Origin: Clostridia bacterium
GTDB lineage: Bacteria > Bacillota > Clostridia > JAAYHZ01
Assembly (NCBI GenBank): GCA_050950825.1
Contig: JBMNIH010000004.1
Location: 512,001 to 576,000 of the forward strand
Length of the DNA stretch: 64,000 bases
Direction of reading: 5' to 3'
Shown: piece by piece, positions 1 to 64,000 of the stretch
Position numbering within the stretch: position 1 is the stretch's first letter
Layout: every line of letters starts with the position of its first letter
Notes under the pieces: generated by a model
The model's database searches: none
The model's input: only the letters and a program-made list of their open reading frames with translations
Told to the model about the DNA's origin: nothing
Translations under genes and position numbers: made by a program

Positions 1-1
1 C

Positions 2-1855
2 GAGTTGCAAATGTTTGACGTGGATAAAAAAGAAGTAAAAGACGCCGTAGAAAAGGCTTACCGTGAGCTTGATGCTTTTCGAAGGGATATGCAACGGGAA
101 GGAGAAAACGCGCTGCGTATAATACGACAGAAGGGTATGAAGGGGATTGTTTTGGCGGGAAGACCCTATCATACGGATCCGCAAATTAATCACGGCATTC
201 CGGAGATGATCAATTCTCTCGGTATGGCGGTCTTGACGGAAGACTCCGTATCTCATTTGGGGCGACTCGAAGCTCCCTTACGAGTAGTGAACCAATGGGC
301 ATATCATGCTCGATTGTATATGGCCGCAAAATACGTAGCGACACAAAAGGATTTGGAACTGGTTCAGTTAAACTCTTTCGGATGCGGCCTCGATGCCGTT
401 ACAACGGATCAAGTCCAAGAAATTTTAAACGGGCATTCGAAGATTTATACCTTATTAAAAATCGACGAAGGAAACAATTTAGGTGCCGCCCGCATAAGAC
501 TTCGCTCCTTGAAAGCCATCATGGAAGAAAGGGAGAGAAACCGATACGTTAACAAGAAGGAAACCGAGCCCTTTAAAAAAATTCCTTTTACAAAGGAAAT
601 GAAAAAGACACATACCATTATTGCGCCGGAGCTATCCCCGATCCACTTTAGGTTTGTGGAAGAGGCCTTCCGGCTATCCGGATACCAAACGGCGGTTCTT
701 CCCATACAAAATACTCGGGCCGTGGATATCGGTTTGAAATACGTTAACAACGACGCATGCTATCCTTCCATTATCGTGACGGGACAAATTATTGAAGCGC
801 TACAATCGGGAAAGTACGACCCGGACAATACCTCCGTTATTATCACCCAAACGGGAGGAGGCTGTCGGGCCACCAACTATATTGCATTTATACGTAAAGC
901 TTTACGCGATGCCGGTTTTAAAAATGTTCCCGTTATTTCCTTAAATGCAGGCGGTTTGGAGAAGAATCCGGGCTTTAAGATTACACCGAATTTGATCCAT
1001 CGGAGTCTGTACGGCCTTTTATACGGAGATTTGCTCATGAGCGTTTTGTACCGAACGAGGCCTTATGAAAAAATAAAGGGGTCGGCTAATGAATTGTATC
1101 GAAAGTGGTCGGATCGGTGCATCGATTCTCTTAAGAACGCTCGGAAAGAGGTTTTTGAGGAGAATATACGGGGAATTGTGAACGAGTTTGATTCCTTGGA
1201 GATAACCGATGAAATCAAGCCGAAGGTGGGGCTGGTAGGAGAAATATTGGTCAAGTATCATCCCCTTGCCAACAACAACGTGGTCAATGTAGTTGAGGAA
1301 GAAGGGGGAGAAGCGGTTACACCGAGCTTGACAGACTTCTTACTGTACTGTGCTTACAATAAAAATTTTCAGTATACATACGGCTCGGGAAGCAAGCTTG
1401 CTCAAATACTGGGAAATGCAGCTATCAAAATCGTTGAGCTTTACCGTCGAACCTATAAACAGGCGTTAGCCGGAAGCAAACGCTTTTATCCTCAAAAAAC
1501 CATACAGGAAATTGCCCAAGGCGCGTCAAAAATCATGTCCTTGGGAAATCAAACCGGGGAAGGATGGCTTTTAACGGGTGAGATGGTCAAGTTGATTGAA
1601 AGCGGTATTAAAAACATTATATGCATGCAGCCTTTTGCATGCTTACCCAATCATGTAGTCGGAAAGGGTATGATAAAAGAATTAAAACGATTGTATCCCG
1701 ATTCGAATATTGTAGCCGTGGACTATGATCCCGGAGCAAGCGAGGTCAACCAATTGAACCGCATCAAATTGATGATCTCTACGGCCTTTGAAAACATACG
1801 AGGAAAAGTTGAAACAACAACGTCCTTGAAGCAAGCGAATGCCGGAACAGGGTAA
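2..1855 (+). CDS. 2-hydroxyacyl-CoA dehydratase activase-related protein (DUF2229-type), C-terminal part; 5' end lies outside the window
   Basis: Motifs GRPYH, NSFGCGLDAVT, NNDACYP, QTGGGCRATNY and QPFACLPNH are typical of this family; frame is open from the window start. Confidence 0.8.
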   Translation, partial: ELQMFDVDKKEVKDAVEKAYRELDAFRRDMQREGENALRIIRQKGMKGIVLAGRPYHTDPQINHGIPEMINSLGMAVLTEDSVSHLGRLEAPLRVVNQWAYHARLYMAAKYVATQKDLELVQLNSFGCGLDAVTTDQVQEILNGHSKIYTLLKIDEGNNLGAARIRLRSLKAIMEERERNRYVNKKETEPFKKIPFTKEMKKTHTIIAPELSPIHFRFVEEAFRLSGYQTAVLPIQNTRAVDIGLKYVNNDACYPSIIVTGQIIEALQSGKYDPDNTSVIITQTGGGCRATNYIAFIRKALRDAGFKNVPVISLNAGGLEKNPGFKITPNLIHRSLYGLLYGDLLMSVLYRTRPYEKIKGSANELYRKWSDRCIDSLKNARKEVFEENIRGIVNEFDSLEITDEIKPKVGLVGEILVKYHPLANNNVVNVVEEEGGEAVTPSLTDFLLYCAYNKNFQYTYGSGSKLAQILGNAAIKIVELYRRTYKQALAGSKRFYPQKTIQEIAQGASKIMSLGNQTGEGWLLTGEMVKLIESGIKNIICMQPFACLPNHVVGKGMIKELKRLYPDSNIVAVDYDPGASEVNQLNRIKLMISTAFENIRGKVETTTSLKQANAGTG

Positions 1856-1883
1856 AGAACGAAATCCTTATATTCAAAAAAAC

Positions 1884-1911
1884 AAAAACCACTTCGTTTG
1901 AAGTGGTTTTT
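1884..1911. terminator. Bidirectional intrinsic terminator
   Basis: AAAAACCACTTC-gttt-GAAGTGGTTTTT between the convergent CDS and tRNA. Confidence 0.8.
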
Positions 1912-1918
1912 ATGCGGG

Positions 1919-1994
1919 TGGCAGGGGAGAAGGGACTCGAACCCCCAGCCCACGGTTTTGGAGACCGCTACTCTGCCAATTGAGCTACTCCCCT
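1919..1994 (-). tRNA. tRNA-Trp (CCA)
   Basis: Reverse complement AGGGGAGTAGCTCAATTGGCAGAGTAGCGGTCTCCAAAACCG...GGTTCGAGTCCCTTCTCCCCTGCCA; 76 nt cloverleaf with encoded CCA. Confidence 0.97.
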
Positions 1995-2012
1995 TCGGCT
2001 GTGCCGTTGTTG

Positions 2013-2042
2013 ATTATACAATACAAAAGAAGATTATGTCAA
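2013..2042 (-). promoter_or_regulatory. Sigma-A promoter for tRNA-Trp
   Basis: TTGACA-18 nt-TATAAT on the minus strand just upstream of the tRNA. Confidence 0.65.
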
Positions 2043-2252
2043 GCGATTTTTTGCAAGTTTGCGAGGGGACTTTTGTGACTTTTGTGATTAACGACATTTT
2101 TCCTGATGCGTTTTATTATTGACATAAGATAACAAAGAAGGGATATATATTTTTGGGCGAAAAAACAGAAAATAAGGTACGAAGTTTTATGATATGATAT
2201 AATCAAAGCTCGTTAAGAAGCAAAAACGAATATACATATACTTGATGACGAG

Positions 2253-3005
2253 GTGGTTAAGATGGATAATAGTAAACCGAACGACAGCTTAAGGAATGTA
2301 AAAATTACACGCAACTATATTCCCTATGCGGAAGGGTCCGTTTTAATAGAAATGGGGAATACAAAAGTCATATGCACCGCTACCGTGGAGGATCGAATTC
2401 CGCCTTTTAAAAAAGATACCGGAGAAGGCTGGGTTACAGCGGAATACAGCATGATTCCGAGAGCCACACAGACAAGAAAGCCCCGAGATATATCCAAATT
2501 AAAGCTGGACGGTAGAAGCGGAGAGATTCAAAGACTCATTGGAAGAGCTTTACGATCGGTTGTAGACGTAACGAAGTTGGGAGAACGATTAATCACCATC
2601 GATTGTGATGTCATCCAAGCGGACGGAGGAACAAGAACGGCTTCCATAACCGGAGGCTTTATCGCTATGTTTGACGCATGCAAGCTCTTAAAAGACCAAG
2701 GGCTCATTGAGGAGATCCCCGTAAAGGATTTTTTGGCTGCCGTAAGCGTAGGAATCGTAGCCGGGGAGCCGGTGCTGGATTTGTGTTTTGAACTGGACTC
2801 CAATGCGGACGTGGATTTAAACGTTGTGATGACCGGGTCCGGTAAGCTGGTGGAAGTTCAAGGAACGGCGGAAAAAGTTCCTTTCGATCGTCAACAGTTG
2901 AACGAGCTGTTGGATTTAGCCGAAAAAGGAATTCGAGAGCTTTTGGACATTCAAAAAGAATGCCTGGGCGAAGATGCAACATTGGTTGGTGCGGTATCCG
3001 TCTGA
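2253..3005 (+). CDS. rph: Ribonuclease PH
   Basis: [25 protein letters not shown] and [18 protein letters not shown] motifs. Confidence 0.97.
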
Positions 3006-3607
3006 TGAAAAAAGTAATTGTTGCTACGAAGAACAAAGGTAAGCTGAGAGAGATCAAAAGGATTTTAGAAGATTTTGAATTTGACGTTATTTCCATGGAA
3101 GAAGCCGGTATCGAGGATACGATCGAGGAAACCGGACACACTTTTGATGAGAATGCCTTCATTAAAGCCATGCATATACACAAAAAGACCGGAAAAACGG
3201 TTATTGCCGACGACTCCGGTTTGGAGGTGGAGGCGTTAAGCGGCGCACCCGGCATATATTCCGCCCGTTATGCCGGAGAAGATGCCAATGACAAGAAAAA
3301 CAATCAAAAGCTATTGGAAGAACTAAAGGATATTCCGAAAGAAAAAAGAGACGCTCGATTCGTATGCGCCATCGCCGTCGTGATGGAAGACGGACAGTCC
3401 TTTATTGTACGGGGTACGGTTGAAGGATTTATCGGATTTGAACCGAAAGGAGAAAACGGCTTCGGTTATGACCCGTTGTTTGTTTTGCCGCAATACGAAA
3501 AAACGATGGCCCAGTTGACTTCGGAGGAGAAAAACAAAATCAGCCACCGCGGAAAAGCGTTATTGAAAATGGTAGATGAGCTGAAAAAACGTGTATCCGC
3601 CGTATAA
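3005..3607 (+). CDS. rdgB: XTP/dITP pyrophosphatase (Ham1 family)
   Basis: ATKNKGK, ADDSGL, GFGYDPLF and KNKISHRGKA; ATG at 3005 overlaps the rph stop. Confidence 0.95.
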   Translation: MKKVIVATKNKGKLREIKRILEDFEFDVISMEEAGIEDTIEETGHTFDENAFIKAMHIHKKTGKTVIADDSGLEVEALSGAPGIYSARYAGEDANDKKNNQKLLEELKDIPKEKRDARFVCAIAVVMEDGQSFIVRGTVEGFIGFEPKGENGFGYDPLFVLPQYEKTMAQLTSEEKNKISHRGKALLKMVDELKKRVSAV

Positions 3608-3635
3608 GAAGAACGGAAAGATAAAAATCTTTTTG

Positions 3636-3665
3636 TTGACATTGATTTATGAAGTTTAGTATAAT
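3636..3665 (+). promoter_or_regulatory. Sigma-A promoter of yceD-rpmF
   Basis: TTGACA-18 nt-TATAAT. Confidence 0.6.
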
Positions 3666-3692
3666 ATCCATTGCCGGTTTGCGAGGTGTAAC

Positions 3693-4205
3693 ATGAAATT
3701 TGACATAACCGATATTAAAAAAGAATCGGGAGCCGTTATGGAAATTCGATACCAAGGCCCCCTTGTTCAAGATGATTTGTATGACATGATCTCCGTGAAG
3801 GACGATGTCTTGATAGAAGGTACCTTGACCAATCAAGGAGAGGAAATATTCCTTTCCGGAGTGTTGAAATTAACATACACAGGACAATGCGCCAGATGTT
3901 TAAAACCGGTAACAAGAACCATGACCTTACAGTTAAATGAAAGATTTTCTTCTCGAGATACCGATGATGACGATGTGTATCCCTATGAAGGAAATTTTGT
4001 GGATTTGACAAAGACCGTAAATGATAATATAATTGTCGCGTTGCCTGTAAGATTGTTGTGTTCCGAGCAGTGCAAGGGTCTTTGCCCGGTATGCGGGAAA
4101 AACCTCAACCAAGGTTCTTGCCAATGCAGACCGGAACAAGAAGATAAGAAACAAGAAAAAACCGAGAACCCCTTCGGTATATTAAAAGATTACTTTAGCC
4201 ATTAA
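3693..4205 (+). CDS. yceD: YceD/DUF177 family protein
   Basis: CARCL and LCSEQCKGLCPVCG motifs; directly upstream of rpmF. Confidence 0.9.
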   Translation: MKFDITDIKKESGAVMEIRYQGPLVQDDLYDMISVKDDVLIEGTLTNQGEEIFLSGVLKLTYTGQCARCLKPVTRTMTLQLNERFSSRDTDDDDVYPYEGNFVDLTKTVNDNIIVALPVRLLCSEQCKGLCPVCGKNLNQGSCQCRPEQEDKKQEKTENPFGILKDYFSH

Positions 4206-4292
4206 TTTGTAATGATAGGGTTACAAGTTGAAATATGACTTTTTTAATGTGAAAGGAGTTGAATGACCGTTATTCAAGGAACGGTGTAACAT

Positions 4293-4478
4293 ATGGCATT
4301 ACCAAAAAGAAAGGTCTCCAAACAAAGAAGGAATAAAAGAAGAACGCATTGGAAGCTTACTGCACCGAACTTGGTGGAATGCCCGCAATGCCACGAGTTG
4401 AAGCTGTCCCACAAGGTATGTAGCAACTGCGGATTCTACAAAGGAAAGCAAGTTATTGCGGTAGAGGGGCAAGAATAA
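4293..4478 (+). CDS. rpmF: 50S ribosomal protein L32 (Zn-binding form)
   Basis: [17 protein letters not shown]...CPQC...CSNCG. Confidence 0.97.
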
Positions 4479-4497
4479 GGATTAGAACATAAGGGCG

Positions 4498-4520
4498 GCA
4501 GCAGTAACTGCTGCTTTTTT
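4498..4520 (+). terminator. Intrinsic terminator after rpmF
   Basis: GCAGCAG-taa-CTGCTGC followed by a T tract. Confidence 0.7.
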
Positions 4521-4544
4521 CTTTATGGTCGAAAAAGTCGGAAT

Positions 4545-5879
4545 ATGGTCAAAAAACGCGGATTGATTTGTAAAGTTGAAGAAGGCTCCATTGCAGAACA
4601 AGCGGGAATCGAAAAAGGCGATGTTTTACTGTCCGTTAACGGACAAGACATCACGGATATTTTTGATTACCGTTTTTTCACTGCCGATGAAAACATATTG
4701 GTGGCCATCCGAAAACCCAATGGAGAAACATGGGAAATCGATATTGAAAAAGACCCTTACGAAGATTTAGGTATCGAATTCGATCCGCCCCTCATCGACC
4801 AAGAAAAATCCTGCAGAAACAAGTGTATTTTTTGCTTTATCGACCAACTGCCTCCCGCCATGCGGGATACGCTGTATTTTAAAGACGATGACGCCCGACT
4901 ATCCTTTTTAACCGGAAACTATGTGACGCTGACCAATTGCAATAATGATGATCTTGAGCGCATTATTAAGTACAAGCTTTCTCCCGTAAATATATCGGTT
5001 CACGCTACCGATCCCGAAGTAAGGCGAAAAATGATGAACAATCGCTTCGCCGGCAAAATTATGGAACAAATAGCCTTGTTGACGAAGAATAACATCACGG
5101 TAAATTGCCAATTGGTCGTATGTAAAGGCATTAATGACGGAAAAATATTAGAGAAGTCGATTCAAGACCTGGCGGAATATTACCCCGACGTAAACAGCAT
5201 TTCCGTTGTACCGGTCGGATTGACGGCGCATCGGGAAAAATTGTTCCCTTTAGAACCTTTTAAAAAAGAAGAAGCGTTGGAAATCATTCATACCGTGGAA
5301 AAGTTTCAGGAGCGATATTTAAAAGAAAAAGGTTCAAGAATCGTTTTTATCGCCGACGAGTTTTATGTTTTGGCGGAGAAAGATTATCCCGATTACGATG
5401 CATACGAATCCTTTCCGCAATTGGAAAACGGGGTAGGTCTTTTGGCATCCTTTGAAAAAGAATTCAACGATGCTTTCGAGGAAACGCAACCGCTGAAAAA
5501 AGCCCTATACGGCGGAAAACGGGAAACGATTTCGATTGCAACGGGAAAAGCCGCCGAAAACTATATACGAAGGCTTTGCCAAAAAGTAACCGCCGTATAC
5601 CCCGTCAATATCCAAGTGTTTGGTATTGAGAACCGATTTTTCGGAACCTCCGTTACCGTTGCCGGCTTGTTGACCGGCCAAGACATAGCGGCACAGCTTA
5701 TAGGCAAGGATTTGGGAAGCCGCTTGCTATTGCCGGAAACCGTGTTTCGTGCGGGGGAGAGAACCTTTTTGGACGATATGACTTTAGAAGACTTGGAAAA
5801 AGCTTTAAAGGTAAAGGTCGTGGCAGTGAGGAATAACGGGGAAGAATTTTTGAAAAACCTTTTAGGAGTTGAGATATGA
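4545..5879 (+). CDS. DUF512 family PDZ plus radical-SAM-like protein
   Basis: N-terminal PDZ-like segment, CRNKCIFC motif, KDDDARLSFL and QLENGVG. Confidence 0.88.
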   Translation: MVKKRGLICKVEEGSIAEQAGIEKGDVLLSVNGQDITDIFDYRFFTADENILVAIRKPNGETWEIDIEKDPYEDLGIEFDPPLIDQEKSCRNKCIFCFIDQLPPAMRDTLYFKDDDARLSFLTGNYVTLTNCNNDDLERIIKYKLSPVNISVHATDPEVRRKMMNNRFAGKIMEQIALLTKNNITVNCQLVVCKGINDGKILEKSIQDLAEYYPDVNSISVVPVGLTAHREKLFPLEPFKKEEALEIIHTVEKFQERYLKEKGSRIVFIADEFYVLAEKDYPDYDAYESFPQLENGVGLLASFEKEFNDAFEETQPLKKALYGGKRETISIATGKAAENYIRRLCQKVTAVYPVNIQVFGIENRFFGTSVTVAGLLTGQDIAAQLIGKDLGSRLLLPETVFRAGERTFLDDMTLEDLEKALKVKVVAVRNNGEEFLKNLLGVEI

Positions 5880-7201
5880 CAAAGCCCATTGTAGCAATCG
5901 TAGGCAGACCGAATGTTGGAAAATCAACATTATTTAACTACTTGGCGGGAAAGAGAATATCCATTGTGGAAGATACACCCGGCATTACCCGTGACCGCGT
6001 GTATGCAAACAGCGAATGGTTAGGGAAAGAGTTTGTCCTAATCGATACCGGAGGTATCGAGCCGGAACCGAGCGACGACATTACGGCTGCGATTAAAACC
6101 CAAGCGGAGATTGCCATAGAGTCCGCCGATGTCATCCTGTTTTTAACCGATGCCAAAAGCGGTTTGTTGGAAGCCGACAAGGAAATTGCCCAAATGCTGC
6201 GTATGTCTAAAAAGCCGGTTGTTACGGTGGTCAATAAAGTGGATACGCCCGGAAGCCCCCCTTTACACGTTTATGACTTTTACGAACTGGGGTTGGGAGA
6301 GGTGTATACCATTTCGTCCATCCACGGAATGGGCATCGGCGATGTTTTAGATGAGGTCATCTCCTACTTCCCGGATGAAACCCATGAAGGCGAAGAAACC
6401 GACGCCATCAAAGTGGCGGTAATCGGAAAGCCCAATTCCGGAAAATCGTCTTTGATTAATAAAATTCTCGGCTACGAACGGGTGCTGGTCTCCGATGTTC
6501 CCGGTACGACGAGGGATGCCATTGACTCGGAAGTAGAGTTCAACGGCAAGAAGTATATTTTTATCGACACCGCCGGTATACGAAGAAAGAGCAAGATCAG
6601 CGACAATATCGAAAGGTACTCGGTACTTCGGTCTTTTCGCGCCATTGAGCGTGCCGATGTTTGCATCCTGATGGTGGACGGTTCCGAAGGAATTACGGAC
6701 CAAGACGCAAAAATTGCGGGATACGCCCATGATGAAGGAAAATCCATTATTGTTGCCATCAATAAATGGGATATGGTAGAAAAAGACACCAAAACCGTGA
6801 ATGAGTTTTACGAAAATACCTTCCGGGTGCTGTCCTTTATGACCTATGCTCCCATGGTAACCATATCCGCGCTTACGGGGCTTCGAGTCAACCGGTTGTT
6901 TCCTTTAATCGACGAAATTTATGAACAAGCATCTTTAGAGGTTCCCACCGGTATGTTGAACGACATCTTGTCCGAAGCCGTAGCGATGGTACAGCCGCCT
7001 TCGCATAAAGGGAAGCGTTTAAAAATATACTATATTACCCAAGTAGGGGTAAGACCTCCGAAGTTCGTTTTGTTTGTGAACGATCTTCAATTAATGCATT
7101 ATTCCTATGAACGATATATTGCCAATAAGCTGAGAGAGGCTTTTGAATTCAAAGGAACTTCCATAAAATTTATTATCCGAGAAAGAAACGAAAAAGTGTG
7201 A
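5876..7201 (+). CDS. der: Ribosome biogenesis GTPase Der (EngA)
   Basis: Two G domains (GRPNVGKS, GKPNSGKS; DTGG, DTAG) plus a KH-like C-terminus. Confidence 0.97.
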   Translation: MTKPIVAIVGRPNVGKSTLFNYLAGKRISIVEDTPGITRDRVYANSEWLGKEFVLIDTGGIEPEPSDDITAAIKTQAEIAIESADVILFLTDAKSGLLEADKEIAQMLRMSKKPVVTVVNKVDTPGSPPLHVYDFYELGLGEVYTISSIHGMGIGDVLDEVISYFPDETHEGEETDAIKVAVIGKPNSGKSSLINKILGYERVLVSDVPGTTRDAIDSEVEFNGKKYIFIDTAGIRRKSKISDNIERYSVLRSFRAIERADVCILMVDGSEGITDQDAKIAGYAHDEGKSIIVAINKWDMVEKDTKTVNEFYENTFRVLSFMTYAPMVTISALTGLRVNRLFPLIDEIYEQASLEVPTGMLNDILSEAVAMVQPPSHKGKRLKIYYITQVGVRPPKFVLFVNDLQLMHYSYERYIANKLREAFEFKGTSIKFIIRERNEKV

Positions 7202-7217
7202 TTGAGGGGGGTCGGAT

Positions 7218-7817
7218 ATGGTCATTCCATATATCATCGCCGCATTGGTCGGATACTTGTTAGGCGGCATCAACAGCGCAATTATTGTGGGAAAGCTTTC
7301 CGGAGTGGATGTACGCGAGCACGGAAGTAAAAATGCAGGATTGACTAATGCCGTTCGCGTTTTGGGAAAGAAAAAAGCGCTGTTCGTATTGTTAGGGGAT
7401 GTTCTCAAGGGCGTGCTGGCATGTGTTTTCGGTATTGTATTGGCACCCGATACGCCTTCGGTCATGCTTTTGGCAGGCCTTATGTGCGTTATCGGGCACA
7501 ACTGGCCTGTATACTTTGGTTTTAAGGGAGGAAAAGGTGCCTTAACCTCCGTCACCGTATTGTTTTTTGCCGATTATCGAATCGCGTTGATTTTAATCGG
7601 TGTGTTTATTCTCCTTGTCGCTTTGACCCGGTACGTGTCTTTAGGATCCATGACCGGTGCCGTTTTGTTGCCCGTATTCGGTATTGTATTCCGTAAGGGA
7701 TTGGATTTTTTCATCTTCTCCATGATTCTTGCCGTCATGCTGGTTTGGCGACATCGAGGTAACATACAAAGGCTAATCAAAGGGGAAGAATCCAAGCTGG
7801 ACTTAAAAAAGAAATAG
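7218..7817 (+). CDS. plsY: Glycerol-3-phosphate acyltransferase PlsY
   Basis: GSKNAGLTN, GHNWPVYFGFKGGKG and RHRGNIQRL; hydrophobic; follows der. Confidence 0.95.
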   Translation: MVIPYIIAALVGYLLGGINSAIIVGKLSGVDVREHGSKNAGLTNAVRVLGKKKALFVLLGDVLKGVLACVFGIVLAPDTPSVMLLAGLMCVIGHNWPVYFGFKGGKGALTSVTVLFFADYRIALILIGVFILLVALTRYVSLGSMTGAVLLPVFGIVFRKGLDFFIFSMILAVMLVWRHRGNIQRLIKGEESKLDLKKK

Positions 7818-7997
7818 CAATAAGGTTTTCACTCCCTCTTGGTAATCGAATCTCGTCCTTACAGATCTTCGGTTATGAAGATCCTTTTTCATCCGTATAT
7901 ATTTTAAAAGGAATATTAAATATTTACAAAAATAGCCGAACATGCTATCATAGTAATGGTGTATATTGTAAAAAAAGTAGGGTTGTCAAGGTGATTT

Positions 7998-9558
7998 ATG
8001 AAAAATATTCCTTTTAAAAAAGCCGTTCTGATCGTTCTTGTTTTATGTACATTCATATTCTTTCCATCTGTAATACGGAAGAGAATAACCGTAAATTCGT
8101 GTCTTATGAATCCGTCACCCCTCCTACGGAACAGTTGGATTTGACGGACGTCAGAATACTCATGCCGATGTACTTAATCAACCGGTCGGATCTTTTCACA
8201 ATCGAAGAAATAAGCAATGCTACAAAATTATTATCTTCAAAAACCGAAAAAGCTTTAAATTGCACGGTTACATTTGAACTTACCGAGACCGGCAAATATC
8301 TCTCTCAAATGGAGAATGCGGCCGCTGCAGGGATTTCTTACGATATTGTCTTCCTGATACCAAGCTCATCGAATGAAAACGAAGGTGCCTTTCAATTTGA
8401 TAAGGACATTTTTTTGTACCGGCCCTGGGTGGAAAAAGGATTGATTAAAGATATTACGGAGGATGTAAAAAAATATTTCCCTAAGGGTATCGTCTATACG
8501 GAGCTGATCGATAATGCCAAAGATCCGAACGGCAGGATCTATGCGATTCCCAAAGTCACGAAGGTCTTTGCAGCTTACGGGGTGCTTTGTACCCAAGAAG
8601 TATTGGAAAAATACGGTCGAGAAGAAATAAACGGCTACGCCGACTTCATCAATTTGATCGAATCGAATCTTGACAGAGAAGACCGGCTTTACGTCAAATT
8701 AAATTTTGGCCAATTCTTAAATATATACCTCCAAGATACGAAAAGAGTACCGGTAAGCGGCAGCATTATATACGACCGCAACAACGGAACGGTCAGTTAT
8801 TTGGAAGATACGGAAGTTCCTGAAACGGTTTTCACAAAATACAAGCAATACTGTGATATGGGGATAATCGACTATAAAAACAGCATTTTGCAAGGCTACG
8901 AAGACATCTACGTCCATGAATACATGGACTTCAAATCGTCTACGGGATATTTGTATATCCCGCACTTTGCCGATACCGTAAAAGACCGCTCGCTGTTACT
9001 CATCGGCGGTATAAACAACGACTTGTATTACTATACTTCAAGCTCGGCAATGGCCATATTTACAACATCGCGGCAAACCGAAAGAGCTCTTATGCTTTTG
9101 GAATTGCTGAATTCGGGGAATCGGGAATTTTCGGATATCCTTCGGTTCGGTGTCGAGGATAGGCATTATAAGGTTACGGAGGACAAAAAATCGATTTAAT
9201 CGGTTCTCTCGATATAAAGCAGCTTTTTTGGGGCGATCCGTTGCTGAATTATGATTCGGAAGCTATTGCTCCGTTTGCATTTGAAGAAAACGCGGATGAT
9301 TGGACGGTTTGCATGCTGAATGAGGTAAACAAAAAAACCGGCTACAAAGAAGCGAGGAAAGCCATCTTTACGATGTACCGTTATATGCCCGATGAAATTA
9401 AAGCGTTAGCGGAGAAAAGGGCGCTTCCTTATGGAACGGAAATTTTGGAATATTTCCAACGGGACGACGGGATCAATGAAATTTTGAATAAGCTGCAAGA
9501 GAATCGTGATGAACGCTTGTTCAATTGGGTGAAAGATTATCTGACGCCTAATTCTTAA
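7998..9558 (+). pseudogene. Frameshifted extracellular solute-binding-like lipoprotein, paralogue 1
   Basis: Signal peptide at 7998 is out of frame with ORF 8045-9199; a second break at an A6 run near 9185-9190 joins ORF 9241-9558; collinear with paralogue 2. Confidence 0.65.
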
Positions 9559-9608
9559 ACCGGAAATTTAAATCCGACGGTATGCCAATCGGAAAGGAAG
9601 ATCCGAAT

Positions 9609-11082
9609 ATGAATCAAAAATCAAGGTTGTATCAACGCCGTAAAATCCTCTTTTTTCTCCCGTTTTTTCTTATCCTATCGTTAATATCCTGCGATGTTCC
9701 GGAACGCATCCGTAAGGTAAGCAGCGGGTTTACGTACGGGACGGGTCAAAACCCGGACAGCGAATTGAAATTTGTGAACGTGAAAATCCTTTTACCTGCC
9801 AATGACATCTATCTTTTTTACTCCGACGGTATACAAGAAGCGGCGAATTTGCTATCGTCAAAAACGAAACAAGCATTGAATTGCTCGGTCACTATGGAAC
9901 TCATAGATGCGACCGGATACGAGAAGTATTTGGAAACGGCGGCCGCGTCGGGAATTCCTTACGACATCGTCATTCTAAAGCCGGGAGGAACGAATGAAAA
10001 TCCAAGAGCATACGATTTTCACGAAGAAGAATTTTGGTACACCGATTGGGTGAACAAAGGATTAATCAAAGACATAACCGAGGAAATAGCAACATACTTT
10101 CCGAAAGGGCTGGAATATATCGAAAGGCTCCCGAACGCCAAAAGCTTTGACGATCGGATCTATGCCGTTCCGAAGCTATACAAAGTCTTTCGCGTATACG
10201 GAGCCATTTGCACCCCGGAAGTTATCAAAAACTACGGAAACAATAAGGTTCATACGTATGAGGATTTCATTCGCCTTATCGATGCAAATTTGGAAGCCGG
10301 GGTGAATCTAAATGTTAACTTTGCCTTCTACCAATTGCTGGATATCTATCTTCAAGATGTATCCATGATAAGGCTAATCGCCGATACCGTATACGATATG
10401 ACCGACGGGTCCATCCGAAAAACAGCCGGATGACGATATTTACGTAACCGACTACAGGACTATTAAATACACCGAATTCGGGAACAACCAAGGCCCCTAT
10501 TTTGCAAAAACCGATGCCGATGATTCCTTTCTAATGATCGGCGGGGGAGTAAATGACGTATTTTATTGGACTTCCGATTCGGCAGTGGCTATTTTTATCA
10601 CATCTCCTCAAACGGAAAGAGCCTTGAGACTTTTGGATTTCGTCAATTCGGGAGATGAAGATATAACGGATATCCTTCAATTCGGTGTAAAAGACAAGCA
10701 CTATAAAAAATCACAAGATAAAAAAATCGAATTGCTTGAAGTCGGCACGGTTTTTTGGGGTGAAAGCCTGTTGAATTACGAATCCGAGGCAAGCGTGTTT
10801 TCCTTTGAGGAAAACGCGGATGAATGGAAAGAATGCCTTTTGAACACGAAGGTGAAAGAGATCGTACCGGGTATGCCGAATCAAAAGCTATTCCGGCTGT
10901 TCGGATACTTACCCGAAGAAATGAAACAAGCGGTTCGAGAAAGAACGAGTCTTACCAATACAATAACTTTATTGGAATATATCGAAAAAGAGAACGGGGT
11001 AAATGCATTGCTTACAAAAATGCGGTCCGAGCAAAAAGAGCAATTGCTTGATGCCATTTACCGCATTTTAAAAGGGCATTAA
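9609..11082 (+). pseudogene. Disrupted solute-binding-like lipoprotein, paralogue 2
   Basis: Lipobox LISC; shares SSKT..ALNC, KGLIKDITE, RIYA.PK and QTERAL with paralogue 1; internal deletion and frame change near 10415-10433. Confidence 0.65.
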
Positions 11083-11110
11083 AAAATCGGTCGCTATCGG
11101 CCGATTTTTC
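11081..11110. terminator. Bidirectional terminator
   Basis: AAAAAATCGGTCG-ctat-CGGCCGATTTTT between convergent genes. Confidence 0.7.
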
Positions 11111-11128
11111 ATTGGAAATTGAATTTTC

Positions 11129-12322
11129 TTATCGCATGAAGCTCTCCGCTAAAAAGACGCCTTTTTCGTAGAAAATACCTGTTTTCGCTGCGTTTTCTTC
11201 CGTGAAAGGCAATGTGCCGTTACCGCAGTCTCCTTTTTTGTAAACGGTAAAGGGGACTGCGTCCCGTGTATGGGTTCTTACCGACAGGGGAGTAGGATGG
11301 TCCGCGAGAGCCATGATTTTAAAATCGTCGTATTGCTCCAGTTCGGCGAGAACCGGCCCTACGATTTTTTCGTCGATCAGCTCGATAGACCGAACCTTGT
11401 TCATGACTTCGTTTCGATGTCCGCACTCATCCGGAGCTTCGATATGGACGAAGACAAAATCATATCCGTTTCTCAATCCTTCAATGCAAGCTTTTGCTTT
11501 TCCGCTGTAATCGGTATTGAAATTTCCAGTAGCGCCTTTGACTTTAAGAACATCCATCCCTGCACAGACTCCGATACCCTGCACCAAGTCCACCGCTGCA
11601 ATTACGGCACCCTTCATTCCGTATTTGGATTCAAAGGAGGGCAATACGGTTTTTTTACCGGCTCCCCAGAACCAAACGGAATTGGCGGGATTCAAGCCCT
11701 TTTCCATACGGGCAAGATTCACGGGATGCTTCTTTAAAACGTCATGGCTTTCCTTCATAATCTTCAATGCCACGGGATCCGAAGGCAAATAATTCGTAAT
11801 TTTCTTTCCCGTAATATCATGAGGCGGCGTAAGCTGCATATTTGTCGGCCCGTTGCCCCAAACAAAAAGATGACGGTAGCTGATGCCCGGATAAAAACGC
11901 ATGTCCGATAAATTCAATTCTTCGTTCAAAGCTTTGATCAAGAAGGCGGCTTCTTCGGAGCTGATTTCATCCGCACAATAGTCGACCAGCGTCTTGTCTT
12001 CATAGATAGGTTCGTCCGATAAGGTGATAAGATTGCATCTGGCGGCGATATCCGTATCTTTTAAGGGAACCCCCATGCTGGCCGCTTCGATGGGAGATCG
12101 GCCGGTAAAATACTTTTCGGGATCGTACCCTAATACGCTTAAATTGGCTACGGCGCTGCCCGGAGCCAGACTGTCCGGAACGTTTTTTACCATTCCCCCC
12201 GTACCCTTTTGAAACATCTTATCCATATGGGGTGTTCTTGCATATTCGAGAGGAGTTTTATCGCAAAGAGCCGGGATGGGGTAATCCGCCATCCCGTCTA
12301 ACAATATAATTACATGTTTCAT
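11129..12322 (-). CDS. Cofactor-independent phosphoglycerate mutase (ApgM family)
   Basis: LDGMAD, TPLEYARTP, GSAVANLS, HIEAPDECGH and ADHPTP. Confidence 0.88.
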   Translation of the reverse strand: MKHVIILLDGMADYPIPALCDKTPLEYARTPHMDKMFQKGTGGMVKNVPDSLAPGSAVANLSVLGYDPEKYFTGRSPIEAASMGVPLKDTDIAARCNLITLSDEPIYEDKTLVDYCADEISSEEAAFLIKALNEELNLSDMRFYPGISYRHLFVWGNGPTNMQLTPPHDITGKKITNYLPSDPVALKIMKESHDVLKKHPVNLARMEKGLNPANSVWFWGAGKKTVLPSFESKYGMKGAVIAAVDLVQGIGVCAGMDVLKVKGATGNFNTDYSGKAKACIEGLRNGYDFVFVHIEAPDECGHRNEVMNKVRSIELIDEKIVGPVLAELEQYDDFKIMALADHPTPLSVRTHTRDAVPFTVYKKGDCGNGTLPFTEENAAKTGIFYEKGVFLAESFMR

Positions 12323-13197
12323 TAAGCGAGCTCCACCAACCTCTTCAAGTTGTTAAAACCGATTTCAATGGCACTGATGGTTTCTTCCATTCCTTCGAAT
12401 TCGATGGATAATGTTTTGTTGTATCCGTTCTTCTTCATGATACGGATGCATTGGAGGAGAGGAACATTACCGTGGCCGATGATCGCTCCTCTTAAGAAAT
12501 TACCGCCTCGGGACGTAAACCAGCCGGTGCCCGGATTCGGTTCCAAACCGGATTTCACATGGAAGTCCTTAGCATGGACATGGAATGCATAGGGCATTAA
12601 GCGTCCGATGGCATCGCAAGGATTTTCGTCTACGCACAAGAAGTTGCCGATATCCACTAACACACCGAAGTTCACGTGATTGACGCCGCAAATGAGTTTT
12701 TCCACGCGTTCGCTGTCTTGGCAGAAGAATCCGTGGTTTTCAACCATAGTCTTGATACCTTTTTCGGCGGCATATTCCGTTACGGCACGGCATCCTGCAA
12801 TCAAGCGAGGCAGTGCATCGTTGAAGCTTTTCGCCTGCTGCGGATAGTCGCTTTTGAATCCGGAAGTCGCATCGTGACGCATTCCGGGGCTGCCTAACAA
12901 TTCGGCGATATCCACTTCGCCTTTGACTCTTTCGATTTCCGCTTGCAAGTCACCGCCGGATCCGTTGATGAAGTCCGCTCCGATGGTGTAATTTCCAACT
13001 TCGATACCTACTTCTTCGCACTTTTCTTTGATTTTCGGTGCAAACGTTTTCAACGTTTCGCCTTCCGGTAATACAATGGTGGAAAATTCAATGACGTCAA
13101 AACCGATTTCCTTTGCTTTTACAATAGCGTCCAATGTGGTCATCTTTCCGGCACGAATCGGCCTGGAAAAGCTGTAGGAACTAACGCCAATTTTCAT
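12322..13197 (-). CDS. Sugar phosphate isomerase/epimerase (xylose-isomerase-like TIM barrel)
   Basis: ENHG, DIGNF, HVHAKD and SIEFEG metal-binding motifs. Confidence 0.85.
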   Translation of the reverse strand: MKIGVSSYSFSRPIRAGKMTTLDAIVKAKEIGFDVIEFSTIVLPEGETLKTFAPKIKEKCEEVGIEVGNYTIGADFINGSGGDLQAEIERVKGEVDIAELLGSPGMRHDATSGFKSDYPQQAKSFNDALPRLIAGCRAVTEYAAEKGIKTMVENHGFFCQDSERVEKLICGVNHVNFGVLVDIGNFLCVDENPCDAIGRLMPYAFHVHAKDFHVKSGLEPNPGTGWFTSRGGNFLRGAIIGHGNVPLLQCIRIMKKNGYNKTLSIEFEGMEETISAIEIGFNNLKRLVELA

Positions 13198-13209
13198 GTT
13201 CTTTACCTC

Positions 13210-14259
13210 CTAAAAACATATTTCTCTGCCTGTTTCGGCTGATTTGTAACCTGCTTCAATAATCTTTGTCACCATTAAGCCGTCTTCTCCCGGACTTTTG
13301 CAGGGGATCCCTAAGGTGACGCATTCGACAAAATGCTTGATTTCTCTTCGGAAACCTTCACGGAAATCGAATTGCGCTTTTTTTGCCGGAAGGATGTCCA
13401 CCATCCGTCCGGACATGGTTGTATAGAGTTCCACATCGGGTTCGATTTTCGCTCCGGCTTTATCGCCGAAAAGCTCGATTCGGCCCGAAGGCGACTTAAT
13501 GTTTAAGCAAAAGCTGGTATCAAGATAAAAGACGGCTCCGTTGTCATACTTGATGTATAGGGTGGCCATGTCCTCTACATTAAATATATCCGCTTTTCTT
13601 GTGCTTGAGATTTCTCCCGCATCCTTGAGATCGGGTTTTCCTAGCTTGTACGATACGGAACCGCTGACCGTTAAGGGTTTGGGATTCCCCATTAAATAGC
13701 GGCACAGGTCGATGCAGTGTACCCCAAGATCAATCAAAGGTCCTCCTCCGGACTTGGCCTTGTTTCCAAACCATCCTCCGGGGAAACCGTATCTTCTTAA
13801 GTAGGATGCCTTAACGTAATAAATATCGCCGAACAACCCTTGATTTTTTAAATCCATAATAAGGTCCGCATCGTCACCGAATCTTCTTACAAAGCCGATC
13901 ATTAAAACCTTGCCGGATTCTTTGGACGCATCCAGTATTTGCCGGGCTTGCTCCGATGTAATGGCCATGGGTTTTTCAAGCAAAACATGTTTTCCGGCTT
14001 TTAATGCGTTAATGGCAATTTCCGCATGCGCATCGTGACTTGTGCAGATGCTGACGACATCGACATCCGACTTTTCTAACAAGTCCCTGTGGTCCGTGTA
14101 TTGCTCGGGAATAGCGTATTTTTTACAAACATCATCCAATTTTTCCGAATCAATATCGCATCCGGATACAATATCAACATTTTTTAACTGCCGGTACCCG
14201 TCGATATGCATATGACTGATTCCGCCGGTACCGATAATACCCACTCTTAATTTTTCCAT
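13210..14259 (-). CDS. Gfo/Idh/MocA family oxidoreductase
   Basis: GIIGTGGI, HVLLEKP and GGGPLIDLGVH. Confidence 0.92.
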   Translation of the reverse strand: MEKLRVGIIGTGGISHMHIDGYRQLKNVDIVSGCDIDSEKLDDVCKKYAIPEQYTDHRDLLEKSDVDVVSICTSHDAHAEIAINALKAGKHVLLEKPMAITSEQARQILDASKESGKVLMIGFVRRFGDDADLIMDLKNQGLFGDIYYVKASYLRRYGFPGGWFGNKAKSGGGPLIDLGVHCIDLCRYLMGNPKPLTVSGSVSYKLGKPDLKDAGEISSTRKADIFNVEDMATLYIKYDNGAVFYLDTSFCLNIKSPSGRIELFGDKAGAKIEPDVELYTTMSGRMVDILPAKKAQFDFREGFRREIKHFVECVTLGIPCKSPGEDGLMVTKIIEAGYKSAETGREICF

Positions 14260-14297
14260 GACGAATTCCTCAACATTCAACAATCTTTCCGAAAGAC

Positions 14298-15143
14298 TCA
14301 GCGTCCGATCAGTTCCTTCAAGAATTGAACGGCTTTGCGAATATCTTTCTCCGGATCCGGGCCCACTTCTCTTTCAATGGTTAAGAATCCCTTGTATCCG
14401 GTTGATGCCAATGCTTTCAGATATTCCGGGAAATTCACGTCGCCTTCGCCTAAAGGAACTTCCTTAAATGCGGGAGGCATGTCTTTCGGTCTGGGAGCCA
14501 AACCGTATATGATTTCTCGGTCGGTTTTGTTCAGCATAATTCCGTCTTTTGCGTGGGTATGAACGATATAGTCTCCTAAAACCGTAGCGGCATCCTTCGC
14601 CGGCTCTCCGATTACCATCACGAGGTTGGCCGGATCGAAATTGACGCGTACACCGCGGCTATTCAAGCTGTCTAAGAATTTTTTAAGCAACGTTGAAGAT
14701 TCCGGGCCGGTTTCCACGGCGAAATAGGCGCCGATTTGGTCACCGTATTCTCCCAGCTGCTCGCATGCTTCCTGCATGGTTTTCCAACGGTCGCTTGTAT
14801 CGTCGTCGGGAACGGCGCCGATATGGGTAGTTACCACGTCGGTTTCCAAATCCTTCGCAAGGTCCATTACCTTTTTCGAATCTTCGATTCTTTTCGGATT
14901 CAAGGACGGATCGCAAAAGCCGGGATGTCCGAAATCGCCTACCAATGCGGAAACAACCAAGCCGTGAGATTTGATCATATCCAGCAATTCTTTTCTTTTT
15001 GCCGGGGTCAAATTGTCGGGATGCATTTCTCCGCGAGACGCATAAATCTGAATGCCTTCCGCGCCGACTTCGGCGGCTTTTTTAATGCCTTCCGGAATGC
15101 TTAATCTAAAAGAATTTACGATAACACCAATTTTAAAATCCAT
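14298..15143 (-). CDS. Sugar phosphate isomerase/epimerase (TIM barrel)
   Basis: ETGPE, NFDPAN, HTHAKD and TIERE. Confidence 0.85.
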   Translation of the reverse strand: MDFKIGVIVNSFRLSIPEGIKKAAEVGAEGIQIYASRGEMHPDNLTPAKRKELLDMIKSHGLVVSALVGDFGHPGFCDPSLNPKRIEDSKKVMDLAKDLETDVVTTHIGAVPDDDTSDRWKTMQEACEQLGEYGDQIGAYFAVETGPESSTLLKKFLDSLNSRGVRVNFDPANLVMVIGEPAKDAATVLGDYIVHTHAKDGIMLNKTDREIIYGLAPRPKDMPPAFKEVPLGEGDVNFPEYLKALASTGYKGFLTIEREVGPDPEKDIRKAVQFLKELIGR

Positions 15144-15284
15144 TGTCAAGACTCCCTTCGTATTTGTAAATTATTATACCACAGGAAACCTTGCCTGCAA
15201 GCGAATAAGCATATGGAAATAGCACTTAACATTTAAATATTATTGATATATAATGAAAAAGATCTTAGAACGGAGGTCGAAAAC

Positions 15285-16325
15285 ATGGATAAAAAGGTTA
15301 GAATCGGTTTGATAGGTGTTGGAAATATCGCTCAAAATGCTCACATTCCTGCCTATTTGAAGCAAAAGGATGTAGAGTTGGTGGCATGCTACGATATTAA
15401 AGCGGAAAGAGCAAAGGAAGTGGCGGCAAAATACGGCATGACGGCGGAAGATTCTCTGGAAGCTTTGGTAGCTCGGGACGATTTGGATGCGGTCAGTGTT
15501 TGCACATGGAACAATGGACATGCTCAAGCAACCATTGCGGCATTAAAAGCCGGCAAACACGTATTATGCGAAAAGCCCATGGCAATGAATCCTGCGGAAT
15601 GCGAAGCCATGATCGCCGCCCAAAAAGAAAGCGGCAAATTGCTCATGATGGGTTTTGTATATCGTTTTTCCGCTTCGGCGAAAGCTATTAAGGCCATGAC
15701 GGACGAAGGAAGATTCGGAAACATTTATCATGCACGTGCGGGAATTTTAAGAAGAAGAGGAACTCCCTTAGGATGGTTTACCGATCTGTCGAAATCCGGA
15801 GGCGGTCCCGTTATCGATATCGGTGTTCATGTTATCGATTTGACCTGGTATCTCATGGGCAAGCCGAAGCCTGTCAGTGTTTGCGCCCAAGTGCATAACC
15901 GAATCGGTGATTACAAAACAAAGGGCGTTAGCCGCTGGGAAGCTTTGGATAAGGATAATTTGGTATTTGAAACGGAAGACTCCGCTGCAGGTATCGTAAA
16001 ATTCGAAAACGACGTATCGATGATTTTTGAAGTCAGCTGGGCGATTAACGGCCAAGAAGAAGGAGTTACGGCAAAAATTTACGGAGATAAAGCCGGAGCA
16101 AGCTACAACCCGTGTAAAATCTACGGTGAAGAAGCCGGATATCTTTCCGATAACGACATTAATGCAGGCAGAGAGGATAACTTCTATAACGAAATTCGAC
16201 ACTTTATTGACTGCATAAAAGGAGACGCCCAATGCATCGCCACGGGAGAAGACGGCTTGGTCGTTCAAAAAATCTTAAACGGCATTTACCAATCTTCCGC
16301 CGAAAAGAGAGAAATCATTCTGTAA
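15285..16325 (+). CDS. Gfo/Idh/MocA family oxidoreductase
   Basis: GLIGVGNI, HVLCEKP and GGGPVIDIGVH; RBS GGAGG before ATG 15285. Confidence 0.92.
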   Translation: MDKKVRIGLIGVGNIAQNAHIPAYLKQKDVELVACYDIKAERAKEVAAKYGMTAEDSLEALVARDDLDAVSVCTWNNGHAQATIAALKAGKHVLCEKPMAMNPAECEAMIAAQKESGKLLMMGFVYRFSASAKAIKAMTDEGRFGNIYHARAGILRRRGTPLGWFTDLSKSGGGPVIDIGVHVIDLTWYLMGKPKPVSVCAQVHNRIGDYKTKGVSRWEALDKDNLVFETEDSAAGIVKFENDVSMIFEVSWAINGQEEGVTAKIYGDKAGASYNPCKIYGEEAGYLSDNDINAGREDNFYNEIRHFIDCIKGDAQCIATGEDGLVVQKILNGIYQSSAEKREIIL

Positions 16326-16367
16326 TTGTAATTTGAAAATTTGAACGATTGAAAAATATTGCAATAG

Positions 16368-16394
16368 AAATAGCCTGCTCACGCAGGCTATTTG
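16368..16394. terminator. Bidirectional terminator
   Basis: AAATAGCCTGC-tcac-GCAGGCTATTT. Confidence 0.65.
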
Positions 16395-16424
16395 ACTTAT
16401 AAAATGAATTTTTATCTTAATATA

Positions 16425-16676
16425 TTAACCTCTTAGCAAGCTTTCTCTTGCTACTCGGTTCCAAGCAGGTACTTGTGTTTCCACTCTTTTGTAAGAGCGA
16501 ACGACCAGTTTTTCCGATGCTTCCGTATATGCCTTAACGGCAGCCGTTATAACCGCTAATAATTCATCTTCCGACCCTTGGGGAGAAATCTCCTCAATTT
16601 CATAGGATACTTTTTTAATGCCGTCGTCTATAATGCTTTCGTCTTTTTTTCCGAATAATTTATCAAAAAAACCCAA
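16425..16676 (-). CDS. Small OadG/MmdD-like protein without a membrane anchor
   Basis: DELLAVITAAV...LVVRS.KR...W...AR resembles the C-terminus of decarboxylase gamma/delta subunits; GGAGG RBS with TTG start. Confidence 0.55.
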   Translation of the reverse strand: MGFFDKLFGKKDESIIDDGIKKVSYEIEEISPQGSEDELLAVITAAVKAYTEASEKLVVRSYKRVETQVPAWNRVARESLLRG

Positions 16677-16848
16677 CGTTTATTACCTCCTGCATTTCGA
16701 TACCAATGAAGAATGTTCTTCCAAATTGGCTTCTAAGTAAATTTATCACAACGACCGTGAATAGTCAATAACACAAAAAATCAAAGTTACTAGAATTTAC
16801 AACGGTATAAACATAAAAAAATGAGCAAACTATGAGCGGAGGTGAAAT

Positions 16849-17841
16849 ATGTTGAAAAAAACTTTCAAAACCGCGATTATAGGAGTAATCATAGCCGCGT
16901 TGGCATTAGCATTCATAGGATGCGATATTGAAAATCCTAATACTCCCGGAACGACAACAACCCCCGGAGTTACTACAACCCCTAGAATAACCGGAACGAC
17001 GAACAATACGACGGGAACCCCGGCGATAACCGGTACAACGACAAATAATACGACGACAGGAACCGGAACTCCTACGACTACCGGTACAAAAGGTAGAGCC
17101 GGCAACATGCCCGGGATGAGAAACGGCGCGAGAAACGGAGCTGACATAGGCGGGAGACTATTCGGCTCCGCTCCCGATTTATACCCCGGCGGTAATTTAT
17201 TTGATAACGGTTTAAACGGCAATAACGGGTATCCTTACGGAAATCCAACCGGACATTTCGTTAACGGTTATCCTAACGGAACCCATGGAAGCGACGGATA
17301 CAGCGAATATGCTTTCGGTTTCAACGGATATTGGAATGACGGAGATTTTCATGCTACCGATGGAGGGTATGTAGAAGATAACGTAAGAAAATACGGAAGT
17401 GCCGTCAGAAGGGGAAGAGCCAACGCACCCGGATCTCTCGGTTTTTTCGGAAATACGCCTAACCGAAATTTCGACCCGAATACCGTTATGAACAGGATTC
17501 AAGAAAACAATCGGCTTTGTAAGATTGCCGATGACATTAAAAGGGATGTCAAGGGAATGAAAGAGGTTCGGGATGCGGAAGTGTGCGTAACGGACGACAG
17601 CGTGTTTATCGGAATCAAACCGGGAATGTATGCCGGCAATCTCAATAATTTGAAAAACATCATTCAAGAAAAAGCGAAGAGCAAGTTCCCCCAAGCCGAA
17701 TACGTTCATATTACCGACGATAACTTGAATATGCAAACGATTCGACGCTCTTATGCGAAAATGAAAAACAGCAACATAGACGCAACCCGGCTCAACGAAA
17801 TGCTGCAAGTCGTAAGAGACGAAGCGTTATTGGAAAGATAG
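16849..17841 (+). CDS. YhcN/YlaJ-like sporulation lipoprotein
   Basis: Lipobox FIGC, Thr/Gly/Asn-rich linker and C-terminal IADDI...V.DA.V.VTD...GI domain. Confidence 0.65.
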   Translation: MLKKTFKTAIIGVIIAALALAFIGCDIENPNTPGTTTTPGVTTTPRITGTTNNTTGTPAITGTTTNNTTTGTGTPTTTGTKGRAGNMPGMRNGARNGADIGGRLFGSAPDLYPGGNLFDNGLNGNNGYPYGNPTGHFVNGYPNGTHGSDGYSEYAFGFNGYWNDGDFHATDGGYVEDNVRKYGSAVRRGRANAPGSLGFFGNTPNRNFDPNTVMNRIQENNRLCKIADDIKRDVKGMKEVRDAEVCVTDDSVFIGIKPGMYAGNLNNLKNIIQEKAKSKFPQAEYVHITDDNLNMQTIRRSYAKMKNSNIDATRLNEMLQVVRDEALLER

Positions 17842-18040
17842 CGAAGCATTTGTCCATGTATTTTCCTGAGGGCATTATGCCTGCGGAATTTTTTTTAGCC
17901 GTAAAAAAGCACCCGTCTTTTCGAGAGGTGCTTTTACGAACCGTCTTTAAAGAACGATTTCGTTCCTTTCGTCGGTGTTTCTTATAAAATCAAAAACCCG
18001 GCTCTGCTTTATACTCTTCAACCGATCCTTGTAGCTTTCT

Positions 18041-18990
18041 TCAAAGTTTCGTGAAAAACCTTCCTTCGAGTAAGTACCTGTATCGGCAAACATGGACGTA
18101 TATTGGCCGGGCTTCATATTGTCCGGTGCATTCGCATGCTTGCAGGCTTTTTAAGAGCGAAAATTGTTTTTTCTTTATTCTGCAATTTTCCGTATTCTTT
18201 GGCGATTTCCGTCCAAATCCGAAAGGGGTCCGCATGCTCGTATCCGTAATTTTCGTCATCCAAAAACAGAAGATACATTTTTTCTAACGTTTCGTATGCA
18301 AAGATCCGTTGTTCCGTCGTATAGTCTTTTGACATCATCATCCAATTAACGGAATGATTAATTAATACGATATAGTTAAAAATATTCTCTTGGGCAAACT
18401 TCCGCAATTCTTCACCTTCCAATACGTATTCTAATGTTGCGTTTTGTGTGCACCGGCAATTCGGTAATTTTTTGGCGTATTCGATTGTCTTCTCTTTATT
18501 ATTCTTGCGTGAATACGCATAAACAAGAGTTTCAATCGTTTTGTAGCGCTGCTCGTCATCGGTGCTTCTTTCCAAGATTCGAAGCACGATGTCAATGCAC
18601 TCGTCAAGATTTTCTTCTTTACCGTGTTTTTCGAATAGCAAAGCGTGGCAAAGTGCCGACATCAGGTCCAAGTTATAGGGAAATTCTTTTAACGCATCCC
18701 TCATTAACGCGATATTTCCTTCGATGCTGTTCTTTTTATATCGCTCCATATACGCATCTATCTTTTTTCTTTGCTCCATTTGGTCACAGCCTAAAAGCTC
18801 GTCAACGGTTTTTCCGTAATAGATGCTGTAGCCGGCAGCAAAGCGATATCGGGGTTCCTTTCGCCTCGTTCCCACTTTGATACGGCTTGTACGGATATAT
18901 TCAAATGATTTGCCAAATCCTCTTGGGTATTTCCTTTCTCCTTACGAAACTTACGCAAATTCTCGGCGATCTTGATATCCGTTTTTCACC
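18041..18990 (-). pseudogene. Frameshifted XRE-family HTH regulator with a TPR-like C-terminus
   Basis: IKIAENLRKFRKEKGNTQEDLANHLNISVQAVSKWERG is readable at ~18975-18865 but out of frame with ORF 18114-18875. Confidence 0.75.
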
Positions 18991-19103
18991 GCTCGCTTAA
19001 AAACAGTAACAAGCGCTTGTTCTATAAATATTCTAACAAATACATTTGCTTTTCCAAGAACCTTACAGGTCATATCTTGTAGAAAAAATCAACCGTCGGG
19101 TTA

Positions 19104-19143
19104 ATAAAAAAACTGCACGGCAGGCCGACCTGTCATGCAGTTT
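19104..19143 (-). terminator. Intrinsic terminator
   Basis: Minus strand AAACTGCATGACAGG-tcgg-CCTGCCGTGCAGTTTTTTT. Confidence 0.65.
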
Positions 19144-19220
19144 GCGATATGATTGATACGTTTGACGGGAGTCAGGAAAAATCAGTGGTTTTTTGGGAAA
19201 CCGTGTAAAGGAGAAAACAT

Positions 19221-19493
19221 CTATTTATCAAATACTGCGTTGATTACAATGGAACCGATAAAACCAAAGGCAATCACTTGGCCGCTGACCTCCAATGCGC
19301 TTTGGCATAAGAAAAGAAGATCGGGGTTGGGTGTTGATTTGGCAAACACGGCAATGCCGGCTATGGAAGGCACTGCAAGGAGTAAAAATAGACTTATGGC
19401 AACTTTTAAAATTGATTTTGAGACTTTACCCATGTTCATGAAGGACGTTTTAACCTCCATGACCGCTTTTTTTATATTCTCTTTATTCATCAT
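19221..19493 (-). CDS. Small membrane protein, hypothetical
   Basis: Two hydrophobic segments; GAGGGG RBS before ATG 19493. Confidence 0.55.
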   Translation of the reverse strand: MMNKENIKKAVMEVKTSFMNMGKVSKSILKVAISLFLLLAVPSIAGIAVFAKSTPNPDLLFLCQSALEVSGQVIAFGFIGSIVINAVFDK

Positions 19494-19807
19494 TTCAACC
19501 CCTCTCATTACATTAAAATAAAAGTAAAATAACATGTTTCCATGATACCGGCGGAATTTCCGAATTTCAATGCAAAATGTTTGGTACTGCTGCCATTTCG
19601 TACCCGGCGAAATCCCGTAAGCAGGGGGGAGGACCCCTTGAAAAAGCAAAAAAAGCTTAAATTAATACATGTATGCAATTATACATGAAAGACTTGTACT
19701 CAAAATTATTAAATTGTATAATATACCTGCCGTAAAGTATGAAATTTTTATTTCATGATACAGTATAATTAAATTCGGTTGATTATTTTATATGGGGGTA
19801 CTTATAA

Positions 19808-21067
19808 ATGAACAAACAATACAATCCGTACGAAGACATGCTCGAAGTACTGGATGAAGCTGCGAAATTGTTAGGATACGATGAACACGACTATATTACC
19901 GTTAAATATCCTGAAAGAGAATTGAAAGTGTCAATTCCCGTGAAAATGGATGACGGCACCATACAAGTATTCGAAGGTTATCGAGTACAGCATTCGGGTT
20001 TAAGAGGACCTTACAAAGGCGGTATCCGTTACCATGAACACGTTGATATGGATGAAACAAAAGCTTTGGCGGCTTGGATGACATTAAAATGCGCTGTGGC
20101 CAATGTTCCTTACGGCGGAGCGAAGGGTGCCGTAAGAGTGGATCCGTCGAAATTATCTCGTGGTGAATTGGAAAGATTGACCCGTGCATATACGGCTGCC
20201 ATCATGCCGATATTAGGACCGGAAATTGATATTCCCGCACCGGACGTAAACACCAACGCGGAAATCATGGGCTGGATCATGGACACCTACAGCAAATCGA
20301 AGGGTTACTCGGTACCGGGCGTTGTAACCGGAAAGCCCGTTGAATTAGGCGGATCCTTAGGAAGAGCAGCCGCTACCGGCCGCGGCGTTATGTATACCGC
20401 CCGCAATCTTATGAATGTTTTAGGCATGAAGCCGGAAGAAACAAAAGTAGCGGTCCAAGGTATGGGTAATGTGGGTGCGACATCCGCTTTATTAATGCAT
20501 CAATTAGGATGCAAGGTTGTCGCCGTAAGTGACGTTTCCGGCGGTATCATTTGCGAAGACGGATTGGATATTCCCGCAATCGTTGAGTTTATTAACCATA
20601 AAAGACGCTTGCTGAAGGATTATAAAAACGATAAGGTTCGTTTCATATCCAATGAAGAGGTCTTAACGGCCGATGTGGATATGTTGATTCCTGCGGCATT
20701 ACAGAACCAAATAACGGAACCCATTGCAAGAAAATTAAAGGCAAAGGTGATCGTAGAAGGTGCAAACGGTCCCACCACGGCGGATGCGGACAAGATCCTC
20801 AACGAAAGAGGAATCATTGCGGCTCCGGATATTTTGGCGAATGCCGGCGGCGTTATCGTTTCCTACTTTGAATGGGTACAAAACATTCAAAATCTCTACT
20901 GGGACGAAGATGAAGTTAACAGAAACTTGGAAAGAATCATGAACCGTGCTTTCGAAGAAGTGTATGCATTAAGCCAAGAAAAGAAGGTTTCCTTAAGACT
21001 GGCTGCAAACATGATTGCACTGAAGAGAATCGTAGCCGTACAAAAAATCAGAGGAATCTTTCCCTAA
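19808..21067 (+). CDS. Glu/Leu/Phe/Val dehydrogenase, probably glutamate dehydrogenase
   Basis: GPYKGGIRY, GGAKG, DIPAPDVNT, GMGNVG, EGANGP and ANAGGVIVSYFEW. Confidence 0.93.
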   Translation: MNKQYNPYEDMLEVLDEAAKLLGYDEHDYITVKYPERELKVSIPVKMDDGTIQVFEGYRVQHSGLRGPYKGGIRYHEHVDMDETKALAAWMTLKCAVANVPYGGAKGAVRVDPSKLSRGELERLTRAYTAAIMPILGPEIDIPAPDVNTNAEIMGWIMDTYSKSKGYSVPGVVTGKPVELGGSLGRAAATGRGVMYTARNLMNVLGMKPEETKVAVQGMGNVGATSALLMHQLGCKVVAVSDVSGGIICEDGLDIPAIVEFINHKRRLLKDYKNDKVRFISNEEVLTADVDMLIPAALQNQITEPIARKLKAKVIVEGANGPTTADADKILNERGIIAAPDILANAGGVIVSYFEWVQNIQNLYWDEDEVNRNLERIMNRAFEEVYALSQEKKVSLRLAANMIALKRIVAVQKIRGIFP

Positions 21068-21116
21068 TTCGGCTCAACCGGTTCGAAAAAATAACAATTA
21101 AGCAATTATTCGAAAC

Positions 21117-21147
21117 AAAAGAGGTGTGGAATGCACCTCTTTTTTTA
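21117..21147 (+). terminator. Intrinsic terminator
   Basis: AAAAGAGGTGT-ggaat-GCACCTCTTTTTTT. Confidence 0.75.
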
Positions 21148-21205
21148 CACCAAATTCCTGTTTATGCTATAATGGAGAAAAGCATTTTACGGGAGCGACA
21201 AAGAT

Positions 21206-21850
21206 ATGGACCAAGTAAAGAGAGTCATTGTGTCAATGTTAGGTAATGTGCCGGAGCTTTCTCCTTTGGTCGACGGCACTGTTTTATGTGCACAAATGAT
21301 CATCGATTGTTATAACAAAGGAAAAAAGGTTTTGTTATGCGGTAACGGCGGCAGCAGCGCCGACTGCGATCACATTGTCGGCGAATTAATGAAGGGCTTT
21401 ATGAAAAAAAGACCTTTGACAAAAGAGCAGGAGGATTTGTTAAAGGATCGATTCAAGGACCAATGGGAGAATGTCAAAGGGAAGCTGCAGCAAGGTCTTC
21501 CGGCGATTTCATTATGCGTCCACCACGGCCTTATAACCGCCTTTTGCAACGACGTGGATCCGGATTTGGTTTACGCCCAACAGGTTTTAGGATACGGAAA
21601 TGAGGAGGATGTTTTAATCGCCTTAAGCACCTCCGGAAATTCCGTAAACGTAGTCAACGCCGTGAAAACCGCAAAAGCGTTCGGATTAAAGGTTATCGGG
21701 TTTACGGGACGATCCGGAGGCATGCTAAAAGAGCTTTGCGATTTGTGCCTTTGTGCGCCTGCCGACGATACGTATCGAGTACAGGAATATCATCTGTCGA
21801 TCTACCACGCCGTGTGTGCGGCCGTAGAAGCGTACTTTTTTGAAAAATAA
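21206..21850 (+). CDS. gmhA: D-sedoheptulose-7-phosphate isomerase (SIS domain)
   Basis: CGNGGSSADCDH, LSTSGNS and QEYHL. Confidence 0.82.
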   Translation: MDQVKRVIVSMLGNVPELSPLVDGTVLCAQMIIDCYNKGKKVLLCGNGGSSADCDHIVGELMKGFMKKRPLTKEQEDLLKDRFKDQWENVKGKLQQGLPAISLCVHHGLITAFCNDVDPDLVYAQQVLGYGNEEDVLIALSTSGNSVNVVNAVKTAKAFGLKVIGFTGRSGGMLKELCDLCLCAPADDTYRVQEYHLSIYHAVCAAVEAYFFEK

Positions 21851-21869
21851 ATCGAAAGAGGTGTAATCA

Positions 21870-22823
21870 TTGAAAATAGATTTTGGCAAGATTAAAACCT
21901 ATTCCATAAAGGATAGAAAGAACTTGGTGACATACGATAACTTAAAAGATCCGGAAAAGTATATTCCCGACCCGTGGGAGAACCCCGATTTTGATCTTTT
22001 AATCGATAAAATCACGGAAGCAAGAAAGAAAAAACGCCCCGTTATCATGTTCATGGGTGCCCATGTCATTAAAAACGGTTTGTCCAAATACATCATATCT
22101 TTGGTGAATAAAGGCTATGTAACCCATTTGGCCGGAAACGGCGCTACAAGCATCCACGATTTTGAATTGGCCTTGATCGGAGGGACGTCGGAGGATGTGC
22201 CTACCGCCATTAAGGACGGCTCTTTCGGTATGTGGGAGGAAACCGGAAGGATGATGAACGAAGCCATACAACAAGGAGCGAAAAAAGGCTTAGGCTACGG
22301 GCAAAGCCTGTACCGTTACGTTCAAGAAAACGAGGAGCGCTTCTTGTATAAAGACATTTGCGTGTTTTACCAAGCACAAAAAGCGGGCATCCCGGTAACG
22401 TATCACGTTACTATCGGCACGGATATTATTCATCAGCACCCCATTGCGGATTTCGGAGCCATCGGTAAAGCCACCGGAGAGGACTTCAAGCTCTTCTGCG
22501 AATCCGTAGCCGATCTGGACAACGGCGTTTTCTTAAACTTCGGTTCCGCCGTAACCGGCGCGGAAGTCTTTTTAAAAGCCTTATCCATATCCCGAAATTT
22601 AGGATATCCTACCTATCGGATTACAACGGCCAATTTCGACTTGATCGACTTGGGAGATTATCGAAGCCGAGTCGGATATGACAATCCCCATTATTATTAT
22701 CGACCTCTAAAAAATATTGTTACAAGACCGGTTAGCGACGGCGGCACGGGATGGCATTTTTGCGTGGATCATAATATTTCCATTCCGAAAATGTATCATG
22801 CTTTAACCGCAAGAGAAAAATAA
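21870..22823 (+). CDS. Uncharacterised protein, possibly with a deoxyhypusine-synthase-like NAD-binding fold
   Basis: MGAHVIK, NGATSIHDFE, GTDIIH and FGSAVTGAEVFLKA resemble DHS-like proteins (recalled motifs). Confidence 0.5.
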   Translation: MKIDFGKIKTYSIKDRKNLVTYDNLKDPEKYIPDPWENPDFDLLIDKITEARKKKRPVIMFMGAHVIKNGLSKYIISLVNKGYVTHLAGNGATSIHDFELALIGGTSEDVPTAIKDGSFGMWEETGRMMNEAIQQGAKKGLGYGQSLYRYVQENEERFLYKDICVFYQAQKAGIPVTYHVTIGTDIIHQHPIADFGAIGKATGEDFKLFCESVADLDNGVFLNFGSAVTGAEVFLKALSISRNLGYPTYRITTANFDLIDLGDYRSRVGYDNPHYYYRPLKNIVTRPVSDGGTGWHFCVDHNISIPKMYHALTAREK

Positions 22824-22879
22824 AGGGTACAGGAGCGTTTGTATAAACGAAAGATTATCGAATTTTCCGGAGAAGAGCT

Positions 22880-23833
22880 ATGAAACTTTTATCACTGATC
22901 ATACCTGCATACAACGAAGAAGACAATGTAGAGCACTGTTACGAGGTACTGTCGGAATTAATGAACAAAAATTCCATCCGGCATGAGTTTGTATTTATCG
23001 ACGATGGTTCCGCGGATTCCACGTGGAATATCATACAAAGAATGGCGGAAGAAAAGGACAATGTGACGGCGCTGAAATTCAGCAAAAATTTCGGCAAAGA
23101 GAGTGCCATCTATGCCGGCTTAAAAAATTGCACCGGAGACTGCTGCATTGTAATGGACTGCGACCTGCAGCATCCCCCGGAGACCGCCGTTGAAATGTAT
23201 CGCATATGGGAGACCGGAGAATACCAAGTCGTAGAGGGGAGAAAAGAGAGCAGGGGAAAGGAAAGCTTTTTGTACAAAATCTTTGCCAATGCATTTTACT
23301 CCTTGCTGAAATCCTCCGCAGGAATCGATTTGCACGGCATGTCCGACTTTAAGCTGTTGGACAGGCAGGTAATTGACGTATTAACGGAAATGCCCGAAAA
23401 GCAAACCTTTTTCAGGGCCATGCCGGGTTGGACAGGCTTTAATACGACATCCGTATATTACAAGGTGGCTCCGCGATACAAAGGAATCTCCAAATGGTCG
23501 AAGAGGAAACTATTCAAATTCGCCCTTAACAACATCTCCAATTTCTCATCCATGCCCATGCAAATTGTCACCGTTTTCGGGGTCATATTCTTTATCTTTG
23601 CCGTTATATTAGGAGCGCAGACATTAATTCGAAAATTGATGGGTAGATCGGCGGAAGGCTTTTCTACGGTCATTCTCCTGTTATTAATGATCGGAAGCAT
23701 TATCATGTTCAGTTTGGGGATCATCGGATTCTACATCGCCAAGATTTACGAAGAAGTCAAGAACAGACCGAAATACATCATTTCCCGGCGTGTTGACAAG
23801 AAGAAGTCGGAAGGGAGCGTCGACGGAAAATGA
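22880..23833 (+). CDS. GT2 undecaprenyl-phosphate glycosyltransferase (GtrB/CsbB-like)
   Basis: IIPAYNEE, DDGSAD, NFGKESA and MDCDLQHPP; two C-terminal TM helices. Confidence 0.9.
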   Translation: MKLLSLIIPAYNEEDNVEHCYEVLSELMNKNSIRHEFVFIDDGSADSTWNIIQRMAEEKDNVTALKFSKNFGKESAIYAGLKNCTGDCCIVMDCDLQHPPETAVEMYRIWETGEYQVVEGRKESRGKESFLYKIFANAFYSLLKSSAGIDLHGMSDFKLLDRQVIDVLTEMPEKQTFFRAMPGWTGFNTTSVYYKVAPRYKGISKWSKRKLFKFALNNISNFSSMPMQIVTVFGVIFFIFAVILGAQTLIRKLMGRSAEGFSTVILLLLMIGSIIMFSLGIIGFYIAKIYEEVKNRPKYIISRRVDKKKSEGSVDGK

Positions 23834-26553
23834 AAAAACAAGGGTTCAAGGATTTGTTTGTCACCACGTTGAAAAACAATTATCACTATTTCGGCGCATT
23901 TTTCTTACCGATTTTGCTGTTCGGCATTGCCTATGCGTGGTTCGGTATTTATCCCTTCGGGGGAAGGTCGGTTTTGGTTTTGGATATGTACGGCCAATAC
24001 ATGGACTACTTCCAAAACTTTCGAAGCACCATATTAGGCGATAAAAGCTTCTTGTATTCTTGGGGCAGAAATTTAGGGGGAGAGATGATGGGGCTTACCG
24101 CCTATTACGTATCAAGCCCGTTTTCCCTCATTACCGTACTGTTTCCGGCAAAAAACATTTTGGAAGCGGTTTTGTTAATGGAGTTTCTTAAAATGGGTTC
24201 CATGGGGCTTACCATGTCCTACTACTTGAGAAAATCCAAGAATGCAAGCAAGTTTGCATCCCTTCTTTTTTCATTGCTTTATGCCATGTCCGCGTATCCC
24301 GTGGTCCAAATGATGAACATCATGTGGATGGACAGCTTGATATTATTGCCGTTGATTACGTTAGGCGTAGAAAGAATTGTTCGAGAAGACAAGTATAAGC
24401 TGTATTTAATGTGTCTTCCGGTGTTATGCATCGCCAATTTCTATACGGCGTACATGACGGGGCTGTTTTCCTTCTTCTATTTCTTCTACTACTACGTTTA
24501 CGTTTACGGTTTTAAAGACTTTAAGCGCTTCGTTAAAAAGACGTTCCTTTACGGTGTTTGCTCGGTGATCGGCATCGGCTGCAGCATGTTCTTAATCATT
24601 CCCACTTACTACGGCATGAAAATGGGAAAGCTGGATTTTAATAAAACGGACCTTACCTTTAAATCCACCTTCGATTTGTTTGATTTGTTTGCCGCCATGA
24701 TGCCCGGTGCTTACGACACCGTCCGAAACGAAGGAATGCCCTTTATTTACGGCGGGATGATTCTTTGGATTATGCTTCCTGCGTACTTTTTAAACAAGAA
24801 GATAAGCACAAGGCATCGAGCGCTGTCCATGGCTATGCTGTGGTTTATAACCTTGAGCATGGCCATCAATACCTTGGATATCGCTTGGCACATATTCAAA
24901 ATGACCAATTGGCTTCCTTATCGGTACTCGTTCTTGTTTACGTTTTTTGTAGTGGTTTTATGCTGCGAAGCGTTTATAAATCTGAAAGCGATAACGAAAG
25001 AAAACTTGCTGAAGTTTTACGGAGTATCGGTGCTTATAATCCTTTTGGTCCAAAAATTCGGCTATGACTTTATTACCGCAGAGGAAAACGTTTGGCTTGC
25101 TTTGGTTTGCATTTCCTTCGTTACGCTATTGGTTTATGTATTCAAAACCGGAAAGCAGCGCCAATTGACGGCTCTTGCTTTGCTTATGTTCATATCGACG
25201 GAATTGACCGTGAATGCCTGCGAGCTGATATACGACTTGCACATGGACGTAGTTTATAGCACCCGGGCAAGCTATGTGGATTTCTTTAAAGAAACAAAGC
25301 CGGTTGTGGATGCGGTTCAAGAATACGACACCGGTTTCTACAGAATGGGCACCACCTTCCGACGGACGACAAACGACCCCTTGTCTTTGGGATACAAGGG
25401 TTTGGCTCATTCCAGCTCTACTTTGAACTTAAAGATTTTGGATTTTATTAAGGTGATGGGAATCAGTATGAGAGGCCATTGGGCGAGATACTATGGGACT
25501 ACCATTCTCAGCGATTCTTTATTGGGATTCAAGTACGTGCTTTCGAAAAATTACATGCCTTTTCCTTACTACAAAAAATTGGATTTAATCGAAAGCCCCA
25601 TCACGATTTATGAAAATCCCTACGCACTGCCTATAGCATTCGGCGCCCACGAGCGGGTAGACAAAGTGTATTTATACGGAGACGACCCGCTTCGCCAGCA
25701 GAACAAGCTTTTAAGCGGCATCATCGGAGATTATATGTACGTGGAGTATTTTAAAAAGGTGGAGCCGGTGGAAAAGCTTACGGAAAACTTGTCTACCCAA
25801 ACCCTGCAATCCGGCCATGTTTACTACAAAAAGCTGGATAAGAACCGAAAGGCTACGGTGGAATTCTTGCTAAAGGGCGTGAAAGGATACAACCTGTATG
25901 CCTTTTTCCCCACGAATTATGAAAGAGAAGTGGATTTGAAGTTAAACGGAGAAGAATTCGGTGAATACTTTAGCAACGACTACTACGCGATATTGAATTT
26001 AGGTGCGTTCCCCGACGGCGAAACGGTGTCTTTGGAAATGACCCTAAAAGATGAAGAATTGTATTACAAAAGCGCGAACTTTTATTACTTGGATATGGAA
26101 GCGTTTGAAGAAGCCGTCGAAGAGCTGAAAAAGAACGGACTTCAAATTACGTACCACAGCGAAACGGAAATCAAGGGTTATGTGAATCTGGACGAGGATA
26201 AATCCTTTTTGTTCACCACCATTCCTTACGAAGAAGGCTGGCATGTAAAGGTAGACGGCAAGGAAACGGAAACGGTGGAATTGGCGGACGCTCTATTAGG
26301 CATACCCATAACCCCGGGAGAGCATACCGTCGAAATGAAATTTATACCCTCGGGATTCGTTTTAGGCAGCGGCATATCCGGCGTTTGCTTCGTGTTACTG
26401 GTTCTTTTGGCGGTATATAAGCCGAAAAAAAGAAAGAAACCGGAGCCTGCCGAAGAAGTGAAAGAGATTTCCCAAACGGAAAACCAAGAGAATGAAAGAA
26501 CGACGGATTCTTCCGAAGAAAACGGGAGGGAAATAAGGGAGGAAACTTCTTAA
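23830..26553 (+). CDS. YfhO family membrane glycosyltransferase
   Basis: Many TM segments, YYVSSPFS, NWLPYRYSF and TTIPYEEGWHVKVDG; paired with a GtrB-like GT2. Confidence 0.88.
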   Translation: MKKQGFKDLFVTTLKNNYHYFGAFFLPILLFGIAYAWFGIYPFGGRSVLVLDMYGQYMDYFQNFRSTILGDKSFLYSWGRNLGGEMMGLTAYYVSSPFSLITVLFPAKNILEAVLLMEFLKMGSMGLTMSYYLRKSKNASKFASLLFSLLYAMSAYPVVQMMNIMWMDSLILLPLITLGVERIVREDKYKLYLMCLPVLCIANFYTAYMTGLFSFFYFFYYYVYVYGFKDFKRFVKKTFLYGVCSVIGIGCSMFLIIPTYYGMKMGKLDFNKTDLTFKSTFDLFDLFAAMMPGAYDTVRNEGMPFIYGGMILWIMLPAYFLNKKISTRHRALSMAMLWFITLSMAINTLDIAWHIFKMTNWLPYRYSFLFTFFVVVLCCEAFINLKAITKENLLKFYGVSVLIILLVQKFGYDFITAEENVWLALVCISFVTLLVYVFKTGKQRQLTALALLMFISTELTVNACELIYDLHMDVVYSTRASYVDFFKETKPVVDAVQEYDTGFYRMGTTFRRTTNDPLSLGYKGLAHSSSTLNLKILDFIKVMGISMRGHWARYYGTTILSDSLLGFKYVLSKNYMPFPYYKKLDLIESPITIYENPYALPIAFGAHERVDKVYLYGDDPLRQQNKLLSGIIGDYMYVEYFKKVEPVEKLTENLSTQTLQSGHVYYKKLDKNRKATVEFLLKGVKGYNLYAFFPTNYEREVDLKLNGEEFGEYFSNDYYAILNLGAFPDGETVSLEMTLKDEELYYKSANFYYLDMEAFEEAVEELKKNGLQITYHSETEIKGYVNLDEDKSFLFTTIPYEEGWHVKVDGKETETVELADALLGIPITPGEHTVEMKFIPSGFVLGSGISGVCFVLLVLLAVYKPKKRKKPEPAEEVKEISQTENQENERTTDSSEENGREIREETS

Positions 26554-26563
26554 AAACCCTTCA

Positions 26564-26592
26564 TTGACGGAAATCTTTCAGTATGTTATAAT
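26564..26592 (+). promoter_or_regulatory. Sigma-A promoter of rex
   Basis: TTGACG-17 nt-TATAAT with extended TG. Confidence 0.65.
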
Positions 26593-26640
26593 TTTCACAT
26601 ACTAGTGCTTAATTTTGGTTAAGTGGATGGGAGTTTAAAA

Positions 26641-27282
26641 ATGAGTAATGATAACAAGAAAATTTCGCTGGCGGTTGTAAGACGACTGCCCAGATACTAC
26701 CGATATTTGTATGATTTGCTGCAAAGCGGCGTTACCCGAATATCTTCGAGAGAATTAAGCGAAAAAATGGGAGTTACGGCTTCCCAAATTCGACAAGACT
26801 TAAATTGCTTCGGAGGCTTCGGCCAGCAGGGCTACGGCTACAACGTGCAAAATCTGTTTAACGAAATCAGCAAGATTTTAGGAACGGACCATCGTTTTAA
26901 TGTAATTATTATCGGATTGGGAAATATGGGCCACGCTTTGGCGAATTACGAAAACTTCAAAAAAAGAGGCTTCGATATTATCGGAATCTTCGATATAAAG
27001 CCGGAGTTGATCGGGACGACGGTGAACAATATCAAAGTCATGCATATGGACGAGTTGGACGAGTTTGTCAAAAACAACCGAGTGGATATCGGCATTCTTT
27101 CCGTGCCCTATGGACAAACGCCGGCTATCGCCGATCGATTGGGACGGTTAGGAGTGAAAGGTTTGTGGAACTTTTCACCGATGGATTTGAAGCTTCCCTA
27201 TGACATCGAAATCGAAAACGTGCACTTAAGCGACAGTCTTATGGTTTTAGGATATAAAATCGATAGCAAAATGAAAAAATAA
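26641..27282 (+). CDS. rex: Redox-sensing transcriptional repressor Rex
   Basis: RRLPRYYR, QIRQDL..FG.FGQQGYGY and GLGNMG. Confidence 0.96.
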   Translation: MSNDNKKISLAVVRRLPRYYRYLYDLLQSGVTRISSRELSEKMGVTASQIRQDLNCFGGFGQQGYGYNVQNLFNEISKILGTDHRFNVIIIGLGNMGHALANYENFKKRGFDIIGIFDIKPELIGTTVNNIKVMHMDELDEFVKNNRVDIGILSVPYGQTPAIADRLGRLGVKGLWNFSPMDLKLPYDIEIENVHLSDSLMVLGYKIDSKMKK

Positions 27283-27476
27283 GATTGAAACCCGGTTTCT
27301 TTGCTGTTATAATCAATATGTTTTAATTAGCTTGATTTTGTGCAATAATCTTTGCGTAACAATCTTTTTTAAACATTTACTGCGTTTATCGGTTAATTGT
27401 TAAATTAATCTACATAATTTAGCAATTGATTTTTTAAGAATATTTCAGAGCAAATTAACCTTACAGGAGGATTATA

Positions 27477-29552
27477 ATGAAAAACTACTCCATAAAGAAC
27501 CTTAGGAACGTTTGTCTTATGGGCCACGGAGGCTCCGGCAAGACGACTTTAGTAGAAGCGATGTTGTTCAATTCGGGCGCTATCCCCAGAATGGGAAAGG
27601 TCACCAGCGGAAATACGGCAATGGATTTCGACCCGGAAGAAATCAAAAGACACTTTTCTATAAACACATCCATCGCTCCGGTTGAATGGAAGGACGTTAA
27701 AATTAATTTTATCGATACACCGGGATACTTTGATTTTGTAGGTGAGGTCGTACAAGGCATAAGAGCCGCCGAAAGTGCAATCGTTGTACTTCCCGCTAAG
27801 AACGGTGTTGAAGTCGGAACCGAAAAAGCCATGCATTTGGTGAACGAGTCGGGCATCAGCAAAATGTTCTTTATCAGCAAAATGGACGAAGAAAATGCGG
27901 ATTTTGATAAAACCTACCAAGAGCTGAAGGACATGTTCGGAGTCGGTGTCGTAGCGCTTCAATTGCCTATCATAGAAAACGGCACTTTTACAGGTATCGT
28001 AGACATACTGGCTAACAAAGCCTATACCTTCGACAAGGGCAAGGCCGTTGAAAGACCTGTTCCTTCCAATATGGAAAGCAGCATCGAAGAAATTCGCGAA
28101 GGCATTATGGAAGCCATCGCCGAAACCGACGAAGAATTGATGGAAAAATACTTCGAAGGTGAACCCTTCACTCATGAAGAAATCAACAAAGGGTTGGCAG
28201 CCGGAATTTCCGCCGGTGAAATAAGCCCGGTATTCTGCGGTTCGGCGGATAAAAACATGGGTATAGACTTGCTTGCCAATGCCATTGTAAACTTGCTTCC
28301 TTCTCCGGATGTAAAGAAGTCCATAACGGCTGCGACGCCGGAAGGCGAAGCCATAGAAGTGGAGGTTTCCGAAAACGAAAAATTCTCCGCATTGATTTTC
28401 AAGACCATTGCGGACCCCTTTGTCGGTAAAATTTCCATGTTCAAAGTATTCAGCGGTGTCATCACTGCCGACACGCCCCTTTACAATTCAACAACGGGCA
28501 AAAGCGAAAAGATAACCCAATTGTTTTTCCCCATGGGAAAACAGCAAATCAACACAAGCAAGATCATTGCCGGTGATATCGGTGCTTTGACAAAGCTGCA
28601 AGCCAACACCAACGATACCCTGTGCACGGCAGCGAAAAAAGTGGTTCATGAAAAAATTAAGTTCCCCGAACCGGTATTGACCTTGGCGGTAGAACCCCTT
28701 GCGAAGGGTGACGAAGAAAAGATCAGCAGCGGTCTACAAAGACTGTTGGACGAAGATCCTACCTTCAAGATCGAAGTCAACCAAGAAACACGCCAAACCT
28801 TGATCAAAGGTATCGGTGATCAACACTTGGACGTTATCACCAGCAAATTGAAGGCGAAATTCGGTGTCGACGTAAAATTAACCGATCCGAAGGTTCCTTA
28901 CCGTGAAACCATCCGGAAAAAAGCCGAACGTGTGGAAGGAAAGCATAAGAAGCAATCCGGCGGACACGGACAATACGGTCACGTATTTATTACCTTCGAA
29001 CCTTGCGAAAGCGAAGATTTGATATTTGAAGAGCAAGTATTCGGCGGCGCCGTACCGAGAAACTACTTCCCTGCAGTAGAAAAAGGGTTGAGAGAAAGTA
29101 TAACGAAGGGTGTATTGGCCGGATATCCGATGGTAAACTTAAAGGCGATCTTGTTAGATGGTTCTTACCATCCGGTTGACTCCTCCGAAATCGCTTTCAA
29201 AATCGCCGCCAGCTTGGCATATAAGAAAGGGATTCCCTTGGCAAGTCCCGTACTCCTTGAGCCCGTTTACAAAGCCGAAATCATTATTCCCGATGCCAAC
29301 TTAGGAGACGTTATCGGGGATATGAACAAGAGAAGAGGAAGAATTCTCGGAATGGAACCGATGCACGGCGGATTACAAAAAGTAACGGCGGAAGTTCCTT
29401 TGGCGGAAATGTTCAAGTATGCAACGGATTTAAGATCCATGACCCAAGGAAGAGGAAACTACTCCATGGAATTCATACGCTACGAAGAAGTTCCTGCCAA
29501 TATTGCAGAAAAAATTATTGCCGAAGCCAATAAAGAAAAGGATGAAGAATAA
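27477..29552 (+). CDS. Elongation factor G paralogue (EF-G2 type)
   Basis: GHGGSGKT, DTPGYFDF, KQSGGHGQYG and YATDLRSMTQGRG; RHFSI replaces canonical RGITI; not in the str operon. Confidence 0.9.
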   Translation: MKNYSIKNLRNVCLMGHGGSGKTTLVEAMLFNSGAIPRMGKVTSGNTAMDFDPEEIKRHFSINTSIAPVEWKDVKINFIDTPGYFDFVGEVVQGIRAAESAIVVLPAKNGVEVGTEKAMHLVNESGISKMFFISKMDEENADFDKTYQELKDMFGVGVVALQLPIIENGTFTGIVDILANKAYTFDKGKAVERPVPSNMESSIEEIREGIMEAIAETDEELMEKYFEGEPFTHEEINKGLAAGISAGEISPVFCGSADKNMGIDLLANAIVNLLPSPDVKKSITAATPEGEAIEVEVSENEKFSALIFKTIADPFVGKISMFKVFSGVITADTPLYNSTTGKSEKITQLFFPMGKQQINTSKIIAGDIGALTKLQANTNDTLCTAAKKVVHEKIKFPEPVLTLAVEPLAKGDEEKISSGLQRLLDEDPTFKIEVNQETRQTLIKGIGDQHLDVITSKLKAKFGVDVKLTDPKVPYRETIRKKAERVEGKHKKQSGGHGQYGHVFITFEPCESEDLIFEEQVFGGAVPRNYFPAVEKGLRESITKGVLAGYPMVNLKAILLDGSYHPVDSSEIAFKIAASLAYKKGIPLASPVLLEPVYKAEIIIPDANLGDVIGDMNKRRGRILGMEPMHGGLQKVTAEVPLAEMFKYATDLRSMTQGRGNYSMEFIRYEEVPANIAEKIIAEANKEKDEE

Positions 29553-29566
29553 TAACGAAATAAGGA

Positions 29567-29599
29567 TAAAAGCACGGGATAAGTTCTCGTGCTTTTTTT
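29567..29599 (+). terminator. Intrinsic terminator
   Basis: AAAAGCACGGGA-taagt-TCTCGTGCTTTTTTT. Confidence 0.75.
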
Positions 29600-29630
29600 G
29601 TCATCATTAAAAAACAAGGAGGGAAATACG

Positions 29631-30629
29631 ATGACGTACATACCGGCAAAAGAAAGATACGATACGATGCGGTACAATTATTGCGGAAAAAGCGGTTTGA
29701 AGCTTCCTGCCGTATCCTTGGGTTTATGGCACAATTTCGGCGGTGTCACATTGTATGAGAACAGCCGGAGCATGATTCGAAAGGCTTTTGATTTGGGGAT
29801 TACCCATTTTGATATCGCCAATAACTACGGCCCCCCTCCGGGGTCTGCGGAAGAAAATTTCGGCAGAATATTAAAATCGGATTTTCACGGATACCGAGAC
29901 GAAATGATCATCTCGACCAAAGCCGGCTATTACATGTGGCCGGGGCCTTACGGGGAATGGGGATCGAAAAAAAGCATTATCGCTAGCCTCGATCAAAGCC
30001 TAAAAAGACTGGGATTGGATTACGTGGACATCTTTTATCACCACAGGCCCGACCCGAATACGCCTTTGGAAGAAACCATGGGAGCTTTGGATTTGATTGT
30101 GCGGCAGGGTAAGGCCTTGTATGCGGGCATTTCCAACTACGATCCGGAGCAAACATTAAAGGCTTCCCGAATATTAAAGGACTTAAAGACCCCTTGCCTT
30201 ATTCACCAGGTCCGGTATTCCATGCTGGATCGGAAGCCGGAACGGGGGTTATTGGATGTATTGGGGCAAGAGGGAATCGGCTGTATCGCCTTTTCGCCTT
30301 TAGCCAAAGGCATCCTTACGGATCGATACATAAATGGAATTCCTTCCGATTCGAGAGCGGCAAAAGGAGGACCTTTCTTAAAGCCGGAAGACATTACTCC
30401 TCAAGTGATGAATAAGGTGATAAAGCTCCATGCTTTGGCGGAAAAAAGAGGACAAAGCTTGGCGCAAATGGCTCTTTCATGGCTTTTAAAGGACAAGCGT
30501 GTAACATCGGTATTGATCGGTGCAAGCAAGCCGGAGCAAATTGAAGATTGCGTGTGCTCCCTTAAAAATCTTGATTTTTCCAAAGAGGAATTGAATGACA
30601 TCGAAAGCATTTTAAGCGATACGAAGTAA
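29631..30629 (+). CDS. Aldo/keto reductase, L-glyceraldehyde-3-phosphate reductase (YghZ/MgrA type)
   Basis: SLGLWHNFG, THFDIANNYGPPPGSAE and STKAGY.MWPGPYGEWGS. Confidence 0.9.
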   Translation: MTYIPAKERYDTMRYNYCGKSGLKLPAVSLGLWHNFGGVTLYENSRSMIRKAFDLGITHFDIANNYGPPPGSAEENFGRILKSDFHGYRDEMIISTKAGYYMWPGPYGEWGSKKSIIASLDQSLKRLGLDYVDIFYHHRPDPNTPLEETMGALDLIVRQGKALYAGISNYDPEQTLKASRILKDLKTPCLIHQVRYSMLDRKPERGLLDVLGQEGIGCIAFSPLAKGILTDRYINGIPSDSRAAKGGPFLKPEDITPQVMNKVIKLHALAEKRGQSLAQMALSWLLKDKRVTSVLIGASKPEQIEDCVCSLKNLDFSKEELNDIESILSDTK

Positions 30630-30709
30630 TAAATATACAGGAAGAAAAGAAACAATTATGATACGCGACACGTCTAATTATATATAGATAAATTTGGAGG
30701 AACGAAATA

Positions 30710-31684
30710 ATGAAAAGAAAATTACTGATATTTGTTATTGGGATTCTTTTGGTTTCTCTGCTGGCAGGTTGTGCGGCAAAAAAATCCGATAAAACCGCCG
30801 AAGGATATATGCCTGCGATGACGACCGTCGCTACTACAACGGCGGGTTGGAGCAAGGAATACGGTTTGAGCGAAACAAATGATTACGATTCGTTAGGGGA
30901 TTTGAGCGAAAATACCGCTCTTCGAAATCGTAAAGTCATACTGAATGCACGCCTGTCCTTGGAGGTGGAAGAATTTGACGGTGCATACACCATAATCAAA
31001 ACCATGATTGCTCCTTACGGATACGTACAAGAAACTTCCATCAGTAAAGATAAATATTATCCTGAAGGCTCACAGGACTACATCTATATCACCCGAGGCG
31101 TTATCGTTATTCGGGTAGACGCCGATAAATTCGAACAAACGCTGGAGAACATCGCCGGGATCGGAGTCGTATTGGACGAAAAGAGGGGATCGGATGATAT
31201 TACCTATGCATACACCGACACCGAAGCCCGAATTCGATTGCTGGAGGACGAGCAAAGGCGGTTAGAAGAGTATTTAAAGGACAAAACGAAGGATGCGGAT
31301 TTCATTTTTAAAGTCCAGTCCCGATTGACGGAGGTCCTGTACCAAATCGAAAGCCTAAAGGGCAACATACAAAGATGGGACGATCTTATCGAATTGTCCA
31401 CTATCACCATAGAAATGAGGGAAAAGGTTCCCGGTCAAAAACCCGTAAAAGAATATACGTTTTGGGATAAGCTCGAAAAATCCTTCAGGCAAGCTCTTCA
31501 AGTTTGTGAAGGTATCGTTATATTTATCATTTCCGCAATTCCGGTAATTTTGATTATCGGAGGCTTGGCGTTATTGGTTGTATTTGCCATAAGATTCTTG
31601 CTGCGAGTGCCGGTTCGAAAAAAAGACAAGAACGAAGAAAAGTCCCGACCGAAACAGACAGACAATCCTCATAACGAGTCGTAA
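30710..31684 (+). CDS. DUF4349 family lipoprotein
   Basis: Lipobox LAGC, DIT..YTD.EAR coiled coil and C-terminal TM. Confidence 0.75.
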   Translation: MKRKLLIFVIGILLVSLLAGCAAKKSDKTAEGYMPAMTTVATTTAGWSKEYGLSETNDYDSLGDLSENTALRNRKVILNARLSLEVEEFDGAYTIIKTMIAPYGYVQETSISKDKYYPEGSQDYIYITRGVIVIRVDADKFEQTLENIAGIGVVLDEKRGSDDITYAYTDTEARIRLLEDEQRRLEEYLKDKTKDADFIFKVQSRLTEVLYQIESLKGNIQRWDDLIELSTITIEMREKVPGQKPVKEYTFWDKLEKSFRQALQVCEGIVIFIISAIPVILIIGGLALLVVFAIRFLLRVPVRKKDKNEEKSRPKQTDNPHNES

Positions 31685-31796
31685 AAAATGCGGTTTTTCA
31701 TAGAGTCCGGAGGAGCATTCCTTCGGACTTTGTTTATATAGACTTGTTGCTTTTTATGACGAATGTTCCGTAAAATAGAAACGTAGAATTTTAATA

Positions 31797-31849
31797 TTGC
31801 AATATTTTTTCGGGTATATTATAATATATAATAGTCAAAGATAGTCAAA
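31797..31849 (+). promoter_or_regulatory. Sigma-A promoter with CtsR box
   Basis: TTGCAA-17 nt-TATAAT, then the heptad repeat AGTCAAA-GAT-AGTCAAA at 31833-31849. Confidence 0.88.
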
Positions 31850-31883
31850 ATCAGTATTGGTATATTGAGTGAGGTGAGGAAAT

Positions 31884-32345
31884 ATGGCTATATTAAGTGA
31901 CTTAATAGAAAATTTCATAAAAGAATTAATCAATGAAACGGAAGGAAATGTTGAAATAAAAAGGAATGAATTAGCGAGCAAGTTTAATTGCGTTCCTTCA
32001 CAAATAAATTATGTTATCGGAACTCGTTTCACGCAGGAGAGGGGCTATTATGTGGAAAGCAGACGCGGTGGGGGTGGCCATATTCGAATCACACGAGTCG
32101 AAGTGGACAGACCCGGCGACTACTTAATGCACATCGTAGCTTCCATGGGCGATTCCATATCCCAGCAATCCGCCCAGATATTCATACAAAACTTTATCGA
32201 TTATGAAATCATTACCCCGAAAATAGGGGAACTGATGAAGGCCGCCACCAGCGATCGAGCGCTGGAAGCGATTTCACCGCCTATAAGAGACATTGTTCGT
32301 GCAAGTATCATGAAGAATATGCTGGCTTGTATTCGAGTGAAATAA
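31884..32345 (+). CDS. ctsR: Class III heat-shock repressor CtsR
   Basis: FNCVPSQINYV and ESRRGGGGHIRI. Confidence 0.96.
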   Translation: MAILSDLIENFIKELINETEGNVEIKRNELASKFNCVPSQINYVIGTRFTQERGYYVESRRGGGGHIRITRVEVDRPGDYLMHIVASMGDSISQQSAQIFIQNFIDYEIITPKIGELMKAATSDRALEAISPPIRDIVRASIMKNMLACIRVK

Positions 32346-32367
32346 CAAGGAATGGAAGTTGATTATT

Positions 32368-32943
32368 ATGATGTGTCAAAAATGCAAAGTGCGAGAAGCA
32401 ACGGTTACAATAACGAAGTTAGTACAAAACATGCAGATCACCATGCAGCTATGTCCCGAATGCTCAAAAAGCTTTACTCATGAAATCCATAAGCAGATTT
32501 CCGGAGTGAACAACCTTTTGATGAATTTGGCGGGAACAAGCGAGCTTTTGGAGCAAGGAACGGATGAAAACGGCATGGTGTGCCATCAATGCGACATGTC
32601 CTTTGCGGATTTTCGAAAAAACGGCATGGTAGGATGCGAAGAATGCTACCAAACGTTCCGTGATAGGTTTGCATCCATTTTAAAAAAATTGCATGGAAAT
32701 TATCGCCATGTCGGATTGTCCTATGAAGAAATGAAAAAGGATACTCTTCCCCGGACGGAATCGACGGAGAATAAGGGAGTACAAGCGAAAGAAAACAAAA
32801 ATGAAAACGTAGCGGAGCAAATAAAGAATTTGAAGAAGGCCTTGGAGGAAGCGGTGGCGAGGGAAGAGTACGAAGAAGCCGCCAAGATAAGGGACATGAT
32901 TCGAATCATGGAGGATGAATCTGCGGGGGGAAACGTTGAATGA
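32368..32943 (+). CDS. mcsA: McsA (Zn finger plus UVR domain)
   Basis: Four CxxC motifs, EEYEEAAKIRD and operon position. Confidence 0.88.
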   Translation: MMCQKCKVREATVTITKLVQNMQITMQLCPECSKSFTHEIHKQISGVNNLLMNLAGTSELLEQGTDENGMVCHQCDMSFADFRKNGMVGCEECYQTFRDRFASILKKLHGNYRHVGLSYEEMKKDTLPRTESTENKGVQAKENKNENVAEQIKNLKKALEEAVAREEYEEAAKIRDMIRIMEDESAGGNVE

Positions 32944-33998
32944 TTTGGTATTTGAATGAAGGCAAAGATGACGATGCGGTGATTTTCACCCGCATCAGAC
33001 TGTCTCGAAACTTAAAAGGGTATCCCTTTCCGAACCGAATGGACCGCAGCGAATCCGCGGCACTGTTAAGTCAGGTGAAAGCGGTATACGATCAAGACGA
33101 AAAATTAAAGGAACGGTACTCCTTTTATAACATAGACGAGGTTTCGGATATAAACAAAAAGCTATTGGTAGAAAAGCAGTTGATTACCCCTGAAACGGTG
33201 AACTCCGGCTTAAGCTCCGGTTTTTTACTCGATAAAAGCGAAACAGGTGCCGTTTTGATTAACGAGGAAGACCATATCCGGATTCAAGCGATCTATTGCG
33301 GTTTGGAAACCGAAGAAGCTTGGGACGACTGCTTAAGCATTGACGGACTGCTGGCAAAACGCTTGCCCTATATGTACGACAAGGAATTCGGATTTTTATC
33401 CGGTTATTTAACAACCACCGGAACCGGGCTTCAAATCACGGTGCTGATGCATCTTCCCGGAATGGTGATGACCGGCAACGTGGACAACATAACCACGGCG
33501 TGTGAAAAGCTTAATGTTTCATTAAAACCATTAACGGAATACGGAAGAAAAATCCCCGGCAACATGTTTGTACTGACGAACAAGGTGACTACCGGGGAAA
33601 CCGAAGAAAACCTTTTGACAAGTATAAAAAACGTGGCAATGCAAATTGCCGACCAAGAAAGAGCGTTAAGATTGCTGCTTTTACAGCAAAACCCGCTCAA
33701 GATGGAGGATCGAGTTTTTCGCGCCTTAGGAACGTTTATGAATGCGCGTATTTTGACCTATGAAGAATCGTTGGTATTGATGAATGATATACGGATGGGT
33801 GTTTATACCGGAATGATCCGCAATTTCGGTATCCGAACCATGAATGAAATTTTGGTATCCATTAAGCCCGGCTCGCTGCAGCAATTTAAGGAAAAACCTC
33901 TGTTGCCGGTAGAAATGGACGTTGTAAGAGCGGAGTTAATTCGAGACAAAATGGAAAAATTCTTTAGAGAGGATGGTGGATATGGAAATGTACGGTAA
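32940..33998 (+). CDS. mcsB: McsB protein-arginine kinase homologue with a divergent active site
   Basis: RIRLSRN, NEEDHIRIQ and MHLPG plus operon position; CPTN motif absent. Confidence 0.85.
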   Translation: MIWYLNEGKDDDAVIFTRIRLSRNLKGYPFPNRMDRSESAALLSQVKAVYDQDEKLKERYSFYNIDEVSDINKKLLVEKQLITPETVNSGLSSGFLLDKSETGAVLINEEDHIRIQAIYCGLETEEAWDDCLSIDGLLAKRLPYMYDKEFGFLSGYLTTTGTGLQITVLMHLPGMVMTGNVDNITTACEKLNVSLKPLTEYGRKIPGNMFVLTNKVTTGETEENLLTSIKNVAMQIADQERALRLLLLQQNPLKMEDRVFRALGTFMNARILTYEESLVLMNDIRMGVYTGMIRNFGIRTMNEILVSIKPGSLQQFKEKPLLPVEMDVVRAELIRDKMEKFFREDGGYGNVR

Positions 33999-36414
33999 TT
34001 TTTCAGAAAAAGCGGACAAAAGTATTAAGCTTTCAAATATGATTGCAACGAAATTCGGCCACGACCAAATTGCAACGGAGCATTTGCTGTACGGCTTGGT
34101 AGCCGAAGAAACCGGTTTGGCTGCAAAGGTGTTGGCCAAGCAGAATGTTACATCCCAGGCCGTTGAAGAAGGAATTAAACGTTTTGTCGGATACGGATTG
34201 AATCCCGGAAAACCGGTATCCGGATACTCTCCGCGAGCAAAGCGTATATTGGAAATGAGTTCGCGAGAAGCGAAAAAAATGAATATGGAATACATCGGCA
34301 CCGAGCATATATTATTGGCTCTGGTGAAGGAAGGAGATACGGTAGCGGTTCGAATTCTGCTGGATTTGAACGTTCAGCCGAAGATTTTGGTTAAGGATTT
34401 GATCGAAATGATGAAAAGCGGGGAAGGAGAAGGCGAGGTCAAAGAAACCAAAACCTTGGAAAAATACGGCCGCGATTTGACGAAAATGGCTAAGGAAGGC
34501 AAATTTGACCCCGTTATCGGTCGTGAAAACGAGCTTCAGAGAGTGATTCAAATCTTAAGCCGAAGAACGAAAAACAATCCTTGCTTGGTGGGAGAGCCGG
34601 GTGTAGGCAAGACCGCCATTGCCGAATTATTGGCCCAAAGAATTGCCGACGGTGATATTCCCGAAATACTGAAAGACAAAAGAGTCATATCCTTGGACCT
34701 ATCCGCCATGGTTGCCGGATCAAAATACCGTGGCGAGTTTGAAGAACGTGTTAAAAACGCCTTGGATGAAATTACTAAATCGGGAGACATCATTCTGTTC
34801 ATCGATGAAATCCACACCATCATCGGCGCGGGAGCCGCGGAAGGCTCCATCGATGCCTCCAGTATCTTAAAGCCTTCGTTGGCTCGAGGCGAAATACAGG
34901 TTGTAGGCGCAACCACGCTGGACGAATACCGAAAACATATTGAAAAGGATGCGGCATTGGAAAGAAGATTCCAACCGGTAATGGTTGGAGAACCCTCCGA
35001 GGAAGCCACTATTGCCATTTTGAAAGGATTGAGGGACCGTTACGAAGCCCATCACGGCGTAAAGATTACCGACGAAGCCATTTACGCGGCTGTTCGGCTG
35101 TCGGTTCGCTATTTAACCGACCGGTACTTGCCGGATAAGGCCATCGATTTGATCGATGAAGCCTGCTCGAAGGTCCGTCTTGCATCCTATACCACGCCTC
35201 CGGAGTTAAAGGAGCTTGAAGAAAAACTGGCCAAGCTGGAGAACCGGAAAAACGAAGCCATCAGCTGCCAAGAATACGAAAAGGCCGCTGAAATTCGAGA
35301 CAGCGAAAAGGCCTTACGCGAACAAATTGAAGTGATTCGTAACAACTGGAGAGAATCCACAAGACAGACCAACGGAACGGTGGGAGAAGAGGAAATCGCC
35401 GAATGCGTATCCCAATGGACCGGTGTTCCCGTGAGACGTTTGGACAAAGAAGAATCCAAACGATTGTTGGATTTGGAAAACATTTTGCATCAAAGAGTGG
35501 TAGGCCAAGAAGAAGCGGTAATAAGCCTGGCAAAGGCCATTCGAAGAGGAAGAACCGGATTAAAGGATCCGAAACGACCGGTGGGTTCCTTCATTTTCCT
35601 AGGTCCTACGGGTGTAGGAAAAACGGAATTAAGCAAAGCTTTGGCCGAAGCCTTGTTCGACAATGAAAACGCTATGATAAGAGTCGACATGTCCGAATAC
35701 ATGGATAAATTCAACGTGTCAAAACTGATCGGATCTCCTCCGGGATACGTAGGATACGACGAAGGGGGGCAGCTGACCGAGAAGGTAAGGACCAATCCGT
35801 ATTCGGTGGTTCTCTTCGACGAAATCGAAAAAGCGCATCCGGACGTCTTCAACGTACTGCTTCAAATATTGGACGACGGAAGGATTACGGACAGCCAAGG
35901 CCGAACCGTGGATTTCCGAAACACCGTCATCATTATGACCTCGAATGTGGGGGCTATGCAGTTGGCGGAAGAAAGACAGCTCGGATTCACGTCCCGGCAG
36001 GACAACGCCCAATCCGATTACAAGGCTTTGAAAAACAAGGTAATGTCGGAGTTGAAAAGAACCTTTAGACCGGAGTTCTTAAACAGAGTAGACGATATCA
36101 TCGTATTCCATCATTTGACCAAAGAGCATATGAATGATATCATTGAAATTATGCTAAAGGACTTGAGAAAGCGTCTGAGCAGCAAGAACATAACCTTAAG
36201 CGTGACGGATAAGGCGAAGTCATACCTCATCGAAAAGGGCTACGATAAAGCTTACGGCGCAAGACCGTTGAAGAGGGTTATTCAGAACCTTATCGAGGAC
36301 GGCTTGGCGGAAAAGATGTTGCTAAAAGAAATTTCGGACAACGACTGCGTAACAGTGGATTTGGAAGGAAACGAACTGGTATTTAGAAAGCAAAGCGTTG
36401 CAGAAAAGGTTTAA
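33982..36414 (+). CDS. clpC: ATP-dependent Clp protease ATPase ClpC
   Basis: Two AAA+ modules ([16 protein letters not shown]) and a UVR middle domain; exact start uncertain (33973, 33982 or 33988). Confidence 0.95.
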
Positions 36415-36419
36415 CGATT

Positions 36420-37790
36420 ATGGCTAAAATTATTCATTCGTATGTGTGTTCCGAGTGCGGATACGAAACACAAAAGTGGATGGGAAGATGTCCAGGCTGC
36501 AACTCATGGAACACCTTAACGGAGGAAATCAGGACAAACGGCAAAACGGTACCCGGCTTGAAGGAAGGGGGTACCGTTCATGCCGTTAAATTGTCCGAAG
36601 TTCCGGCAGACAACGAAATACGGTACATAACTCACATTCCCGAGCTGAACAGAGTTTTAGGCGGAGGATTCGTGAAGGGATCCTTGGTCCTCATCGGAGG
36701 AGATCCCGGAATCGGAAAATCCACTCTTCTTCTTCAAATATGCGGTTCTCCCCTTATAAAAGGGCCGGTACTTTATGTGTCCGGAGAAGAATCGGCGGCC
36801 CAAATCAAGCTTCGAGCCGACCGATTAAATGTTTCAAACGACGGTATTCTTCTTTTGGCGGAAACGGATTTTAACGCCGTTTTGCCTGTGATCGAAAAAA
36901 CCGATCCTCAAATCTTGATCATTGACTCCATCCAAACCATGTACAACCCGGAAATGGGGTCCGCTCCGGGCAGCGTTTCCCAAGTTCGAGATATCACGGC
37001 CCGTCTGATGGATATCGGAAAAAAGAAAGAAATGACGGTTTTAATCGTAGGCCATGTGACGAAGGAAGGGGCCATTGCGGGACCGAGAGTTTTGGAGCAC
37101 ATGGTGGATACGGTTTTGTATTTCGAGGGAGAGCGGCATATGCAGTACCGAATCCTGAGAGCCGTAAAAAATCGTTTCGGATCCACTTATGAAATCGGAA
37201 TATTCGAAATGACGGACAAGGGTTTGACGGAAGTGGAGAACGCCTCGGCGACGATGCTGTCCGGAAGAGATCCGGATAAACCCGGTTCCGTTGTGACGTC
37301 GGCTTTGGAAGGAACGCGTCCTCTTCTTTTGGAGATCCAAGCGCTTGTCAGCAAGTCTTTTTATCCCGTGCCGAGAAGAATGGCTACAGGGTTGGACGAT
37401 AACCGTGTCAACATGCTTTTGGCGGTGGCGGAAAAATTGGCGGGACTGCCTCTTATGCAGGACGATGTCTATGTGAATATTGCCGGCGGTTTTAAGATAG
37501 GAGAGCCTGCTTGCGATACCGCCGTTATTGCGGCCATCACGTCCAGCTTGTATAACAAATGCATACCTTCCGATACGGTGGTTATGGGCGAGGTAGGCTT
37601 AACCGGAGAGGTACGCGCCATCTCCGGTATTGAAAAAAGAATCGGCGAATGCGCTCGCATCGGATTCAAAAGATGCCTTATTCCGAAATCCAACTTTGAT
37701 TTGATCGAAAATAAAAACGCATGGAAAATAAAGCTGGAAAGTGTTCCGGATGTAAGAACGTTGATTCGACTTTTATTTCAATCGAAATAG
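36420..37790 (+). CDS. radA: DNA repair protein RadA/Sms
   Basis: CSECG...CPGC, GDPGIGKST and KNRFG. Confidence 0.96.
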   Translation: MAKIIHSYVCSECGYETQKWMGRCPGCNSWNTLTEEIRTNGKTVPGLKEGGTVHAVKLSEVPADNEIRYITHIPELNRVLGGGFVKGSLVLIGGDPGIGKSTLLLQICGSPLIKGPVLYVSGEESAAQIKLRADRLNVSNDGILLLAETDFNAVLPVIEKTDPQILIIDSIQTMYNPEMGSAPGSVSQVRDITARLMDIGKKKEMTVLIVGHVTKEGAIAGPRVLEHMVDTVLYFEGERHMQYRILRAVKNRFGSTYEIGIFEMTDKGLTEVENASATMLSGRDPDKPGSVVTSALEGTRPLLLEIQALVSKSFYPVPRRMATGLDDNRVNMLLAVAEKLAGLPLMQDDVYVNIAGGFKIGEPACDTAVIAAITSSLYNKCIPSDTVVMGEVGLTGEVRAISGIEKRIGECARIGFKRCLIPKSNFDLIENKNAWKIKLESVPDVRTLIRLLFQSK

Positions 37791-38207
37791 CTAACGAAGA
37801 CTGTAATAACCTAAGGTCTCAATCCGTTTGCTTTCTTTAAGCATGATATCGTAAAGGTTCAAATCCAAAATGCTGCATAAAGACGTCAAGTAAAAAAGAT
37901 TGGTACCCATTTCTCTTTCTATATTCTCTGCACATTTTTCGCATAATTTGCCCTCAATGTGGGTTTTGGACAAGGCGGCCATCTCAAAAAGAGTCGTACC
38001 CTTGGAATAGTCTTGCTTTGATGTATTGATTTTAATACATCCGCATGAGGTAGCCGCTTTTGCAATGTTATTGCAAACGGAAGCATTGGTTTGCTGGAAT
38101 TTGGTGAGCGCATCTATAATGCTTTTATTTCGAAATAGCGTATCACTGACGAGAAGCTGAAAATCGTCGGCTGTAAATCCATAAGATGCAAGTTTTTTCA
38201 TAGTCAT
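37791..38207 (-). CDS. Conserved clostridial hypothetical protein (possibly MazG-like helical fold)
   Basis: KSIIDALTKFQ, CGCI, LCEKC and E.G..LFY; convergent with radA. Confidence 0.6.
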   Translation of the reverse strand: MTMKKLASYGFTADDFQLLVSDTLFRNKSIIDALTKFQQTNASVCNNIAKAATSCGCIKINTSKQDYSKGTTLFEMAALSKTHIEGKLCEKCAENIEREMGTNLFYLTSLCSILDLNLYDIMLKESKRIETLGYYSLR

Positions 38208-38435
38208 ACTCCTTTTTATATTGCCTAACTCTATTATATCAATCATAACATTAAAGTCAATAACATAAATAAAAAGGAAATAATACCATTTACCCTATGG
38301 TTTCCATGAGCAGCCGAATCGGTATTTCCCGGTCTTTCATGTTCTTTTCAATAAAAAAAGCCCGTCGCCGCCCTTTTGTCGGCGGCATTGAGCTTTTTTA
38401 AAGAATCGAAAGGAGGTTGAACTTAGCAATTTTTA

Positions 38436-39872
38436 TCATCTTTGCGATGATTTTTTTGTTTTCCCTTTTTTGAAAATGAAATCTCGAAAGCAAATAATAT
38501 TTATGATAACAAACATAACCGTTAAAATGATAAGGGTGATCCATGCATGGTTTCGGCTTTGAGGCGCTACGGCCAACAGAAGAAGCAGCGGGAATCCGAA
38601 TACGATAGCCCACAGCTGTTGGAATACCAAGTTGGTTGCGGCGGGAGTTTCGAATCTCGGGTCGATTTCACGCAAGAGGATAATTCCCGTGCTTGCGGTA
38701 CCGGTCAGCATTCCGTACATGGTCAACCAAGCTTCGTCCGCATAATGGGGGAACAGCTTTTTGCAGACGATACTCATGTGAATGTAGGTGATTACCCCTG
38801 CTATAATACAGATTAAGGACAGAGGGACGATAAACTCTTTGATCTTAAAGGCCGAAAGGTCGATGGCGGCAATGGAAGCTACCACCATCATGTCGAACAT
38901 GAATCCGGCGATTCTCGACTGCATAAAGTCGTTTCGGTATTCTCGCTGCATCAAGCCGCTTTTTTGCAGTCCTTTTAATATGAGCTTCAGAACAATGGCA
39001 AAAACCGTACCGAACAGGAAGTTAAAGCCCCATATTAAAGGCTGCACCGTTTTGTAGCCGAAGTCTCCCAGCCACCCGGCTTCCACCATGGCGTTAATCC
39101 CCGCCATAAAACCGTATGCCATGATGTATCCGATGAATACGAGAGCGATTTGGACCGTCATTTTGTCCATGGATTCCGACAGCGGAATTTCGTTGTGGCC
39201 GGTGATAATCTCCGCGGTGAGGTTTTCATCTTTAATGTTTTGCCCCATATCACCGTGATAACGACCCTTTCTCTTCAAAATGTTTAAATAAATGACACCG
39301 CCGATACTTGCCGATACGAATCCCATGGCCGCAACGGCCAAGCCAAAGCTGGTACCGTTTTCGAATCCGTAGTTTACTTCATAATTATGCCCCCAGTTGT
39401 ATGCTTGCCCGGGACCTTGTCCGTATCCCATGGGAGTCAGTAAGCCTGCGGCGAAAAAGTTATTCATAACGTAGGATAAACCGATTGTGATAGCCAAACC
39501 GATGATGCCTTGGAGAAGATAAGACGAAACGGTGGTCAAACCGGTATTGAAAATGTCTTTTTGCCTGTTCTTATCCTTTTGCTTTCCGACGGATTTCATG
39601 GACATGGCTACGAACCCGAGTCCAAGACCATGATACGTAAGCGCCTCCAGCGTCGAGGTGAGAAACATCGAAGACCCCGTGATTTTTTTGAATATGAAAT
39701 CCACAAACAAAATCAAAAATCCACCTAAAACCGAGCTGGGTATCATCAGTTGGCGAAGGGGTTTAATTAATTGCCTTAAAGTATTGGCCAATATCATACC
39801 GACGAGCAAAATAGTGATGGTAATTACAAACGACCATATTTCGGCATCCCAAAAGTTTAATCCTGAAACCAT
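38436..39872 (-). CDS. Sodium:glutamate symporter-like (GltS/ESS family) transporter
   Basis: Multi-TM; IPSSVLGG, GYGQGPGQA and YGMLTGT. Confidence 0.8.
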   Translation of the reverse strand: MVSGLNFWDAEIWSFVITITILLVGMILANTLRQLIKPLRQLMIPSSVLGGFLILFVDFIFKKITGSSMFLTSTLEALTYHGLGLGFVAMSMKSVGKQKDKNRQKDIFNTGLTTVSSYLLQGIIGLAITIGLSYVMNNFFAAGLLTPMGYGQGPGQAYNWGHNYEVNYGFENGTSFGLAVAAMGFVSASIGGVIYLNILKRKGRYHGDMGQNIKDENLTAEIITGHNEIPLSESMDKMTVQIALVFIGYIMAYGFMAGINAMVEAGWLGDFGYKTVQPLIWGFNFLFGTVFAIVLKLILKGLQKSGLMQREYRNDFMQSRIAGFMFDMMVVASIAAIDLSAFKIKEFIVPLSLICIIAGVITYIHMSIVCKKLFPHYADEAWLTMYGMLTGTASTGIILLREIDPRFETPAATNLVFQQLWAIVFGFPLLLLLAVAPQSRNHAWITLIILTVMFVIINIICFRDFIFKKGKTKKSSQR

Positions 39873-40040
39873 AATTTGCACAATTCCTTCCAAGTCATAG
39901 TACTTTGTTATAGAACTCAACAACAAGTCTATTCTATACTATATCGTTCCGCCGTCAATAGTCAAACCCTTTTTAACCGTTGCAATTTTTTATTCTTCAC
40001 TGTATGGTATAGGTTATAGAAACCATATCGGAGGAGCAGT

Positions 40041-40793
40041 ATGAATGCCTGTGTCGTACAAAGAGATATAACGGAAGGTTTAAAAAGATTGGGTTTAAAT
40101 AAAGGGGATACGGTGATGATCCACAGCAGTTTATCTTCCTTTGGCAGGGTAGAAGGCGGTGCGAAGACTGTTGTAGACGCTTTGTTGGATGTGCTCGGAA
40201 ATGAGGGTACTTTGGTAGTACCGACTTTTTCGAAATATTTGTTAGGAGATGAAAAAGTATGGGACAGGGAAAAAACCCCCTCTCTTATGGGAATTATATC
40301 CGAAACCGTACGCTTACGACCGGATGCCGTAAGGAGCAGCCATGCAGCCCATCCTATATCGGCGGTGGGACCTATGGCGGATTTTCTTTGCAGGGAACCG
40401 TACAAAACGGGATTCGGTGCCGACAGTCCTTTTAAAAAGCTGGTAGATTTGAATGCTTGGATCCTTCTGATAGGTGTCGATTACAACCGATGCACGATCA
40501 TTCATCTTTTGGAGGCGGAAGCAAATGTACCGTACCGCTTTCTTGAAGAGCGAAAGGCTACCGTCATTATAGACGGTGTGGAAAATCCGAAGGGCTCCGC
40601 ATGGGAATATACCCGAAAAGACGGTATCGTAAACGACTTTCTGACATTCGGAAAAGAAATGGAGGAAAAAGGATTCGTTCGAATCGAAAAAATCGGAAAC
40701 AGTATCCTCCGGATGTTTAAAGCAAAAGACATGTATTGCTTGGGCATGGAAAAACTAAAGGAAGACCCGTATTACTTGGTGAAGAATAAATGA
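40041..40793 (+). CDS. AAC(3)/YokD-family N-acetyltransferase
   Basis: HSSLSSFG.VEGG, GTLVVPTF, RSSH..H and T.IH..E. Confidence 0.85.
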   Translation: MNACVVQRDITEGLKRLGLNKGDTVMIHSSLSSFGRVEGGAKTVVDALLDVLGNEGTLVVPTFSKYLLGDEKVWDREKTPSLMGIISETVRLRPDAVRSSHAAHPISAVGPMADFLCREPYKTGFGADSPFKKLVDLNAWILLIGVDYNRCTIIHLLEAEANVPYRFLEERKATVIIDGVENPKGSAWEYTRKDGIVNDFLTFGKEMEEKGFVRIEKIGNSILRMFKAKDMYCLGMEKLKEDPYYLVKNK

Positions 40794-40975
40794 AGCTTCG
40801 GGGAGCTTGCCGTAATATCTTTTTGCCGAAGGGATATTGATTGATATATGGTAATTTTGATGTATAATATTACTAGTCCATTCAATCGAAGGAATCGATC
40901 GGATGAACAAAACAAATGTAAAGGCCGTTAAAAAGAGTACGTAAGAACGACCTTATGGAAAAGGAGTGTATGTAA

Positions 40976-41686
40976 GTGAACATTATTACCGTAAAAGACT
41001 ATGATACCATGAGTAAAATGGCAGCCGGTATCATAGCAGCGCAAATTAACACGAAACCCGACACGGTATTGGGTTTGGCAACCGGATCTTCTCCCTTAGG
41101 TACGTATAGAAACCTTATCGAGATGAATCAAAACGGTCTTGTGGACTTCTCAAAAGTCGTTACCTTTAACTTGGACGAGTACTGCGGACTGAGCCGCGAG
41201 AATCCCCAAAGCTATTATTACTTCATGATGGAGAACCTGTTTAAGCATGTGAATATACCGAAAGAAAATATTCACATTCCAAACGGTCTCGCAAAAGATA
41301 CGGATGAAGAATGTAAGAATTACGAACTTCAAATAAAGAAAGCAAACGGGGTCGATCTTCAGCTCTTAGGAATCGGCTTCAACGGTCATATCGGCTTTAA
41401 CGAGCCGGACGACGTGTTCCATAATTTCACAAGAAGAGTAAAATTGACCCAATCTACCATCGAAGCCAACAAGCGCTTTTTTGAAAGTGCGGACGATGTG
41501 CCGAGATACGCCATAAGCATGGGAATTAAAACCATTATGTCCGCTCGAAAGATTATATTGGTTGCAGGTCCCGAAAAACGCGAAATCATTGATAAATTAA
41601 GAGAAGAAGTTTGTACCCCTCAAGTACCGGCTTCCATTTTACACTATCATCCGGACTGTACCGTTTTTTGGGCGGAAAAAGAATAA
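40976..41686 (+). CDS. nagB: Glucosamine-6-phosphate deaminase
   Basis: LGLATGSSP, FNLDEY and GIGFNGHIGFNEP. Confidence 0.95.
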   Translation: MNIITVKDYDTMSKMAAGIIAAQINTKPDTVLGLATGSSPLGTYRNLIEMNQNGLVDFSKVVTFNLDEYCGLSRENPQSYYYFMMENLFKHVNIPKENIHIPNGLAKDTDEECKNYELQIKKANGVDLQLLGIGFNGHIGFNEPDDVFHNFTRRVKLTQSTIEANKRFFESADDVPRYAISMGIKTIMSARKIILVAGPEKREIIDKLREEVCTPQVPASILHYHPDCTVFWAEKE

Positions 41687-41769
41687 AGAACATAGCGCCT
41701 TTCCTTCCTTTCCGATAAAAGGAAGGAAAGGTGTTGTTGTTAACAATACGACGCTTCGGAGGTGTTTTT

Positions 41770-42726
41770 TTGAAAAAGCTCGGTAATATATTCAAAAAGT
41801 CTTTGATGTACCTTCTTCTGACCGTCGTTTTTGTGACAGCCGTCGGGGCCGTTTATTATTTTTGCCTAAACACCAAAAGCGCGAAAGCATACTTGGAACA
41901 AAGGCATTTAAACGTTCCATACAAAGAAACGGAAACCGGACAGCTAAAATTGGACATTTACATGCCTAAAAGAAAATTATTTACAAAAACTCCGGTTTTG
42001 GTCTATTTCCACGGCGGCAGTTGGAAAAGCGGAAGCAAGAACTTAAAAGAAAAAGACCTCGAGCTTTTCAATATTTTCTTCGAAGCAGGCTTTGCTCTTG
42101 TAAGTGCGGATTATCGATTGACAAGCGAAGTAAACAAGTTTCCCGTTCATGCGGATGACGGTGCCGATGCCGTCCGATGGGTTATAAAAAATGCGGAGAC
42201 CTACGGCTTCGATAAAAACAAAGTCAATCTTATCGGAGCTTCCGCAGGAGGACATATGGTCCTTCTAATAGGTATGGCCGGTGATCGGTTCGGCGACAAT
42301 ACAGCGGGAAACAAGGATTTTCAAATTCGAAGTATTATCGACTTATGCGGGCCGAAGGACCTTACCGATTTAAGCGATTATACCCCCGATGAACTGCCCG
42401 AGATTGAAGATTTGCTTGTCGAATTCTTAGGCGGTACATACGAGGAGAAGAAAGATCTTTACGAGCTGGCGTCTCCCATCTATCACGTCCGCAAAGACGT
42501 ACCGCCCATATTTATGGCTCACGGACGTAATGACGAAATGGTTCCTTTCCCTCAAGCGGAGAAATTTTTCCAAAAGGCAAAATCGGCGAATGCGAAAGTC
42601 AAATTCGTACCTGTAGACAATGCGAACCACTATTTTCAAGCACCGGAAAATGAAACGACGAACCCTCCGATATGGAAGGTGTTCTTAAAGATGGCTTTGT
42701 TTTTGCTCAAGAATAATATATTTTAA
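41770..42726 (+). CDS. Alpha/beta hydrolase (HSL-like esterase) with N-terminal anchor, copy 1
   Basis: HGGSW, GASAGG, HGRNDEMVP and NANH. Confidence 0.85.
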   Translation: MKKLGNIFKKSLMYLLLTVVFVTAVGAVYYFCLNTKSAKAYLEQRHLNVPYKETETGQLKLDIYMPKRKLFTKTPVLVYFHGGSWKSGSKNLKEKDLELFNIFFEAGFALVSADYRLTSEVNKFPVHADDGADAVRWVIKNAETYGFDKNKVNLIGASAGGHMVLLIGMAGDRFGDNTAGNKDFQIRSIIDLCGPKDLTDLSDYTPDELPEIEDLLVEFLGGTYEEKKDLYELASPIYHVRKDVPPIFMAHGRNDEMVPFPQAEKFFQKAKSANAKVKFVPVDNANHYFQAPENETTNPPIWKVFLKMALFLLKNNIF

Positions 42727-42760
42727 AGGATACGGAATAGAAAATTCGGGGATATCCGAG

Positions 42761-43714
42761 GTGATTTTATTGAAACCGGTAAAAATAATTCTTAAGTTTT
42801 TATTAATCCTATCGACAAGCGTCATTATTTTGGCCGCGGTGTTGGCGATATATTATGCTTCCATCAACACCAAAAGCGCGAAAGTGTATTTGGACCAAAG
42901 GCATAAGAACATCACGTACAAGGAAACCGAAACGGGAAAGCTGAAATTGGACATCTATATGCCCAAAAGAAAGCTGTTTGCCAAAATTCCTGTTCTTGTA
43001 TATTTCCATGGAGGCGGTTGGGACAGCGGAAGTAAGAATATATCCGGGAAGGAATTGGAGATTGTAAACGGTATTCTTGAAGCCGGTTTTGCCGTTGTCA
43101 GCGTAGACTACCGATTAACAAGCGATACCAATAAGTTTCCCGTTCACCATAGCGACGGCGCCGACGCCATAAGATGGATTATTAAAAATGCCGACACTTA
43201 CGGGTTTAATAAGAATAAGATAAACCTTATCGGCGCTTCCGCCGGCGGACATATGGCGCTGTTATTGGGTATTGCAGGCAATCAATTCGGCGACGACACC
43301 TCGGATTTTCGCATTCGGAGCATTATCGATCTGTGCGGACCGACGGACCTTGCCGATTTGAGCGATTATACGCCGTCCGGACGGGAGTGGATGGAAGGTG
43401 TACTTTATAATTTTATCGGCGGTACCTATGAAGAGAAGAAAGAAGCTTACGAATTTGCTTCTCCCATAAACCATATTCGTAAAGATATGCCGCCCATATT
43501 CATGACCCACGGAATGAAAGACGATTTGATTCCTTTTGCACAAGCGGAAAAGTTCTATAATAAAGCGTTATCGGCCAAAGCAAAAGTAACATTTGTACCG
43601 GTAAAGAACGGGAATCACTACTTTGACGCTCCTAAAAACGAAGAATTGGATCCGCCCGTTATTAAAATCGCCATTAAAATGCTTGTTTTTCTGCTAAAAC
43701 ATAATCTATTCTAG
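42761..43714 (+). CDS. Alpha/beta hydrolase (HSL-like esterase), tandem paralogue copy 2
   Basis: HGGGW, GASAGG and HGMKDDLIP; collinear with copy 1. Confidence 0.85.
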   Translation: MILLKPVKIILKFLLILSTSVIILAAVLAIYYASINTKSAKVYLDQRHKNITYKETETGKLKLDIYMPKRKLFAKIPVLVYFHGGGWDSGSKNISGKELEIVNGILEAGFAVVSVDYRLTSDTNKFPVHHSDGADAIRWIIKNADTYGFNKNKINLIGASAGGHMALLLGIAGNQFGDDTSDFRIRSIIDLCGPTDLADLSDYTPSGREWMEGVLYNFIGGTYEEKKEAYEFASPINHIRKDMPPIFMTHGMKDDLIPFAQAEKFYNKALSAKAKVTFVPVKNGNHYFDAPKNEELDPPVIKIAIKMLVFLLKHNLF

Positions 43715-43765
43715 AATGAATATTCGAATGCTTGAGAAAATAGGGGAAGGCGGGAAAAAAATATC

Positions 43766-44389
43766 ATGCTGGATTTTAAAAAAGAGTATAAGAATCTGTA
43801 TCAGCCGAAAACATCGCCGGCTATCGTAGATGTTTCCGAAATGACCTTTATTATGGTTGACGGGAAGGGAGACCCGAATACAAGCGAAGCGTATTCCCAT
43901 GCGGTCGAATTGCTTTACGGTCTTTCTTATGCAATCAAAATGAGCAAAAAGGACATTTTGGAATATGTAGTGCCGCCTTTGGAAGGGCTTTGGAATCTTG
44001 ACGATGAAATGTTTCGAGGCGGCGGTGCCGCCATTACGGATAAAAGCAAATTCATATGGACGATGATGATACGTCAGCCGGATTTCGTTACAAAAGATAT
44101 TTTTGAAGAAGCGGTTTCGACTTTAAAAAAGAAAAAACCTCATCTCGACGGGTCCTTGGCGCGACTTGAAAAATTTACGGAAGGCTTGTGTGTACAAGTC
44201 ATGCACATCGGATCATACGATGAAGAAGCTTCAACTATTGTGCTTCTTGACCGTTATGCGGAAGAAGAGGGCTATTCGATTGATATTAACGAAAAAAGGT
44301 GGCATCATGAAATCTATCTTTCGGATCCTCGCAAGACGGAACCGAATAAATTGAAAACGGTAATTCGGCATCCGATAAAGAAAAAATAA
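43766..44389 (+). CDS. GyrI-like small-molecule-binding protein
   Basis: DFKKEYK.LY.P, VPPLEGLW, H.GSYD.E and HHEIYLSDPR. Confidence 0.85.
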   Translation: MLDFKKEYKNLYQPKTSPAIVDVSEMTFIMVDGKGDPNTSEAYSHAVELLYGLSYAIKMSKKDILEYVVPPLEGLWNLDDEMFRGGGAAITDKSKFIWTMMIRQPDFVTKDIFEEAVSTLKKKKPHLDGSLARLEKFTEGLCVQVMHIGSYDEEASTIVLLDRYAEEEGYSIDINEKRWHHEIYLSDPRKTEPNKLKTVIRHPIKKK

Positions 44390-44410
44390 CAAGATTGAAA
44401 GAAGGATCTT

Positions 44411-44674
44411 TTATTTTTTAAACTTGCTGCCTTTTCTTGCCCTTAATCTTGCCATTTTTTCTTCGATGCGTTGTTTTACACGTTCCGTTTCATCGGGATC
44501 CGGTTCGATGGCTATGATTTCACCATTGTCAAGATAGACCGAGAGCCAATCTCCTTCTTTGGCATCCGAAGGAAGCATGGAAACATCCGCGATATGCTCC
44601 GTTTCCTTGTCGCCGGCTAACAAGACGGCTTTTTTTTCATCTACGATTCGATCGATAACGGCTTTTATCTTCAT
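44411..44674 (-). CDS. DUF3006 family protein
   Basis: AVIDRI...AVLL and LP.DAKEGD; downstream of a ComEC-like MBL gene. Confidence 0.75.
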   Translation of the reverse strand: MKIKAVIDRIVDEKKAVLLAGDKETEHIADVSMLPSDAKEGDWLSVYLDNGEIIAIEPDPDETERVKQRIEEKMARLRARKGSKFKK

Positions 44675-44715
44675 GTACAAAAATGATTCCTTTCTTTTCG
44701 TTGATATCTTAAATT

Positions 44716-45867
44716 CTATCCGTTTTTCTCCGTCTCAATGCGGTAGGTTTTTCCGTCGGTAATGACTTTGACTGTACCGTGAATATCGGTTCCGTATATT
44801 TTTATATTCCTCTTTTTTAGCCTTTCGATGATCTCGGCATGAGGATGACCGTACGCATTTCCTTCTCCCGCAGAATAAACGGCTATTTCGGGGCTTACCG
44901 CATCTAAAAAAGCCGATGTACTAGATGAAGTGCTCCCGTGATGGCCCACGTGCAATATATGAGCTTTGATGTTATACCCGCGATCGAGAATTTTCTGTTC
45001 TCCGCTTTTTTCCGTATCACCGGTAAATACCAAAACGATATCACCGAATTGGATACGTGTTGCGATGGAATCGTCGTTATAATTTCCCGTAAGATCGCTC
45101 GGATGGATGACTTGTATGTATAAATCTCCAACTTGAAATTCTTCCCCGGCTCTCGGTTCGTGATAACCGGCACCGCTTTCTTCTATGGCGTCTAAAACTC
45201 TTTCAAATGTTTTCGTTGACTGAACATTCCCCGCGAGCCAAACCTCATCGACTTCAAATGCTTTCAATACTTTATCCATTTGCCCGATATGGTCGGCATG
45301 CTCGTGGGTTCCGATTAGGATATCAATGGACACAACGCCTTGGGATTTTAAATAAGGTACGACTTCATTTCCCGTATGGGTGCCCGTATCGATCAGCACG
45401 GTAAAGTTCGGACCTTGAAGCAAGGTGGCGTCGCCTTGACCGACATCGATAAAATGGATCGTCATCTCACCGTTATTGGAATCGGATAAAGGGTTGCTCA
45501 AGGGCTGTGTTGTTATCGCTTCGGATTCTTTTTGTGTTTCTTCGGTATCTTCCGGCTCGACTTTCACGGTAACTTTAATTTCCGATAAATTGCCGAGATC
45601 GGATTTTTCATCGGAGGTTTGAACATTGTCCGAAAGGGTTGTTTCGTAAGCAGAGTCGTTATTTTCAATCGTTTTGAAGGGTTCATCCGTAGACGGAATT
45701 AGTATCGTTGAAACGAAGAAAAGGATTAAAAACGCGATGAAAACGCCCGATGCTTTTTTTCGCGTATTGACTTTCAAAAATTTAATTTTTCCCGTGATGA
45801 TGCCTTTCAAGCCGATCAATATTCCGATTAACGACAGAAAAAACATTATAAACACCAATGAATCCAT
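44716..45867 (-). CDS. Membrane-anchored ComEC/Rec2-type metallo-beta-lactamase-fold hydrolase
   Basis: FIDVGQGD, THEHADHIG, FTGD, GHHGS and YGHPH. Confidence 0.88.
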   Translation of the reverse strand: MDSLVFIMFFLSLIGILIGLKGIITGKIKFLKVNTRKKASGVFIAFLILFFVSTILIPSTDEPFKTIENNDSAYETTLSDNVQTSDEKSDLGNLSEIKVTVKVEPEDTEETQKESEAITTQPLSNPLSDSNNGEMTIHFIDVGQGDATLLQGPNFTVLIDTGTHTGNEVVPYLKSQGVVSIDILIGTHEHADHIGQMDKVLKAFEVDEVWLAGNVQSTKTFERVLDAIEESGAGYHEPRAGEEFQVGDLYIQVIHPSDLTGNYNDDSIATRIQFGDIVLVFTGDTEKSGEQKILDRGYNIKAHILHVGHHGSTSSSTSAFLDAVSPEIAVYSAGEGNAYGHPHAEIIERLKKRNIKIYGTDIHGTVKVITDGKTYRIETEKNG

Positions 45868-46143
45868 ACATTATCCCCCTTTTGCCAATAAAACAAAACG
45901 TATGCCTAAAAGCATTCAAAAACATAAAGTATACGCTCACCAAAGTTTTGCTTGTTATCTTTAGTTAATGAAGCCTTATCCCCCGAATGACATATTTAAC
46001 GAGTTGATTATAGCATAAATATGTCGAAATATGTCGATTGAGTTACAAATGTTTCCTAAATCTTTATGCGGCTATGAAGACAGGGGAGATATTTTTGAAT
46101 AGTTCCTTTCATTCTTGGAAAGCTAGAATCGAGGTGATGTCAT

Positions 46144-46287
46144 ATGTCCGTCAAGCACGATAGAGAAAACAAAAAAGGGAATAAACAGGATAAGCTGAAA
46201 AATGCAACGGAATCGATTCCTTCAGGCCAACAAAATCAAGGCCATAATGCAAGAAAAGAGTCCTTAGGACCGAATGGAAAAAGGTAA
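46144..46287 (+). CDS. Small hydrophilic protein (47 aa) absent from the ORF track
   Basis: GAGGTG RBS; MSVKHDRENKKGNKQ...NQGHNARKESLGPNGKR*. Confidence 0.55.
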   Translation: MSVKHDRENKKGNKQDKLKNATESIPSGQQNQGHNARKESLGPNGKR

Positions 46288-46294
46288 GATAAGA

Positions 46295-46939
46295 ATGTCG
46301 GAAGAGCATATTCGTCAATTGCATTCTCTTTTTTCGCAAATCGAGGTTCATTTGCTGAACGACGATAAGCCGTCCGAATATCTTAATGCCGTTTATAACG
46401 ACCCGATGTTTCGACAATATCCCTTCGATATGCTCTATAAGCTGAAAAAGACGGAGCAATCCAAGGTGCACCATCCCGAGGGGAACGTTTGGAACCATAC
46501 CATGTTGGTAGTTGATGAGGCTGCACAGGCAAAAGCAAAAAGCCGTAATCCTGTCGTTTTTATGTGGGCCGCACTCTTGCATGACATCGGAAAGCCCGGT
46601 ACCACTCGGATTCGAAAGGGCAGGATTACGGCTTATGACCATGACAAATTAGGGGCGGAGCTTTCCGTAAGGTTTTTAGAATGCTTCACGGAGGATAGAG
46701 GATTTATCCGTGAGGTATCGGAATTGATTCGCTACCACATGCATATCCTTTATGTACTGAAGAGCTTGCCTTTTGCCGACTTGCAGGGACTGTGCAAGAA
46801 TACGGATATATGGGAAGTAGCTTTGCTGGGCTTATGCGACAGGCTGGGAAGGACGAATCCGGATCGTGGCAAGATAGAGGCTGACATCCGATTCTTTATT
46901 GAAAAATGCAACGTCTCCAATAAAAGCATGGACTTGTAA
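46295..46939 (+). CDS. HD-domain phosphohydrolase
   Basis: HHPEGNVWNHT, ALLHDIGKP and LIRYHM. Confidence 0.85.
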   Translation: MSEEHIRQLHSLFSQIEVHLLNDDKPSEYLNAVYNDPMFRQYPFDMLYKLKKTEQSKVHHPEGNVWNHTMLVVDEAAQAKAKSRNPVVFMWAALLHDIGKPGTTRIRKGRITAYDHDKLGAELSVRFLECFTEDRGFIREVSELIRYHMHILYVLKSLPFADLQGLCKNTDIWEVALLGLCDRLGRTNPDRGKIEADIRFFIEKCNVSNKSMDL

Positions 46940-46974
46940 TGAGAATTCTTCATATATCGTTTAAAAACGGCAAA

Positions 46975-47578
46975 TCAATGGATTTCTTCAATATTCAGTT
47001 CGATGCCCTGTTCAACAAATGTGAGCACGTTCCCGGAACGCTCCAAACGATAGACAATATAGTAATATTCAAGGGATTTGGGATAAACATCCTTGCCGTA
47101 AATTGACCATGCTTCCTCGTTAGGTTCTCGAAGCACAAAAACACCCGTTGTTCCGTTTTGGCATCCTTCAAGTCCCGGCGCAGGAACAATCCGCTTGTCA
47201 TCAATTTGCCCGGTATAGCCGGCGCCGCACACAATATGAATGACAGCGGGTTCGAATGTCCCGATTAATACTTCATCTACGTTGATTTCTGCAGTAGTAA
47301 TATAAAAGACGGATTTTGCATCCTCCTTGATTCGAACACTTTCAATTTTAGAAATTGTACCTTGAATCGTCAAATTATTGCGAATAGATTTCATCTTTTA
47401 TAATTCGCGGTATTTCTTGCGATGCGACGAAGACAGGATTGGATATGGCTTGCGCCGCAATATGATATTCCGAAGGTGTATCCATTAAAGTACCTGAAGT
47501 ATTTCCGTTTTTCACATTCGGTATTGTAATCGCAGCGGCAACAATTATGCACAGGCAGGCTGCCATTGCACTCCATTT
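46975..47578 (-). pseudogene. Remnant of a membrane-anchored anti-sigma-like protein
   Basis: KWSAMAACLCIIV TM segment without its N-terminus; frameshift near 47394. Confidence 0.55.
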
Positions 47579-47579
47579 T

Positions 47580-48032
47580 TCACATACCGGCGGCATACCA
47601 ATACCGACAAACAATAATTTTTCGTTTTTCGGTAGGAAGCTCTGAAAGAAATGCGTTTATGGCACTCACAAGCAGCTTGCGATTCCATTCATCTTCCTGA
47701 TTCTTTGAATCGGCTACAATTGCCGACGGTTCATCCAAGACCAATGCAATCTGTCCGGAGCCGCGTTTCTCTGCTTTATTTCTCTTGTAAACGTTAAAAG
47801 AAAGATTTCTTACGATCTTACCAAGATATGTAGATAATATTTTAGGTCTGTTTGGCGGAATAGAGTTCCACGCATGCAGATAGGTATCGTTTACACATTC
47901 TTCTGCATCTTCTTGATTATCTAAGATATTCTTGGCAATTGATAAGCAATAGGATCCGTATTTCTCCGATGTCACGGAGATTGCCTTTTCATTTCGCTCC
48001 CAATACATCCGAACGATTGAATCATCATCCAT
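47580..48032 (-). pseudogene. ECF sigma factor truncated in region 4
   Basis: DAEECVNDTYL.AW region 2 present; ORF ends at CRYWYAAGM before the HTH. Confidence 0.75.
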
Positions 48033-48243
48033 ATGCGATTCTTCCGTTCACCTATATACACAACTTTTGGGTTTGAATCTTACACCTCTTTTCAACATTT
48101 TTTATGGCAAAAACCTTTGAATTCAATGCTTCGTCTTCACATGATAAATATCCTGTTTATTATAGCATTTCTCTTGCCATATTCGGAAATGATTTAAAGA
48201 AAAGCCCACAAGCCTTAAGAATTTGCCGGCTCAACGCCGGCTA

Positions 48244-48298
48244 TTGACATAACGGTCTAATAGTGTTAGACTAATAACAAGGTTTAACGAAATTAGAC
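48244..48298 (+). promoter_or_regulatory. Promoter with two palindromic operators for the BlaI-like repressor
   Basis: TTGACA-17 nt-TAGACT; GTCTAA-N5-TTAGAC (48255-48271) and GTTTAA-N5-TTAGAC (48282-48298). Confidence 0.75.
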
Positions 48299-48311
48299 TT
48301 GAAGTGATGAA

Positions 48312-48677
48312 ATGAAAGATTACAAATTGGGCATGATGGAAACAAAGTTTGCCGAGCTCATCTGGGACAACGAGCCCATTTCCTCCGGTGAGCTGGTGAA
48401 GCTATGTGAAAAAGAATTGACATGGAAAAAATCGACCACTTATACTATGCTGCGCCGACTCTGTGATCGCGGTATCTTTCGGAACAGGGAGGGAACGGTC
48501 TCTTCGCTGATGTCAAGGCAAGAATTTGCCGCTCTGCAGAGCGAGAAGTTTGTTGAGGAGACCTTCGACGGTTCGCTTCCTAAATTTCTGGCGGCATTTA
48601 CGATGCGGAAGAAATTGTCCGAAGAGGAAATAAACGAGCTTCTGAGGCTGATTAATGAAAAGCGGGGTGATACCTGA
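48312..48677 (+). CDS. BlaI/MecI/CopY family repressor
   Basis: WKKSTTYTMLRRL and FDGSLPKFLAAF. Confidence 0.9.
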   Translation: MKDYKLGMMETKFAELIWDNEPISSGELVKLCEKELTWKKSTTYTMLRRLCDRGIFRNREGTVSSLMSRQEFAALQSEKFVEETFDGSLPKFLAAFTMRKKLSEEEINELLRLINEKRGDT

Positions 48678-50044
48678 TGTGGATATACACGCTTTTACCT
48701 CAAATTCTAAACATGAGCATAACGGCAAGCATAGTTATCATTCTCGTACTTGCAGCCCGATTCCTATTGAAAAAAGCACCGAAGGTATTTTCATATGCCC
48801 TTTGGGCTGTTGTTCTTTTCCGCCTTATTTGCCCCGTATCTTTTTCATCTCCAATTTCATTGATAGGGTTCATTTATCCTTCGGCAAGAACGGTTGACAA
48901 TGGCGCTTACAGCAGTCTCACTTATATCCCTACGGATATGGTACCGCAGGTGGATTTACCGGTACCGGGTATTAATGGAGCCTTACATGGCATCCTGCAT
49001 GAGGGCGGGGAGGGGACTTCCGGCGCTTCGCTTGAATTCCCGATGGCTTTTGCCACAATGCTCTGGCTTTTCGGTATCGGGGTAATGATGATATACGGCG
49101 CAGTTTCATTAATCCGCTTGCGTAGAAAGCTCACCGGCGCCGTCCGGCTGCGGGAAAACATCTATCTTGCCGACCATATCGTCACTCCGTTTGTTATCGG
49201 CATACTGCGTCCGAAAATTTATCTCCCTTCGACGCTTCGGGGGGAAGAACAGAGCTATGTTATCCTGCATGAACAGACGCATATCCGTCGACAGGACCAT
49301 CTTGTTAAAATGTTTGCTTTCCTCGTTTTGGTTGTTCATTGGTTTAATCCGCTTGTATGGGTTGCTTTTGTATTTATCGTTAAAGATATGGAGATGTCCT
49401 GCGACGAGCGGGTCATAAAGCTCATGGGTGACGATATCCGCGGTGAATACTCGACGTCTTTGCTGTCTTTATCGGCGGGGAAGCGCCTGATAAACGGCGG
49501 TATGCCTGCCTTCGGCGAGGAGAATATCAAGGGACGTATCAGGAACGTCATGAACTATAAAACACCGGCGGCTTGGGTTGTTATCCTTTCAATATTATTT
49601 GTGGTCGCTCTGAGCGTAGGTTTAGCGTTGAACAAGTATTTGGTTACATTGAATGTGGAAAATATTGCCGATGCCATTCTCACAACCGAGATAGAAGGAT
49701 GGTACCCGCTTGCAAAAGGCACGCCGTATCATCTCAATGAAGAGGAATTAAATTCTATCATCGAGTTGGTTAATAAATCATCGAAAAAACCCATTTTAGA
49801 TAAATACAAGCCAACCTACGGAGATCTGTATAAGACGTATTGCACAATTCAATTCGTGATGGCAGGTGCAAACGGCGTACCCGAAGGAACGTACAGGCTT
49901 CAGCTATACAATCATAAGGATTGGAACATCCTTCGCGGTGAAAGCGAGTATAAGCTTGCGCTCGTTGATACCGACGGAAATAAAATGTGGCAGCTCTCGT
50001 ATGATACATGTTACCAATTTAAGAGCCGCTCGAACAATATTTAA
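48677..50044 (+). CDS. M56 family (BlaR1-like) metallopeptidase sensor
   Basis: LWAVVLFRL, HEQTHIRR.DH, HWFNP and EMSCDE. Confidence 0.88.
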   Translation: MWIYTLLPQILNMSITASIVIILVLAARFLLKKAPKVFSYALWAVVLFRLICPVSFSSPISLIGFIYPSARTVDNGAYSSLTYIPTDMVPQVDLPVPGINGALHGILHEGGEGTSGASLEFPMAFATMLWLFGIGVMMIYGAVSLIRLRRKLTGAVRLRENIYLADHIVTPFVIGILRPKIYLPSTLRGEEQSYVILHEQTHIRRQDHLVKMFAFLVLVVHWFNPLVWVAFVFIVKDMEMSCDERVIKLMGDDIRGEYSTSLLSLSAGKRLINGGMPAFGEENIKGRIRNVMNYKTPAAWVVILSILFVVALSVGLALNKYLVTLNVENIADAILTTEIEGWYPLAKGTPYHLNEEELNSIIELVNKSSKKPILDKYKPTYGDLYKTYCTIQFVMAGANGVPEGTYRLQLYNHKDWNILRGESEYKLALVDTDGNKMWQLSYDTCYQFKSRSNNI

Positions 50045-50276
50045 ATCGATTGAATTCCTCTGAAGAAAATATGGACATCGGATAAAAGGAATGATTGCCT
50101 CATTCGTTTGAAAATCACGAATATGATAGACGTGATGAGTTTGATATAAAGTGTACCCTTTGTCAAGGACAAAATGAGTTTTTGATTTCAATTCATAAAT
50201 GAGTATTCAGTGGCTGTTGATTCACCTGTCCCGGACTTTGAGTACTACCATACCGGTGTTTCGGAGTCAGGTTTCC

Positions 50277-50447
50277 GCATTTATTCCACGATCCTCTTGA
50301 CAACGAGCCTCTGCCGGCATGTTTGCTGGCATCAGAGGCATCCCCCATGCTGAACAAGGCAGAAGGGCTCTGGAGGTGGTTGATGCCCGGTCAGATAGCC
50401 TAACATGCCGGGCTCTCATTGTCAAGAGGCTTTCGCGGCATAAACGC
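50277..50447 (-). other. Conserved long-hairpin element containing a sigma70-type promoter, copy A (inside IS3)
   Basis: Nested inverted repeats; homologous to 55274-55439; TTGACA-17-TAGGCT on the minus strand. Confidence 0.75.
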
Positions 50448-50457
50448 TGCCTTCCCA

Positions 50458-51417
50458 TCAGCTCTCCTTGAATCCATTTGGCTTGGGTATATTTAGTGGA
50501 TACTCGCCAGTTGTTAAATATTTGTAATACTCTGCAGGAGATAGCTTTGCTAAATCCCATTGATATCTTTCGTAGTTATAATACTCTGTCCAGTCAGTTA
50601 TTGCTGATAGGATTTCTTCATAAGTGTTACACTCTTCGATATGAATTTCATCCTTCATATGTCCGAAGAAGGACTCTTGCGGAGCGTTATCCCAGCAGTT
50701 TGCCCTTCTGGACATTGACTGCCTTAATTCGCTGTTTTTAATCAGCTGTATAAAACTAAGACTAGTGTAATGTGACCCTTGATCACTGTGGATTAGGGTT
50801 TCTGCCGTTAAGGAAATCCCATGTTTTTCAATGAGCTGATTCACTGTCTCAAGTACAAAATCAACTTCCAAAGATGGACTCACTACCCATGCTAGGAGTT
50901 CTTTTGTACAGGCATCTATAATAGTAGACATATAGCATCTAGGTGCTCTACCGTTAATAATATATGTGATATCTGTAAGCAGAACTTTCCGTGGTCCATG
51001 TTCCTCAAACTCGCGATTCAGGAGATTTGGAGCGACATAGGAAGTACCTATCGCTTTTGCTATACGTCTGTATGGATTTGCTTTGCGAATTGGGCATTTT
51101 AATCCATACTTCTTCATAAGACGCCGAATCTTTTTTATGTTCATGACAACCGGTGGAGTCTGATGCAGTAATCTCATATAAATCCCACGTGCACCCTTAT
51201 CATATCCTCTGTGTTTATATGCTTCTATGATGAGAAGAAAATCCTGTTGATCCTGTTCTTCTTTCTGTTTTCTAACTTCTTCTGTAGTGAGATAGTGATA
51301 ATAGCCGGATCTAGAAACACCAGCGATTTCGCACAGGACAGAAACATTTAAAAGATTCCCATGCAGTGCTACTGTTTCTTGTATGATTTTATACTTGGCA
51401 TTTGCAGGAATGATCAT
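50458..51417 (-). CDS. IS3 OrfB DDE transposase
   Basis: TDITY, HSDQGSHY, SRRANCWDNAPQESFF and YYN.ER. Confidence 0.95.
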   Translation of the reverse strand: MIIPANAKYKIIQETVALHGNLLNVSVLCEIAGVSRSGYYHYLTTEEVRKQKEEQDQQDFLLIIEAYKHRGYDKGARGIYMRLLHQTPPVVMNIKKIRRLMKKYGLKCPIRKANPYRRIAKAIGTSYVAPNLLNREFEEHGPRKVLLTDITYIINGRAPRCYMSTIIDACTKELLAWVVSPSLEVDFVLETVNQLIEKHGISLTAETLIHSDQGSHYTSLSFIQLIKNSELRQSMSRRANCWDNAPQESFFGHMKDEIHIEECNTYEEILSAITDWTEYYNYERYQWDLAKLSPAEYYKYLTTGEYPLNIPKPNGFKES

Positions 51418-51818
51418 AATTCCCGTGCCTCCGGATCTAAAGATACAATTTTTTTTAGAAACTCTATCTCTTGCTCCTTATATGCCAGTTGCATCTCTAG
51501 GTATTTAATCCTGTTTTCTGCTGACATATAGCCGTTTCCAGCTTGCATATAAGTATTCAAGTCACGGAATCCATTGCCTTTTTTTACTTCATTACGGATC
51601 ATTGTTTTTAATCCGCCAATCCTTATTTCGCCTAGTATCTCGGGATTAATGCCAAGAGATTTAACTATATCTTTTGGTAATTTCCCTTGCATTAGTGCAT
51701 TCCAGAATTCTTTTTTGAATTCCGCAGAGAAGTGTACAGTGCTTGGTGATACATCCAGAACATACTTGCTTTTTCTTAACTCGGACATTTCTTCTGGGGT
51801 AAATTTCTTATTTGCCAT
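51414..51818 (-). CDS. IS3 OrfA
   Basis: Upstream of orfB; ends EIEFLKK on an A8 run; ATGA overlap with orfB. Confidence 0.85.
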   Translation of the reverse strand: MANKKFTPEEMSELRKSKYVLDVSPSTVHFSAEFKKEFWNALMQGKLPKDIVKSLGINPEILGEIRIGGLKTMIRNEVKKGNGFRDLNTYMQAGNGYMSAENRIKYLEMQLAYKEQEIEFLKKIVSLDPEAREL

Positions 51819-51882
51819 ATATGCCTCCAATCCAACTACATTTATTGTAATATGCATCTGAATTGAAGTCAAAAACTGTTCT

Positions 51883-52030
51883 TGTCCGGAATATAGGGTT
51901 TTGAAAATGCATGTGTCCGAACAACAGGGATTATATAAAATCTATTGTCCGAAATGTAGGGTTTTTTCAAAAACCTAATGTCCGATGGTAAGGGTTTTGA
52001 AAACCCAAAGTGTCCAAGCTATAGGGTACA
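51883..52030 (+). repeat. Five tandem TGTCC-N7-AGGG motifs at the IS3 left end
   Basis: Starts at 51883, 51914, 51946, 51979 and 52011 (31-33 bp period); the last copy is within the terminal IR. Confidence 0.85.
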
Positions 52031-52080
52031 TTATAGATAGTTGCGACGAGATAAAAACAATGTTTTGCCCTGAAATGTCA

Positions 52081-52105
52081 AAAACCCTTGCAGCGCAAGG
52101 GTTTT
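52081..52105 (-). terminator. Hairpin downstream of tRNA-Ala
   Basis: AAAACCCTTG-cagcg-CAAGGGTTTT. Confidence 0.6.
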
Positions 52106-52116
52106 CGGTCAAAATG

Positions 52117-52192
52117 TGGTGGAGACGAAGGGACTCGAACCCTCGACCTTTCGGATGCGAACCGAACGCTCTCCCAGCTGAGCTACGCCCCC
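52117..52192 (-). tRNA. tRNA-Ala (CGC)
   Basis: GGGGGCGTAGCTCAGCTGGGAGAGCGTTCGGTTCGCATCCGAA...GTTCGAGTCCCTTCGTCTCCACCA; G3:U70 pair. Confidence 0.96.
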
Positions 52193-52303
52193 ATACAAAC
52201 GAGAATATTATACCACATTTTAAATTTTCGTAAATAGAGTATAGAGTATTATCAAAGAAATCAAAAACTTTTTACAAATGACGATGAGCCTATACCGGTA
52301 CCT

Positions 52304-53791
52304 TTATAATACCTTTAAAAGGTCCTGCAGTAACAACCAAGCTTTTTCGTCTATCGCTTTGCATTCGTCAATAAGATAACCGATTTTTTCACGTATTTCA
52401 CGGGATGCAAGCGCTTGAATCTGTTTCTCTCCGCGCTCCCAACCGCCCAATACTTGGTACATTTTTAATGCGCACGCCGCCGATTCGGCAAATCGTTCCG
52501 CAATTTTTGCATATAACGGTTGCTTCGGATTTTTATCGGCCAGCTTTTTAAAGTATTTATATGCGTTTTTACGCCCGTCGGCAAGACAATCTACGGCATC
52601 TTGATGACACATAAGTCGTTCCACAAGCAGGGAGCTTACCATGTCTTTATTGATTTGACTTTCGTCCAATAGAGCCTTTTTCCATGCTTCATAAGCATAT
52701 CCGGCTTTTGCATATTCATAATGCCTTCTCGGCGTCATAACCTCGATAGCGTTTTCAACGACGTTTCTTACCGTGTATCTTTTGCCGGTGATTTCCCCGA
52801 ATGACATAAGTGCATTGGTACTTTGATTTTCCCACCACCGGTCGGTTATATAATAACCGGATTCGTCAAAACGTACGTTTGCAGCATATTCCGAGTAATT
52901 CTGAAACACGTTCCATCCTAATAGGATATTGCCGTTATCGCGATAACCGGTTATGATTCCCGGTTCGGGAGGACCGATGACACCCCTTGCGATCACCGGG
53001 ATACCGTTATCAATTTTTTCTTTAATGAAGTTTATAAACTCGGCCTTTTGGGTTGTTTGCGATCGGCCGATCAGATTGAATTGACAACCTATAGACTCGA
53101 TGGCACGGCGGAACACCTTGGAAGGGTCGTCAAATGTAAAAATATCGCCCACGTTACCTCCGTCCCAAGTCGTTTCGTTCCAACTAAGGCGAAAAGCCAT
53201 ACCGCAATAGACGATTGCATCCGTATAGTCCAGCTCAATCCCCATGTAATTCGCCGCCGCTTTCATACAAATCGGTAGGGGAGTGATCCCGCCGAACGCA
53301 CCGTAATGAACCTTAGGAACACCGTATAAAACAACGCTTCCGTCCGATACATGTCTTTGTTCATGGTTATTCATTTTTACAATCCCTTCCTTTTCTTTTT
53401 GAGAAACCGGATTGAAATTTATAGATACGCCGAAAACACCGGCAGTTAAAACGGTACGGCCGACAGATCGTTTTTGTCTTCGAAAATCGCTCGGATTAAA
53501 ACCGGTAATACGCTTGAAAGCTCTTGTAAAAGAATCCGGATTTGAAAAACCGTATTTTGTAGCAATGTCCAAGATATTTTTATCACTATGAGAGATGTCA
53601 AAAGCCGCATGTGCAATTCTTCTGCTTAAAACGTAGCGGGATAAGGATTTTCCCGTCAGCTTGGAAAAAACGGATCGAATATGCGACAGAGAAAACCCCA
53701 CCGCCTTTTCAAGCTCCGCATACTCGAAACCGGTTTGTAACCTATTTTCAACGAATATAATGACCGAAGAAACCATAACATATTGATCCAT
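52304..53791 (-). CDS. AraC-family regulator with N-terminal HTH and a large uncharacterised C-terminal domain
   Basis: ILDIATKYGFSNPDSFTRAFKRITG.NPS. Confidence 0.85.
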   Translation of the reverse strand: MDQYVMVSSVIIFVENRLQTGFEYAELEKAVGFSLSHIRSVFSKLTGKSLSRYVLSRRIAHAAFDISHSDKNILDIATKYGFSNPDSFTRAFKRITGFNPSDFRRQKRSVGRTVLTAGVFGVSINFNPVSQKEKEGIVKMNNHEQRHVSDGSVVLYGVPKVHYGAFGGITPLPICMKAAANYMGIELDYTDAIVYCGMAFRLSWNETTWDGGNVGDIFTFDDPSKVFRRAIESIGCQFNLIGRSQTTQKAEFINFIKEKIDNGIPVIARGVIGPPEPGIITGYRDNGNILLGWNVFQNYSEYAANVRFDESGYYITDRWWENQSTNALMSFGEITGKRYTVRNVVENAIEVMTPRRHYEYAKAGYAYEAWKKALLDESQINKDMVSSLLVERLMCHQDAVDCLADGRKNAYKYFKKLADKNPKQPLYAKIAERFAESAACALKMYQVLGGWERGEKQIQALASREIREKIGYLIDECKAIDEKAWLLLQDLLKVL

Positions 53792-54039
53792 CACATCACA
53801 ACCGTTCATTTCCTCTATATGGAGTGATGTCAGTATATCATACGAAAAAAATATCTTCTCGACTTTTTTAATGATGTTAAATGAAAACCCAAACGAATTG
53901 TGTTATTTAAGATAACAACATTCATGCCGAGATAAGGGACGATTAAGTCTATATAATGGTGTAAAAAGAAGTTGAGCCAAAGCTCATACCTCGGTTAGAA
54001 TATAAGTGTCATCAAATACCAAACCGAGGAGGATGAACC

Positions 54040-55254
54040 ATGGCTCAGTTTAATATTACAATAACCGAAAAACTTTTGCACGGACTATTTTTATCAAACG
54101 GCAGGGATGAAGCATTTTCCAAGCTATTAGAGGAAATCTTCAACCAGGTACTATTAGCCCAATCTTCAGAACAGGTAGGAGCTGAACCCTATGAGAGAAC
54201 TGAAGAAAGAACTGCCTACCGCAATGGTTTTCGAGACAGACAGATGACTACTCGAGTTGGCACACTTACTCTGCGGGTCCCCAGGCATCGCAATGGTAAG
54301 TTTTCTACAGAGCTGTTTGCCCGATATCAACGCAGTGAACAGGCCTTGATACTGGCCATGATGGAGATGGTGATTAATGGGGTTTCAACTCGTAAAGTTG
54401 AAGCCATCACACAAGAGCTCTGTGGTAAATCGTTTTCTAAATCCACAGTTTCAGCTCTTTGTAAGCAGCTGGATCCCATGGTTCACGCTTTTAGGACAAG
54501 ACCGCTTGAAAGTCATTATCCCTTTCTAATTGTAGATGCTCTTTACCTTAAGGTGCGTGAAGATCATCGGGTTGAGTCAAGAGGATTACTCATCGCCGTA
54601 GGTGTCAACGAAGAAGGTTATCGCGAAATTATTGGCTTTCAGGTGGCTAACACAGAAACTGAAAGCAGTTGGGGGGAATTCTTCGCATCCCTAAAGGAAA
54701 GGGGATTAAAAGACGTTCGCTTAATTACATCCGACAATCACAAGGGGCTTGTCAATGCAGTCAAGAGACATTTTCAAGGAGCAACCTGGCAACGATGTCA
54801 AACCCATTTTTCAAGGAACATGCTGGATCACACTCCTAAAGCACTACAGCCTGTTATCAAAGAAGATCTTCGTGAGCTGTATGAAGCTGTTGACTTAGAT
54901 AGCGCTCGAAAGGTCAGAGATCAGCTCCTTGGTAAATACGGGACGATAGCTCCAAAAGCTGCTACTCTATTAGACGAATCCTTCGATGATGTCACGGCGA
55001 TTCTGGCAGTGCCCCTGAAATATCGAAAGCGACTACGTACTACAAACGGCGTGGAACGGCTCAATCAGGAAGTGAGGCGGCGAGAGCGGGTAATACGCAT
55101 CTTCCCTAATGAGGCATCCGTAATCCGCTTGATAGGTGCCCTGCTTATGGAACAAGATGAAAAGTGGCAAGCAGGCCGTAAATACTTTGATATGGATTTA
55201 TATTATCAAAGTATGGAAAACAAGAAAACCAAGGATAGAAACCCTGCTGCCTAG
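54040..55254 (+). CDS. IS256-family transposase
   Basis: YRNG, GVSTRKV, VDALY, SDNHKGL, WQRCQTHF and RTTNGVERLNQE. Confidence 0.96.
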   Translation: MAQFNITITEKLLHGLFLSNGRDEAFSKLLEEIFNQVLLAQSSEQVGAEPYERTEERTAYRNGFRDRQMTTRVGTLTLRVPRHRNGKFSTELFARYQRSEQALILAMMEMVINGVSTRKVEAITQELCGKSFSKSTVSALCKQLDPMVHAFRTRPLESHYPFLIVDALYLKVREDHRVESRGLLIAVGVNEEGYREIIGFQVANTETESSWGEFFASLKERGLKDVRLITSDNHKGLVNAVKRHFQGATWQRCQTHFSRNMLDHTPKALQPVIKEDLRELYEAVDLDSARKVRDQLLGKYGTIAPKAATLLDESFDDVTAILAVPLKYRKRLRTTNGVERLNQEVRRRERVIRIFPNEASVIRLIGALLMEQDEKWQAGRKYFDMDLYYQSMENKKTKDRNPAA

Positions 55255-55273
55255 GGTACCTACTACTATCATT

Positions 55274-55439
55274 GCATTTATTCCACGGTCTGTTGACAAC
55301 GAGCCTCTCATGGCCTGTTTATATGCATCAGAGCCATCCCCATTGTTTTATCGATATGTCTTACGCTGGAGTGGTGATGCCTGGCAATCAGCCTAACATG
55401 CCATGTACTCATTATCAACAGCTTTCGCGGCATAAAAGC
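55274..55439 (-). other. Conserved long-hairpin element containing a sigma70-type promoter, copy B (inside IS256)
   Basis: Homologous to 50277-50447 with compensatory changes; TTGATA-17-TAGGCT on the minus strand. Confidence 0.75.
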
Positions 55440-56031
55440 TTTCGTCTGGTCCGGTTGATAACATCAATGTCCTTTAGCATACCGGCTGGACAAACCGAGG
55501 TAATTTACACACTATTTTGGACTTGACTCACATTCACATTGTGGTGGTTTCTTTTTGTGTTGCGAATTGATAAAACGCATAATCATTATATAACAGTTTA
55601 TTAAAATGTGAATACATACTATTTATAATATTTTCCGGCTATAAAATTATTACCTGAAATATTTGTAAGTGTCAAAGAAATCAATACATAGAATAAAGCC
55701 TCTGTAGATAGTACCATCATAATTAAACGTGGTTGGTAAAGTCGAAAAAGATGAAAAGTTAAATGCGAAAAAAGTCCTCTAATAACAGAGGTCTTTTAAA
55801 ATGCTTCATGGTAGGTTGTGGCCGGTCTTGCGTTTTCGCCGTCCTATCCACCCTACATTTGTTTGAAACTATATTTACGCTTTCAATTATTTCTTACCTA
55901 ATCCAAACAACAATTGAATAACCGTTTCGACAATCTTCTATTCGGATTCTTCCATTTCTATATCAAACTCATTACATAATTTTAATGTATAAGACAGAGC
56001 AGCATTGGCTCTTTTTTCTTTTGGGATCTTA

Positions 56032-57673
56032 TCATTGAAAGTTTTTATGTATTCCAAACTTATTGTCTACCAAATCGCTTTTTAAATAATAAAACCCTTG
56101 CAGTACAAGGGTTTTGTTGGTGGAGGCGAGCCGTACCTCCCCATATCCACAACCACCCTCGTATATGTTATGCCGACTCATGTCAATTGAGTGAATATCA
56201 AGCGTATCATCGTAGACGATAACTTTCTTGACATATGTTTGGATAATTTGCTTTTGCTCTTCCGGAGTTCTGCTCCTTATGTCGGCATCCTTAGCCAGAT
56301 ATGCTCTTATCATTTCTTCCGAAGGGGCATGAGCTTGAGCTTGGATCTTGGCTTCCTCGATCTTCAACTCGAGAGCCGATCTCTTCGCTTCGAGTTCGTC
56401 CATCTTTTCTTTCATGCTCGGGTGAAACATCCCTGCGGCTATGGCATTGACGATATTATTGATTTCGGTCTTAATGCCTGTCAAACGGTCCGTAAACGCT
56501 TTTATATCTCTGTCGATCTCTTTCGTTTGCTCGGCCGCATATTCCATTACCTTCTTGGCGATCGTGTCAATGGCCTCGGGGGAGAATACGTTTTTCTCCA
56601 GATATTCTATCACGATATTTTCAACGTAATCCTTTCGGATGTTTTTCATATCGCAGCTCTTTGTTCGCTTGCGAATAGAGCACTCATAAGTCACCTGCAG
56701 AGTTTTATTCCTGCCCGCATATCTTCGATTGCCGACCATGGCTCCGCCGCATTTACCGCAGAAAATGATACCCAGATAATAAGATACGTCTCTTTCGCCT
56801 TGTTCGCCGCTCGGACCTCGTTTCATTCTTTCTCCATTCTCGCTTGCACCCTCTCCCAGGCTTCGTCCGTCTATGATCCGAGGCATGCCGCCCTCGATTC
56901 TTGATAATCTCCTCCTCACTTTTGCTTTTGCGGTGGTTACGCTTTCCGTCTGATTTTTCGGATCGGAGCGATTGAATATGTAAACGCCACGATACTTTTC
57001 ATTTTATAAGTATCTCGTGCAAGCCGTTCTTCCCGAAACGGCCTGCCGGTCTTGTGTCCTGCAGCCAGTCTTGATTCAGCTGCTACGTATAATTTCGCCG
57101 TATCCAGAGCCAGCAGGCATACATCTCATAGATATAGCCTGTACGAGCCGGCGACTTCGTGCTCGTTGATAATGTAGGTGCCGTCCGGGGCTACGTCGTA
57201 TCCCAGCGGAGGTTTCCCGCCGGTATGTTTGCATTGCAGGGCAGTCTCTCTCATGCCCTTCATGACTTCCCGGGCAAGGTTTCGGCTGTAATATTCGGCC
57301 ATTCCCTCAAGGACGGATTCAAGAATAATGCTTTCCGGACTATCGTCCAGGTTTTCGAGAACCGATATAAGCCTGACACCGTTCTTCTTTAGCTGACGCT
57401 TATAAAATGCGGAATCATACCTATCTCGGCTGAACCGGTCCAGCTTATGTGAACGATGACAGCAGCAAACAGACCCAGGGCGCTGTCCTGTATCATCTGC
57501 AGAAAGCCAGGTCTGTCATCTGTTGTTGCGCTCCGGGCTTCATCAGTATATATCTTGACAAGGCGGATCCCATTTCTATCACAGTATTCACGGATAGCGC
57601 GAAGCTGAGCTTCTATTGATTCTTCGCGCTGGTTGTCACTGCTATACCTTGCGTACGCTGCTGCTTTGATCAT
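56032..57673 (-). pseudogene. Large serine recombinase (integrase) with multiple frameshifts
   Basis: AAAYARYSSDNQREESIEAQ, recombinase-domain pieces, Zn ribbon CGKCG and coiled coil are spread over several frames. Confidence 0.85.
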
Positions 57674-57735
57674 CGGTTGCCCTCCTATATGCAAGAACTT
57701 ATGTTCGTAGTTATAATAAAAAAAAATAAAGTTAA

Positions 57736-58251
57736 TTAGTTTTCTTGGCTGTAATGTGAAAATTTAATACCTAATCTACGAAGCATATCAAAAGTGTTTA
57801 TATATTGGACATTAAAAGCTACACAAACATTAGGAATAGGTATTCTCTTTTTAATTTCTTTATTAAAAGCCTCGTGTGTAACTACTATTAACCCTTTTGC
57901 CTTTGCATATGCGATCAACCATCCATCTGCACAGCTTGCAAATTCACTTTTGGCTTCTGGTTTAAATTGTGTTTGGTTATATGACCATGTCATAATGTCT
58001 CTATAAGCGTCAATAACGTCATCTTCACCGGTTGATTTACACAAAGATTCAAAATTTTCTATCCATTCTGCTAATTCATCTTTTCCTTTTTTTATTTCCG
58101 ACATTATACGATCAATTATGATTATATGTTGATTTTTAATATGAACGCTTAAAGCCTCCCAAAAAGGAGGCGCTATGTCGAATGCATAGTACCGACGTGA
58201 AGCTTCCATAAAAACATTAGCATCTGGGATAAATATAGTATTACTGGTCAT
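57736..58251 (-). CDS. DUF4411 family PIN-like protein
   Basis: DANVF, YYAFD..P.FW, ADGWLIAYA, VVTHE and IPNVC. Confidence 0.8.
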   Translation of the reverse strand: MTSNTIFIPDANVFMEASRRYYAFDIAPPFWEALSVHIKNQHIIIIDRIMSEIKKGKDELAEWIENFESLCKSTGEDDVIDAYRDIMTWSYNQTQFKPEAKSEFASCADGWLIAYAKAKGLIVVTHEAFNKEIKKRIPIPNVCVAFNVQYINTFDMLRRLGIKFSHYSQEN

Positions 58252-59405
58252 AATAAATTCCCCAATTCTAACGACTCAGCATAGCGCTCAAAAGTCTTTC
58301 CATACAGTCCTGTAAGTTGATATGCTTCATGATATAGAAGTTTTTCTTCTCGAACAGCAGTGATTATAGCTTCTGCAAAACGTCGGCCGATACGCAGATT
58401 TTGGCTTGCGTAGAAATTACCTCCATCATTGTTTTGATTCTTATTTTTCTCTTTTGTCTGATAGTCATTATAAAACTTTATAAATGTATCTTTTGTAATA
58501 TATCCTAAGTCAAGAGCTCTACGTGCAACGACCAACTCGCTTACCTTAAATTGGCGTGCTAGTATCTGAAAAGGTTCAGAATTATTGGAAACTGTAGACC
58601 AGATTTCCTGAAATTCATGCTTAGGAACCAAAAACTCTGCAGCTAACATATTACAAATTAGCTCAATTTTATCTTCAGCGGGCTGAAGATCACGGAGATC
58701 AAATGCAGCGCTAACACCAAACCAAACATGAGCCAACTCATGTGCTAGTGTAAACATCTGAGCAGCTTTTCCGTCAGCACCATTTACAAATACTAAAGGC
58801 GCATATTCATCGACTAAAACGAAACCACGAAATTCGGATGGATTAAGTTTGCGATGTGTATTATTTCCTACAACGCTATTAACGACTACAATAATGCCTA
58901 TATTTTCCATGCGGATTTGCAATTCTCGTAATGCTTCAGTCCAATTTGGCTGTTTTGCTGCCCATTCCTCTTCAAGCCCTAATGTCTTTCTCATTTTCTG
59001 AGCTACATAGGAAGGATCCTCTGCAAGATCTACCGAATTTACAAAAGGTAACGGGTCATGACCTTGCTCAATAAGATAATCACGCATCCAATTCTGGCGC
59101 CGTTTCATTATCTGTACGGTTTCGATAAGTTCAGCGCTGAATTGATGCATAAATTGATTTTTGTCGGTACGGAAATATGGAATAGGAAGTTGCTCTACTG
59201 GTGGCTCTGGAAGGAAAAAATAACCCAGTGGAGTATAAGTTGCTTTTGCCAAGTCTTCTAACTGGCGCAAAGTAGGCATACTTTCTCCTTTTAGCCACTC
59301 AGATAGCTTTGGAAACCTCTGTTCGATTGTAAAGGCTCTGCCCGACCTTTCAAGAGCCCATAGAAGAACAGATTTTTCTATAGCTACTTCTGGTATTTTA
59401 GCCAT
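58248..59405 (-). CDS. HTH plus ImmA/IrrE (M78) metallopeptidase
   Basis: PTLRQLEDLA HTH, FTLAHELAH, CN..AAEFLVP and FKVS; stop overlaps the DUF4411 start. Confidence 0.88.
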   Translation of the reverse strand: MAKIPEVAIEKSVLLWALERSGRAFTIEQRFPKLSEWLKGESMPTLRQLEDLAKATYTPLGYFFLPEPPVEQLPIPYFRTDKNQFMHQFSAELIETVQIMKRRQNWMRDYLIEQGHDPLPFVNSVDLAEDPSYVAQKMRKTLGLEEEWAAKQPNWTEALRELQIRMENIGIIVVVNSVVGNNTHRKLNPSEFRGFVLVDEYAPLVFVNGADGKAAQMFTLAHELAHVWFGVSAAFDLRDLQPAEDKIELICNMLAAEFLVPKHEFQEIWSTVSNNSEPFQILARQFKVSELVVARRALDLGYITKDTFIKFYNDYQTKEKNKNQNNDGGNFYASQNLRIGRRFAEAIITAVREEKLLYHEAYQLTGLYGKTFERYAESLELGNLL

Positions 59406-59551
59406 GGCACCATCACCTCCTTTCATCAATAATTATGTTACAATATATTATAACATTTTCCCTTTATTTTTTGCTTCTTTTGGACATCAGTTTTTGAAAA
59501 ATATCTTCAAATTCTCACTATTATTTCTAATTACCTTTAAATTGTGTTAGT

Positions 59552-60007
59552 TTATAAATTTTTATAAACTCCAGGTGGATCGAAATAGATTATGTAATTG
59601 CCGCGCTTTTTGCATTTTCCGTACATGGCATTGTAAGTAGCAAAAGCGTCCTTTAAAAAATCCTCAGTTACTCCTATATATTCAGCCATTTCATATTGAT
59701 TTCTGCATCCAGCTTCAAAGGCCTTGATTATATTTTTCAGTGTCACAAGCCGCTTTACTGCCCACCGTCTGGCTTTTATTTCCTGCTTGCGGTTGGCTGT
59801 CACCGACGTATCGATGATGTTGCCGCATGAAGTAAAATGATGTCCCAGTTCCTCGGCCAGTACGCATGCTTTCTCGGCGGTGGTTGACAAATTCTTGCTT
59901 AACGCAATGGCATTGTCGTAATAAAGCCCTTTTATCTTGCCTCGGAGAGGTAAAGTCACAACCTCGATGCCCTCTCTCTCAGCCTCTAGAAGCAATCTTT
60001 CGTACAT
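59552..60007 (-). CDS. ImmA/IrrE-family anti-repressor peptidase
   Basis: KGLY, LAEELGHH and KQE.KARRWA. Confidence 0.85.
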   Translation of the reverse strand: MYERLLLEAEREGIEVVTLPLRGKIKGLYYDNAIALSKNLSTTAEKACVLAEELGHHFTSCGNIIDTSVTANRKQEIKARRWAVKRLVTLKNIIKAFEAGCRNQYEMAEYIGVTEDFLKDAFATYNAMYGKCKKRGNYIIYFDPPGVYKNL

Positions 60008-60069
60008 GGCAAACCTCACAAATATATAACCCATGCTCGCACACTTATATACTTCGAGCGTACCTCATA

Positions 60070-60471
60070 TTACTTTTTTCCTGCCCAGAATTGATGCCCG
60101 CATTTAAGGCAAGTCACTCTGACTTTTTTGGATCCGATATTGCCGGCCATAAGACCGATACCGCCGGTAAGAGAAGCACCAACCACAGCTTTCCCTATTC
60201 CAAATCCCTTTTTGTGTGCTGACAAGCTTGTTGAATAGCATTTCGGACAGTAGGCGATGCCTTCTTTATCCAGCTGTTTGGCTCGCTCTTTTAGTGCTTG
60301 ACGATTAACTTCTTCACTGAAGTATTCTTCCTTGACTTGATCTTTTAATCTTTCCCAGAAGCTTTTTTTAACCGGTTTTTCAACCGGTTCCCCCTGCGAT
60401 TCTCCGATGGGAGCGCCGCAATTTGAGCAGAAATTACCAGTTATTTCATGACCGCAGTTTGAACAAAACAT
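60070..60471 (-). CDS. Zinc-ribbon protein
   Basis: CSNCG twice, CPKC, a glycine-rich hydrophobic stretch and CLKCG. Confidence 0.75.
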   Translation of the reverse strand: MFCSNCGHEITGNFCSNCGAPIGESQGEPVEKPVKKSFWERLKDQVKEEYFSEEVNRQALKERAKQLDKEGIAYCPKCYSTSLSAHKKGFGIGKAVVGASLTGGIGLMAGNIGSKKVRVTCLKCGHQFWAGKK

Positions 60472-60486
60472 ATAAACACACCACCT

Positions 60487-60891
60487 TTAAGAAATAATAA
60501 TAACAACTACTATAATAATTAATGCAATCATGCCTAACAAAGCAATTATTGTACCACATCCGCAGCCTTTTGGCTGTGCTGCTTGTTTCCGAGGTGTCCT
60601 CAGTTCTCTTTCTAATTCTTCTATCTCTTTATCCAAGTCAATATATAATCCCATAGCATGCCTACAGCCTTCATGAAAGAGGCCTGCTTTTCTTGCTTCT
60701 TCCAGCGTCGGGTAGCCTTTTGTTCTTCCTGTGATGCTTAAGATTTTTCCCTGCCAAGGCTTGCATAATGGGCAATCGGTTATGTGAGTAGATATTTTTA
60801 CAAGGTCACGCCCCAATTCTTTAGCTCTCTGGGTAACTGAGAAAATATGCGGCTCTATATTTGAAGGTTTAGTATTTTTTGTGTTAGACAT
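60487..60891 (-). CDS. Phage minor-capsid-like domain fused to a C-terminal TM helix
   Basis: DLVKISTH...CPLCKPWQGKILS...YPTLEEA...GLFH..CRH, then a hydrophobic tail. Confidence 0.65.
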   Translation of the reverse strand: MSNTKNTKPSNIEPHIFSVTQRAKELGRDLVKISTHITDCPLCKPWQGKILSITGRTKGYPTLEEARKAGLFHEGCRHAMGLYIDLDKEIEELERELRTPRKQAAQPKGCGCGTIIALLGMIALIIIVVVIIIS

Positions 60892-60963
60892 TCAATCACC
60901 CATAACTTCATTCATTTTTCTTACGCTGCTGCCGTTTCATCCTCACAAACTCCTTAAACCGTT

Positions 60964-62238
60964 CTATGGTCTAATTTGGGGTTGATTGTTTGGAGCGGAT
61001 TTTAAAGCCAATTTTCTAGCTTTCTCAAGTCTTTCCAAAAGCTTTGGGGGAGAAGCACCTGGAGCGTGTTTTTGTTTTGCAAATCTTTCAAGAACTTCAA
61101 TTTCTTTTAAGTAATCCTTTCGCTTCCTGTAAATGATCGCTAGTTGCTCATAATACCAGGGAGCAACTCCCCATTTTTCAGCTCTGCTTTCAGCCTCTAC
61201 CGCCTTTATCAGCTCTTGCAATAGTTGCTCAGCTTTCTCTAAATCACCAACACGTTTTAATTCTTTTATAGTTTCTACATACTCGGTATAGTGTCTGCCT
61301 AAATAGTATCCTTGCTTTTCTGTCGATTTCCGAGGAGCAAAATGGAGATTGCCATATACCTCTTTAGTTGTATCATCACTGGTTCCTTCATTTTCATGAG
61401 GTGGCCATGACACCTGATATTGGGTCAAGTATGTCTTGTTAATGTTGATAATAGGGGCTTGACTCAGCCGCTTGTTAAGCCATATATGTACTCCCAAGCT
61501 CGGCGCCTTAAAACTACCTCCTCGGATCAATCCGGCAATGGCAAACGATTGAATATTTGTGGCATCCATTGCGGAGGCTAATTTTGCAGCTATTTCCTTG
61601 GCTATATAGCCGACATGACTACCTCCTATTTCAGCTTTAATAGCATTTGGATCATACTTGTTCGACGGTTCGCGGACCAATTGAACACATACGGGGACAA
61701 GATAGCCATTACTGCGGGGTTTGCCAGCGAACTGTTGTAGAGCTTTTTGTCGATAAGATTCCCCGCGTACCAGATCAAGAGGCGCTTCCCATTTCAGCCA
61801 TTCCTCATTTTCTATCCAATCAGGAGAAGTATTGGCTTCTAGGATTTCTATTTTTTTTCTAAAGAAGGAGTATTTTTTGCTGTTTATTTTAGCCAAAGGT
61901 GCAATTTCTGTTTTGTTTGTTATAGGTTCCTCTGTTAAGAACCTTGCTGATTGTTGTTTCTCAATGTTCTGAGGAGTCTGGTGATCTGATTTATTTCTAA
62001 AATGCACTTTGTTTCTAAACACAAGATAGGTCGGGAGCGTAAGGATTCCTAACAGGCCTAAAAAAGGGTTAGAAGAATCGTTGATTGTTGCGCCAGTAAT
62101 AATAGCCGACACAATGAGAAATCCAATAAGCAAAAGTGTATTAGATAGCCCTTCCTCTCGAAAGCGCCATTGTTTTTTTACGCCCATAAAAAGAGCTATT
62201 ATACAGGAGATAAATAATCCCAAAAAATAATCGAACAT
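60964..62238 (-). CDS. Membrane protein with a HIRAN domain and TPR-like C-terminus
   Basis: N-terminal TMs; GESYRQ...LVREP.N.YDPNAI...VGYI; YEQLAIIYRK. Confidence 0.72.
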   Translation of the reverse strand: MFDYFLGLFISCIIALFMGVKKQWRFREEGLSNTLLLIGFLIVSAIITGATINDSSNPFLGLLGILTLPTYLVFRNKVHFRNKSDHQTPQNIEKQQSARFLTEEPITNKTEIAPLAKINSKKYSFFRKKIEILEANTSPDWIENEEWLKWEAPLDLVRGESYRQKALQQFAGKPRSNGYLVPVCVQLVREPSNKYDPNAIKAEIGGSHVGYIAKEIAAKLASAMDATNIQSFAIAGLIRGGSFKAPSLGVHIWLNKRLSQAPIININKTYLTQYQVSWPPHENEGTSDDTTKEVYGNLHFAPRKSTEKQGYYLGRHYTEYVETIKELKRVGDLEKAEQLLQELIKAVEAESRAEKWGVAPWYYEQLAIIYRKRKDYLKEIEVLERFAKQKHAPGASPPKLLERLEKARKLALKSAPNNQPQIRP

Positions 62239-62258
62239 AATATATCACCATAAAGATC

Positions 62259-62582
62259 CTATTGGGTCTCTTTTTTCTGCCTCTTCATCTTAACAAACTC
62301 TTTAAACCTTTCTATTTCCTCCAACTCTTCCTCAGTCCAGTCTTCGCCCTCGTGATGGGCGGCGATGGTTTCGATTGGTTCTCTGATACTGACTCGGCCA
62401 AGAAGGTAATCCAAGCTAACGTTAAAATAATCGGCTAACTTGGCAACCGTAGTAAGATCCGGTTCGCTTTTGCCCGTTTCATATTGCGTATACGTAGTAC
62501 GGCTAACGCCCAACATTTGAGCAATATCCAATTGCTTTAATCCTTTTTCTTCTCTAAGCAATTTTAAACGTTCACCAATCAT
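62259..62582 (-). CDS. XRE-family prophage repressor (ImmR/CI-like)
   Basis: RLKLLR, YETGKSEP, FNVSLDYLLGR and TIAAH tail. Confidence 0.9.
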   Translation of the reverse strand: MIGERLKLLREEKGLKQLDIAQMLGVSRTTYTQYETGKSEPDLTTVAKLADYFNVSLDYLLGRVSIREPIETIAAHHEGEDWTEEELEEIERFKEFVKMKRQKKETQ

Positions 62583-62618
62583 TTTACACACCACCAGTAT
62601 TTGTATATTTATTATACC

Positions 62619-62732
62619 TGTCAACAATGTTGACATCAATAAATGTCAAAAAAATTGACACAAATTTTAAAATAGTGCTTGACAATGTCATAGTTCTTGA
62701 TTTATAATGAAGACAGGTCAAGAAAAATGACT
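62619..62732. promoter_or_regulatory. Divergent switch promoters with four 17-bp operators
   Basis: TGTCAA-N5-TTGACA at 62619 and 62644, degenerate copies at 62686 and 62716; TTGACA 62679 / TATAAT 62703. Confidence 0.75.
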
Positions 62733-62748
62733 TATCGGAGGTGTAAGC

Positions 62749-62900
62749 GTGAGAATTTGGTTAAAAGAACTAAGATATAAGTCAAATAACATGACACAGG
62801 AACAACTGGCAAAGGCGGCAGGCATTTCAAGAACGATGATAACTGAAATCGAAAACGGAAATGCGAATCCGTCTGTGGAGGTAGCAAAAAAAATAGCCGC
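62749..62900 (+). pseudogene. Truncated Cro-like HTH
   Basis: LKELR..MTQEQLAKAAGISR..ITEIENG.ANPSVEVAKKIA, then runs into unrelated antisense sequence. Confidence 0.75.
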
Positions 62901-63050
62901 CGTCGTAGTTACGGCTTTGGTCGTCGTTACCGTAGCGTCATCGCCCGATACTTGATCCGTTTTGCCGCCTTGCGATGCCACCACAATAATCACAACCAAT
63001 ACGGCAACAACCCAAAACCACCATTTTTTAAATAGCTTCATAGTATCCAT
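62898..63050 (-). pseudogene. N-terminal fragment of a membrane-anchored prophage protein
   Basis: GGAGG RBS, KKWWFWVVAVLVVII and a Thr-rich linker, cut at the Cro junction. Confidence 0.65.
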
Positions 63051-63340
63051 ACCTCCTTACTTAATTACCATTATTTTAAGTTATTGGTCAACGTTTTGCA
63101 ACAATCGGTAGCTTGTAATTGTTATTAATTTTTTGTATCGCTTTTATTGTGGACGCAGACGAGGCCCTGCAGGAAATCCTCAAGGCGCAGCGGCTTGAAC
63201 TGCTCGACACAAAGAAATTTGCCGGACTAAAGAAGTTGTACGAAGAAAAGTACCTGCTTGAGGACGATTTGGAAGAAGAAGAACCGTAACACATGGGAAA
63301 AACACACCTCATCCGGCGACGGGCTGATGAGCTAAAAATT

Positions 63341-63365
63341 GAAGAGCCGTGAGGCTCTTTTTTTT
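63341..63365 (+). terminator. Intrinsic terminator
   Basis: AAGAGCC-gtga-GGCTCTT followed by a T tract. Confidence 0.7.
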
Positions 63366-63428
63366 ACTGCTTGGTTTTATGTCGATATCCTGTTATCGGT
63401 ATCGTAGCTTTAATGGTTGTGGATTCAA

Positions 63429-63784
63429 TGGTGGAGGCGAGGGGAGTTGAACCCCTGTCCGAAATCGCATCCACAAGAATTTCTCCGGGTGCAGTCTGAT
63501 TTTCAATTTCCTCTAAGGGACGCTACAGACTCGCTTCTCTTAGAGTAGTTACCGATTTGTCATGCACGGATTAGATAACAATTACCGTGTCACGTTCACC
63601 GCTAATCGACGCCCTTTTCGCAGCCGCGGTGTACTGCGAGAGGACGGCTGCCTAATGATTAGGCAGCGTATGCTACATTATTGTCAGCAGTTAATTTTTA
63701 AGTTCTCGTTTTTTAAAGAGGCCAACGAGAATCCTCTACCCGCTTATCCTGCTTCAACAATCCCGTCGAAACCGGTTCGCCCCC
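63429..63784 (-). ncRNA. ssrA: tmRNA; tag reading frame ADNNVAYAA* at 63688-63659
   Basis: 5' GGGGGCGAACCGGTTTCGACGGG, 3' GGTTCAACTCCCCTCGCCTCCACCA, tag ending AA; directly downstream of smpB. Confidence 0.96.
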
Positions 63785-63788
63785 ATGA

Positions 63789-64000
63789 TTAATAGGATTG
63801 TTCTTTCATTCTCATTTCGATCTCGCGCTTTGCATCGCGTGCGATCATGTCTTGGCGTTTGTCGTAGGTTTTCTTCCCGCGGCATATGCCAAGCTCCACT
63901 TTTACTCGAGGACCTTTAAAGTATAAAGATAAAGGCACCAAAGTTTTTCCTTTTTCGGACACCAGGCCGGCTAATCTTGAAATTTCATGCTTGTGCATCA
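63789..64000 (-). CDS. smpB: SsrA-binding protein, C-terminal part
   Basis: HKHEI, TLVPLSLYFK and GKKTYDKR. Confidence 0.95.
   Translation of the reverse strand, partial: MHKHEISRLAGLVSEKGKTLVPLSLYFKGPRVKVELGICRGKKTYDKRQDMIARDAKREIEMRMKEQSY

Follow-up and report, generated by a model that had tools for sequence, protein, structure and literature searches.

Two copies of one hairpin in unrelated insertion sequences

Why should two insertion sequences (ISs) with unrelated transposases carry the same hairpin? In the window, the whole 64,000-nucleotide stretch of Clostridia bacterium DNA analyzed here, an interrupted hairpin of ~170 nt occurs at 50277-50447 and again at 55274-55439, and the two copies are 74% identical by blastn. 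A sequence-only reading of this DNA had placed the copies at these positions with six sequence blocks in common, and we confirmed the positions and all six blocks. Folding with either RNA or DNA parameters reproduced the single long interrupted hairpin proposed for each copy. With RNA parameters, the minus strands of the two copies folded with z-scores of -5.06 and -5.70, versus -3.36 and -1.85 for the plus strands; with DNA parameters, the values were -5.14 and -4.02 versus -3.12 and -1.17. Because the minus strand had the lower z-score with both parameter sets, we also favor it as the strand likelier to fold, and the G-U pairs for which the earlier reading had preferred this strand are present in the consensus fold. 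The compensatory changes reported between the copies (CTCTTG/CAAGAG versus CTGTTG/CAACAG and CCGG versus CATG) were likewise confirmed.

Copy 1 (minus strand) lies between the orfB stop codon and the IS end in an IS3-family element at 50147-52035 (minus strand; 1889 bp; ~5 genomic copies), the limits of which were set by the extent of identity among its copies and by contigs that start or end there. This element encodes orfA (51414-51872, minus strand; HTH_Tnp_2 domain match) and orfB (50458-51417, minus strand; rve integrase core, NF033516 at 254.8 bits). Copy 2, also on the minus strand, is located ~85 bp from the right end of an IS256-family element at 53941-55528 (plus strand; 1588 bp; three genomic copies, with limits set by the extent of identity among them) that encodes a 404-aa transposase (54040-55254, plus strand; NF033543 at 396.6 bits). 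The earlier placement of the hairpin inside both ISs stands, but an internal 41-nt repeat of the IS3 element is not one of its ends. The opposite orientations of the hairpin relative to the two transposases also held.

On the favored strand, the hairpin presents an RSB-like motif that matches the RSB of PMC6395029 at 13 of 15 positions, followed by TTGACA, 16 to 18 nt, and TG-n-TAGGCT. The RSB-like motif TTTATGCCGCGAAAG of copy 1 (50430-50444, minus strand; 13/15) is on the 5' side of the stem, distal to the loop, and the 3' arm CGTGGAATAAATGC (50277-50290, minus strand) pairs with the RSB region (helix 2 paired in 99.8%). In copy 2, TTTATGCCGCGAAAG is at 55422-55436 (minus strand), again with 13/15 matches to the RSB of PMC6395029. 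The promoter-like stretch pointed out previously on the minus strand is present in both copies, at 50397-50425 (TTGACA at 50425-50420, 17 nt, TG at 50405-50404, and TAGGCT at 50402-50397) and at 55390-55418 (TTGATA at 55418-55413, 17 nt, and TAGGCT at 55395-55390, with TG ahead). The claim that the -10 lies mostly in a bubble did not survive, as the consensus fold pairs four of the six -10 bases, beside an internal loop. Copy 2 also has a CS-6-like CAGCGT (55363-55368, minus strand; 5/6 to TAGCGT) in the apical part of the hairpin, 21 nt past the -10, and the site in the IS3 copy is CAGAGC (3/6).

Recurrence of the hairpin across the genome

Sharing between IS3 and IS256 was upheld, but the carriers are not only these two ISs. 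We found 29 copies of the hairpin in the genome, in six sequence variants, all within IS boundaries and on contigs of 119 to 728 kb. The carriers are one IS3, three IS256, and two ISLre2 elements, amounting to six IS types from three families. The hairpin strand (window minus) is the transposase coding strand in the IS3 and ISLre2 elements, whereas in the IS256 elements it is the template strand. None of the 29 genomic copies was a solo hairpin outside an IS, and by eye no direct repeats surrounded the hairpin in the variant alignment where the flanks of the variants diverge; a MITE was rejected on these two observations.

The two ISLre2 transposases share only 25% identity and neither is related to that of IS3, but the hairpins of these elements are 64 to 76% identical. 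This divergence fits separate uptake by unrelated ISs, in agreement with the independent module that had been proposed. Among the three IS256 elements, the transposases are 77 to 86% identical and the hairpins 77 to 85%. Hairpin-less members of the carrier families are found in the same genome (IS256, 7 copies; IS3, 6; ISLre2, 4), and the hairpin is absent from its IS1182-like (13 copies), IS1182 (6), IS1634 (4), IS4 (4), and IS91 (4) elements. IS91 is thought to transpose by rolling circle.

Covariation and conserved motifs

We built a covariance model, R1, from 10 copies of this genome only (alignment A2), in which TTTATGCCGCGAAAG is invariant in 10 of 10 rows. R1 gave 177.8 bits for copy 1 and 184.7 bits for copy 2, and its scores overall were 150 to 201 bits on the model strand and 27 to 48 bits on the reverse strand. 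Over 92 distinct sequences, 93.6% of cells were paired, versus 73.3% in shuffles and 34 to 45% with a slid partner. Changes on both sides occurred in 38 of the 52 pairs, with a one-base register shift behind part of the 'compensation' seen in the -35 helix. Conservation of the RSB and the 3' motif in alignment A4, which was fitted to the model, is by construction because the scan behind most of its rows demanded exact matches to both.

The promoter-like features were conserved to different extents among 90 family sequences: the -35 is within one mismatch of TTGACA in 76, the spacer is 16 to 18 nt, TG precedes the -10 in 68, and the -10 is TAGGCT in 55. In 66 of the 90, the -10 shares three of six positions with TATAAT, and because it matches only at these three positions, a generic sigma-70 promoter scan did not list the hairpin promoter. 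A CS-6-like site, even with the loose pattern [TC]AG[CA]G[TAC], occurred no more than 45 nt from the -10 in 19 of the 90 members. Short open reading frames cross the hairpin, but indels between variants shift the frame, and a small protein was dropped for this reason. The GCCTAAC in the hairpin presumably fits the attC R'' consensus, but by eye neither the partner site nor the site order suits an attC-like site.

Relationship to ssoA-type single-strand origins of plasmids

R1 matched pT181 (3760-3936; 35.2 bits; E 7e-9), pC194 (2038-2217; 40.6 bits; E 4e-10), and pE194 (631-805; 29.8 bits; E 4e-7). We take the origins of pC194 and pE194 to be of the palA type and that of pUB110 to be ssoU. R1 thus discriminated between types, recognizing three of three ssoA plasmids and none of three others (pUB110, pTA1060, and pTA1040). 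The pT181 origin is named ssoA/palA in the available text of PMC5703833, and the RSB as printed in PMC6395029, TTTATGCCGAGAAAA, is present in the pT181, pC194, and pE194 matches. With these matches, the RSB, and promoter-like hexamers conserved family-wide, the analogy to rolling-circle sso origins drawn in the earlier reading was borne out. An ssoU type was rejected, as pUB110 was unmatched, and so was an origin of the pTA1060/pTA1040 type, as R1 had no match at E <= 0.1 with filters off at pTA1060 6349-6549 or pTA1040 5109-5307 (coordinates from the accessible portion of PMC4595007).

Like the ssoA/palA origins of pT181, pC194, and pE194, the element is ~160 to 180 nt long, non-coding, and folded into a single long imperfect hairpin on just one strand, with a loop-distal 5' RSB and promoter-like hexamers in the stem (PMC5703833, in the part available; PMC6395029; PMC8860593). 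PMC8860593 places the RSB loop-distally in the stem, and what is available of PMC5703833 reports it for ssoU, ssoT, and ssoW as well. Unlike these origins, the element is chromosomal and inside an IS, without a plasmid Rep gene and double-strand origin, a difference of context rather than kinship. Furthermore, its RSB differs at 2 of 15 positions, its origin activity is putative, and CS-6 (consensus 5'-TAGCGT/A-3'), the terminal-loop motif at which primer RNA ends (PMC6395029), is weak in or missing from most members. Judged by sequence and predicted fold, the hairpin is very probably an ssoA-type (palA-like) single-strand origin.

Close relatives were also found on small Bacillus rolling-circle plasmids. 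R1 scored 63.5 bits on pFL5 and 69.3 bits on a rep- and MobV-bearing plasmid of Bacillus sonorensis, and the B. sonorensis version of the hairpin is on 80 plasmid records, 76 of them from Bacillus. By blastn against plasmids, a window copy gave a single 36-nt match, which was the lead to plasmid origins. The outer stem is near-identical in these plasmids, with TTTATGCCGCGAAAG, TTGACA, GAGGCTCGTTGTCAA, and CCGTGGAATAAA in common, whereas the apical part differs, and blastn recovers only the outer ~36 nt. The hairpin is non-coding and unannotated there, and it is carried by a plasmid that has rep and MobV genes rather than by an IS. We found no literature naming the origin type of pFL5-like Bacillus plasmids. 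In Frpo, from the enterobacterial F plasmid, a hairpin in single-stranded DNA restores a -35 and -10 at which RNA polymerase makes a primer; by analogy, Frpo and other single-strand initiation signals may share their principle of action with the element described here.

A plasmid-type origin on a non-plasmid mobile element has a precedent in sso1 of ICEBs1, which is orientation-specific and needed once the element is single-stranded (PMC4595007, available sections). However, sso1 resembles the pTA1060/pBAA1 origin that R1 misses, according to the same sections, and ICEBs1 is not an IS but a conjugative element that has a relaxase of its own and replicates by rolling circle. The class of module is an already described DNA element, and its location alone is new. 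Outside most subscription journals and ISfinder notes, our search found no published description of an sso inside an IS. The hairpins extend the known range of ssoA-type origins, so far small plasmids of Bacilli, to mobile elements on chromosomes of Clostridia, and IS-borne origins in Clostridia could serve as host-adapted vector origins.

Neighbors of the hairpin in other genomes

We examined 93 loci in other genomes within a 500-bp radius. A transposase was present at 32 of these loci (IS256, 15; ISLre2, 4; IS3, 4; IS30, 3; IS21 helper, 2; unclassified DDE, 4), and an IS110 transposase adjoins two further loci. For IS30, IS21, and IS110, the element is known only as a neighbor of the transposase. 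None of the tested neighbors was found within 500 bp at 44 of the 93 loci. A serine recombinase adjoins 17 of 93 loci in one survey and 23 of 80 in another (large serine recombinases, by Pfam), and a MobV relaxase adjoins one locus in other Clostridia; thus, the element is not IS-specific.

Alternative explanations for the hairpin

Conservation of the -35, spacing, and TG, along with a good fold with RNA parameters, would also suit a double-stranded promoter or an RNA, acting as an outward promoter (IS3 and ISLre2), antisense to the IS256 transposase, as a 3' stabilizer or terminator, or as a 6S-like decoy. Contigs from RNA libraries span both window ISs, hairpins included, but such contigs show neither RNA ends nor strand, and the breaks at 50421 and 50450 leave a 30-base overlap, the pattern of repeat-caused assembly breaks. 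A transcript started past the -10 would lack the 5' arm, and therefore the conserved hairpin could not form in that RNA. A cmscan of 49500-56500 against Rfam at E <= 1 returned only a tRNA and a chance match, both away from the hairpins, with no match to 6S or any other family at the hairpins themselves; together with the missing 5' arm, this speaks against the 6S-like RNA polymerase decoy that had been suggested. Considering also the poor -10, the orientation that varies between families relative to the transposase, and homologues that are plasmid DNA origins, we regard a promoter or RNA function as quite improbable. A functionless passenger would be a relic of plasmid recombination at the RSB or a MITE-like mobile hairpin that landed in ISs. 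The RSB was originally described as a site of recombination that forms plasmid cointegrates (available text of PMC5703833), and many ISs of the same families lack the hairpin. However, solo copies and flanking direct repeats were not seen; the RSB, hexamers, and pairing are kept, with compensatory change, between ISs of unrelated transposases; and the three IS256 elements have retained the hairpin at 77 to 85% identity. A passenger is, in our estimation, highly improbable.

An origin could instead serve the carrier replicon: where an IS with a host-adapted ssoA has inserted into a rolling-circle plasmid or into a conjugative or mobilizable element, it would help turn single strands that are transferred or displaced into duplex, and the IS would spread by hitchhiking. 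From its available sections, PMC4595007 describes sso activity as important for conjugative elements and sso-like sequences in several of them, and the accessible part of PMC5703833 reports ssoA origins to be host-restricted. The large serine recombinases and MobV relaxase beside copies in other Clostridia, as well as the occurrence of the element on 80 small plasmid records, are consistent with such a benefit. In contrast, all 29 genomic copies are inside ISs on large contigs, the gain would fall to the carrier and in only one of two insertion orientations, and it would be left unexplained why copy-out families alone carry the hairpin in this genome. We therefore consider service to the carrier unlikely.

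A possible role in copy-out/paste-in transposition

Copy-out/paste-in families include IS3, IS21, IS30, IS256, IS110, and ISLre2 (bioRxiv 10.1101/2023.06.07.543989, as far as available), and in the available text of PMC7780238 the figure-eight is turned into a double-stranded circle by replication. For rolling-circle plasmids, an ssoA-type origin is published to be active only when its own strand is single-stranded: the strand folds, binding of host RNA polymerase to the RSB region and hairpin promoter yields a short primer RNA, and DNA polymerase extends this primer into the complementary strand. By analogy, we see a roughly even chance that an ssoA-type origin was acquired by copy-out/paste-in elements and primes their second-strand synthesis. 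Formation of the figure-eight would circularize one IS strand, and the flanking 3'-OH would prime synthesis that displaces it. The displaced strand would then fold at the origin, on the window minus strand as the active strand, and RNA polymerase would prime conversion of the single strand to a double-stranded IS circle that integrates. The earlier interpretation, a shuffled module for a single-stranded IS intermediate or a decoy RNA, is partly supported.

A public DNA contig (run X8) joins the right end of the window IS256 element (55528) to its left end (53941) across a 6-base spacer, the form that would be expected of a circle or a tandem copy. Junction spacers in the available part of PMC7780238 are 6 to 8 bp for ISCth4 and 5, 6, 7, and 19 bp for IS256. 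No end-to-end (IR-IR) junction of the IS3 element was seen among the contigs listed, which is no evidence of absence.

Several observations count against a role in transposition. IS256, IS3, and ISLre2 elements without the hairpin occur in the same genome, and therefore the origin is dispensable for these families. IS91 has no hairpin, CS-6 is found in a minority of members, about half of the loci in other genomes have no nearby transposase, many have serine-recombinase neighbors, and the orientation in IS256 elements is not fixed. In vitro, each end of an IS256-family element is able to act as donor (PMC7780238, available text), and a strand-specific origin would therefore serve only some events.

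Retention of a probable ssoA-type origin in IS3, IS256, and ISLre2 hints at a single-stranded IS form whose conversion may limit transposition in these bacteria. More broadly, and somewhat more tentatively than the priming role itself, we infer that Firmicute copy-out/paste-in transposition may involve a single-stranded IS circle, free or displaced, that arises by rolling-circle-like strand displacement, with unrelated ISs each having acquired ssoA for priming by host RNA polymerase and the origin acting as a tradable fitness module. If so, origin orientation would reveal the strand, and hence the end, that each IS uses as donor, making the donor strand readable from sequence alone.

Contigs that skip the hairpin interior, from 50302 to 50422 (DNA run X8) and from 50311 to 50415 (RNA run X16), are shallow and extend only a short way on either side of the jump; errors of assembly or copying at an inverted repeat may account for them. 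Among IS256 elements elsewhere, the hairpin is opposite the transposase strand in 13 close relatives and on the same strand in two distant ones.

Two hairpin copies in an IS3- and an IS256-family element

All of the blocks that a sequence-only reading had claimed to be shared by the ~170-nt stretches at 50277-50447 (copy 1) and 55274-55439 (copy 2) were present in both, and blastn put the identity of copy 1 and copy 2 at 74%. Folding of both strands gave one long interrupted hairpin per copy, and the minus strand, which had been proposed as the folded one, was the better folder under RNA parameters (z of -5.06 for copy 1 and -5.70 for copy 2, versus -3.36 and -1.85 for the plus strand) and under DNA parameters (-5.14 and -4.02 versus -3.12 and -1.17). 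The compensatory differences named between the copies were real in our alignment and folds, and the G-U pairs expected on the minus strand were seen in the consensus fold. The minus strand also reads TTGACA or TTGATA, 17 nt, and TAGGCT preceded by TG (50425-50397 and 55418-55390). The original observation was confirmed. Two assembled contigs, one from a DNA sequencing run (X8; 50302-50422) and one from an RNA-library run (X16; 50311-50415), run from one arm of copy 1 straight to the other and leave out its interior, perhaps because some variants lack the apical part or because copying or assembly jumped over the inverted repeat.

Copy 1 lies in an IS3-family element (50147-52035), with the orfB stop (50458) on one side and the element end on the other; copy 2 belongs to an IS256-family element (53941-55528), whose right end is ~85 bp away. 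Boundaries were drawn from the reach of identity among genomic copies and from contig ends, and transposase families were assigned by family search. A 41-nt inverted repeat (50155/51859) is internal to the IS3 element and does not mark an IS end. One X8 DNA contig (depth of 3) joins the IS256 right end at 55528 to the left end at 53941 with six bases between them, which is what a circle or head-to-tail tandem of this element would give.

The hairpin as a probable ssoA-type single-strand origin

The sequence-only reading had offered two interpretations, a cis module, likened to single-strand origins, that primes or transcribes a single-stranded IS intermediate, and an RNA acting as a polymerase decoy. 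No Rfam family matched the hairpin region at an E of ≤1, and the decoy alternative found no support. In contrast, the first interpretation proved right as to the kind of element. A covariance model (R1) trained on the minus strands of ten copies, all from this genome, matched a non-coding stretch of an 8-kb Bacillus sonorensis plasmid carrying rep and MobV (L064 3875-4043; 69.3 bits, E of 3e-18), pFL5 (72-240; 63.5 bits, E of 2.6e-16), pC194 (2038-2217; 40.6 bits, E of 4e-10), pT181 directly after the relaxase gene (3760-3936; 35.2 bits, E of 7e-9), and pE194 (631-805; 29.8 bits, E of 4e-7). The B. sonorensis version occurs in 80 plasmid records, 76 of them from Bacillus and mostly of 4 to 14 kb. 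R1 did not match the origins of pUB110 (9.2 bits, E of 0.088) or of pTA1060 and pTA1040 (E of >0.1; origin coordinates from a passage of PMC4595007).

All three classical matches (pC194, pT181, and pE194) contain TTTATGCCGAGAAAA, listed in a section of PMC6395029 as the typical sso RSB, beside the CS-6 motif TAGCGA. The window copies carry TTTATGCCGCGAAAG, identical to the RSB at 13 of 15 positions, on the loop-distal 5' side, the location given for the RSB in PMC8860593. The pT181 origin is described in part of PMC5703833 as a palA/ssoA type of ~160 nt that folds when single-stranded, is primed by RNA polymerase, and has a single active orientation. Because R1 matches classical ssoA plasmids and the hairpins carry an RSB-like motif, we consider the element very probably to be an ssoA-type single-strand origin; the module itself, as ssoA, is of a known class. 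CS-6 is the weak point of this likeness: the IS256 copy has CAGCGT and the IS3 copy CAGAGC, and just 19 of 90 members show even a loose match.

A scan for the RSB variant plus the 3' motif, with one genome per species, yielded at least 112 stretches, 80 of which were analyzed; among the matches listed, nearly all belonged to Clostridia assemblies, with Bacillus and Peribacillus supplying a few. A model search detected the element in 9 of the 60 same-class relatives examined. Across 92 distinct sequences, in an alignment fitted to the model with most rows chosen for exact end motifs, pairing was kept in 93.6% of cells, versus 73.3% when shuffled and 34 to 45% with the partner slid. Both-sided changes occurred at 38 of 52 pairs in these sequences, variation in the -35 helix being partly a one-base register shift. 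Among 90 sequences, 76 had a -35 differing from TTGACA at no more than one position, 68 had TG before the -10, 55 had TAGGCT as the -10, and the spacer measured 16 to 18 nt. Since TAGGCT retains only T1, A2, and T6 of TATAAT and the stretch was absent from the output of a generic promoter scan, the promoter-like part fits one suited to a partly mismatched hairpin rather than to duplex DNA.

Copies across the genome and acquisition of the module

We located 29 hairpin copies, falling into six sequence variants, in the assembly (3.55 Mb, 11 contigs): 13 copies of variant A in an ISLre2-family element with a 509-aa transposase, 5 of B in the window's IS3 element, 3 of C in the window's IS256, 6 of D in a second IS256, and single copies of F in a third IS256 and of E in a second ISLre2 very different from the first. 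Across the whole assembly, no copy lay outside an IS, and one was shortened by a nested insertion. In IS3 and both ISLre2 elements the strand bearing the RSB-like motif is the coding strand of the transposase, and in each of the three IS256 elements it is the template. We found no hairpin within 600 bp of the genome's IS1182-like (13 copies), IS1182 (6), IS1634 (4), IS4 (4), or IS91 (4) elements, its group II intron (5), or another IS256 (7), IS3 (6), and ISLre2 (4). Repeated mobile elements abound in this genome: at least a dozen families have 3 to 14 copies each, among them IS1182, IS1634, IS4, IS91, IS21-like elements, and a group II intron.

Transposase identity among the three IS256 elements is 77 to 86% and hairpin identity 77 to 85%, similar values that fit common descent. 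Between the two ISLre2 transposases identity is only 25%, and neither is related to that of IS3, although the hairpins of these elements are 64 to 76% alike, which argues from sequence comparison for acquisition of the module at least three or four times. In the alignment of genomic copies, we saw by eye no direct repeats flanking the module.

Contexts in other genomes

We counted neighbors within 500 bp at 93 loci of other genomes, residence inside an IS being established for the source genome alone. An IS256 was the neighbor at 15 loci (13 on the opposite strand and 2 distant members on the same strand), ISLre2 and IS3 at 4 each, IS30 at 3, an IS21 helper at 2, an unclassified DDE protein at 4, and a large serine recombinase at 17; the remaining 44 had none of the tested neighbors. 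Further examination of 10 of these 44 found IS110 at two, a MobV relaxase at one, a Xer-like recombinase at one, and ordinary genes at six. In the clustering of the matches listed (L070-L149, from other Clostridia), a serine recombinase stood at 23 of 80 loci; there the origin lies ~20 bp from the end of the recombinase gene on the opposite strand (e.g., L117:3793-5559), and these 23 are probably integrative or mobilizable elements with their own sso. Given this range of neighbors, the element is a general accessory of Clostridia mobile DNA, beyond IS alone. The two distant IS256-family elements (L121 and L125) have 44 to 47% identity to the window's transposase and carry the origin on the transposase strand, opposite to the arrangement in the 13 closer ones.

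A possible role in transposition

IS3, IS21, IS30, IS256, IS110, and ISLre2 are described in part of a preprint as forming circles by copy-out/paste-in, with a second 3'-OH priming synthesis of the circular copy (bioRxiv 10.1101/2023.06.07.543989). A section of PMC7780238 has the figure-eight converted to a double-stranded circle by replication and, for an IS256-family element, either end as donor and spacers of 6 to 8 bp. In the mechanism that we propose, the circularized strand would be displaced by synthesis from the flank and fold at the origin, where RNA polymerase would prime synthesis of the second strand. In Firmicutes, single strands build up when a rolling-circle plasmid has no sso, and a built-in origin could therefore raise the yield of integrable circles.

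Of the IS types in this genome, 6 of ~10 from copy-out families carry the hairpin versus 0 of 5 from other families (Fisher p of ~0.04 by hand calculation, with IS types few and non-independent). Against priming of an IS intermediate, sister IS in this genome lack the origin, its orientation varies within IS256, and it often neighbors the recombinases and relaxases of other mobile elements as well. Weighing this analysis, we give the proposal that the origin primes an IS intermediate about an even chance. In the full-text literature covered by our searches, which takes in few subscription journals, we found no printed description of ssoA inside insertion sequences. The nearest report concerns IS5-family inverted repeats upstream of a plasmid's own sso that alter host range (PMC12016507), which is a separate subject.

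Surroundings of the two elements

Upstream of orfA, the non-coding left part of the IS3 element contains two 21-nt direct repeats (51882-51902 and 51945-51965), set 63 bp apart, which are possible subterminal binding sites for the transposase. Between the two IS, 85 bp from the IS3 end at 52035, is a tRNA gene (52120-52192, minus strand; Rfam, 64.1 bits). Adjoining it is the first copy of a 25-nt palindrome, AAAACCCTTGCAG..CAAGGGTTTT, that looks like a terminator-type hairpin and occurs at 52081-52105 and 56091-56115 (92% alike). Just right of the IS256, an open frame (295-aa ORF) runs on the minus strand through 56150-57000 and beyond, and by eye it resembled the C-terminal portion of a large serine recombinase.
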